Of a stretch of DNA of 64,000 nucleotides, positions 1 to 64,000 are shown one piece after another. The stretch is from contig NW_026862663.1 in NCBI RefSeq assembly GCF_026571515.1, positions 868,001 through 932,000 on the forward strand, written 5' to 3'. The notes beneath the pieces are model-generated. The model was not told the origin of the DNA, ran no database searches, and saw only the letters and a list, made by a program, of their open reading frames with translations. Both the position numbers and the translations under genes were made by a program. Numbering within the stretch: the stretch's first letter is position 1; each line of letters starts with the position of its first letter. The DNA is from Ruditapes philippinarum (taxonomy: Eukaryota).

Positions 1-3000
1 GTTGAGGTAAAGCTCCCAGAACAAAACAAGTCATTACAAATTAACTTTGATTATGATGATGGTATGAAAATAGATGACACCAATCCATCTCAGAAAATAG
101 AGTCAATGACAGAGTATACATGGAAGGAAGTTAAACTGGATTACTCTAAGCTACCTGAGTACTACATGAAGCTTTCCAAAATAAGATTGACAGGTACAAT
201 GTAATAATGGTCATTTTTGTTACATACTGACTGTAACATCAGAGACATATAAATACAATGTATTTTAATGTATCTGGTAACATTATTCTTTTTTTTTTTT
301 ATTTTGTTTTTTTTTTACTTTTCTTCTATATGTAAATGTGATCCTGTAATTGCTGAAAAAGTTTACATTTGATCCCATTTTGTAAGAATTGCCATTTTCA
401 ATATTTAAAATTGTACAAGCATGATTTCTTCCAAGTTATTTGTGAACTCTTAAAAAATCTTAGACAAATTCTTAAAAGGTCAATTCCTTTAATTATATGA
501 GTTATGGTAGGTAACCGTAATCAAACATTACATAAGTAAGGGACTGCAGCATTGTCTGTGACAAGCTCTTGTTTGTTAAAAGTGCATATTGTACCTAATA
601 CAGTACATCAATTTTCTTGCTTGAAAATATTTTTAGGATCTTCTCTGCAGTATTATGCAGTAGTAGAAGCTTCAGTAAACAGTCAATGCAGTCAATAATA
701 TTTCATAAACTTCACTTGTAGGCTTGGTAGTAATTACAACAATGGCAGGGTATGCTGTAGCTCCAGACCCATTCATCCTGAGTACATTTCTTCTATGTAC
801 TGTTGGTACAGCCCTTACTTCATGTTCCGCTAATGCAATGAATCAGGTAAACAATTCTATACATATCTTAATCAATGCAGAATATGGGATTTGTAGATTT
901 TTTTTAGAAAATGTAATACTTAATATGTTGGATAGTTCTGGGCTTTGTCTTTTTATTTAAACCTTTAATAAATAGTTTAGTATTCTTGCTGAACTTCTTT
1001 ATTTTGCTCTCATTACTATATTTTAAAGAGCATAACAACACATTTTGTGGTCATTTAATAACCATTAAAAAGCAAAATCAAAATGATTAATCCATGTAGT
1101 ATATGGAACTTCTTAACACAACTTTAGATCATTACATACTGTGGCAAATTTTTCGAGGGTTTTAAGACATGATGTGAAAAAATTTTAAATATGTTTTAAA
1201 CATATTATTGTTTTACAAATTTTTATAATGTAATGTCTGTGTTTTTGAAATACATGTAGCAAGGTTTGCAACCTATCATTTACCTTGTGACCAGTCTTCA
1301 AACTTGTATTGTAATTTATTACTAAATGTTTGCATTATTAATTTCAGTACTTTGAAATTCCATTTGACTCCCAGATGAATAGAACAAAGAACCGGGTTTT
1401 AGTCCGAGGACACCTGAGGTAAATAAAGTTTATTCCTAGAATCAATTTTCTTGAAGGGCCTGTCTGTCTTTCTTCCTTGGCAAGACTTTTCTTTATTTCA
1501 AATGTTTCATTTAAACATCAAATGTAATTTAATTCATTTCAAAATTACTTGAATGTGCTTGTCTATCAATGTTTTAAACAAACATCTTTCCCAAATTTTA
1601 AAAAATCACCATTGAGTTGAGATGTAAGAAATTTGTAATGGACACAAGTCATTATGTTTGCTTTTGACGTGACAATGTAAAGTATTTGAATCGAGTAATC
1701 ATGTTAAATATCGAATTAACTACATGTCATATAATACATGTATTGAAAAATTATTTTTAAAAGTTAATCAAATAAACGTTTTGCTAAATCTCTATCCTTT
1801 AATAGAATCTATATTGATTTATACATGGTATTTCTATAAAATTCATGCTTAACATTACCATAATATAATCTTTATTGATTTATATACATAATATTTCTAT
1901 AAAATTCATGTTTAACATTACTATTATGCTTATTGTATTACAGTTCATTGCATGCAGTAACATTTGCTGTGATAACTGGGTCTACAGGACTTGCAATTCT
2001 GTCCCTAGGTGTAAATCCTCTCACTGCCACCCTGGGAGCTTTTAACCTTGGATTGTACACATTAGTTTATACACCAATGAAAAGATACAGCATATTAAAC
2101 ACATGGGTTGGTTCCATTGTTGGTGCTATACCTCCTATGATGGGATGGACAGCCTGTACAGGAATGCTGGAACCAGGTACATATAAAATCAGTATAGATT
2201 CTAAATAACCATTGAGATATATTGTAAATATTCAGAATATCTGTAGTGGTGGGGTTTGTGGTAGAACAACATTCAGTGATGTTTTCTATATTTTAACCAG
2301 GTACTAGAAGAACCTATATGATAAAAAAACAGAAATAAAACAAATGACAAAGAGAAATAATTTTTTTATTGAATATGAAATGTGCAGCCTAACTCATACA
2401 GTGACTTGAACCCTGAACCCCCAGGTTACCTTTTCACAATCCTACAAAGTAGGACAGATTTTTATTTTAAAACATATTTTGTTTTGGAAAATATATTTGC
2501 TGATGTATAGCTGCTAGATATTCAATAAGTATATTTTAGTAGCTGTAATGTCTCTTTTTGATGTCCATATGTTAGTGTGTAAGTCTATTAGTATTATTAT
2601 TGCTACATAAGAGGAATTTACATTTTTAAAAAACTTCTCAGTTAAAGTATTTATTAATTCATGTTATGTTATTGTTTCTATAGGAGCATTCCTGTTAGGT
2701 GCTATCCTGTATGCCTGGCAGTTTCCTCACTTTAATGCACTTAGCTGGAACCTACGACCAGATTATTCCCGTGGTGGATACAGAATGGCTAGTGTGGTGA
2801 AACCAGAACTGTGTAAACGTGTAGCTCTCAGATACAGTATAGGAATGATAGGACTGTGTAGTGTGGCACCTCTGGTTGATCTCACCACATGGACATTTGC
2901 TGTGGATTCATTACCACTCAACATCTGGCTAACTTACTTAGCCTGGAACTTCTATAGAAAAGGGGATAGCAATTCATCAAGAAAATTATTCCGCTTTACT

Positions 3001-3120
3001 CTAATTCATATACCAGCATTGATGATTCTTTTGTTAATTGGGAAGAAATATGGACGAGATGACAAAACTGATAAAGCAAAAATATTACAATCAATTAAAA
3101 GTTTTATACCTGTTACATGA
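1..3120 (+). CDS. COX10: Protoheme IX farnesyltransferase (heme O synthase), 5'-partial; exons <1-193, 722-846, 1348-1418, 1944-2176, 2684-3120
   Basis: GT-AG exons join in frame (1059 nt). Motifs: [93 protein letters not shown]. Stop TGA at 3118-3120. Confidence 0.96.
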
Positions 3121-3784
3121 TCACAGCTAATTAAATAAGTAGGACTAGTAAATGTAAAATATGTCTTTCTGTTTGTTCTCTGTGAATTGGTTACATAGGA
3201 ATTATTTACACCAGGTGGCTCTGTAATTAATGTATGAAGGAATCTGGTAGTGAGTGATAATTGTTAAACAGAAGTCAGGTGCAAAATTGATGCTGGGTTA
3301 TTTTATTGCTCCTAATTATGTTATTTATTTTAAGTGACTGTTAATATCAGACAGTATCATGTACACTAGAGTTTTCTCTTAAAATATACAGAAAATTCAG
3401 TCAATCCGCTCAAGTGAAAAAATTACATTTGAATGAAAAATAACAGACAGATCAATATCCTTTTGAAAAGGACATCGTTAACTGTAAAACTTCTTATTTA
3501 ATTTATGGACACTTCTGCTTATACTGTTTTCATTTTATTTTAATTTTATAAGATACCTATGACCATGTGATAAAAAATTATTAATGAATTTTGTATTTTG
3601 TTTGTTTTGCATAATTGTTCTCTCTAATGTTTAACAGAAACAAAAGTTTTAAATATTTATAATGAACATTGAATGTAAACAATAAAGATGCAATGAGTTA
3701 AGGCTCCTGCGTTTGTATTATCATAGTGTTTAAAGTTTTATTTTATAAGAGGTATGCTTTTGCAAATGTTTACCTGTTGTACAA

Positions 3785-4013
3785 GGGGCATCTGTGGCAG
3801 AGTTGTTAAGATTGTTGACTTGAAACCATTTGACCCTCACCACTGTATGTTCAAATCGCAACAGGGCTTTGGACTCTCTCAAGTAAGGAAGCTATCCAGC
3901 TAGTTTATGAACATTAGTGGTTCTGCTATGGTACCTGTTTGTTGCTCACGGCACCAAAGTCGCCGTATGATCTATACTGTATTGGAGTGATGTAAAACCC
4001 AACAAAAAGAAAA
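3785..4013 (+). mobile_element. Degenerate tRNA-derived SINE, same family as 5445-5697
   Basis: Decayed A/B-box head (ggggcatctgtggcagagttgttaag...gttcaaatc), shared core ggaagctatccagctag, and tail gtaaaacccaacaaaaaa. Confidence 0.8.
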
Positions 4014-5137
4014 CACCCTTGTTGTACACTACATTTTCTGTAGACTGTATTTCTTAAAGCAAGAAACCAATCTTAATAGGGATGTTAAATGGAAAATTGG
4101 CTTTCAGGTTCATGACTCTAACGGTCATTGTATTATGTAAAAGACATGTTTATTGGAATGAGAAGGAAAATGTAACATCTTTTTTTCTTTTAAAATAAAT
4201 ATCTGTACATGTATTTCAGATATACTTGATAGGATAGTATATTTTTACTAGATTCTTTAAGTGTTATGATGTTTCCAACTTTAATGGATTATTTCATACT
4301 GAAACCCCATCTGCTAAATCTTGAATTACATCAAACCTCATGATCCCCTGTATTGGTTGTGTTCTCTTTATACTTATATAGAATTCCATAAGAACTCTTG
4401 AAAGATTTCGCCTATATTCCAGATAATGTCATTTTTACAAAAGCCATCAAGAAAATTCCTTAACTTTTCCTCTGGGTATCATTGACTAATTAAGGTGATC
4501 ATGCAAGCAATATTTTACTTTTGTACTATTACACCAACCATTGCTAATTACCCCCGAGAAAATATTTGTCTATAAATTACTTTTATCTTGTAATTTATGT
4601 ACAAATGTACTTATTCTTGTTTGATTTGAAAAGCAAATTCATTGGTATATAATTCTAGCTTGTAGATAGAGAAAATTTTGTATATGTGTCCTTTTGTGTT
4701 CTGCATTTACTTAACAAGCATTTTCATGGAATCTTCTCATCCCCACATCTCTGTAGTCTCAAGATGTCTGAATGGACTGCAGTCTTTCAACCTCATGAAA
4801 TTGTAATCTATTGTTAAGTGATACAAACATACTTGACTCTTTTACCCTACCTGCTCAGAAATTTATACTACTCGAAGTTTGTTTAGCACAAAGTTTTCCA
4901 CATGTATAGCACCGTGCATTCTACATCATCACATTGTAAATGGTGTAATAATGTATCACCCTGTGTAGTGTGTACACATAACCTTGAATGACAGGCCATT
5001 TCCATGTGCAAGAAGTGCATACAAGGTGACCCTGTATTTTGATAGTCTTTATTAGACACATACATTACAAACAAAAAAAGACTAATACGAGAAATATTAC
5101 ATGTAAGTAAAGTAGTGCGTAGATTGTGTTCACACAT

Positions 5138-5339
5138 TTGTTTGTTTCATTTTACACCTTTTTCAAACAGTATTTCAGTCATATAGGTGGGTGTCCTAAT
5201 CATTGTTCCTGGAGTTACACCAGTACTAGACTACCTTCCTCTGCACTAAACTACTTAAGCATCTCCCAGGGATCAAACCGACACCAGAGGTAACTGGATT
5301 AGAAGTCATTGACTCTTTAACTTCTCGTCCACGGAGGCA
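5138..5339 (-). mobile_element. Degenerate tRNA-derived SINE
   Basis: Reverse strand reads gcctccgtggacgagaagttaaagagtc...ggtttgatccctggg (A/B-box-like head), then tagtactggtgtaactccaggaac, and ends in an aaacaaacaaa tail. Confidence 0.6.
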
Positions 5340-5444
5340 GTCATGCTATGGTTAAAGCTAACATGGTTCAAATAGTATATTACCAGTCAACAGTTACTTA
5401 TATTTTGTTCACTTCAAACTTGACGTCATAGTACCTGATCAATT

Positions 5445-5697
5445 GTTTTTGTTTGTTTTGGGTTTTACTTCACATCGACACAGTATAGGTCATATCGCGA
5501 CATTCCAGCTTTACTGGTGGAGGAAGACCTCGGGTGTCCTTCAGTGCACCCGAGTAGACCCACTGACGTTCCATAAGCTAGCTGGATAGCTTCCTCGCAT
5601 GAAAGAATCCAAAGTCCCTGTCGAGATTCGAACCCACAGCGGTGAGGGGCAAGTAGTTTAAAGTCAACGACCTTAACCACTCGGCCACGGACGCCCC
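5445..5697 (-). mobile_element. Well-preserved tRNA-derived SINE (possibly Meta/MESC-type mollusc family)
   Basis: Reverse strand: ggggcgtccgTGGCCGAGTGGttaaggtc (A box)...GGGTTCGAATCtc (B box), body gaggaagctatccagctagcttatggaac...ctggaatgtcgcgatatgacctata, tail gtaaaacccaaaacaaacaaaa. A second copy lies at 3785-4013. The family name is from memory. Confidence 0.85.
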
Positions 5698-6710
5698 TTC
5701 ACCTGGTCAATAAACAGTGTCCTGATATTAAGCATCATGTACGAGTATGTATATTAAAGCGACCAGTTCAATAGCTAATCAGTAGCATAGGTTTATAGCT
5801 AAGGCCAGACATTTTTAAACGAGCCATCTCCGGACCTTCAATGACGGCCTTGCTCGATATGGATTAGACTTGAACAATCCAAGAGCAATGGCTTAGTTAG
5901 ACATTTTAAACAAGGTTTCTAAAGGTAAACTGAAGGTATGCTTAGATAATGCCAAACCATTGCATTGTTGGATTTATTATACAAGGGGTGTAAGGTAACG
6001 GCTTTGGAAGGATGACAACACAAACATTAGTTTGTCGTCAGCAGACCTTTTTATCATGCAGAAGTGCTGAAAGAGGGCACATAAGAATTCATTCCTCTGA
6101 GCATCCATTTTAGTACTGTTCTCAATTTCTTGACCACCGATATTCAAGAATAACTACTGTATGTTGAACATATTCACCAGTTCAAAATTAAATTAATAAC
6201 CATGTTGCTTTGCAGTGCTGAAAGATGTCACAATACTGTAGCATAAGGGATATAAGTCCTGATTACTGTGAATTTAGCATTTTCACATATTTTTATACAG
6301 AAAAGACTTTCAATAGTCAAAATTAACTTGCATTCTTTTGGACTCATGAATTCAATGCTGGAAACTGTAACAATTTTTTTCATAAATTTAACTTGCATAC
6401 CTATTCAAGTGTATTCATCATCCCCTTGGTTAATGCAAGCATATTCACAATTACCTTGTTTCCAGTGGCAAAGTACTTTACCATTATCAGCAACCAGTAG
6501 ATCATTTACTAATCATCAATTAAAATTTTCAAAATTAAGAACAGTTTAAATAATGACTGCATAATACAAAGACATGTTACCTTTTTGCATTTTAATCAAA
6601 CTAAAATGATTTGACATAAATTACAATGAGATGAATGAATGTACAATGTATGAATGAAAAAAGCAATGTTACAGAAACATAAAGTAGATCTCTACAAACA
6701 CTTTTTCAAC

Positions 6711-8121
6711 TTATATTTTAGATTGTTTAGCTTTATTTATTTCATTCATTAGTTCTTTCATGTATTGAATTTCTCTTTGAATTGATTCAACCTTTTCACG
6801 TAGAGCTTTGTTAGTGTCCGAGAGACGAACTTCCTGTTCCTGCAACGTTTCCTTTTCCTGCCTTTTCTTTTCTCGATACCGGGTGGCCGCATTCTTGTTT
6901 TGCACTTTCTTCCTTAGTCTTTTATCTGAAACTTTATGTGAATCATACGGAGAACTTTTAGACTTGTTTTTCTTACTTTTTGATTTAAGTTTTGTGAAAT
7001 CCTCACTTGACACTTGTATACTTTTAGCAGAACTTGACTGGCTGCTACTGTCACTGAAATAGCTGGTATCAATTGTGCTCATGTCTTGACAAGTATCAGA
7101 TGGGGAGGTAGGTCCTGAAGATAAAATTGATTCAACATCTGCATCACAGAAAGAACTTACACTCAGACTCTCTGTCTTAAAGTTGTCCTGTAAAAGTAAC
7201 ACTGGAGCCTCAACAGAAGAGTCAAGTGAAAAATTTTGACCAGACTGTAATGGTTGTAATTCAATAACATCACCATTGTCTAAAGAAACCTCAGGTTGAA
7301 TTAAATCTTCAAAAGAATGGATGACTTGATTGTCAACACCTCCAAGCAACATGTTGATACTATCATAGGTGGGAAAGTCTATATCAGGAACCTCAGCAAC
7401 TGGGGAGATTGCAGCTACTGCTTCCACATGAAGATCTTTCTCAACTGGCTTGAGCAAATCTAGAGATATCTCCGTCTTTGCTGGCTGTTGGCCAGTTAAC
7501 AGGGCCTTCAATATATCAAAGGCAGCCTGTTTCATCCCTTCAGGGCGAGGCTCTGATTTTTCAACTTTAATTGCGACTGGAGCATTTTCACAGCCCCTGT
7601 CAGTGTTCAGGAGGTTTTGGAAATCCACAGTTTCCATCCATTCTTCTCCAAGAGAGTCTAAAATAAAAACAGCACATTATATAAGTTGAGGTTATTGGTA
7701 TCAGAAACAATTTTTATTATGAAAATTTTCAGTCTGCTTGCCAGTTTAGGACATAACAATGATAACATTCAAGAAACTTAATACTGTTAATCAATGTGAG
7801 GACTCAGTTTGTTTTATTTGTGTTTCTCCAAGTTAAACAAATTACAAGTAACTGAAGTATAAGTATCAGATGAACAGACTGAAACTCTCAGCCCTTGTAG
7901 ATAGTGCATATCAATAAATACCAACAAAAATCATAATTACCTGCTGGAGTATCTGTAAGAAGCAAGTCCTCTAGAGACTCCTGGGTAGCTGACTGATATT
8001 TCAGACCCCCATCTAGGCCAAAATCAAGAATGCTACCCTCCGTACCCAGATCATCCACAAACAAGTCTGTTGTCAGACCCAATGGGTCCTCGAACAAATT
8101 CATTTGGTCCATGAATTCCAT
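6711..8121 (-). CDS. ATF4: ATF4/CREB2-like bZIP transcription factor, 375 aa; coding exons 8121-7941 and 7657-6711
   Basis: C-terminal bZIP DKRLRKKVQNKNAATRYREKKRQE...LREKVESIQREIQYMKELM is typical of ATF4/ATF5; N-terminal EEWMETVD motif; phase-1 GT-AG intron 7658-7940; uORF-bearing leader. Confidence 0.93.
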
Positions 8122-8650
8122 CTTGCTTTATTTCTGTCCGACTTTCAAATTGATATATGGCAATTGCCAGGAATAGGAAATGGTGAAAAGACCTGCAAAA
8201 TACAAGGAGAGTCTCGTTAACAAGGGAAGCACACTATTCTGCCAGCGGACATTAAATAATATACACAAAGAAACATTTCATTTTAGAAGGAATCAGTCAT
8301 TTTTATATAGTATTTTCATTAAAATGACCATTATACTTGAACATGTTTTTTAATGTCTTCTGTGTGATTTTCATTCACGCTTTCAAGGACAAATTTATAT
8401 TTCCTTGAGGAGATAATCAACAAAAATTTCATGACATATGAATATATATATATTTAGAAAACTAAAGAAACGTTAATAGATATTCAAACAAATGGATTAA
8501 CAACAACAATGTAGGAAACATTTCTAACATTTTATCATTCAATTTTATTTTCTCAAAATGGCGGGATATGCCACGTTGATAATCACAATGAATTAAATTA
8601 ATCAGTGTTAAAATAATTAATAAAATTGAATAAATTAATACTCACGCCAT
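8051..8650 (-). promoter_or_regulatory. ATF4 overlapping uORF2 (48 aa), spliced 8650-8646 + 8192-8051, overlapping the main CDS out of frame by 71 nt
   Basis: caacATGGC|gtgagt donor joined to ttttgcag|G TCT TTT CAC gives MASFHHFLFLAIAIYQFESRTEIKQDGIHGPNEFVRGPIGSDNRLVCG*. It reads through the main ATG as GAT-GGA and stops at TGA 8053-8051. Confidence 0.8.
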
Positions 8651-8711
8651 GTTGATAATGTAATTGTTCTTGGTGCAAAGCACTGCTTTTGCACAGGTTT
8701 GTTGTGAAGGT

Positions 8712-8723
8712 TCACTCGTCCAT
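8712..8723 (-). promoter_or_regulatory. ATF4 short uORF1 (Met-Asp-Glu-stop)
   Basis: aatATGGACGAGTGA in strong Kozak context, 61 nt upstream of the uORF2 ATG; same 3-codon length as mammalian ATF4 uORF1. Confidence 0.78.
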
Positions 8724-8779
8724 ATTAGCGGTAAGCGTGTTCTGTTATTCTGTATTCGTTACCTTTCAGTCATGATTTG

Positions 8780-9172
8780 CGGCAACGTGCGTAGTTTCAT
8801 CCTATTTTTGCCGAAAAAAGTTCATTTTCCTACGCAAATTATTTTTGATTTCTCTCTAAACGACTTATTTTGAGTCAATATTGCAAATTATTTCTTAGAT
8901 TTTAGTTTTTAATCAATATGATTACCTTGTGAAATGTAAAACTGCTTTAATTAACGTGTTATGAATGGAAAAGTGCAAGAATTATATCAGTAATGCGGAA
9001 GAAGAAAATATGTTATTCGGACAGAAAAATTGCGTCAGAATATTTGGCAATATGCCAAATGACGAACAACGGTCATTGGTTCATATTGACACACCTCTGA
9101 CGTCTTGTTTCTAAATAAAGAAAATGCGGAAAGACCCAAATATATCATGAACGTCCTAAATTATGACCTACA
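8780..9172. promoter_or_regulatory. Putative bidirectional promoter between ATF4 and the MtnK-like gene
   Basis: Divergent genes about 400 bp apart; locally CpG-richer; ATTGCGTCA (9029-9037), ATTGG (9075-9079), TGACGTCT (9098-9105). Transcription start sites not known. Confidence 0.55.
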
Positions 9173-12100
9173 ATGGACATTAAAAAATGGGGTGTGCTTG
9201 TGCGCGAGTGTTCTTATATTCCGGACAATTTGGTACGTTTTAAAATGAAGATATGCAAACTTTAATTAAGCATTAATTCCATTCCATAAATCAATTAAAG
9301 ATAAAATTCAGTTTAAGGGGGGGGGGGGGGGGTTATTTAAATATGACATATACATCATGCGTCGCATACATGCATATACTGTACATACATTACAGTTACA
9401 TGTATGTGTAATTCATGTATACAGTAGAGAACAGAACAGTCTTTATTTATAGTATTATATGGATGAAATTAAAAGATTTGATGTTTCAAAATAAATATGT
9501 TTAAACCAAAACATTTTGAACATTTGAGTACAATATCAAAATATCATATTTTATTAAATTTGTAATAATTTGGCAGAATGTAATTATAATTTATAAAGAC
9601 ATTTACCCTTGTCATGGTAATCTTCATGGAAAATTAAGGTGGTAGTTGTTGTTTTTATAGTTAAATATCCACCAGCAAAACTATTAAAAATTGCTGCAAT
9701 TAATTTCGTTACTTTCTCCAAACAAAGATTTTATTATAGATCTAATTATAATTATTATTACTAAAGGAATAATTTTTTTTTTGAATTAAAACAATCTTGC
9801 AACAGAATTTAGGAATGCACTTTGGAGGTAAACATATGACATACTCTATGAATAACTTTTTCATTTCACAGTTTCGTACTAAACTATGATATAGTCTCAA
9901 GCAAGTAATATATTAGTTGAAGATCGTTTGAAAGTAAAGCTTATATTTTTTTTCCAGAAGTTTTGTAGTTCTGATGAAATATGTGTAGATGAGATAGGAG
10001 ATGGGAACTTGAATGTAGTGCTACGTGTTTACACCAAAGATGGACGCAGTGTCATTGTTAAACATTCCTTGCCTTATATAAAGGTATACATTAAACAAAA
10101 GTCATGTTTATATTATATAATTTGCACATATCATTTATTTAAAGGATGTTAAAATATGTATTAATTTTAAAGCTTTCATTTCTTTGATGAACTATGATTC
10201 AATTTTTATCAACTAAATATTAACCTTCACCATGCTAAATTTGTATAATGGAACAGTTGTCCAACTTCAATTACTTGGAATCTGTATGATGGTTTTAAAA
10301 CCATTGTTGATGTTAGGGGTTTTGTTATCAAAATGCTCCATTTAGCAGCCATTAATGCATTGTAGAGACAGACCAGACAGATGAGTAGTCTGACCTGATT
10401 CTATAATGTTAGCATTTAACATGGCCATAAACATTCATAAGGTTAATATATCAGGTTAGATTTAGCGGTATTTTATGAAAATCTCTTTTTGAACATGTTA
10501 ATATAATAATATTTGACCTTCCAGTGTCTAGGAGAAGGATACCCACTTGGGGTTGCAAGAATTGATGCCGAGTACAAGGCTTTGGTAAAATTTCATCAGC
10601 TGGCTCCTGGCTGTGTCCCTCAACCATACTTTTTTAACAAGCAACACAATGCTGGTATGTTGTTTTTTTCTATCATTTAATGATTCTATTACATAAATAA
10701 ATTTTATGTTTTATTGTGCAGACAATTTATGATTAATTTCACAAATAATGTATTGTTTGAGTTTTCAACAAAATTGACAAATTGTTGTATGTTTGAAAAA
10801 AATTATGATTGCAGTTTACCTGGAAGATCTTGAAGGATATAACATTCTTCAACAGAATCTTATCAGTGGTCAGTTTGATCAGAAGATTGCAGAAAACTTG
10901 GGTCAATCTCTAGCCACAGTTCACAGTAAAACACACATAGGCAAGATTGGGGAGGATGCAATAAATGAGCTTTTTCTACATTTAGAGTAATTTCATTTTA
11001 TAACAACCTTTTGTCAGATGTAAAATCTTTTTGGTAACTATATCTAGAGAAGGTTTTCAGCTGGTTTTAAGCACTATATTAAACAGGTTTACAAACTTTA
11101 CAGACATTTGTTAAACAGATAGTATTTAACTAGTTACCATCTCTTATGTAAAGATACTTATTTTCAGTGTGCCTTTTACTAAAAATAAACATTGTAATTC
11201 CTATGGCACAGAATGGTTTGTGACCCTGAAAACTCAAAGCAGATTGTAGCAGATTGACATAAAAACTGGACACCTTTATTGGCATCCCTTCAAAAACTTT
11301 TTTTATAACATTTTCTTTGGTCTGTCTAACAGTACTTTAAGTTATAGTAAACATTTATGGCTAGGTACTGGTCATTTATATTTTATGAATATTTCAAGAA
11401 AATTGTCATACCTGTTGATATTTGAACCAAACTCCTGAATATTTAAGAGTAAATTGGCACCATTAGTCTAAGACTACACTCTTTTCTTGTTTAAAGCATC
11501 AAGCTAAGGTCCTGCCCCTTGCAAGTAAGAAAGTACAGTGGTCTATTGCCAGGTGGTATGTTGCCAAGAATGAAAATACAGTGGTCTATTGCCTTTAGTC
11601 TGTTGCCAAGTATGAAAGTTAAGTGGTCTGTTGCCATTAATCAGTCGCAAAGTATGAAAGTACAGTGGTCTATTGCCATTAATCAGTCGCCAAGTATGAA
11701 AGTTAAGTGGTCTGTTGCCATTAATCAGTCGCCAAGTATGAAAGTTAAGTGGTCTATTGCCATTAATCAGTCACCAAGTATGAAAGTACAGTGGTCTATT
11801 GCCATTGGTCTGTTGCCAAGTATGAATGTACAGTGGTCTATTGCTGTTGGTCTGTTGCCAAGTATGAAAGTACAGTGATCTGTTGCCAAGTATGAAAATT
11901 CAGTGATCTGTTGCCAGGTATGAAAATTAGTGATCTGTTGCCAAGTATAAAAGACTGTGATCTGTTGCCAAGCATGAAAATTCAGTGGCCTGTTGCCTTT
12001 AGTCTGTTGCCAAGTATGAAAGTTAAGTGGTCTGTTGCCATGCATCAGTCGCCAAGTATGAAAGTTAAGTGGTCTGTTGCCATTAATCAGTTGCCAAGTA

Positions 12101-14925
12101 TGAAAGTTAAGTGGTCTATTGCCATTAATCAGTCACCAAGTATGAAAGTACAGTGGTCTATTGCTGTTGGTCTGTTGCCAAGTATGAAAGTACAGTGATC
12201 TGTTGCCAAGTATGAAAATTCAGTGATCTGTTGCCAAGTATGAAAATTAGTGATCTGTTGCCAAGTATAAAAGACTGTGATCTGTTGCCAAGCATGAAAA
12301 TTCAGTGGCCTGTTGCCTTTAGTCTGTTGCCAAGTATGAAAGTTAAGTGGTCTGTTGCCATTAATCAGTCGCCAAGTATGAAAGTTAAGTGGTCTATTGC
12401 CATTAATCAGTCGCCAAGTATGAAAGTACAGTGGTCTATTGCCATTGGTCTGTTGCCAAGTATGAAAGTACAGTGATCTGTTGCCAAGTATGAAAATTCA
12501 GTGATCTGTTGCCAAGTATGAAAATTCAGTGATCTGTTGCCAAGTATAAAAGACTGATCTGTTGCCAAGCATGAAAATTCAGTGGCCTGTTGCCAAGTAT
12601 GAAGTACAGTGGTCTGTTGCTTTAGTATAAAACTACGATGGTCTGTTGCCAAGTAAGAAAGTACAGTGGTCTGTTGCCAAGTATGAAAGTACAGTGGTCA
12701 TTTGCCAAGTATGAAAGTACATGTACAGTGATCTGTTGCCAAGTAGGAAAATTCACTGGTCTTTTGCAAAGTATGAAGTACAGTGGTCCGTTGCTTTAGT
12801 ATAAAACTACGATAGTCTGTTGCCAAGTAAGAAAGTACAGTGTTCTGTTGCCAGTGGTCTGTTTCCAAGTATGAAAGTACAGTGGTCTATTTCCAAGTAA
12901 GAAAGTACCGTGGTCTGTTGCCAGTTGCCAAGTATGAAATACAGTGGTCTGTTGCCATTTATCAGTTGCCAAGTATGAAAGAACAGTGGTCTGTTGCCAA
13001 GTTTGAAAGTACAGTGGTCTGTTGCCATTTATCAGTTGCCAAGTATGAAAGTACAGTGGTCTGTTGCCAAGTAAGAAAGTACAGTGGTCTGTTGCCAAGT
13101 AAGAAAGTACAGTGGTCTGTTGCCAAGTATGAAAGTACAGTGGTCTGTTGCCAAGTATGAAAGTACAGTGGTCTGTTGCCATTGGTCTGTTGCCAAGTAT
13201 GAAAGTACAGTTGTCTGTTGCCAAGTAAGAAAGTACAGTGGTCTGTTACTTTGATTTACTTGTTATTGTACTTATAACAATCCTTTTTGCATGTTTTGTT
13301 GTTAAATTTCAATTAAACATTCATTTTATTAAGATTATATATTATTTTCCAGCAATTCAACAATGGTTGGGCTGACTGCTGAGTATGTTTTCACTAAACC
13401 ATTCAATAAACCGGATGATACAAACAAATGTTCACCAGAAGTATCAGAACGATTGAATTTATTGTATGAAGATGAAAATGTCCTCTCTGCTGCCAAAGCT
13501 TTGTGTAAGATCTTTACAGAGAAGAAAGAATGTTTGATACATGGTGACCTACATGCTGGTTCTATTATGGTTAAAGGGACGGACACAAGGATGTTTGATC
13601 TAGAGTTTTGTACTGTTGGTCCAGCTGGATACGACCTAGGGGTTGTACTTGCCAACTTTATTTTCACCTATCACAGACATATTAGTACAGAAGAAGACAA
13701 TGACACCCATCGAGTATTTGCTTACAAGATGGTTGATGCATGTAAAGCATTTGGTAAATATATATATTTATAATATTTACTTTTAACAATTATTATTGTA
13801 CTGTCAATAAACTAAAACATGTAATTAAGCATGGAGTTTCATAAATTATGATTTTGTTACCTAAGTGCAGTAACAAGTTAAATCCTTTTATAATTTTATA
13901 GGAGTTAACCTATTACTACACTTGGGTGACATTTTCAACCTGTGCAATGAAGTGTAGACCATCTTTTACGTATTTTCAATATTATGTTTTTTTAAGATAA
14001 TCCAAGAGTCGTAGAATATTACACTTGTTAAATTGAGCTTCATAGTCTTCTTGATAAATATGATTTGTTAAATCATAAGCGTAATTCATAATCATACTCC
14101 CCTTTTGATCTTTAGTTGTAAAAAGCACATTTTTTGTGTGAATGATACACCCTTCAATTTTAATAACTCAAATGTATTTTTACTACATTACTTCATCTAT
14201 TTACATGAACATTATTACAGTGAACATATACCTGGAGAATATGTCAGAAAGTACAGGTAACAGAGATGAGTATGTTAGCAAGCTTCTGTCTGAAACTGCA
14301 GGATTTACTGCCTGTGAAATCATTAGAAGGTAATACTCTTATTTTGTATTTATTTCAAATATAGAAATTAACACATTTGCATCTTTTTAATAAGTAAAGT
14401 AGGTAAGGTCTTTTTAGTATACAATTCATGAGTTAACATTTACCGAATAGTCAAAACAAGTACATGTAAAGGACTTTGATACTTAATAACTTATATACAT
14501 GGCCGAGTGGTTAATTTGTCAGACTAGTAATCTAAGGATTGCTGGCTGTGTGGGTTCAATCACCCTCAGGGGCAAGCAGTTGTTTCCATGAGCAAGAAAC
14601 TTAACACTAATTACTTAGTAGTGGTTGATTCCAAGAATGAATTTGAGTGTTTCAATAAGTTTATAGCTTCCTACACAATCAAACTAAATGATACAAAAAG
14701 TTTTTCCCAGTAAACATAGTATTATATGACTGTATTGCTTTATATATTACCATTTATATTTATTGTAACTGTTGCAGGTTAATTGGTGCTGCACACTATC
14801 CATACTTAGATGGCATGCCTTTAGCAGAGCAAGACTGTCTGGATACAGGGACAACACTTCTAAATGCTTATCATAGAATACATGACATTGATAAATTCCT
14901 TATCATTGCCTTTAAGCTGGTTTAA
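9173..14925 (+). CDS. mtnK: Methylthioribose kinase-like protein (MtnK/MTK family), ~381 aa; exons 9173-9232, 9958-10083, 10525-10654, 10815-10986, 13353-13753, 14221-14329, 14778-14925
   Basis: Exons join in frame (1146 nt, no internal stop). Family motifs EIGDGNLNVV, SVIVKHSLPY, YPLGVARIDAE, YLEDL, VFTKPF, LIHGDLHAGSI, DLEF, GPAGYDLG, GFTACEIIRRLIGAAH. Exon 1 is the least certain. Confidence 0.9.
10220..10447. mobile_element. Short TTAA-flanked MITE-like insertion in MtnK intron 2
   Basis: Begins ttaacctt and ends aaggttaa; a similar element lies at ~61349-61530. Confidence 0.45.
11520..13250. repeat. Complex minisatellite with ~28 bp core gccaagtatgaaagtacagtggtctgtt and ~41-43 bp extended variants, in MtnK intron 4
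   Basis: Dozens of directly visible tandem copies; a mixed block starting near 11878 recurs near 12198. Accounts for the repetitive ORFs between 11519 and 13224. Confidence 0.95.
14500..14690 (+). mobile_element. tRNA-derived SINE with CORE-like domain in MtnK intron 6
   Basis: A box tggccgagtggttaa, B-box-like gggttcaatc, CORE-like ccatgagcaagaaacttaacac, 3' end cacaatcaaactaaat. Confidence 0.7.
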
Positions 14926-17900
14926 AGACAATTATGTATAGTATTGAAACTAAATGATTCTGTGATAAACTTGTTTTAATGATTAATTTTGTAGTGTATT
15001 TACATACAATATGTATTTATCACATATCAGTTATAATTATCGTTAAAATGTATGTAAAATTGAATTATGTTCACATTCCAAACATCAAAAGTTTACATGT
15101 TTAATCAAATTTTTGAATGATGTTGAAATAGTTTCAATAAATAAAATTATAAAGCAATCAAATTTATATATACATGGATAAGATTTCATCATCCCCCAAC
15201 TTCAGTGACTACCTCTCCTCATGTGATTGTTTATTCTTAAGTCAGTGACAACTTTGCTTGTAAAAATGGATGATAGTGTCAGGATTGTCGTAACAACATT
15301 TATATTTGAAATACTAGTAATTCAAGTCTTTTACTGACTGCAAGCAATTATTAAATGAATTTTCAAGTGAGAACACTCCACTATGATAGAGGTAAATCAC
15401 ATTAAGTCTTGATTACATCTTGGCACCTGTAGGGTAAACTCCCAAGTAGTTATTGAACTAAATTTGTTTTAAGTGTTAAAAGTCACAGTGACCTTAACCT
15501 TTGACTAACAAAATGTTACCAGTATTGTGATAATTTACAAGGAAGATGGGTGTTATTTCATCTGATTTTAATAATTTACTAGTATCTGTAAATATTCTAA
15601 TTTGCTGCAGACTTTATGGAAGATCTCTTGTATTTTTTTCTAAAATTTGACAGAAGCATGCTTATTTGTGTACATCTACATCATACATCTCTCCAGCAAT
15701 TTCAATCTATTATTTTCACAGTGTCCATCCAAACATTCACAAAACTATTTCCGTCAACATTGTAATGTAAAGAGAAATACACTTCTGTGCAACATATACC
15801 TAGCTGTAATTCAGCATTATGGTCAGTGACCTTGACCTCTTTAACTAGTCATCTTTATATTCTTACTAAAATGCATACATTCAATGACGTCGTTCAATGC
15901 TTTACATATAAGTTATTGCAGTCTTGAACATACAGGTTTAACAATATATTCAATTATTTGAGAAAAACAGAAGTGATATCTATTACTGTCTAATAGCATA
16001 GCATGTTTGAAAGAAAATCAGCATTTAACAGACTTGTTCCAAGAATTTTAAGCATTTTATATGATGATGATGGTTTATTAACTGCAAGCATTCAATGTCA
16101 TTCAATGAAAAGACTCAAGAATTAAGAATATTTTTTTTTTTCGCTGCTAATCCATACCTTCTAACAAACTTTTACAGTTACAAAAATAAGCAAAACAGGT
16201 TGACCAATCTATTGTGACGGTTATTGCAACATGAAGCTATAATGGTAAAAGTTAGTTTGTACCTACAGATTAGCTGGGAAAAACCCAAACTTGCCGAGTT
16301 CCGGAACGTCCATTGTCTGCTTTAGACATTGCTTTTCAAGCATTTCCAAATAAGTCAATACTAATTTTATTATACAAGTATATTTGACATACATTAGATA
16401 AAAGTCAACAACACACTTAGAATTCAAAAATTTATTCTATAGAAAAAAATCGTCAATATTGCATTATGTTTTAGAAGTGTGTAAATAAAGAGTTTGAATA
16501 TAGTTATGTGTTTATTATGCATATTATACTGTAACCCTATAGTGAAATATATAATTCTCTGCCCTGAACATATTACCACTGTCCTTTATTTTATTGTATA
16601 ATTTTGATTAAACGAAATAATATCTTAATAAACAGATGCACTGATTAAACAAGTGGCATATCATTTTAAAGCTGTACCATATAATACTCAAGGCAGAATG
16701 ATAATAGTATATTATCAAAAGTTTATATAAAGTGCATGTAGGAATGTAAATATTAGAAAAAAGTAGTACATGTACATTAAATGATTAATGTTAAATACAA
16801 TTGTCTTTATGTCATTCACAATTAACAATATCAACATCTGGTTAACATATTTTGATATGTTATGTCACAAATATTTTTTTTTCATTCATTAAATGCTTAA
16901 TTTATAAAACATTATAAGAAATTCAACCATGAAAACTAACACTTTTAAATCAGGACTGCTTAACAGGTGTACAAAATACATCCATATAGCTGCATTATGT
17001 TTAAACTAACATGCCCACTGTTATCTCCAAGTGACCACAATAAAGATGATGTAAACTTTGTCAGTCAATAAACCTGTTCTCATTTACTAAAGGTCAGAAA
17101 CTTGCATCAACATCTAGCTAAAATATCAATCACAGGTCTCTTTCATCTGACATGTCAAGGTCAGTAAATCATACCAGAGAACAACATAATCTCTTAAACC
17201 TAAGATTGCTGACACTGAAATTCTAAATTAAAGAGCCGAGCTCAGCACCACATCTGGGCAATCTGTACTGTAACCTGACCAACTGTGAACCTTGACATCC
17301 CTTTAATTGATAATGGACTGTGCTAAATTGAAAACAAGCAAGCACAGCAATTAATACTGGAATACTCATTAATTAAATATTTTAAGTTCAATAAAATTAA
17401 CAATATGTCTAAGAACCTGCCAGGTGTGACATTTTTTTGACAATGTAAACCATTTTTTTCAATGATGCAAACTTTTCATATACCTAATTGGCCAAAATTA
17501 GCCATAATTAGTTGGCAAACTATTACTACAAATGCACTTTATCTAAATATCTACACATGTGAACATGCATGTCATATTAAATGTTTAAAATTGTTTCAGC
17601 AGAGAAATACATAACAAAACAACCAGTATCAGCAACCTGTTTGTAAACATCACATAGATAAACAAAAAATAACTGCACCAATAATGTTTAACAGAGACAT
17701 ATACATGAAAGATCAAAGTGTATAATCTATATACCAATACTATCATTAGTATAAACCTGTCAGAAGTGAACAATCTTACTTTTTTCTGCCATAAGTTGAT
17801 TATATCTAACAAAGAACCAATTGATGAATGTTCCATTACAAAATGTTTTTACTTTGACATAGTTAAAATAATTTATTTCTTGTACAAGTTTTGAATGCAT

Positions 17901-20633
17901 GTGGAGATTAGTTTTGCATACATCAGCCAGCATGTACATCATTCTATGCAGTCTGATAACACACTGTATATTGCTGTCTGCTCAATCTTAATTTCTTGAT
18001 ACAAAATCACCTTAGAATATACATGTATATACACCTAATTGGAAGGCATGCTGCTGTAAACATTGTAAAGAGAATCTCAAAAGGTGAAGATGAAAGGCAT
18101 GTGTACAGAGTAGTATAATATTGCACTGCTTATATATTATAACATATGGCACTGTGCAATCTATATCCTGTAAAACATATGGAATTATGAGCTATTCTTG
18201 ATTACATTTACTACAAAAAGATACTACTCAATGTAGCTCGGACTATTCTTAAACAACTACACTTTAATTAGTGCATGTTTATAAGTGCAAGATAATGAAT
18301 TGAGATGTCTACAAAACTGTTAACAAATGAAAAAAAAAACATTTCCTAATAACTATATCTATGGTAAGTTCACAACGCAAAATGTTCAATTATAGAATAT
18401 ATACATTTTGTCAACTCACATGCCTACTTCTACCTGAAATACATGTTATATTCCGAAGGGCAACTGAGTTCCAATAAAGCTGGAAAGTTGCAATGTCAGC
18501 TTGACTTAAAACCCAGCCCCCAAAAAAGTTATTACAATTATATATTTTGATGTCATTTATAAAAAGATAGGAGAAAAAGTTCCGTCATCTGTTCAGTATA
18601 TTTTCTGATCCAACTTTCATCCTGTATAAGTGACATTATACATATATTTACAGTTTAAAAGTACATTGTAATGACAAGATCACGACATTCATCATTTCTA
18701 CTGACTAGCAATATATTCTAATACAATACAATCATACAAATTTTGAACACAGTGTTAGTTTGCAGTAATACAAATATATACAAATATACAGTGTTGTTAT
18801 TCAAACAGCAGTGAGGTTTAGGTTTAAAAAAAGTTTACATTTGGGTCACATCTGTTATAAGCTTGCTTATTTTGTTATATTATTCCATAGCACTTTCTAT
18901 TACAGTCATCAGGACTTCCAAAAATGTCACAGGATGATCTAGGAATAACAACAAATTCAACCAACCAAAAATCTAAAATTTTTAAATCTCACTTTACAAT
19001 GGTTTATGGTAAATCTATAATGTCAAATACTGCATTGATCAGTAAAACGATTGTAAAGGAACAGGAATATGCTACATCCTCTGCAACTTGAAAACAATCA
19101 GGTCTACTAATGGCCATTCATTCTCTTCTCCAACTATATTAAAATATTGTTATTAATGACCTGTTCAAGGTTGTTCTACTCTTATAATGTTTTGAAGGTA
19201 TTAATCAGTGCTAGGTTAATATATAACACGCAACTAATCTCCTATATATTTTCAATAACATTTTTCACTTGTAAGTGCAACATTTTTTAAGGTACTAGTA
19301 GTAAAACAATTTAGAGGTATTAAGAAATGGATATCCTACACAATTATTCCATGAAACAATTTTGAAATCTGTCTCCTTTTTTTTATTGTAGTTAAGCATA
19401 TAACAACTACCTATATTTCAAAGGATATAAAACAATACAGTTCTCTTTGAAGTTTGGTCAAAATTGACACCATGGTTATAGAGGAGACATTATTGTGCAT
19501 ATTGTAGATGGACGGTTGATAAAATACAATGATACTAAGCTGTCAATGAGGTGAAAAAGTGACTCTTTTTAAGCCAAATCTTTGTTCTAAACAACCATAT
19601 ACGTACAATCATTATTCACTTGACTCTGCCCAGTTTATGTTTTACAAAACATTTTGTCGTTTTTATCAAATTATATACATATACTATATCATACATTCAT
19701 AATGTAAACAGAAACTTAGTTTCAAAGTAATTAAAAAAACAAAACACATAGCTAAACAAAAGCACTTTGAAGCATTATAGTTTTGTAAACTACAAGAATA
19801 ACAAAGCAAAATAAAATATTAAAAAAAAATACAATATAAATGACTAATGAACATAGCTTGTAATTTGGAATATAAATGACTAATGGATAAAGTTGGAATA
19901 TTTTACAACTCCCTGATTATCATATGACTTAATGTTACTTTTACACAGCACTGATGAAAAAGACAGTATCTAAATGCATGCCATTTTACACAATACCCGG
20001 TACTTTCATAAACATTAAACCACCTGATGCTTGTAAATCTTTAGGTTATATAAGAAAGAACTATTTTAGTACACAATTTGATCTGAGAAAGTGAGACCAA
20101 CTAAGTATGTAATATCTTACCATATTCCTAACACAGATTACATTATTTTGATACAATTTTTGTAAATTTAACTTCAAATTATTTTAATTATCTCAATACA
20201 TTTCATTCTTGATGAACTGTTAATCTGCTAATTTTTTTCAGCGAAAGTGCCAGACATTTTGTAGCGACCCACCAACTTTGCAAGCCATACATAAATCTGA
20301 TGATCCCAAAAATATCTAAAATTTATGCCATAAAAATATCAAAACATTATGGTATGGTCATCTTACATATTCAATATTTAAAGAATGACAATCACGTGTC
20401 ACAAGTATGAATAATAAGTTTCCAACAAAAGGCCATACTAACCAATCTTATCTTAATTAGCGCAGGCACAAGAATATAACATTAAATTGGCTTCCAGTCC
20501 ATGAAAATAACATGAAAATAAAATAATATGTAGGAAATGAATGACAGAACAGTTTTTTATAACTAACAAAGAGCTAAGTGTGTCATAATTTTTCAAAATG
20601 TTCTCATACAGTTTTTGTCATTTTAAAAGTTAA

Positions 20634-20989
20634 AGGGACTCCACTGAGTTTTTCAAATTGATGGGAAATCAAAATCAAAATAATTTTTTGAGTTTACTGT
20701 TCTATTTGACGTAGGTCTAGCCTGATAACTTGTGTGCAAAATTTCACATCAACCGCTAATTTTGTTTTCCCAGCATAATAATTCTACTTGTGTAAAATGA
20801 CCCAAAATTTAAAAGCATTGCAAACTTTTCACTCCAATTGAGTTATGTATAGCAAAAATACCATTTTCAATTTATTTCTGGGTATATTTCTTAATTCTCT
20901 TTAGCAAATCGCTCTGTTTTAAGGACCCAAGCTGATGTTAAAAATTCGAATTTTATGTTTTTAGGCTTTTGGACCAAAGTGGAGTTCCT
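20634..20989. mobile_element. TTAA-flanked MITE (Kolobok-like AG...CT termini)
   Basis: TTAA|AGGGACTCCACT ... AGTGGAGTTCCT|TTAA: 12 bp TIR with one mismatch. Confidence 0.7.
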
Positions 20990-21594
20990 TTAATGGGTAT
21001 TTAAAATTAAAACCAAAGCTTGCCTGTAGAAAAATTTTTGTATATAAGTGCATATAGGTGGTCAAATGAAAAATCTCAAATAATATACATGAAAATGATA
21101 CAAACTATAAATGGTAAAAACTAAATAATATAATGGCTCGGTCTGGTAAAAAATAAAACAAAATACAGAGCATATTTATAACTACAACAACAAGAAAATG
21201 AGAATTTTTGTCAAGTTGTAATACACAGTATATAGTTATGCAACAAAAGAATAAGAATTGAGCATCAACAAAAAGGAAAATATACATAAGAAGGAGCAAA
21301 ATGAACAGATTTCTCACAATGGCAAAGCACAAGAAAACAAAGTTAATGAAAAATAATTTTTCACCTAGAAAAATATTTTTTTTCTTTAATATTAAAATGA
21401 GTCTAGTTAAATTTTAACAAAAATATTTTATTATATTTTTATATATCTTAGAGAAAACAACTGAGAATACTGTTTGAAATGTGTTCACAACAGAAATGAT
21501 AATTTGATACAAAAACTTTCATAAACTAAAATTTATTCATGTTTTATTTTCAGAAATAAAATTGTCTTATTAAGGAAGGATTGTATATGGACAA

Positions 21595-42006
<20,412 letters not shown>

Positions 42007-42177
42007 GCCTTCATGTATTGACCTAATTTGTGGGTCATGAACTTACATGGTCCAATCAAATCCTTCGTTACATATTATTTTTGACATTTAATGCACGTGA
42101 TGCGGAAGTCAATGCTGAATCACTTATCGCAAACATAAAACACAATTTTCGGCTTAATCAGCATAGTTTAAGTTAGA
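42007..42177. promoter_or_regulatory. Bidirectional promoter between ECD and LAMTOR2 (171 bp between ATGs)
   Basis: Divergent start codons at 42006 and 42178; CCAAT at ~42052, E-box CACGTG at 42094-42099, ETS-type CGGAAGT at 42103-42109. Confidence 0.7.
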
Positions 42178-44046
42178 ATGTTAAAACCAAAAGCCTTGAC
42201 GCAAGTTTTAAGCCAAGCTAATTCCGGAGGCGTTCAAAGTACCCTGTACGTATGATTGCAAAGGTTGTTCTAGTCCTGAAATTCATAGCCGGTGCAATTT
42301 AGTTTTATCCTCGTTAAATAAGTCCCATTAGGCTGACAATACTGAATTAAATCATTAAATGCCATTGCTATCTATTTGTTTTTGTTCGATGATAAAGTTA
42401 AAAAAGTAAGGCATAGACAGTCAAGTGTTTTGTTTGAAAACATATAGATGCATACACTTTTATTCATTCAAAATAGTGTATTTTTAGCACCACTTCTTCA
42501 GTCTAGTGTCTGTAGCTCTATTGCTTTTCTTAATAGTATGGAAGAATTAATATGTTGTCGACATTTTTTAAAATATATTTTGGGTGAAATTAAATGATTC
42601 ATTGCATTGGAGAAATATTTTCTGCAAGAGGAAGTATGTATGTTCTTAAAATTATCTTTCAGGTTGCTCAACAATGAGGGAGCGTTATTAGCTTATTCTG
42701 GTTATGGTGACAAGGATGCTGCTGTGACAGCAGCCATTGCTAGCAATATCTGGTCCACATATCAGAGATCAGGTGCAACAGCATTAACGGATGATAAACT
42801 CAAATTTGTCTTACTTGACTGTGAGGTGAATATGTCTTGCAAACTTTGGCTCTTAACCCTATACTTTATGGAACCAAGAGATTGTAGATGAAATCTTAAA
42901 GCTTTTTCAATGAAAACAATAAGTATCAGTATCAAATATTCAGTGCAAAGTGTAAAATTAAAGTACAGTCATGTAATTTCAGATTAAACGTAAGAAAAAA
43001 ATAGTGGTGGTATTGTTTTAACAATCTTATACCTGTCATCAACCAGTAGCTAGGCTGTTATGTCACTTGTACATGATTTCTAGTTTTTTTATTGTTGATG
43101 TAATGCAAAGTTTTACAAACAATTCTTGATAATGATTTTTTTTCATTTTACCATTTACAGGAGGGTAAAGTAGCCATCACACATGTTGCCAATCTTCTTT
43201 TATGTCTGTGTTGTAAAGAAAATGTTGGATTTGGAATGTTGAAAGCAAAGGTTTGTATCTTAGTTGAATCTTGTAAATTTATGCATTAGGACGTTGTTTA
43301 ATGGTCTTTAAAAATTGGTAGAGTTTAATGATTACTGTTTAACATAGGTAAGCAATTTCAGTACACATAATATCTCTCAGAAAAATTCATTAGTAATGTT
43401 AATGTTTAATTACAAGTTAATGTTTACAATACTTCAAATGTGTTCAAATGTAAATTTTAAATAACTACATTGTACTTGAAATATTGTCCACTTTCCCCCA
43501 TCAAATACAGAGACACTAAAATCAAAATATATTTAGACTATTTTTGATCATGTTGTTACCTATACTAAATATATATGTTGCTTTTCATTCACATTTTACC
43601 GCCTGATGCATGTTAAATGTATATTATGTAATCTGTGACGATTGGAAATAAAGTTATTTCTATTGCATTGTTGTATGTCCAACACAAGAATTGTTTAGCA
43701 AGTTACAATTATACATTTGGAAGTAAATTTCTTCTGAGTATGCAAGTTATAATCATAAAAGCATTCAAATTTGTCAATAAAAACATAGAAAGAAATTAAT
43801 GGCATATTTTTACAAACTATATTGTAGGTATTACACATGTGTTCATTTTCATTAATTTGAATAAGATAGCAAATCAACCAAGACTTGCCAAAAGCTCTAA
43901 TTTCACAGTTACAATAGGTGAGAAATGTCGCATTGTATTTGTATGCTAAAAAAACATTGTATTTTACTGTGATGATATATTTATTTCAGGCTGAAGCATT
44001 AGCTGTTTACTTAGAGGACCCTCTGTCACAGATAGCAGCCTCCTGA
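42178..44046 (+). CDS. LAMTOR2: Ragulator complex subunit LAMTOR2, 125 aa; exons 42178-42245, 42663-42825, 43161-43250, 43990-44046
   Basis: [53 protein letters not shown]...[19 protein letters not shown]...[27 protein letters not shown]; 378 nt in frame. Confidence 0.97.
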
Positions 44047-44449
44047 CATCTTTTATTCACTATAAAAACTTTACTTATTATAAAATATGATTACCCGAAA
44101 TACTCACTGGAGTGTGTTAACTCTAAGATATGAACTGAATTTCATAGATGGACACACACACCTTGAATACAACAGAACCTCTTGACATGCTTGATATAAG
44201 TGAGTCGGAATCATTTGAACATTAAGAATATATTGAAATTTGTCAAATGTTATACAAAAGATGTCTCTTATTTCAGTTTGTCATTTGATTTATCATGCTG
44301 TTATCCAAAGTTTGACTTTCATAATAAATGTCTGAATATTTTTATAGCTTTTCTTTGTTTACAATACAAATAAATGAGTGCTAGTGTGATGAAAAACTTA
44401 TTTAAAAGTTGAAAGATGATGTGTTTCTTGGATGAAATTAAATTCTAGT

Positions 44450-45740
44450 ACTGTGTCAGATATCATAAACATCGTATTAGGTATCATGTTAAAATTGTGG
44501 CATGTTGGGCAGATATTATATTAAACACTGTGGCAGGTATCATGTTTAACACTGTCAGATAACGTGCTTATACATAGTGTTACACATCATGGTGTGTCAG
44601 ATATCATTTTAGATCATATTGTTTCAGATGTTGTGTTAAATATTGTGTCAGGTATCATAAATTTTGAGTCAAATATGTTGAAAACATTGAGTCAGGTTTC
44701 TTATTCAATATTGAATCAGATATCATTTATCATAAGTTTCAGATATCATGTTAAACACTGTGTAAGATAATAAGTTGAATAATGAGTAACGTAGGATGTT
44801 AAACATTGTGTCTGATGTCATGTTAAACATTGAGTCTGATGTCATGTTAAACATTGAGTCTGATGTCATGTTAATCATTGCATCTGATGTCATGTTAAAC
44901 ATTGTGTCTGATGTCATGTTAAACATTGTGTCTGATGTCATGTTAAACATTGTGTCTGATGTCATGTTAAACATTGTGTCTGATATCATGTTAAACATTG
45001 TGTCTGATGTCATGTTAAACATTGAGTCTGATGTCATGTTAAACATTGAGTCTGATGTCATGTTAAATATTGAGTCTGATGTCATGTTAAACATTGAGTC
45101 TGATGTCATGTTAAACATTGTGTCTGATATCATGTTAAACATTGTGTCTGATGTCATGTTAAACATTGAGTCTGATGTCATGTTAAACATTGTGTCTGAT
45201 ATCATGTTAAACATTGAGTCTGATGTCATGTTAAACATTGTGTCTGATGTCATGTTAAACATTGTGTCTGATATCATGTTAAACATTGTGTCTGATGTCA
45301 TGTTAAACATTGTGTCTGATGTCATGTTAAACATTGTGTCTGATGTCATGTTAAACATTGTGTCTGATGTCATGTTAAACATTGAGTCTGATGTCATGTT
45401 TAACATTGAGTCTGATGTCATGTTAAACATTGAGTCTGATGTCATGTTAAACATTGAGTCTGATATCATGTTAAACATTGTGTCTGATGTCATGTTAAAC
45501 ATTGCATCTGATATCATGTTAAACATTAAGTCTGATGTCATGTTAAACATTGAGTCTGATGTCATGTTAAACATCGTGTTAGATATGTTGAATACAGTGC
45601 CAGGTATGATGTTAAACATAATTTCATATATCATGTTAAACATTGTGTAAGGTATAATGTTAAACATTGATGACAAATTAAATATTGTTTCAGGTAAAAT
45701 GTCAAAATTTATGTCAGATATCATGTTAACATTCTGTCAG
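44450..45740. repeat. 24 bp minisatellite (tctgatgtcatgttaaacattg[t/a]g)n; homogeneous core ~44796-45575 with decayed flanks
   Basis: More than 30 near-identical tandem units; source of the 333 aa and 284 aa repetitive ORFs. Confidence 0.96.
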
Positions 45741-47368
45741 GCATTAAGAATTGTGTCATATATCATCTTTACATTGTATCAGATAATTATAATTGTTGTG
45801 GATAACTACATTTTTATTGGGACTTCTTACTGCCTTTTCTGACATTTATCTGTTTACAGTTTGCTTTATAATGACATATCTGGTACCACTGAGCTAATGT
45901 TGATAAAACTTGCCAGGTATGTTCAAATAATTCCATTCCTTGCAGAACTTTAGTTGCACTCTGGTTGCTTTTGCAACAAAACAAAAAAAAAACAACTTTA
46001 AAATACGGTATTAACTGTAAGTAAAAAACCTGTACCATACAGATATGGCATAACTTTGTATATCTCTATCCTTATCATATGAATCATGAACATAAGGTGA
46101 AAATTGTCTCTGTGCTTAACCATTTGTTTTTTCAGAGCATTATGAAAATAAAGGGAGGTAAAAAAAGAAAAGCTAGATAATTTTATAATGGAGTTGTTCA
46201 GGTTTCATTTGAAAAATGGTTTTGGGGGTCTATGAAGTTACATAAAAAGCTTTTAAAAAGTCTCAAGCTCTGAATCTTTTATGTGGCATCTAAAAAAGTT
46301 AAATTAATACCAATAATGTCAGATATGCTCCTGTACTGGGGTTATATTTGTCATAGACTTGTATAAGTAATGGACTTTTGTAGAAAAATGATTTTCAAAG
46401 TCTTTCCAATCTTTTAAGCTTCTTGATATCATGTTAATTTGTATCATTATCTAGGATGTCCCTACTTAGTACTTTTAATATGCGATATCTTTATTTGAGA
46501 ATAAACAATTCATTTTTCAAGCAGATCAATAAAGTACCTGGTAATGATTTTATACTTGTTAGAAAACACAATGATGTTTAGAAAAAAATCAGGGTGATAT
46601 TCACTGTTCCTAACATGTGTATGCTGTAATATTTTGCCAATACTGATAACCCAGAGTCCTTTCACAGCTGATTCAAATGAACTGGAAAATTTGGCAGTTG
46701 GATAAATAGAGTGTAATTGTTCCTACCATTTTTGAAAATTTATATGTTTCGAGTTCTTGGTTGAGAAAACTAAGACTTTAATAAAACTTGGACATAATTG
46801 GTAGACTGACAGAAGACTAACATATAAGATACTTTTGTTAAATGTTTAATTGATATGACCAGCATGATAATGTTTTAACATTTTATAAAGTGAAAATTGA
46901 GACATTGTACAATATCTACTAAAAAGCACGAGTGTTAAATCGTCAGTAATATCAATACAGTGAATACATGTAATTATAATATACCACATTATTCATAATG
47001 GTAATTTGACCAAAAATGGTTTTACGGCTTTACAATAAGTAATGTTTGTGTATAATTGTACTGAACATCTGTTACTTACATCAAACAGAAATGTTCATAT
47101 TATTAAAGCATCATTGATGTACATATATAAAAAAGAATGTTACCACCAACTCTATAATACCTTGTTACTGGCCAGTACATTGCACATGTAGTTATAAACC
47201 AATAATAGCAAAACAGAAATGTATAATTATGATTCATGGATCTAGTTAAATATCTCATCAACTGAACCAGGGACATCTTGTGACTGAATTTTCATTTCTT
47301 ACTGCATTATGATGCCCCATCAAGGAATGTTACTCATATACCATTAAAACATTTATTAACATGTCCTA

Positions 47369-49224
47369 TTTTTTATACGCCCGTTTGAAAAACGGGACGT
47401 ATTATGGGAACGCCCCTGGCGGGCAGGGCGGGCGGGCGGCGTCCAATTTTGTCCGGAGCATATCTCCTACATGTATGGAGGGATTTTAATGAAACTTCAT
47501 AGAAATGTTCACCACTATGAGGAGCAGTGTCGCGCACATGAACCAGGTCTCTTGGTCAAAGGTCAAGGTCACACTTAGAGCTCATTGAAAAATGCTTGTC
47601 CGGAGCAAAACTTCCACATGTATAGAGGGATTTCAATATTACTTGGCACAAATGTTCACCATTGTGAGGCGGAGTGTCGCATGCAAGATTCAGGTCCTTG
47701 CGTCCAAGGTCAAGGTCACACATAGAGGTCAAAGTTCAGATAAAAATATGAAGATGTGTATATGGACCATTTAGTCATCATTTATTGAGGGATTGTAACA
47801 CAAATGGTCATTATCAAGACTATGGCTGTGATACATATAATTTAGGTCAATATATACAAGGTCAAGGTCACTAAAGATGATGAAATATCCAGATTTTGTC
47901 CGGAGCATATCTCCTACACGCATGGAGGGATTTTAATGAAATTTCATAGAAATGTTCACCATTATGAGAAGCCATGTCACGCACATGAACTAGGTCTCTA
48001 GGTCAAAGGTCAAGGTCACACTTAGAGCTCATTGAAAAACGCTTGTCCGGAGCAAAACTTCCACATGCATAGAGGGATTTCAATATAACTTGGCACAAAT
48101 GTTCACCATTGTGAGGCGGAGTGTCGCGCACAAAATTCAGGTCCCTGCAGCCAAGGTCAAGGTCACACATAGAGGTCAAATTTTAGATAAAAATATGAAG
48201 ATGTGTACAGGGACGATTTAATCATCATTTATTGAGGGATTGTAACACAAATGGTCATTATCATGACTACGGCTGTGACACATGTACTTTAGGTCAATAT
48301 ATGCAAGGTCAAGGTCACTAAAGATGGTGAAATATCCAGATTTTGTCTGGAGCATATCTCCTACATGTATGGAAGAATTTTTATAATACTTTATGGAAAT
48401 GTTCACCACCATGATATGTATTGCTCCATGCATGATCCAGGTCTCCAGGTCAAAGGTCAAGGTCACACTTAGAGCTCATTGAAAAACACTTGTCCGGAGC
48501 AAAACTTCTACATTCATAGGGGGATTTCAATATAACTTGGCACAAATGTTCACCATTGTGAGGCTGAGTGTCGCACGCAAAATTCAGATCCCTGCGACCA
48601 AAGTCAAGGTTACACATAGAGGTCAAAGTTCAGATAAAAATTTGAAGATGTGTATAGGGACCATTTAGTCATCATTTATTGATGGATTGTAGCACAAATG
48701 GTAACTATCATGACTACAGGTGTGACACATTTAATTTAGGTTAATATTTTCAAGGTCAAGGTCAGTGGAGATGATTAAATATCCAGATGTTGTCCGGAGC
48801 ATATTTTCTACATGCATGGAGGAATTTTAATGTTACTTTATAGAATTGTTCACCACCATGAGACGTAGTGCCCTGCACATGAACCAAGTCTCTAGGTCAA
48901 AGGTGAAGGTCACAGTTAGAGCAAATAGAAAAACGCTTGTCTGGAGCCAAACTTCTACATGCATAGAGGGATTTCAATATAATTTGGCACAAATGTTCAT
49001 CATTGTGAGGCTGAGTGCCTTGCATAAAATTCAGGTCCCTGCGACCAAGGTCAAGGTCACACATCCTGTGCATATCTTCCCTACTGATTTGTTTTAAGGT
49101 TCATTTAACAACACAGTGCCAAGAATAAAAACTTGCTTGCTAGATAACACTTATCCATAATGCCCCCATCTCCATCTAAAGCTTTCGTAAACGGGCGTAT
49201 TTTGTGACTATGGCACCCTTGTTT
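47369..49224 (-). mobile_element. Helentron/HINE-like element with ~447 bp higher-order tandem repeat
   Basis: Terminal hairpin tttttatacgcccgtttgaaaaacgggacgtat with (gggc)n; other end aaacgggcgtattttg...cttgttt; ttgtccggagcatat recurs at ~47449, 47897, 48343, 48790. Confidence 0.82.
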
Positions 49225-51437
49225 CCTATGTATTTACATGGTGGCAATGAATTCTTTTTCCATGTAATATATGCAGAGTGTGATGTTGATATGGCATGGT
49301 TTTCTGCAGCTCTTTAACAGTATTCTTGTACTAGTATTTATATATCACGTGTAGCCTAAATACATTAACAGCACTACTAAAGTCTATTATTAGCACCCAG
49401 GTTTTGTAAACAAAATTTTATGTTTTTCTGTGTGTCTCCTAAATGTTATTATTTTCGATTTTAAAACAAAAACCCAAAAAAAAGAAAAAAATAAAATGAA
49501 GTAAAAAAAACCCCAACTTTGAACTAAAAGGGTAAAAAATTTTTTCCCTGCTAAAACCAAAATTTTTTGTTTTTAAAACCGGTATAAAACCAGGCGGGAT
49601 GCATTTCCATGAAATTGACCAGGCTTGTACTGTTCCCCTGACTATTTTCATATCCAAATATGATAATTGTTTCTTTTTTAGTTTAAAAGCTTTTAAGACA
49701 CGCAGAATGAGGGAAACAAAAAATATGATATGAAGGGAGTTTTTTAGGAAATACCCAAAAAATAAAATAGAAAATGAAAGAAAGTTTCCACTTCCATTAG
49801 TCCTTTGGAAGGGTTACTTTGATCCCCAAAGGGGGGTTTTGACCAAAAAGGGAAGATATGTTTTACAGCAATTTTTATATAGGAGCAAACAAAAAAAATG
49901 ATAAGAAGATTATGCAAAAATATGAGTATTAAATTATTTTGATATGTTTAGGGACTAAAACAATAATTTTAAAAAAATATGACAGATATGTTCATACAAG
50001 CTTAATAAAAATGTAAAAACAAAATAATTAAAATACTGGAATCACAACTTTAAAAAGCAAAACAAACACAACATATACTGATACTGATAAAATTAAATCT
50101 TGACACATGACAAAAAAATTAAAACTTGACACATGATAAATGAACTAGTTAATACAGAGGTATTACAATATTAATTAGGATGACTTCCATATATATATAT
50201 TCATGTGATGCGAGTGTGCATGTATATGAATAAATCAAGTCATATTTTTACATCACATTTACACCTGTTTGTCAACGTATCCCTATAATTTATATTAATT
50301 AATATTACCCAACACATACAATGTGCAAGCAAACAAATTTAATATTACATAATAAAAATCAATTAAAAATACCTACAAACCTTTACTTGTTACAATATAC
50401 TCTTACTCACTTACAGTATTTAAGTATACTTGCTTTTTAAAAAAAAAGAGTATTAAGAATGATTTGGGGGTCACAAAGTAACGTTAATTATTTGTAACTA
50501 TAAAGTGTTTCAGTATGAATATCTGTAAAACAAAGATGAGTATACTTGCCAAAAACATCTGACAGCAAAAATACAAAATAAACACATTGATCATAAAGCA
50601 CATAATTATCATGTTACACATAAATTAAGCAAAACAAAAATATAGCAAACAACTCTGTGATCATCACTATAAATAAATAAACCCCTGAGTGTCAAAAAAA
50701 AAGAATCAACATACTGGGAGGCCAAATTGAAATACTTCATTTCCAATACTTACACTAAATAAAATTAAGGTGAGCAATTAAAAAGTTCAGATAATCACAT
50801 TGATAGAACTTGAAAGGATGAGAAAAGAAATTGTTTTGCTGTAAAAAAATAGTTTAAAACTTTACCTTAGTATAAAAGGGAGGTAATAGCTAATAGGTTG
50901 GTTTCCCTTGATTTTTTTTTAAGTTACAGAAAAAGTTCTTTGTTAAGATAAAATGACTCATGGAAAAGACATTGTACTGGTATATAGTATCTAGTAAACA
51001 GATTAAATGAAATTTGAGAGCTCACATGATTATCTGAATACAATACAAGTACACTGAAAACGGTGAAATCAGATAATATTTTTAACAATGACTTCATGCA
51101 ACCAAATTTAGAACATATTGATTTACAGAAGTTTGAAAAATATATTATTGTGACAAAGTGGTGAAATACATATTTAATCTATGAATCACAAAATTAAGAA
51201 AATAATCTAATTGACTGGGTGTTACCTGAAAAAATACCCTTTTAGTATACAGACATGTATAGCCATTAGTATATTCAAATGAAAAGGTCTATCTAAATTA
51301 TTGACACCTAAACCAAGAAAATATTCTATATAATTAATCAACAATTCTAAATTGCAAACCACTGACAGATAAACATCATTAACTATATTTCCCTTTAACC
51401 ACAGCTATTTTACAGCCTGAACCCTTCAGTGTTCAAG

Positions 51438-52451
51438 TTATGAAACCTTGCTTTCACAAAGACGTCTTATCTTATTTATTCTAGCTGTTGGTAAAGATCC
51501 AATACTTTTAAACATACTATTTAAAAATTGATGGCAGTGAAGACTTTCCTGACCCACAACAGTTTCCTTGAACAAGTCTGTAACCTGACTAAAATCTGTA
51601 GTCTTTAAAATTCTATCTTTGTTATTGAGAACAATGACTAGAGACGCTCGCATCAAAATCTTTGGCCCTTCATAAAAGAGGCAGTCCCAAATACGCAAGA
51701 CGGTGTCTACTGGTAAGACATCAGCAAATAGACAGATAAACCATTTCATTCCAATAAGGCACCATGATAAACCTTGTGTTTCAAGATGATGGTAAATATC
51801 TGGTGCTTTCCATCTGACAAGTTCACCAAGAACTTCCTGGTCAAGTTTGACAGCATGCATGTCAGGGTGATAATAATCTGGTAAAATATTGTTGATTAAT
51901 GTATCCATAAGCCAGAAAACTTTTTCTTCATAATTGTCCTCACTTTTCATAACAAGCAGCAACAAGCCCACCACAAAATTCATCCCCTGACAGTAACCTA
52001 TTGTCCTGTTTCTGTGTCCTATAGCTATCAAAATATTGAATAAAGGCTTTCTCAAATTTGTAGCAGCTCGAGTGTCCGCAAAATGCTTATTGTCAGGGAA
52101 TGTTCTATGTATATCCATGTTGATGGTATCCACAAGTTCTTTATTATGTTCCATATCGAGCATTTGTTGAAATAGATGAGGATTGCTCTTCATCCTGTCA
52201 TAGGCTCCACTAAGATGCAGCCATGCTGTGGGACGTTCAGCCGATGGAATACCTTTCCTACAAAATCGTTTTACTGTTGCTGATTTGGTGACAGTTGCCT
52301 TGTTTCCGACTACTTGCTGCCACCTACTAGCTCTTCTTGTCAACACAGGAAGGTAAGACGAAGTAAATTCATTGTAAACAGTATGATCAAAATCATTAGG
52401 TCGCACAAACCCGTATCCGTCTTCTTGATTCTCAAATCTTTTCTCCGACAT
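51438..52451 (-). CDS. GRTP1: TBC-domain Rab GTPase-activating protein, GRTP1 (TBC1D6)-like, 337 aa, no coding introns
   Basis: N-terminal DGYGFVRPNDFD...YLPVLTRRASRW typical of GRTP1; catalytic fingers INMDIHRTFP (IxxDxxR) and GYCQGMNF; KWFICLFADVLPVDTVLRIWDCLFYEG. Confidence 0.9.
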   Translation of the reverse strand: MSEKRFENQEDGYGFVRPNDFDHTVYNEFTSSYLPVLTRRASRWQQVVGNKATVTKSATVKRFCRKGIPSAERPTAWLHLSGAYDRMKSNPHLFQQMLDMEHNKELVDTINMDIHRTFPDNKHFADTRAATNLRKPLFNILIAIGHRNRTIGYCQGMNFVVGLLLLVMKSEDNYEEKVFWLMDTLINNILPDYYHPDMHAVKLDQEVLGELVRWKAPDIYHHLETQGLSWCLIGMKWFICLFADVLPVDTVLRIWDCLFYEGPKILMRASLVIVLNNKDRILKTTDFSQVTDLFKETVVGQESLHCHQFLNSMFKSIGSLPTARINKIRRLCESKVS

Positions 52452-52673
52452 TTCTACATTGATTGAATCGTTGTATTAGCATCGGCAGCATCTGTTACCA
52501 TTAGTAAGGCATAACCCCGCCCACAAACCGGTGTATATAGCAATTTTTATGGAATGCAAATATTACGCGAAGTAAATATTTCGGTTGACCTCGGACTTTG
52601 GCGTTAATGATAGCAAGTGCGAGATAAAGCAAACGGACAGGAGAGAATTTCGTGTTTTTGCCTTTTTACACAC

Positions 52674-55600
52674 ATGTAAGGCGGATTCTATCATATTTTT
52701 TTCTAATATTTTTTAATCAATCTAAGAAATGTGTTATTATTCTAAGTTTTTTTTTATTTTTGATGAATTTTGAAAGAAACTTGAATGATGCCAATGATGG
52801 TTGTATCATTGGTTCCCTGTCCTCATAGGTAGATAAGACATTACCTGTAAATTCACAAGAACCAGGCTGCGCTAAAAGTGAATTGCATAAGGACATAAGG
52901 TTAACCGGTTTGTATGAAATGATCTTCATGTGGGACGTTTCTATTCATCTCTGTGTGAATGTCACGCAATTTGATTGCCTTTTTCAAAATGGTCCGTGTA
53001 TATTGGACAAACCAGGCATCGAGTTTATAAAAATTTCCCGAGTTCTGTCTCAAATTTCATATTTTTCACTGGTCAGTGTACATTCAGCAGTTCAGTGGCA
53101 GTTTCTGACCAGTTAAATACCCGAGATCTGAGTTTGATCTTGGAGAATTTCTTTATAACCTATGCTCAAACTTCAAAACATTCAAGGGACATTTTAGTGT
53201 AAATAGAAAAAATCTTTATAGGCCTATAGATCTACATTGTATATCAACTTTAAGCTGTATTTAACATTTATGTCAAATTTGGCCAAAATTAAAAAAGCTC
53301 CATTTCAATCTTGCCATATTTCATATGTTGTCATTATTATTTAATTGATTAAGTCAATATTGTCAGACAATACATGGTAATTAACAGTCTCAGATTTTAG
53401 TGAATGAAAAAACAACAACAACATTTCCCACTATTGCAACACAGCATCATGTATCATGTTAAAAAAACCTGACTAGACCTTGGCAGATATTTTAATTTGA
53501 AGTTAAACTCTAAGATAAACAAATTGTTTCTTTAACATATCAACTGTATCAGTCTGATACAGTTCTGTTGATATGTAAAAAATTACTGGAAATGAGAATC
53601 TGGGGTTGTTTCAAAAATCTAAATTTTTTCCATTGCATGTTAAATATAGAATTCTGCTTAAGCTGTGGAGGGGGCGGTAAATTGCACTTTCCATTACTGT
53701 TTATATACAGGCTCAATCAAACTGAGCCTGCAATATTTTCAATTTTGCTGTGTTAGGCTTTTTAGGAATTCTGTTGAAAATTCTCTATTTTTATTTTAAT
53801 TTTGATAGGTGCGTAAAGTCACACTTGTTTTGTCCAAGCATGAATCTATTCCATAAATGAATGACAAAGTTAGGAAAATATTATCTAAATTCATTCATTT
53901 GACGTTCATTGTCAAGGTCAAGAACATATGATCACAAGTGTTGATTATGTCCACATATGAATCAAATTCTTCCATAATAAAAAAATATGACAATCAAAAT
54001 TTAATAATTTGTCCATGACGGTCAAGGTCATTTAAAGGTCAAGGTCAGTTCAACCTTTTAAAAGTTCTTGTCCAAAATTTTGTTTTGCCAAAACATGAAG
54101 ATAATTAATTTATAAATTACCAAGTTACAGTCATCTATAGCAAAAATTTGTGAAAGTGCAATAATCTAACTGTCGAGGTCAAGGTCATAAAAGAGCAAAG
54201 GTCAATTTGAGTTTGATACACATGAAGGTCTAATCCAAAAGAATGTTGTGTCATAATAATTGTAGTCAATCCATTCATGAAAAACAAAGTTATAGCCACT
54301 TACAGCAAAGGAAGAAAATTTAAATAATTTGACCTTCAAGGTCAAGGTCATTGATAAGTGAAGGTCAAGGTTTATCTGCTGAGCTTGAAGGTCTATCCTA
54401 AAAAGTTATCATGTTTGAAGATTGACGACAATCCATTAAAATTACAAAATTATAGCCACCGTTAGCAAAAATCTGCAAAAAAATAAACATTTGATCTTGA
54501 AGGTTAAGATCATTTATGAATGAAGGTCAAGGAAAGTCTGGTCTACTTGAAGGTCTTTTAAAGGGTTGTTGTGGCCATGTATGAAACCAATACATCTAGA
54601 ACTTAAAACTTACAATCAAGATTAAAGTTTGCAGATGGCAACAAGAATGGCGAACGGCAACGCCGTCATAGCCCTCCCCCCCCCCCCCCCCCCATTTGTG
54701 ATGGCTAGTATATCCATGTTTGATACATCAAGATTTTTGTAAAGCATAGGCTTAGTCTATTAGACTTTGTAGAAGATAACATTGATTTATCTGCAAAGGA
54801 ATTATCATAAATAGATTTTATAAGATATTATCAAAGTCTACCCTGCATAAAATGTAAGTCTAATATACCTTATATAACAACAATAGACTGTACCGGTGAT
54901 CTGTAACAGAATGAGGTACTCTGGGACAGTGTCCAAAAGTGTACTGAATCCACTGTCCCAGAGTACCCAACCCACAGTATATAAACGATTTGAACCCCAA
55001 CCGGATCTTGTGAGAAGATGTGTCAGCCATTTTCTGAAGCTTGACTTATTTAATATATTGGTAATTTATATTGATACTTATGGACGTTAGGTTAGTAAAT
55101 CTTTGTTTATATCGTAGAAGAGAAACTTTATTAAATGTTTAAGTTATGCAAAATATAAATGTTAGCATTAAAGCTATAAAATAATCGAACTTCGCGAACT
55201 GAAACTTCATAGGTGGATAGACCTCATTGAGGAGGAGTGCAGTGCACAAGAATGATAACTCTACCTTGCATGATTTTTGAGTTATTGCCCTTTGTTATTT
55301 TTCAAAATTGATTTTTGTCCAGAGCATAACTCCAAAAGCCTATGAGATATTAACATGAAACTTCATAGGTGCATAGATCTCACTCAGGAGGTGTGCAGTG
55401 CACAAGAATGATAACTCTACCTTTCATAATTTTTGAGTTATTGCCCTTTGTTATTTTTCATACCTAATTTTTCACCTGAGTGGAGCATAACTCAAAAAGT
55501 GTTTGAGATATCAACATGAAATGTCATAGGTGGATAGATCTTATTGAGGAGGAATGTTGTGCGCAAGAATGATAACTCTTCCCTATACAATTTTTGAGTT

Positions 55601-58600
55601 ATTGCCCTTTTTTTTTTCATGCTATTTTGTCCAGAGCTTATCTCAAAAAGTATTTGAGGTATCAACTTGAAACTTCATAGGTGGATAGATTTTACTGAGG
55701 AGGGATGCAGCACACAAGAATGATAACCTACCCTGCATTATTTTTCAGTAATTGCCCTTTGTTATTTTCAGCCATCAGTATTCACATAGGTTTCAAATCT
55801 GTAATCACTATAGCCATCAGTTTTCATTACCAAAAGACCTCTTAAAATGGAATTATTCCGCTCTACTACATATACATTCTTCCAATGAGCAAACACATTC
55901 GGCGGGGGATGGCCATGTTGACATGGCTCTTGTTTAGTTAAACATTGAATTATGATATCGAACTACTAAAATAATCAATAACAAACGATAATTTAGTCAT
56001 CTGCAAAAAATATTGCTGTATTTTGAACATTAAATTAAGAGTTTAACCAAGGAGGTCAATTCCATAAACTGAACGTTACTTGCTGGTGATTGTGAACCCT
56101 ACTTGTGAGTTTACGAATTTTATCTGTACCCTGACTTGTGAGTATTTTAAAAGATTTAATGGAGAGAACGTTTATCATTTAACATATTTATTTGTTTATT
56201 GACAGGCAAAATGGAAGAATTCAGTTGTCTTAATTGCCCCTTTCTCTTAAAAAAAATCGGAAACACTATTGTTCACAATTATGACATAAGAACAAAAGCT
56301 AAAAATAACAATTTCTCAGTTTGACAACAATAACATAAACATTAAAAATTAAAATCATACTCCAAAGACGTAAGAATTGAAAAAAATAAAAGAAGGACTT
56401 TAAAAGCAAATGATATTACATGTACAAAAACAGTAAAAGTTTCAAGACAAGAAGGACTTGAAAAATAATCTTCAATTAAGAAATGTCAAAAAATCAAAAC
56501 GCCTGTTAAAGATGTTCACATATCGACAAAAGATACGTTTTTACTTTTTAGTACAGATGACTAAGAGTTTAAGTTAAAACTTGGAGTCAAAATTATTCCA
56601 CAGATCCCACATTTAAGTTGTGTTTTCAGGGGAATGTTTGTTACACGAAAGCTACTGTCAAGACCCTCAACTACAAATGATTCATCCAAATCCATCTGAA
56701 ATACATGTATATGGCAATTTATAGAAAGGAACTGGATTTATATATATCTTTTGACTTAAGATCACTTATGATAGCCAATGATAAACTTTTCAAGTTGTGT
56801 GAAAAGAAAACTAACAGGTTGTCTTAGACACTGGCAAGACTGTTAACTATTTAAAAATATTAAAGTGGAAATAAACTTGCAAGAGTGAAAACTACCTTTT
56901 ACACATTTAACAACAATATGCAGGAAACTCCTTAAAATGATTTATTATGAGTGATCCTAGTCGCGCATGTAAGAAATAGAAATTCAAGGCATTTATGAGA
57001 ATATAAAACCGTGTCTCAAAAAGCATAATGAAATCAACGGTACGTGTAAAGCTTTCAACATGTTGAAATAAGTAATCCTGTGATGATCTTTCGAGGAGGA
57101 TGGATTGATATGTGGCGTTATATAACGGTCACGTCAAGAATAACAACAATGCAGTTGAACTTAATAGTAGAAACGTTTATAGTACTTGTGTTATATCTTA
57201 GCTTTATATCTTTTCAAAGAAAAATGAATGGTAAATGAAGATAAGATTTGTTGGTTGATAATTCCTGTCAAGAAATAATTTTCTTTCTAATTCGTATTAC
57301 AAGCTACTTCATGCTTGTATTTCCATGGAAAGTGAGAACATGATGAAGGTCCATTCATGTGCAGTATTGGTTACTTATATAGAACTAAAAGATGTGTCAT
57401 GCTCTTGTGACACAATAACTTCATATTCTGCCAGATATAATTTGGAACATAGGACAAAAACAAAAAAAATCATCAAAAGTGACTCGCAAGTTATGGTTCA
57501 GTGAAAACACAAGTAGGGTACAGATCATTAAAATTGTTTTAGCAAAACGGGTACAGTTATCAGAATGTTCGCCTCTATTATTTACTGTGTTTTTATCAAT
57601 ATCCAAAGATATCCACACAAGTGTCTGTGCAGTAAGACAAGTTTAGACAATAAAATTAAGATTCAGATATTAGTTATAGTGAAATAAAACAATTTTAGGC
57701 ATAAATTTGCTTGTGTAATCGGCGTGTGTTGCCATAAACAAAACACGAAGCGAAGAGCAAAGCATTTTATGCGCATTAATTAAAAGAAGCTGGATATAAA
57801 TGTATCTATAAGCAAAGAAAAAATATTTCTTAATATGATTCAAATGTTTATAACCATCTCAGATTAAATGCAGGCCGTCTTAAAAAGTTTTATTGGTCAC
57901 CCCGCCTGTTTGTACTGAACTGATGTTGAGATCTTCTCACAAGATCCGGTTGGGGTACAAATCGTTTATATACTGTGCCAACTACCCCCACAATTTTTAT
58001 GTGACAATAATTTAAAAAGACAACCAAACCAAGATTTATTTCAAATCAGAAAATATAGGCAATGTTTATCACATTATCATTTACTAATATGATACAAATA
58101 AGTATTCAATATGGAAGAATTTGAAAACAATATTTGTCATTTTTAGAATTTCACTTTGAAAGGTGAAAAGTACATTGTACTCACCAGACTGATTTTTACT
58201 CAATTTCCGCCATAAAACTTTTGTAGGGAAAGAAGCTTGACAAGATCAATCATCTGCATGAATCAGGTTTAAATCAAAGAACAAAAGCTATCAAAAAATC
58301 CCATAGTCCCACAGTGCCCAATGTCCCAGAGTACCCCAGTCTCCCCTATATAAAAAGGCTTTGTTGTGGCATATAGTACTAACCAAGGCATTAAAGCCAT
58401 TTGGCAACTTTATTTAACCTTTCAGAAGACTTTTAACTTGTGTTTCTAATTAATGAAGCTTTTGTTGATAAGTATTTTTCATGTTAAACTTGATTATGTG
58501 ATTTCAGGCAGTGGCTTATTGAATATATTGTGGATATCATCACAGTTGTTTTGATGTCACGTTTTTTCCTTGGTGCAGCAGGTGTTGCTGCAGGGGCTGC

Positions 58601-61600
58601 ACTTATCTGTAATGTATCTCCTTGGCTTGTTGCCAAACCACAGATAGCCACCCTGGATTACCTTAATGCTGCAAAACTACAAACTCTTGATGGGAAAAAA
58701 ACAAATTTTAGTGTAAGTACAAAATTATTTGTTTGGATAATCTTTAAAGTTGCATACTCAATTGAAAGACTAAAATGTTTACATATTATTAGGCTGTATG
58801 ATTATTACAAAATTTGAAACAGTGCTTTATTGAGATTTATAAAATAATAGTATACAATTAAAAGTATGTATTTATTTCCTATATTTGCAGGCCAAAGAGT
58901 TGTGGCAGAGAAATGGTGCAGTTGTAATGGCTGTCCGTAGACCAGGATGATCTTTATGTAGAGCGGTCAGTTGTTTATTAACTTTTTCTCCTTTTCTTAT
59001 TTGTTGTTTAAGGATACATTATGATGCATAGTTTTCAAAATCAATGGATAAATGCCAGTGTCCAGAAGAAGACCTCTATGATGCTTAAGATTCAAAGGAC
59101 TTCTATGTCTGGGACTGATAAAAAATCTCCAGAATAAATTAGGCTTTGTTTCACACCTACATAGATGCAGAATAATATAATTAAAATGCTCTTGTTGATT
59201 CAGTTTTTCCATGCAATCATACTACTAGTATTAATAAGGTTTAGTTTAGCTAAATAACATTGATGTTAGAAGGGTTACCCTTCTAGTTTATATGAATTTT
59301 ATTATATATATGTCCCTTCTGAAGGCATTTCACTTTTTCTTGTTTCACCAAGCTGAAAAAACATATAATTATTAAGATTCCTAAAGCATACCTTTCTACA
59401 TGAAGCAATCCCACCCTGACGATTTCTTTATTCTGGTAAATGTTTCCTGTCTTTGAAAACACCAACAATTTTGTATAAAATATTGATGGTACATATATTT
59501 GTATGTTTTCAGGAAGCCCAGGGCTTGTCCTCCCTTGTAGAGGAGATGGACGCCCGAGGTATCCGCTTACATGCAGTAGTGCATGAGGTTCTTGGTGCTG
59601 AAGAATTTAAATCATTCATTAAAGGAGATGTTTATTTAGATCCTGAGGTAAGATGATAGTAAATTGTGTGCATGTGCTAAGTTAGTAGACAAGGTTTACA
59701 GAGGGGAAGATAGTGTAAGTGTAAGTGTTGGGATGATAAATCCTGTGAAAAATTGGGGGATGAAAATTATCAATAGAAGGTGGTGTTAATATGTGTTATA
59801 TGATGATTAAAGCATGCAAGTTTAGTTTAAACATATTTTGTTGCATCAAATACATGCCAAATGTAATACAATTGATGAGTATATATATAACAAAAAGCAA
59901 ATGGGTTGGGCAACGAGTTCTAGCAACATTAGATTAAGCCCTTCCTAGGAAAGTATGCAAATTTACCAATGTTTGAAGGTAGTGAGACTATGCTCACTAG
60001 ATTTGATTGTAATATAATGTCTCCGATATATTTTGAAGATAAAACTTCTGAAGTAATCGGTTGTTAGTCTTGTTAAATAGTAATTTAAAGAAATAAATAC
60101 ATGATTCAATACTTGTTATATTTGTATTATGTTTACACTGTTGACAAAACTAACATAATGACATATTTCAGAAACATTTTTATGGCCCTCAAGAGAGATG
60201 GATGAATATTCCAGGAATTTTTAATTTCGAAACACTAGCCAGTATTATCAAAGAAATCCGTAAAGGAACTCCAGGAAATTCAAAAGGTGAAGGACGACTC
60301 TTAGGAGGTAAAAATATTTTAATTTAAAAGTTATGCACTAGATTAATGAATCTTGTGGATTGTATATTTTAAGCTATAGTTACCAGCTGAAGGTACTGAC
60401 CAGACCATCAGACTCATGGATAACTGTTTAAGACAGTAACAAGACTACTGAGTTTCTGCTGAAACAGTTTCCCTTAATATCCCAGCCTGTGTCAACAGCC
60501 AGTATTTGTTTTTTTCTTGCAAATTCAAATAATTAATTACATTGTATAGCTCAAAAAGAAATTAGGAAAACAAAAAATTTTTTTGGCACTTTTTCTTATA
60601 GCTCCATAAAGATTTACAGCTTCATTGACAATACCATCATGACATCATCTTAAATTTTCCATTTTTAGAAAATCCAGTATGATATGCAAGAAAATGTAAA
60701 TAATCATATATAGTTAAGACCATGTTTGACATTTCTATTAACATTTCCTTCTACATACACAGACCATGGTAATTCACGGAACTATTCATATAATTTAGAG
60801 TATTTCCAACATAGCTAGCAACCATAATGATTTACTAGCGTCAACACTCTTATAGTCTATACAGATTGTTTTGTAAGGTGCTTAACAGCATTTGATATTA
60901 AAATCCCTTTATTGAACTATGGATAGGTGTAAATTTGAAGCAGGGCCAATTATTTTCACAAAATGGTGTAGTAAATATAAAGTAAGCATATGCAGCAAAC
61001 CCTTAAAGATCCTGTATGTTGTAATTTAGGATGTAAAAACACTTAAGTGAAATTTTATATATGTATATAATTATTCTTCTAAAACAATTTCCAAACATCC
61101 AAGAATATCTTAAATATGTATTGCGATTGTTATGCCGCATTATGAGTAATCATCAAAATATATGCAGTCATTTCTTTTTGAAAAATTTGGCTTGGACTTT
61201 ATCGACAATAAATTTCTAATTACCTCCCTTTATTTATTTGGTATTATTGTTATAAATAATGCTTTTTGGAATTTACAATATTGATAAATCTAAATTTGAG
61301 CATCATATAAATGATATAAAACCATAAAAAAAATGAGTTACAGGATCTTTAACCTGCTGGAATTGAAAGGGATTAGCCTTTGCCATCAGTGTAGAGCCTG
61401 TCCAGCCTGGACATCAGTGCAGTCCGACCAAGCCTAATACTGTTGGAAGCTCAATTTAGGTATTTTGTTACTGATATATCTTCAAATGCAGAGCAAATCC
61501 ATTTCACATATTTCACAGTTGAGGGTAAATAATGATAATACAGAATTTCATCAATATTAACTTTTTCATTTCAGCCGTGTTTGTGATAGGTCCAGGTAAT

Positions 61601-61702
61601 CAAGGTATAGTGTTCCAGCACCATGAGAAAGTTATTGGTGATCTTGCAAACCTGGACGACATCAAAGATGCCATATCTAAAGTCAATCTTCCACGTGATT
61701 AA
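52674..61702 (+). CDS. PRXL2A: Peroxiredoxin-like 2A / selenoprotein U with Sec (TGA 58948-58950), ~226 aa; exons (52674-52675), 58508-58712, 58891-58965, 59513-59647, 60172-60307, 61575-61702
   Basis: ATLDYL..AKLQTL..FSAKELWQRNGAVVMAVRRPG[TGA]SLCRAEAQGLSSL..LHAVVHE..KGDVYLD..HFYGPQER..GNSKGEGRLLGAVFVIGPGNQGIVFQHHEKVIGD matches the PRXL2A/SelU family on both sides of the TGA. The start is either the split ATG (52674-52675 + 58508) or the ATG at 58554. Confidence 0.92.
53800..54710 (+). repeat. Decayed satellite-bearing element (caaggtcaaggtca-rich units)
   Basis: Recurring ggtcaaggtca motifs with related intervening sequence; ends in ggcaacgcc followed by a poly-C run. Confidence 0.5.
54973..57977. 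mobile_element. 3.0 kb non-autonomous DNA transposon with ~47 bp TIRs beginning CACAG
   Basis: cacagtatataaacgatttgaaccccaaccggatcttgtgagaagat (54973-55019) versus atcttctcacaagatccggttggggtacaaatcgtttatatactgtg (57931-57977): one mismatch; flanked by CC on both sides. Confidence 0.82.
55190..55935 (-). repeat. ~155-160 bp satellite array, truncated HINE-like insert inside the CACAG element
   Basis: Four units of gaaacttcataggtggatagat...gaggag...gcacaagaatgataactct; end ggcgggggatggccatgttgacatggctcttgttt. Confidence 0.72.
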
Positions 61703-62050
61703 CATAAACTTGTCATCCCGTAGATTAATATGTTCCGATCAAAATTCATCAGCAGCAAATGTATTTAATTTAAATACAGTTCAAGGAAGTGAATTCTTAA
61801 TGATTTTCTTTAATTTGTTCTTAACTCAGACAGTTTGATGACAATAAATACCCAGTATTAAAATGAGACATAAAAATTGAGTATACTATACAAAGTTCTT
61901 TCAGGAATACATTAAAATGAAGGTTGTGTATGTTCTGGAATTATGTTACAAATTTAATGTTATACAGAATATTCTAGTCTTAATCAGTATAATATCCATT
62001 CCTGTCCCATGTGTTTTATAATATAAAAGTTAACATTTATTGTAGAACAG

Positions 62051-62141
62051 AAGATATTATGTTATGATAAAATGAAACTCTCAAGTTCACTGGTTAACTT
62101 CAGACTTGAGAGTGGATGTGAAAGCATTTAACTTATATCTT
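62051..62141 (+). promoter_or_regulatory. Candidate SECIS element in the PRXL2A/SelU 3' UTR
   Basis: Core ATGAA (62072-62076) opposite GGAT (62114-62117); perfect 10 bp helix II ACTCTCAAGT/ACTTGAGAGT; apical TCA bulge plus mini-stem CTG/CAG; lower helix AAGATA..GTTA/TAAC..TATCTT; about 370 nt after the stop codon. Confidence 0.85.
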
Positions 62142-64000
62142 GTGTTCTCTATTCTAAATGTTGATTTTAATTGAAATAATGTGATTTTAATGTTGTAAAT
62201 AAATGTTAGAGGTTTATTAAATTTTGTACAAAATTCTTGTGAGTTTATTGTCTTCTTATATTGTATGACATACATTGTGAAGTATCAGCTTAAATGTGTC
62301 CTTGAAAAAAGTGGGAATTTTAAATGCACATATATTTTATGTTTCATAAACAGACATCTTAATTGTAATACATTAAAAAAACCTATATAATAAGATCATT
62401 AGATGTAATGTATAAAATTTAGGACAAAACTTTTTCAGATCAAATTTTCAAAGACAAAAGTGATCACATTGCGTCACCTGATGACACAGCCAATTAAGCA
62501 GTTATTTATATAAAGGAGTGATTGACCAGTGTTTTTCCCCCCTTATGCCGTGGCAAATTATTATCATATAGCTACTGTGTAGTAGAGATACAAAAATCAT
62601 AACAGGCCAAAATGCTTTTTTTATTTAAGGGTCATAACTCGTCCAAAAATCATTCAACTGGAAAAACCATTTCTTACGCGCAATTGCATGAGGTATCGAA
62701 CAATCAAAGATGGAGGGCCATAACTTGGCATTCCACTGGAAAACCCATGTCATTTCCTCTATCAAGAACTTGAACTACATGTACCATTAATCTTGTTAAA
62801 AATTTCATTCAAATTCTATAACTGGTATAACAGTAAACTTAAAAAAAATAAAAATCATTCAAGAGCCATAACTGACTAAAGTCACTTAACTGGAAATGCG
62901 GAAGATATGCCAAACTAGACTTTGACAGCTCTTTCCTGTAGTTTGGATGAAATTGGACCAGTTTTTTTTTTTAGGAGTAGTCCGTACAATTTTTGTGACG
63001 GACGACAGAGAAATAAGCTGCTACTTTGAAGCAGGGGGCGCAAAAACAACTATGTTTGTTAATCTTTTTTGATAATGGTCATTAACTTCAATACTTATGA
63101 AGCTTATGCATTGAATCTTTATATGTGAATGCACCTTGAAACACTTGCTTTCAGGCCAGAGGTCACTTGGAATATTACTTGTTCCTAGAATTTCCAGCAT
63201 TGCATGTAAATGCACATTGAGCGTTCTTTCAGTCACATCCTTTCATGTAAAAATTTTCTATGTAGATGTACCTTGAGTCCCATTTTCATGTCAAAAGGTC
63301 AAAGTTACTTAGTGAAAACTGATAACCAAACATTAAACTGGCCAATATTGCACCGTTTTTGGTAATACCTGCCATACCCATTTTTGGTCAAAATGACCAT
63401 TATTTATTTTGGATTAAGTATGATGGTCAATTATGCTTCTGTCTGCCATATAAAAAAAGGTAAAGGTTTGTGTAATCTTTTCTTCAAATTATCTCTTTAG
63501 TTTTAACTATTCAGAACTGAGAAAAATGGAGCACATTGCTTCTCAGAGCAAGCACTTGATATACATGTACCTATTAAGTTTCTATAAATGGTGGCCCAAG
63601 TTAACCTTTTTTGTTCAGAGATGAAAAATTAATTTGAAACTTGGTAGGGCACCAGTAGTCCTTAATGGAGACAATCAAACCCATTTGTTTAATCTTGAGA
63701 AAGATCCTACAGAGGTAAAGAACTTGCAATTTTATCTTTAGCAGACAATTTAAGGATCAATGGTCCATTTATACAAATGTTTGAATTCTTGAGAATCATT
63801 TTGACCCTTTGCTTTTGGTGATCTTGAAGCCTTTTTCAGTAATCAATGTTAACAAGCCATTAGTTTGACAAAATTACATACATCATTGTATGTATAGCTT
63901 TTATGGATATAGATTTGGTGCCGTTTGTCAGTCACTTTTGGAACATAACACTGAAACCGTTCTAGTTACATACCTTTAACTTTGTATGTGGCTACATCTC

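What the first reader, a model, noticed from the sequence alone, without database searches (positions are those of the whole stretch)
8051..8773. Mammalian-style ATF4 delayed-reinitiation switch in an invertebrate, with uORF2 created by splicing
Seen: a 3-codon uORF (MDE*, 8723-8712), a 61 nt spacer, then an ATG 5 nt before a gtgagt donor. After splicing, this ORF runs 48 codons and overlaps the ATF4 CDS out of frame for 71 nt. All three ATGs have A at -3 and G at +4. A further MTER* micro-ORF (8773-8759) lies upstream. Established: this short-uORF plus overlapping-uORF layout makes mammalian ATF4 translation inducible by eIF2alpha phosphorylation. Inference: the integrated stress response switch is conserved here, and splicing of the 8645-8193 intron could tune it.
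Basis: partly seen in the sequence, partly recalled or inferred. Interest (0 to 1): 0.7.

Follow-up and report, generated by a model that had tools for sequence, protein, structure and literature searches.

The report
Clam ATF4 paired-uORF stress switch
This clam's ATF4 gene has the same two small upstream reading frames, and the same intron position, as human ATF4, so it likely makes ATF4 protein mainly under stress; the layout is already known across animals, and the intron is removed in essentially all RNA reads.

Summary
All coordinates check out: 3-codon uORF1, 61-nt spacer, 48-codon uORF2 overlapping a 375-aa ATF4 by 71 nt. RNA reads confirm the 8646/8192 junction (50 and 903 reads). Two parts fail. 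(1) MTER: reads stop at 8758-8769, about 0.2% of depth covers its ATG, and the ATG is missing in 2 of 2 other bivalve genomic leaders. (2) Tuning by splicing: 0 of about 972 and 0 of 51 reads enter the intron. Paired ATF4 uORFs are published for Aplysia, Hydra and insects (PMC4176352), and 29 of 32 fetched ATF4 transcripts have them. The intron directly after the uORF2 AUG is published for mammals (PMC3479206). Published primers place the human donor after the same ATGGC, as in 3 of 3 other bivalve genomic contigs. What this adds: base-exact conservation of this leader intron between human and bivalves (not found in my searches), and a weakly supported hairpin in the spacer. Stress induction itself is inferred, not measured. 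The scan index held no earlier ATF4 note.

The parts
8758..8773 (-). Transcription start region; read 5' ends at 8769, 8762 and 8758; the true cap is likely a few bases above, possibly at 8773
   Evidence: the 5' end of the L001 transcript aligns to about 8769; cap position is inference
8759..8773 (-). MTER* micro-ORF: in the DNA, but its ATG is outside about 99.8% of read depth and is not conserved; probably not a working uORF
8712..8723 (-). uORF1, 3 codons, A-3/G+4; predicted to permit reinitiation
   Evidence: 3 codons in all 5 bivalve leaders compared
8651..8711 (-). 61-nt spacer (61-64 nt in 5 of 5 bivalve leaders)
8673..8694 (-). Predicted hairpin in the spacer; inner 4 pairs invariant in 5 of 5 bivalves with a variable 3-nt loop; no covariation support
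8646..8650 (-). uORF2 start (ATGGC) at the end of exon 1
8193..8645 (-). Intron 1, 453 nt, GT-AG, inside codon 2 of uORF2; same position in human and in other bivalves; unspliced reading closes uORF2 after 2 codons and adds 13 ATGs
8051..8192 (-). Rest of uORF2 (48 codons in all), overlapping the ATF4 CDS out of frame by 71 nt
8158..8171 (-). CCTGGC-N4-GCC element in uORF2, invariant in 5 of 5 bivalves at synonymous positions too; nucleotide-level constraint likely
7941..8121 (-). ATF4 CDS in exon 2; start ATG 8121, in-frame ATGs at 8112 and 8103
   Evidence: N-terminus matches P0001 and P0004
7658..7940 (-). Intron 2, 283 nt, phase 1
6580..7657 (-). Exon 3: bZIP domain, stop ending 6711, 3' end near 6580

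Best explanation
This is the ATF4 gene of a venerid-like clam, and its spliced mRNA carries the standard animal pair of upstream reading frames, which likely keeps ATF4 off in unstressed cells and turns it on when eIF2alpha is phosphorylated. Shown: gene identity, exon structure, near-complete splicing of intron 1, read 5' ends just below the MTER ATG, and conservation of the layout. Inferred from mammalian work (PMC2172506): most 40S subunits start at uORF1 (strong context, 35-46 nt from the read ends) and resume scanning after its 3 codons. With plenty of ternary complex they reload within 61 nt, translate uORF2 and end 71 nt past the ATF4 start. With eIF2alpha phosphorylated they reload late, pass uORF2 and start at 8121 (137 nt after the uORF1 stop) or at 8112/8103. 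Intron 1 is an old, normally constitutive feature shared with mammals, not a clam-specific tuner. Its junction lies 66 nt after the uORF1 stop, which would allow decay by NMD as proposed for mammals.
For: Identity: bZIP; 73% to Mercenaria ATF4-like; one match in the own genome. Layout. Splicing and 5' ends. Conservation: 29 of 32 transcripts, 28 in the same frame; donor after ATGGC in 3 of 3 other bivalve genomic contigs, two of them near-identical. [quoted passage not shown] Published for Aplysia, Hydra and insects.
Against: No translation data for any bivalve here: initiation at each ATG and induction by stress are untested. The spacer is shorter than in mouse (61 against 87 nt), which could raise basal leakage. 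Human work shows delayed reinitiation is not the whole story (uORF2 is translated under stress, AUG1 is leaky). About 22-26% of read depth is lost between the end of exon 1 and the uORF1 ATG; this is probably ordinary 5' fall-off, but transcripts lacking uORF1 are not excluded. Only 2 of 4 raw RNA runs were informative, and their conditions are unknown.
Confidence: 0.88

Rival explanations
1. Regulated retention of intron 1 tunes the switch in this clam. Retention would close uORF2 after two codons but add 13 intronic ATGs, so it would most likely remove productive mRNA rather than de-repress ATF4.
For: The same intron is retained under PRMT5 inhibition in human cells, giving an unstable nuclear variant (PMC8933703 passages). 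The intron position is conserved. One unspliced contig at depth 14.2 in run X15.
Against: 0 of about 972 and 0 of 51 reads enter the intron (95% upper bounds 0.3% and 5.7%); depth 0 over 8299-8540. The X15 unspliced contig is 0.2% of the spliced one (7410.7) and as deep as a promoter contig (14.5), as expected of DNA carry-over. No other donor or acceptor was seen.
Confidence: 0.12
2. The conserved intron acts through the exon-junction complex: termination at uORF1 66 nt before junction 1, or at uORF2 110 nt before junction 2, sends basal ATF4 mRNA to NMD, and stress stabilises it. This would add to reinitiation, not replace it.
For: Both distances exceed the 50-nt rule; 68-69 nt in L004 and L002. 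Proposed for mammals; UPF1 knockdown raises the human spliced variant.
Against: No decay data. Whether molluscan NMD depends on the junction complex was not tested. The transcript is abundant in X15 and X24. An old intron needs no function to stay in place.
Confidence: 0.3
3. A three-uORF switch in which MTER is a further upstream gate, like the vertebrate start-stop element.
For: The ATG has A at -3. RNA-seq loses some 5' bases, and a few reads reach about 8790. Extra weak upstream uORFs are described in arthropod ATF4.
Against: 0.24% of X24 depth covers the ATG. It is absent at the aligned place in L004 and L002, and L001 starts just below it. If the cap is at 8773 the AUG would be too close to it for normal scanning (established knowledge).
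Confidence: 0.07
4. The uORFs only repress ATF4 at all times, and regulation is transcriptional.
For: uORFs in strong context commonly repress; a CRE-like and a C/EBP-ATF-like motif lie in the promoter (motifs recalled).
Against: uORF1 length (2-4 codons), spacer length (26-64 nt) and uORF2 frame are held across distant animals, which plain repression does not need. The promoter motif is no more frequent than chance (10 found, 12.3 expected).
Confidence: 0.06

Closest known systems
Mammalian ATF4 leader (uORF1/uORF2 delayed reinitiation; Lu, Harding and Ron 2004, PMC2172506)
   Same: 3-codon uORF1; longer uORF2 overlapping the CDS out of frame; further in-frame AUGs near the CDS start; first intron right after the uORF2 AUG, with the same ATGGC|GTGAGT donor.
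   Different: Spacer 61 against 87 nt; uORF2 AUG to ATF4 AUG 76 against about 100 nt; uORF2 147 against 180 nt; no start-stop element; no conserved SL3-like stem in the overlap (window z -0.84; others 0.5, 0.03, -2.77, 0.03); no retained-intron form seen.
Invertebrate ATF4 leaders (Aplysia, Hydra, Tribolium and other insects; Hiraishi et al. 2014, PMC4176352)
   Same: Short permissive uORF1 and long overlapping uORF2; the Aplysia case is a mollusc. That paper also raises transcription starting after an extra upstream AUG.
   Different: Arthropods have a second in-frame AUG in uORF2; the 5 bivalve leaders have one. The word 'intron' has 0 occurrences in that paper's main text; its main supplement could not be searched.
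Human ATF4 variant 1, retained intron 1 (PMC8933703)
   Same: Same intron position; retention ends uORF2 after two codons in both.
   Different: Retention is documented and regulated in human cells; not detected in the clam runs.
Yeast GCN4 leader
   Same: Reinitiation delayed by low ternary complex.
   Different: Several short uORFs and no long overlapping one.

Membership tests
ATF4 paired-uORF switch | Main ORF is an ATF4-family bZIP protein | tested here: met
   PF00170; best named hits are ATF4-like proteins of Mercenaria (73%) and Mya; single match in the own genome. No tree was built.
ATF4 paired-uORF switch | Short (2-4 codon) uORF1 inside the mRNA, in good context | tested here: met
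   3 codons, A-3/G+4, covered by reads
ATF4 paired-uORF switch | uORF2 overlaps the CDS out of frame in the spliced mRNA | tested here: met
   48 codons, 71-nt overlap, junction in 953 reads
ATF4 paired-uORF switch | Spacing and frame conserved among orthologues | tested here: met
   28 of 29 paired leaders in the same frame; bivalve spacers 61-64 nt
ATF4 paired-uORF switch | eIF2alpha with the Ser51 site, and its kinases, present | tested here: inconclusive
   eIF2alpha and the motif found. The GCN2 domain search PF12745 found nothing and its control rang nowhere. An oyster PERK paper was seen as a search listing only.
ATF4 paired-uORF switch | Translation of ATF4 rises on eIF2alpha phosphorylation and depends on uORF1 and uORF2 | not testable with these tools
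   Needs reporters or ribosome profiling
Mammalian ATF4 leader, added layers | First intron immediately after the uORF2 AUG | tested here: met
Mammalian ATF4 leader, added layers | Retained-intron variant | tested here: not met
   0 of about 972 and 0 of 51 reads; two runs, conditions unknown
Mammalian ATF4 leader, added layers | Start-stop element before uORF1 | tested here: not met
   No ATG upstream of uORF1 in the read-supported leader
Mammalian ATF4 leader, added layers | Conserved SL3 stem-loop in the uORF2/ATF4 overlap | tested here: inconclusive
   The overlap folds at -21.2 kcal/mol but z is -0.84; only 1 of 5 bivalves is below z -2

The most novel reading that the evidence does not exclude
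The ATF4 switch is an ancestral bilaterian module with more fixed parts than the two uORFs. An intron pinned five bases into uORF2, base-exact from human to clams, makes uORF2 exist only after splicing and puts a junction complex over 50 nt behind the uORF1 stop as an NMD gate. An undescribed hairpin 14-25 nt after the uORF1 stop, rebuilt from different sequences in bivalves and arthropods, brakes the rescanning 40S and so sets the reinitiation timer on the short protostome spacer. The shared intron position is shown; both functions are untested.
Probability: 0.25. Interest if true: 0.55.

Novelty: new member of a known kind. Interest (0 to 1): 0.25.

Why it matters
As a switch it extends a known animal-wide mechanism to a farmed-clam lineage. 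It warns that ATF4 mRNA levels in bivalve stress studies may not reflect ATF4 protein. The modest new points are that a 5'-leader intron sits at the same base in humans and bivalves, and that a short stem recurs in the uORF1-uORF2 spacer of protostomes. Both give simple reporter tests of whether splicing, NMD or RNA structure help set the reinitiation timer. Two public bivalve ATF4 protein models also appear to have uORF2 fused to their N-terminus.

Tried and rejected
Alternative splice sites at intron 1: the shifted joints (62, 22 and 4 reads in X24, 1 in X23) keep the net 453-nt skip and carry a changed letter beside the junction; rejected as read errors or a minor allele, with no frame change. 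Runs X21 and X22 gave 49 and 55 scattered reads and no joints; not used. No indexed holder was on record as RNA, so only raw runs X23 and X24 count for expression. uORF2 as a conserved (signal-like) peptide: a hydrophobic stretch is shared by 4 of 5 bivalves, but L001 breaks it while keeping the same nucleotides, and synonymous positions are invariant; nucleotide constraint is the better reading. Covariation in the bivalve hairpin: none (covariation term +1.24; 1 of 9 pairs with a double change); the window's spacer alone is not significant (z -1.37, 23 of 200 shuffles as low). Rfam: 0 matches at E up to 1 over 6400-9300. Intron position outside bivalves and mammals: no convincing exon 1 in 19 other genomic or partial loci; untested. 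GCN2 domain search uninformative. The bacterial promoter scan does not apply and found nothing. Promoter TGANGCAA motif is at chance frequency. Earlier scan notes: 0 held all the words; the 2 listed concern other genes.

Full report
Gene and organism. The minus-strand ORF ending at 6711 encodes a bZIP protein (PF00170, E 2.7e-9). Its closest named relative is Mercenaria mercenaria ATF4-like (73% over exon 3), then Mactra, Mya and Dreissena, so the host is a venerid-like clam. The bZIP region has one match in the 1.4-Gb own genome. With read-supported junctions the protein is 375 aa from ATG 8121, and its N-terminus agrees with P0001 and P0004.

Observation. Every coordinate given is right: uORF1 8723-8712 (3 codons), 61-nt spacer, uORF2 ATG 8650 followed by GC and a GTGAGT donor, intron 8645-8193, spliced uORF2 of 48 codons ending at 8051, 71-nt overlap, A-3/G+4 at all three ATGs. 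The uORF1 stop is 137 nt from the ATF4 ATG. Two more in-frame ATGs (8112, 8103) lie in the overlap.

RNA evidence. Four raw RNA runs were laid. X23 and X24 were informative (2,541 and 9,706 reads); X21 and X22 were not (49 and 55 scattered reads). Intron 1 is skipped in 50 and 903 reads, intron 2 in 54 and 681. The 89 shifted joints keep the net skip and reflect a changed letter next to the junction. Depth inside intron 1 is 0 over 8299-8540 and over 8600-8639, against 51 and 972 on the exon side; the upper bound on retention is 0.3% in X24. In contig run X15 an unspliced contig has depth 14.2 against 7410.7 for the spliced one and 14.5 for a promoter contig, which looks like DNA background. 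Limits: the sample conditions are unknown, and a nuclear, unstable retained form could be missed.

MTER. Read ends pile at 8758, 8762 and 8769. Depth over 8770-8779 is 2.3 of 972 in X24. The aligned place has no ATG in L004 or L002, and transcript L001 begins level with about 8769. The CAT of this ATG aligns with an initiator-like CAT in L004 (motif recalled), so the cap may sit on it (inference). MTER is most likely not a working uORF.

Comparison. A scan of metagenome contigs gave 54 ATF4-family loci. I took 32 that show a CDS start with a leader. Of these, 29 have a 2-4 codon uORF followed by an overlapping out-of-frame uORF, 28 in the same frame as the window; L051 is a doubtful case in the other frame, and 3 have leaders cut to 45-65 nt. 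By best hit among 17 named proteins most non-bivalve loci are insect-like; this is a rough label. Three bivalve genomic contigs (L002 and L003 near-identical, L004) have a 3-codon uORF1, a 63-64 nt spacer and ATGGC followed by a GTAAG donor. The acceptor I chose in each (pyrimidine-rich, matching the window's exon 2 start; not read-confirmed) gives a 55-56 codon overlapping uORF2.

What is in print. Hiraishi et al. 2014 (PMC4176352; passages and section 13 read; main supplement not searchable) state that Aplysia has the same paired arrangement and find it in insects and Hydra. Lu et al. 2004 (PMC2172506; passages) give the mechanism and the 87-nt mouse spacer. Ait Ghezala et al. [quoted passage not shown] Szewczyk et al. 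2022 (PMC8933703; passages and primer table) show regulated retention of that intron. Their variant-specific primers share the stretch ending ATGGC and then continue GTGAG (retained) or GCTTC (spliced), which places the human donor exactly where the clam's is. Smirnova et al. (bioRxiv 10.1101/2023.07.12.548609; passages) describe SL1 and SL2 before uORF1 and SL3 in the overlap; I saw no spacer hairpin in those passages. PMC13587735 and PMC12839439 (passages) added uORF lengths only. I found no statement that the intron position extends to invertebrates: 0 papers held ATF4 + first intron + uORF + NMD + invertebrates, 2 held ATF4 + bivalve + uORF (listings only), and the listings showed none by title. 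The library lacks most subscription papers, and figures and bioRxiv supplements were not visible, so this is a weak negative.

(a) A hairpin is predicted at 8694-8673. In 5 bivalves its inner four pairs are invariant and the loop varies, but there is no covariation, and alone it is not significant. Across 23 leaders (31 candidates, 8 dropped as over 80% alike; L003 and L051 left out) the spacer has mean z -0.99, and 16 of 23 have a perfect stem of 5 or more pairs. Three control regions gave 4 of 23, 6 of 23 and 3 of 18, with mean z -0.58, -0.04 and 0.25. Mean pairing is 0.51-0.58 at 15-34 nt after the uORF1 stop and 0.25-0.41 further on, but also 0.50-0.54 around the stop itself. The rows are related, so the combined score overstates the case. 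The insect-like stems use a different sequence. (b) CCTGGC-N4-GCC in uORF2 is invariant in 5 of 5 bivalves and is absent from the 26 non-bivalve paired leaders. (c) The uORF1 stop is 66 nt from junction 1 and the uORF2 stop 110 nt from junction 2, both compatible with NMD.

Mechanism. Shown: structure, splicing, 5' ends, conservation, and an eIF2alpha gene with the Ser51-region motif. Inferred: initiation at uORF1, reinitiation at uORF2 when ternary complex is plentiful, and bypass to 8121 when it is scarce. Retention would shorten uORF2 to two codons but insert 13 ATGs, so it would lower output rather than switch it on, in line with the human variant.

Verdict. A real, well-formed, new member of a known animal-wide switch. 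The claims of surprise (invertebrate; made by splicing) are already in print or shared with mammals; the splicing-tuner and MTER additions are not supported. Interest 0.25, for the base-exact intron conservation and the candidate spacer hairpin.

Noticed in passing
proteins P0017 (Mya arenaria) and P0009 (Mactra antiquata): Both public models begin with a stretch resembling the bivalve uORF2 peptide joined in frame to ATF4; likely annotation errors that start at the uORF2 ATG. A true fusion is not excluded; no such joint was seen in this clam's reads.
   Followed up: partly
window 8694-8673 (-); L001, L002, L004, L005; L008, L013, L015, L026, L033, L043, L044: A short stem in the uORF1-uORF2 spacer at a similar distance from the uORF1 stop, with one sequence in bivalves and another in insect-like loci.
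   Followed up: partly
window 8171-8158 (-): 12-nt palindrome inside uORF2 within a bivalve-conserved CCTGGC-N4-GCC element; it includes a CTG with G at +4 in the uORF2 frame. Role unknown.
   Followed up: partly
window 8654-8645 and about 8566-8556 (-): The uORF2 start with the first intron base reads like a YY1-type motif, and a second such motif in the opposite direction lies about 80 nt into intron 1 (motif recalled). A DNA-level reason for the conserved ATGGCG is possible.
   Followed up: no
window about 9105-9030 (-): Promoter cluster: CRE-like GACGTCA, an NFI-like palindrome and TGACGCAA at 9037-9030 (labels recalled); the last motif is at chance frequency in the window.
   Followed up: partly
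L008-L053, uORF2: The second in-frame AUG of insect-like uORF2s nearly always reads ATGGC, like the single intron-flanking AUG of bivalves and human; it may be the homologous start. Intron position in arthropods could not be tested.
   Followed up: partly
window about 11500-12200: Tandem repeat giving repetitive ORFs on both strands.
   Followed up: no
window 6500-6690 and 9438-9476: Runs X21 and X22 give only short partial matches here with unrelated loose ends, as a dispersed repeat or another organism would.
   Followed up: no
L028, L029: ATF4-like ORFs of 873 and 853 aa, over twice the usual length, still with the paired uORFs.
   Followed up: no

What the first reader, a model, noticed from the sequence alone, without database searches (positions are those of the whole stretch)
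9173..14925. Intact, spliced methylthioribose kinase gene in an animal genome
Seen: seven exons form an uninterrupted ~381 aa ORF with the MtnK Gly-rich loop (GDGNLN), catalytic Lys, HGDLH, DxE (DLE) and the twin-Arg IIRRLIG motif; the W-loop reads EGYPL instead of ESWPL. Established: MTR kinase (EC 2.7.1.100) serves methionine salvage in many bacteria and plants, whereas mammals use MTA phosphorylase. Six spliceosomal introns and flanking metazoan genes argue against contamination. Inference: an old horizontal acquisition or patchy retention, giving a second salvage route, perhaps for dietary or microbial methylthioribose. I cannot tell from here how widespread it is in invertebrates.
Basis: partly seen in the sequence, partly recalled or inferred. 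Interest (0 to 1): 0.75.

Follow-up and report, generated by a model that had tools for sequence, protein, structure and literature searches.

The report
Ancient animal methylthioribose kinase, clam copy
A clam has a spliced, transcribed gene of the methylthioribose kinase family, usually described from bacteria and plants; its relatives occur in six animal phyla, so it was likely inherited from early animals, and it likely lets the animal recycle a waste sugar into methionine.

Summary
Seven exons give a 381-aa protein identical to RefSeq XP_060559703.1 (Manila clam, 'methylthioribose kinase-like'), and one RNA contig runs through all seven exons. All published catalytic and ribose-binding residues of MtnK are kept; the pocket for the 5-substituent is Y/Y/A instead of W/L/L. 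It is no clam oddity: named homologues come from 35 animal species in six phyla (sponge, molluscs, brachiopod, annelid, echinoderms, amphioxus). They form one clade that roughly follows animal phylogeny, and a mollusc-specific transfer is rejected. Animals sit in a separate MtnK subfamily with some algae/protists and Poribacteria; whether stem animals inherited it or took it from such bacteria is unresolved. The clam also has MTAP, MRI1, MtnB/APIP and ARD hits but no MtnN hit, so the kinase likely rescues free methylthioribose or 5-deoxyribose. Activity and substrate are untested. Databases already annotate it; I found no paper on the animal clade. This scan earlier noted catalytically dead animal copies in two other genomes. 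A new member of a known family, with a wider range than the papers state.

The parts
9070..9172 (+). 5' untranslated part of exon 1 (at least from 9070)
   Evidence: contig of run X8 begins at 9070, X1 at 9137; contigs cannot fix a start site
9173..9232 (+). coding exon 1 (aa 1-20), ATG start
   Evidence: joint to exon 2 in 3 of 4 runs
9958..10083 (+). exon 2 (aa 21-62): Gly-rich loop GDGNLN, K55
10525..10654 (+). exon 3 (aa 63-106): W-loop with Y68, R74, E78
10815..10986 (+). exon 4 (aa 106-163): linker region
11522..13247 (.). minisatellite in intron 4 (28- and 42-base units)
   Evidence: spliced out
13353..13753 (+). exon 5 (aa 163-297): Y174, HGDLHAGS (D228, S233), DLEF (D245, E247, F248)
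14221..14329 (+). exon 6 (aa 297-333): E329, R332 and two bases of the R333 codon
14778..14925 (+). exon 7 coding part (aa 333-381, A337, stop TAA)
14926..15400 (+). 3' untranslated region (reaches at least the end of the stretch laid)
   Evidence: X1 contig covers 14776-15400
6711..8769 (-). neighbour: bZIP gene, ATF4-like (name by my recall of the family), head to head, 5' ends about 300 bases apart or less
   Evidence: bZIP_1 hit; read ends at 8758-8769 and two introns

Best explanation
This is a single-locus, spliced and transcribed clam gene of the MtnK family whose relatives occur in six animal phyla; it was likely inherited from an early animal ancestor, and its product likely uses ATP to phosphorylate free 5-methylthioribose (and probably 5-deoxyribose), which would feed the methionine salvage pathway. 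Predicted chemistry, by alignment to the solved enzymes: the G-loop, K55 and the Mg ligands D245/E247 hold ATP; D228 polarises O1 of the alpha-ribofuranose; R332 binds O2/O3; F248, Y68, Y174 and A337 line the pocket for the 5-substituent. The product, MTR-1-phosphate, would go on through MRI1, MtnB/APIP and ARD, all with hits in this genome. Because MTAP is present and already makes MTR-1-phosphate from the animal's own MTA, the kinase would be a side entry for sugar that arrives free: from food and gut microbes, or from host nucleoside hydrolases. Shown: gene structure, splicing, family, motifs, distribution, gene tree. Inferred: activity, substrate, source of substrate, losses in other animals.
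For: Family: TIGR01767 E 1.4e-75 against 3.6e-11 for the next family; only the two MTR kinases in PDB match by sequence, E 2e-43 and 4e-38; a model of the Mercenaria orthologue (pLDDT 93) matches 2pyw at TM 0.92, choline kinases at about 0.55 or less; the Atlas model of the clam protein itself has TM 0.94 to an MtnK cluster. K55, D228, D245, E247, R332, R333 are all kept in the clam and in 25 of 31 named animal rows; the roles are from PMC2194712 (parts 1-3 of 5 read), and the family signatures S243, R82, F258 of PMC4702295 (passages) align with S233, R74, F248. Vertical descent: careful tree of 46 rows, bilaterians 98/94, animals with Sycon 91/76, lophotrochozoans 95/92; molluscs+nearest bacteria rejected; Sycon+P0051+those bacteria weakly rejected, p 0.02. 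Alternative gene models of scallops, a chiton, a snail and B. belcheri break at the clam's intron 2, 4, 5 and 6 positions, an indirect sign of shared introns. Pathway: MTAP, MRI1, MtnB, ARD exon hits. Bacteria lacking MtnK excrete MTR (PMC6302742, passages); DrdK takes MTR and 5-deoxyribose equally well (PMC6079011, passages).
Against: No assay of this protein or of any member of its subfamily was found. The clam protein scores 254.9 bits, under the TIGR01767 cut-off of 275; of 10 named animal proteins scanned, 3 pass (Lingula, Owenia, Strongylocentrotus), and 0 of 6 passed. The W-loop Trp is absent in 30 of 30 animal rows with all three pocket sites, against Trp in 99 of 127 classic rows, so the preferred 5-substituent may differ. 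No MtnN-type nucleosidase was found (0 candidates; only MTAP and PNP), so the animal has no known way to make free MTR. An IU-hydrolase motif lay in 0 of 160 bacterial MtnK loci, which gives the hydrolase idea no support. Expression was low in 1 and near zero in 1 of the two usable raw-read runs. Some animal copies have lost RR or other motifs (6 of 31 rows, of which three are gaps from incomplete gene models), so the family drifts in animals. The animal node is not starred (91/76).
Confidence: 0.6

Rival explanations
1. Same fold and ribose grip, different main substrate: the Y/Y/A subfamily phosphorylates another 5-substituted ribose (5-deoxyribose from radical-SAM enzymes, or a modified thio-, seleno- or other sugar from marine food) and serves disposal or carbon use, not methionine salvage.
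For: The aromatic/aromatic/small pocket is in 26 of 30 animal rows and 29 of 34 other subfamily rows, against 10 of 127 classic rows. MTAP makes a kinase redundant for the animal's own MTA. DrdK shows that this family acts on 5-deoxyribose. RefSeq names one Amphiura copy '5-deoxyribose kinase-like' (automatic name).
Against: PMC2194712 says the three cap residues are not strictly conserved and that bulky analogues have similar Km; 16 classic rows, one a Campylobacterales locus, also have Y/F at the first two sites. The class II aldolase hits examined were MtnB/APIP-like and (by my reading of the exon) adducin-like; 2 of 4 matches were scanned and no DrdA-like gene was identified.
Confidence: 0.28
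2. Origin rival: stem animals (or stem holozoans) took the gene horizontally from a Poribacteria-like bacterium, independently of the algae and protists that carry the same subfamily.
For: Poribacteria-type proteins are the best-scoring non-animal hits to the animal profile. Animals plus these bacteria as one clade is not rejected (p-AU 0.185). The eukaryote node has only 82/82.
Against: The best tree puts animals, an unnamed EukProt protein (P0242) and ten rows that include a pelagophyte, a picozoan and an MMETSP record together, with the bacteria outside. The bacterial side is narrow, so transfer from eukaryotes to these bacteria fits as well. Top score is not nearest kin.
Confidence: 0.25
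3. The animal protein is drifting towards a non-catalytic sugar- or nucleotide-binding role, and the clam copy is little used.
For: Diverged animal paralogues with broken motifs (P0025, P0034, P0036 lack DxE); low RNA depth; the clam branch is long against its bivalve neighbours (0.80 against 0.33-0.43); 5 of 12 exonic RNA variants change a residue; earlier scan notes report dead copies elsewhere (not checked here).
Against: Every catalytic residue is intact in the clam and the other bivalve rows, the frame is open, and none of the 5 variants touches a motif.
Confidence: 0.1
4. Recent transfer into clams or molluscs, or bacterial contamination.
For: Family described from bacteria and plants.
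Against: Six spliced introns, eukaryotic neighbours on the contig, coding GC 0.39 like the ATF4 exon, orthologues in six phyla, p-AU 1e-47.
Confidence: 0.01

Closest known systems
5-methylthioribose kinase MtnK/MTK (EC 2.7.1.100; TIGR01767; B. subtilis 2OLC/2PUN, A. thaliana 2PYW)
   Same: Fold, length, G-loop, catalytic Lys, HGD, DxE-F, twin Arg, Glu three residues before RR as in most bacterial enzymes.
   Different: About 25% identity in structure alignment; pocket caps W74/L180/L345 (plant W76/V184/V370) are Y68/Y174/A337; separate subfamily (99/100); sits in a genome with MTAP and without a detected MtnN.
5-deoxyribose kinase DrdK (B. thuringiensis; PMC6079011)
   Same: Same family; takes MTR and 5-deoxyribose with equal specificity constants, a likely model for a promiscuous enzyme.
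   Different: [quoted passage not shown]
Eukaryotic mtnAK fusions (Tetrahymena, green algae, stramenopiles; PMC2759508)
   Same: MtnK in eukaryotes outside land plants is known (passages).
   Different: Fused to MtnA and, in Tetrahymena, replacing MTAP; the clam protein stands alone. Long unnamed rows that may be such fusions fell in the classic group.
RefSeq/UniRef 'methylthioribose kinase-like' entries of invertebrates
   Same: The window's protein is one of them (XP_060559703.1).
   Different: Automatic names only; no experiment or paper found behind them.

Membership tests
MtnK (TIGR01767) | Best family match, clear of generic APH/choline kinases | tested here: met
   E 1.4e-75 against 3.6e-11; Pfam APH only 2.7e-11 for exon 5
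MtnK (TIGR01767) | Score at or above the curated equivalog cut-off (275 bits) | tested here: not met
   254.9 bits; orthologues from Lingula 294, Owenia 297, sea urchin 282 pass. So: member of the wider family, not a certified equivalog; the model was built for prokaryotes.
MtnK (TIGR01767) | G-loop GxGNxN and catalytic Lys | tested here: met
   G34-N39, K55
MtnK (TIGR01767) | HGD loop with Ser in place of the kinase Asn; DxE followed by Phe | tested here: met
   HGDLHAGS 226-233, DLEF 245-248
MtnK (TIGR01767) | Twin-Arg motif | tested here: met
   R332-R333, formed across intron 6
MtnK (TIGR01767) | W-loop Trp and two aliphatic caps (described as semi-conserved) | tested here: not met
   Y68, Y174, A337; loop itself and R74 present; the paper calls these residues not strictly conserved
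MtnK (TIGR01767) | Two-lobed MTR kinase fold | tested here: met
   TM 0.92 to 2pyw for the Mercenaria model; TM 0.94 for the Atlas model of the clam protein; predicted models
MtnK (TIGR01767) | ATP-dependent phosphorylation of MTR | not testable with these tools
   needs an assay
MtnN+MtnK salvage route | MTA nucleosidase in the same genome | tested here: inconclusive
   no hit with TIGR01704 or PF01048 beyond MTAP and PNP; exon-wise search of a fragmented assembly cannot show absence
MtnN+MtnK salvage route | Downstream MtnA, MtnB, MtnC, MtnD | tested here: inconclusive
   MtnA, MtnB and ARD exon hits found; the enolase-phosphatase was not searched; full gene models not built
DrdK / DHAP shunt | Partner class II aldolase DrdA/Ald2 | tested here: inconclusive
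   4 PF00596 matches; the 2 scanned were MtnB-like and aldolase II/adducin-like

The most novel reading that the evidence does not exclude
Early animals gained, from Poribacteria-like bacteria, a distinct MtnK subfamily that aquatic invertebrates still use to turn microbial waste sugar (methylthioribose) into methionine, an essential amino acid: a host-side scavenging route, lost in vertebrates and arthropods, that the 'bacteria and plants only' picture misses.
Probability: 0.15. Interest if true: 0.7.

Novelty: new member of a known kind. Interest (0 to 1): 0.38.

Why it matters
Papers read here describe MTR kinase as an enzyme of bacteria and plants with no mammalian homologue, and propose it as a selective antibiotic or herbicide target (PMC2194712, PMC4702295). 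An intact, conserved copy across aquatic invertebrates means the animal methionine salvage pathway likely had two entries, and that such inhibitors or toxic MTR analogues might also act on shellfish, echinoderms and sponges. It also defines an uncharacterised subfamily with a changed pocket, shared with algae and sponge symbionts, whose substrate is easy to test. The importance is moderate: the gene is already annotated, and this copy is an ordinary member of its clade.

Tried and rejected
So no operon clue to the substrate. IU-hydrolase link: 0 of 160 loci by a motif search. Direct intron comparison: no other animal genome could be read; only model break points were used, and for intron 1 and 3 these were unclear or absent. 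Runs X21 and X22 did not show an exon pattern (mostly partial, 90-95% alike reads on a repeat) and were not used as evidence. P0001 ends in intron-6-like residues, read as an incompletely spliced contig, not followed up. No land-plant row could be identified among stored proteins, so the tree lacks a confirmed plant MTK. The second Atlas search gave no result, leaving P0242 without a taxon. Supplements of the metazoan HGT compendium PMC13342648 could not be read; they may list this gene. Literature searches that found nothing on an animal MtnK: 'MTR kinase'+'metazoan' 0, 'methylthioribose'+'choanoflagellate' 0, 'methylthioribose kinase'+'bivalve' 0, +'invertebrate' 4 unrelated by listing; listings unrelated; one search listed 40 of 138 papers. 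Subscription papers are not covered. No complex prediction was run.
Full report
Observation. The product is identical at 381 of 381 positions to P0152, RefSeq XP_060559703.1, 'methylthioribose kinase-like' of Ruditapes philippinarum. Contigs from 4 of 4 runs laid skip introns 2, 3, 4 and 6, 3 of 4 skip intron 1, and the exons on either side of intron 5 are consecutive in two contigs; one contig covers all seven exons (one run is on record as RNA, three are guessed RNA). In raw reads the gene was faint: depth up to about 2.5 in one run with 3 reads across intron 4, near zero in another, and two runs were unusable. The assembly has one locus. Neighbours are eukaryotic genes: UbiA-type prenyltransferase, bZIP, SGT1, roadblock, TBC, AhpC-TSA.

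Family. TIGR01767 matches at E 1.4e-75, the next family at 3.6e-11; the score, 254.9 bits, is under the cut-off of 275, which 3 of 10 named animal proteins in that call pass. In PDB only B. subtilis and A. thaliana MTR kinase match by sequence. An AlphaFold model of the Mercenaria orthologue, not of the clam protein, matches 2pyw at TM 0.92. Against the roles given in PMC2194712 (parts 1-3 of 5 read) and PMC4702295 (passages), the clam keeps G34-N39, K55, R74, D228, S233, D245, E247, F248, E329, R332 and R333. The three residues that cap the methylthio group are Y68, Y174 and A337 instead of W/L/L. This pattern is in 26 of 30 animal rows and 29 of 34 other rows of the same subfamily, but in 10 of 127 classic rows (rows with a gap at a site left out, and ten unnamed or strongly diverged rows of the animal clade not counted). 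The paper calls these caps not strictly conserved, so the change marks the clade and does not prove another substrate.

Distribution. Named homologues come from 35 animal species: 14 bivalves, 8 gastropods, a chiton, Lingula, Owenia, 6 echinoderms, 3 amphioxus and the calcareous sponge Sycon. All are aquatic.

History. A FastTree of 225 rows (rows under 250 aa left out) and a careful mixture-model tree of 46 rows chosen after it agree. Bilaterians form a clade (98/94), lophotrochozoans one within it (95/92), and Sycon with an unnamed row P0051 joins them (91/76, not starred). Animals lie in a subfamily (99/100) apart from Bacillus- and Rhizobium-type MtnK. It also holds an unnamed EukProt protein, ten rows that include a pelagophyte, a picozoan and an MMETSP record (the other seven are unnamed), and six rows around Candidatus Poribacteria (one named in this tree). 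Molluscs plus these bacteria is rejected (p-AU 1e-47), Sycon plus them weakly (0.02), all animals plus them not (0.185). Alternative gene models break where the clam has introns: scallops and chiton at intron 2, a snail at 4 and 5, B. belcheri at 5, chiton at 6; this is indirect support for shared introns. So descent from at least the bilaterian ancestor is well supported, from the animal ancestor likely, and the deeper origin is open. No confirmed land-plant sequence was in the trees.

Pathway. The genome has exon hits for MTAP, MRI1/MtnA, MtnB/APIP and ARD, none for MtnN (PF01048 gave only MTAP and PNP), and IU-type nucleoside hydrolases on three contigs. With MTAP present the kinase is not needed for the animal's own MTA. 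The likeliest use is a side entry for free sugar. Bacteria without MtnK excrete MTR (PMC6302742, passages), which a filter feeder would meet; this link is inference. Host hydrolases are a second possible source, without support: 0 of 160 bacterial MtnK loci showed the hydrolase motif. DrdK shows that the family takes 5-deoxyribose as well as MTR (PMC6079011, passages).

Novelty. MtnK outside bacteria and land plants is known for ciliates and algae (PMC2759508, passages) and named for trypanosomatids in a review (PMC6027508, passages). PMC1821047 (passages) added nothing. Ten searches of the held library found no paper on an animal MtnK (listings only), and the supplements of an HGT compendium could not be read. 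Databases already name these proteins. The scan earlier noted dead animal copies in two other genomes; I did not check those genomes, though some paralogues seen here also lack motifs. Verdict: real gene, right family, ordinary within its clade; a new member of a known kind whose interest lies in the unreported range and the untested subfamily.

Noticed in passing
window 6711-8769 (-) and 8770-9172: The ATF4-like gene lies head to head with the kinase gene. Its spliced leader has a 3-codon upstream frame and a 48-codon one that overlaps the main start out of frame, the arrangement I recall for mammalian ATF4. A TGACGTC site lies at 9098, one of 4 in the window. ATF4 answers amino-acid starvation (recalled) and MtnK is starvation-induced in B. 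subtilis (title seen); co-regulation is untested and RNA levels differ more than a hundredfold.
   Followed up: partly
window 11522-13247: Minisatellite of 28- and 42-base units fills most of intron 4.
   Followed up: partly
window about 14500-14690: Dispersed repeat in intron 6: many reads and contigs from elsewhere pile up with loose ends; by eye it has tRNA-like A and B boxes, so possibly a SINE.
   Followed up: no
window about 44500-45740: Tandem repeat giving long open repetitive frames on both strands.
   Followed up: no
window 51441-52475 (-): A 345-codon open stretch with a whole Rab-GAP TBC domain in one exon.
   Followed up: no
proteins P0025, P0034, P0036, P0237, P0240, P0249: Diverged animal copies: three Haliotis rows lack DxE (two also the G-loop); Acanthaster, Amphiura and Batillaria rows lack the twin Arg. 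Duplicated copies in abalones and echinoderms seem to be changing function.
   Followed up: partly
proteins P0051 and P0238: Full-length proteins called on 265 kb and 1.66 Mb contigs of metagenome assemblies that group inside the animal clade: intron-free animal genes or transfers back to bacteria.
   Followed up: no
G000 C14645, C9289, C1670: IU-type nucleoside hydrolase genes on three contigs.
   Followed up: partly
G000 C6651 and C8486: The first two MRI1 exons occur on two contigs: haplotype duplicate or second copy.
   Followed up: no
L106:1370-2986: A 539-aa open-ended protein directly follows a bacterial member of the subfamily; not identified.
   Followed up: no

What the first reader, a model, noticed from the sequence alone, without database searches (positions are those of the whole stretch)
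62051..62141. SECIS with a non-canonical apical motif (UCA in place of AAR)
Seen: AUGAA/GGAU kink-turn core, perfect 10 bp helix II, a type II-like apical mini-stem (CUG/CAG around GUUAACUU) and a lower helix. At the position 11-12 nt after AUGA, where unpaired AA is expected, the sequence is UCA; the only apical AA is in the terminal loop. Established: most eukaryotic SECIS elements have AA here, with CC in mammalian SELENOM and SELENOO as known exceptions. Inference: a SECIS variant that strict pattern searches could miss.
Basis: partly seen in the sequence, partly recalled or inferred. Interest (0 to 1): 0.75.

Follow-up and report, generated by a model that had tools for sequence, protein, structure and literature searches.

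The report
Clam SECIS with CA replacing AA
An RNA hairpin in the expressed tail of a mollusc selenoprotein U gene has the shape of the signal that makes ribosomes read UGA as selenocysteine, but carries CA where almost all such signals carry AA, and a related species shares the CA, so it likely works as a natural variant that standard pattern searches miss.

Summary
The hairpin is real. It lies 369 nt behind the stop codon of a spliced, transcribed SelU1/PRXL2A-type gene whose in-frame UGA sits on the first Cys of the family's CxxC. It is inside the transcript, is the only stable SECIS-shaped hairpin in the UTR, and reads show no AA allele. One ortholog (L032) keeps the UGA and a matching hairpin, with 5 of 13 pairs changed on both sides although the UTRs are otherwise unrelated. 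One base (C62088) separates the element from canonical: with A there it passes all four SECISearch1 patterns, without it none. The ortholog's bulge is ACAA, so CA is shared, but it also keeps an AA one place further on. All 17 control elements have AA. Function is untested and only two species were seen. Verdict: likely a working type II SECIS with a mixed CA apical motif, between the known AA and CC forms; a new variant of a known kind, of moderate interest.

The parts
58554..58712 (+). SelU1/PRXL2A-type gene, coding exon 1 (start codon inferred; an upstream non-coding part is possible)
   Evidence: (contig joint to exon 2)
58891..58965 (+). coding exon 2, holds RRPG-UGA-SLC
   Evidence: (GT..AG joint in 11 reads of X23 and contigs X18, X7)
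58948..58950 (+). in-frame UGA, codon 73, predicted selenocysteine of a UxxC motif
   Evidence: UGA at the same place in L032; CxxC in 30 of 150 homologues; 4 end at RRPG
59513..59647 (+). coding exon 3
60172..60307 (+). coding exon 4
   Evidence: (GT..AG joint in 15 reads of X23)
61575..61702 (+). coding exon 5, ends with TAA at 61700-61702
61703..62235 (+). 3' UTR as covered by RNA reads; AATAAA at 62198 and ATTAAA at 62216 are candidate poly(A) signals
62051..62141 (+). type II SECIS-shaped element including lower helix
62072..62076 (+). 5' core AUGAA (AUGAU in a common allele)
62077..62086 (+). helix II 5' arm, 10 Watson-Crick pairs with 62104-62113 (C62082U allele gives a U-G pair)
62087..62090 (+). 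apical bulge UCAC; the AAA slot is 62088-62090 (CAC); ortholog has ACAA; A62089 is the one shared unpaired adenosine
62091..62102 (+). apical mini-stem 62091-93/62100-02 (extendable by C62090-G62103) and terminal loop 62094-99
62104..62113 (+). helix II 3' arm
62114..62117 (+). 3' core GGAU (fits KGAW)

Best explanation
The hairpin is likely the working type II SECIS of a transcribed, spliced bivalve SelU1/PRXL2A gene, predicted to recode its in-frame UGA as selenocysteine, and it carries CAC where the apical AAA normally stands. Shown: gene structure, UGA on the family's first Cys, hairpin inside the mRNA 783 nt behind the UGA, CA fixed in the reads seen, matching hairpin with CA in one ortholog. 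Inferred from known SECIS biology: SBP2 binds the intact AUGA/GA kink-turn core; helix II places the apical bulge at the usual distance; eEFSec domain 4 contacts that bulge, and here would make do with one fixed unpaired adenosine (A62089) preceded by C, a form between the AA and the mammalian CC elements, possibly with lower efficiency.
For: Gene and UGA: 633-nt reading frame over five exons with one internal TGA; two GT..AG joints seen in raw reads, a third in contigs; Pfam AhpC-TSA_2 and named PRXL2A relatives from bivalves; CxxC at this place in 30 of 150 homologues, 4 end at RRPG, 18 begin just after it. Transcript covers the hairpin and ends near 62235. No canonical alternative: 0 hits with four SECISearch1 patterns in 61703-62300; with the apical rule lifted this hairpin folds at -15.6 kcal/mol, the four other sites at -1.5 to -2.3. 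No other letter at 62087-90 at 3% or more in about 55 (X23) and 50 (X24) reads or in contigs X1, X16. The only two variants in 62051-62141 keep the structure. Ortholog L032: same UGA and introns; sequence-only alignment of the two hairpins gives 25 of 26 cells paired, 5 pairs changed on both sides, none in six slid controls, 18 of 500 shuffles as high; the whole UTRs show no local similarity above shuffles (score 26, shuffled median 25). CA sits at the standard spacing in both (offset 11 here, 12 in L032, which has a 1-nt bulge). 17 of 17 control SECIS candidates behind Dio, GPx, Rdx and Sep15/SelM-family genes of this genome have AA, so the change is gene-specific. In-silico A at 62088 restores all four pattern matches.
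Against: No functional test. Only two species; two shared bases in a 4-nt bulge can be chance, and the ortholog still has AA at offset 13, so it may be near-canonical. The ortholog's upper hairpin is weak (-5.3 to -5.8 kcal/mol, z = +0.2; whole element z = -0.85). Invariance of the bulge in reads is expected anyway (P about 0.85 at the UTR's variant density), and two compatible variants have P about 0.14. Deleting the AAA/G motif or changing AA to TT cuts recoding strongly in mammalian tests (PMC2761289, PMC1802603, passages). One of three raw-read runs (X21) showed next to no reads on the gene. The variant table over the UGA exon was truncated (296 rows not shown), so the UGA was not checked read by read. 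The 17 controls were picked by eye and include allelic or paralogous copies.
Confidence: 0.6

Rival explanations
1. It is a working SECIS, but the functional slot is the last two bulge bases: AA in the ortholog, AC here. The ancestral element was near-canonical with a shifted AA and this species carries a recent, weakening change.
For: L032 has AA at offset 13, inside the published 11-13 range, and misses the patterns only through helix mismatches. C62090 pairs with G62103 (p 0.82), which looks like a local stabilising change.
Against: Most control elements start their A run at offset 11, which maps to CA in both species; the second base C is shared.
Confidence: 0.25
2. The element is decayed or nearly inactive; the UGA is mostly read as stop and the gene yields a 72-residue fragment or little protein.
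For: Apical AA mutations abolish or strongly lower recoding in mammalian systems (PMC1802603, PMC2792357, PMC2761289; passages).
Against: Frame intact over five exons, spliced mRNA present in two raw-read runs and four contig sets, perfect helix II, single-copy gene, UGA kept in the ortholog.
Confidence: 0.08
3. The AA in the terminal loop (62096-97) stands in for the missing bulge AA.
For: It is the only apical AA and is unpaired (1.00).
Against: It lies 19 nt behind the core instead of 11-13; the ortholog's loop has no AA at that place.
Confidence: 0.05
4. Assembly error, rare allele or chance hairpin, with the true SECIS elsewhere.
For: No Rfam SECIS_1 match even on 101 bases at E up to 10.
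Against: Reads and contigs from several studies agree on the bulge; no alternative in the transcribed UTR; covariation with the ortholog. Rfam also gave 0 matches at gathering score over the 20 control loci with AA elements, so its silence says little.
Confidence: 0.02

Closest known systems
Eukaryotic type II SECIS (consensus of SECISearch3, PMC3753652, and SECISaln, PMC2647825)
   Same: RUGAN/KGAW core, 10-11 pair upper helix, apical bulge plus mini-stem, lower helix, position in the 3' UTR of a UGA-bearing gene.
   Different: Apical run reads CAC, not AAR; fits only SECISaln's looser 'run of Ms' (A or C).
CC-type SECIS of mammalian SELENOM and SELENOO (PMC3316567) and human TrxR3 (PMC2761289)
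   Same: Gene-specific, lineage-limited loss of apical AA in a genome whose other elements keep AA.
   Different: Mixed CA rather than CC; arose in a bivalve SelU1 gene; not tested for function, unlike the mammalian elements.
SelU1 / PRXL2A (FAM213A, C10orf58) selenoproteins of fish and invertebrates (PMC3473315, PMC3316567)
   Same: AhpC-TSA_2 domain, RRPG-U-xx-C motif; Sec forms in invertebrates are already described.
   Different: The passages I read report no unusual apical motif for SelU; the supplement with invertebrate SECIS drawings could not be read.

Membership tests
Eukaryotic SECIS, type II | Core RUGAN / KGAW with tandem GA | tested here: met
   AUGAA 62072-76 and GGAU 62114-17; identical in L032
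Eukaryotic SECIS, type II | Helix II of standard length closing directly on the core | tested here: met
   10 Watson-Crick pairs, 4 of them changed on both sides in the ortholog
Eukaryotic SECIS, type II | Apical bulge plus mini-stem (helix III) | tested here: met
Eukaryotic SECIS, type II | Lower helix (helix I) and internal loop | tested here: met
   (helix I rule of the patterns is passed)
Eukaryotic SECIS, type II | Unpaired AA (or CC) 11-13 nt behind RUGAN | tested here: not met
   offsets 10-13 give UC, CA, AC, CU; no AA allele in reads. The looser SECISaln definition (run of A or C) is met.
Eukaryotic SECIS, type II | In the 3' UTR of an mRNA with an in-frame UGA, over 111 nt downstream | tested here: met
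   783 nt in the spliced mRNA
Eukaryotic SECIS, type II | Binds SBP2 and drives Sec insertion | not testable with these tools
   needs bench assays
Rfam RF00031 SECIS_1 | Score at or above 35 bits | tested here: not met
   no match at E up to 10; control AA elements also gave no match at gathering score
SECISearch3 Infernal/Covels model | Score and grade | not testable with these tools
   model not available; by the published grading code the element would lose the point for AA/CC
SelU1 / PRXL2A selenoprotein | AhpC-TSA_2 domain and closest named relatives PRXL2A | tested here: met
   (no tree was built; subfamily rests on similarity and database names)
SelU1 / PRXL2A selenoprotein | UGA aligned to the first Cys of RRPG-CxxC and conserved | tested here: met
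SelU1 / PRXL2A selenoprotein | Selenocysteine present in the protein | not testable with these tools
   needs proteomics or labelling

The most novel reading that the evidence does not exclude
Bivalve SelU1 genes carry a third, lineage-conserved apical class of eukaryotic SECIS (CA, beside AA and CC) in which a single unpaired adenosine suffices for the eEFSec contact; it is the natural intermediate on the path from AA to CC and hides Sec genes from pattern-based annotation.
Probability: 0.35. Interest if true: 0.62.

Novelty: new variant of a known kind. Interest (0 to 1): 0.45.

Why it matters
The apical bases are the least understood conserved part of the SECIS and are reported to be the contact of eEFSec domain 4 (PMC12254956, PMC12861234; passages citing the cryo-EM work, which I could not read). 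A natural element one base away from canonical, in a genome whose other elements have AA, gives a clean test pair (CAC against AAC/AAA) for what that contact needs. Practically, database proteins of this gene in bivalves skip or stop at the UGA exon, and AA/CC-based patterns miss the element. It does not change the mechanism of Sec insertion, and pattern searches already miss about a quarter to a third of true elements (PMC3753652, Table 1), so the gain is modest unless the CA proves widespread.

Tried and rejected
Rfam scans: no SECIS match for the element, its ortholog or the controls; uninformative. Alternative core at 62064-68: no helix can follow it (sequence). An apparent similarity between the UTRs upstream of the hairpin did not exceed shuffles. 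Two-sequence covariance model: finds only its two training hairpins (next best E 0.38); a genome-wide run with it was not possible. RF00031 over the own genome returned mostly one repeat family (29 of the 30 loci fetched), so it was useless as a host baseline; I used gene-anchored controls instead, for which 16 of 18 control loci (L037-L053, L056) gave a usable candidate (none in L042, L051; two in L043), L044 and L041 being doubtful. The SECIS of the UGA-bearing paralog on C4568 was not found within 14 kb. Fold and complex prediction were not run: they cannot address an RNA motif. Papers not held: the selenosome cryo-EM paper, the first SelU paper, a 2009 review and a 2000 SECIS structure paper; one search returned an unrelated paper.

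Full report
Observation. It folds with z = -3.29 (2 of 200 shuffles as stable). The upper part has ten Watson-Crick pairs (62077-86 with 62104-13) between AUGAA and GGAU. U62087, C62088 and A62089 are unpaired with probabilities 0.83, 0.98 and 1.00; C62090 pairs with G62103 at 0.82, giving a 4-pair mini-stem and a 6-nt loop. A core with 10 of 10 pairs arose in 3 of 2000 dinucleotide shuffles of the UTR, and this is the only such site on the + strand of the window.

The gene. Five exons (58554-58712, 58891-58965, 59513-59647, 60172-60307, 61575-61702) give a 210-residue frame with one internal TGA at 58948, in RRPG-UGA-SLC. Raw RNA reads of run X23 show two of the joints (11 and 15 reads), and contigs X18 and X7 show these and the exon 1-2 joint; run X21 has next to no reads on the gene. 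The protein belongs to Pfam AhpC-TSA_2 (through the database fragment P0001 that matches it) and its closest named relatives are PRXL2A-like proteins of the bivalves Mactra, Mya and Dreissena; run labels include 'mollusc metagenome'. Among the 150 best homologues listed, 30 have RRPG-CxxC (or RRFG), 4 end exactly at RRPG, 18 start just behind that place and 3 have another residue; named ones are PRXL2A/FAM213A. Several bivalve database entries skip the UGA exon or start behind it. The gene and hairpin are single-copy in the assembly. Sec-containing SelU1 in invertebrates is already known (PMC3473315, passages).

Inside the transcript, and not an error. Reads of X23 and X24 cover the UTR to about 62235, behind AATAAA at 62198 and ATTAAA at 62216; the libraries are unstranded, so strand rests on the splice sites. 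No other letter was listed at 62087-90 at a 3% threshold, at depths near 55 and 50, nor in contigs X1 and X16. The UTR has 21 variable places in 533 nt; two lie in the element, 62076 A>T (26 of 57 reads in X23, 52 of 52 in X24) and 62082 C>T (25 of 55, 55 of 55). Both keep the structure, but this is weak evidence (P about 0.14), and an unvarying 4-nt bulge is expected by chance (P about 0.85). The core lies 783 nt behind the UGA in the mRNA.

No canonical alternative. I re-implemented the four SECISearch1 patterns from supplement S1 of PMC3753652. None hits in 61703-62300; with the apical rule lifted, this hairpin folds at -15.6 kcal/mol and the four other sites at -1.5 to -2.3. As a control the same code finds 15 of 17 other SECIS candidates of the genome, and an in-silico A at 62088 makes the element pass all four patterns. 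Rfam RF00031 gives no match, but also none at gathering score over the 20 control loci, so that result carries little weight.

Ortholog. It has the same introns and the UGA and a hairpin at 2550-2598. A sequence-only alignment of the two cores gives 25 of 26 cells paired, 5 of 13 pairs changed on both sides, 1 on one side, 1 broken, a 1-nt bulge, and no two-sided change in six slid controls; 18 of 500 shuffles reach this. I chose the aligned stretches after seeing the two cores, and two sequences are few. The whole UTRs share no local similarity above shuffles. The ortholog's upper hairpin is weak (z = +0.2). Its bulge reads ACAA against UCAC here, and it too is missed by all four patterns; the three pattern hits elsewhere in its UTR fold at only -0.8 to -4.5 kcal/mol.

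Register. In 17 SECIS candidates behind Dio, GPx, Rdx and Sep15/SelM-family genes of this genome (picked by eye as the nearest good hairpin, scan without an AA rule, several being allelic or paralogous copies), all 17 have AA at offsets 11-13 and 11 have U at offset 10; 8 read UAAA. The U of 'UCA' is thus ordinary and the AAA slot reads CAC here and CAA in the ortholog. CA is shared at the standard spacing; the ortholog also has AA at offset 13, which keeps a rival reading open (AA there, AC here). Either way one adenosine is kept, and the change is specific to this gene rather than to the species.

Mechanism. Inferred from the known pathway: SBP2 binds the kink-turn core, and eEFSec domain 4 is reported to contact the apical loop (PMC2792357, PMC12254956, PMC12861234, PMC11881835; passages; the primary cryo-EM paper was not held). 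The core is intact, so the variant would affect only the second contact. Mammalian data show the apical motif matters: deleting it lowers recoding sharply, though swapping apical domains changes it only 2- to 5-fold (PMC2761289), and AA to TT abolishes expression (PMC1802603). CC works in SELENOM and SELENOO (PMC3316567). A CA form that keeps one A and has C at the other place lies between two tolerated forms, so I rate a working element at about 0.9 in all, 0.6 for the CA reading.

What is known. The passages read give AA or CC only (PMC3316567, PMC3753652, PMC2375036, PMC3473315, PMC13059024, PMC3965025). PMC2761289 adds TrxR3 to the CC cases. SECISaln (PMC2647825, first of two parts of the text) writes the run as M (A or C), which covers CAC formally; its supplementary table could not be read, nor that of PMC3473315. 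Ten paper searches showed no report of a CA or CAC apical motif or of a bivalve SelU SECIS, but most subscription papers are outside the library, so this is not proof of absence. Earlier notes of this scan had nothing on this gene.

Verdict. A real SECIS-shaped element of an expressed bivalve SelU1 gene, one base from canonical, with the odd base shared by one relative. It works like a type II SECIS; it fails the strict AA/CC membership feature and meets the rest that could be tested. New variant of a known kind; interest 0.45, rising to about 0.6 if CA is fixed across bivalves and supports readthrough.

Noticed in passing
window 51438-52475, - strand: An uninterrupted 345-codon frame encoding a RabGAP-TBC domain protein (Pfam E 7e-53); no intron within the frame, so possibly a retrocopy or a single-exon gene.
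   Followed up: partly
L002-L031 (top RF00031 matches in G000): 29 of 30 best Rfam SECIS matches fall in one repeat family with a canonical AAA bulge; probably the selenoprotein-encoding Naiad retroelements described in clams (PMC8557442, passages). Not checked for a reverse transcriptase here.
   Followed up: partly
L054 5660-5875 (G000:C4568): A second SelU-family gene with RRFG-UGA-PFC, so a second likely selenoprotein of the family; later exons and SECIS not found within 14 kb.
   Followed up: partly
L045 (oriented 2007-2099), L046 (1299-1391), L049 (1323-1416): In three GPx loci the SECIS is followed at once by a second conserved hairpin with UUGA/UGA core-like ends and no apical AA: a possible tandem kink-turn or second SECIS-like element.
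   Followed up: no
L053 oriented 680 and 6674: The Rdx-family SECIS occurs twice, 6 kb apart, the second copy with a helix mismatch: local duplication.
   Followed up: no
window 60969-61439 and 62618-62665: Repeat fragments in intron 4 and behind the gene draw hundreds to thousands of foreign RNA reads.
   Followed up: no
window 62076 and 62082: Two variants in the SECIS have near-equal frequencies in each run (about half in X23, all reads in X24), suggesting two common SECIS haplotypes; one turns the core's A-G pair into U-G.
   Followed up: partly
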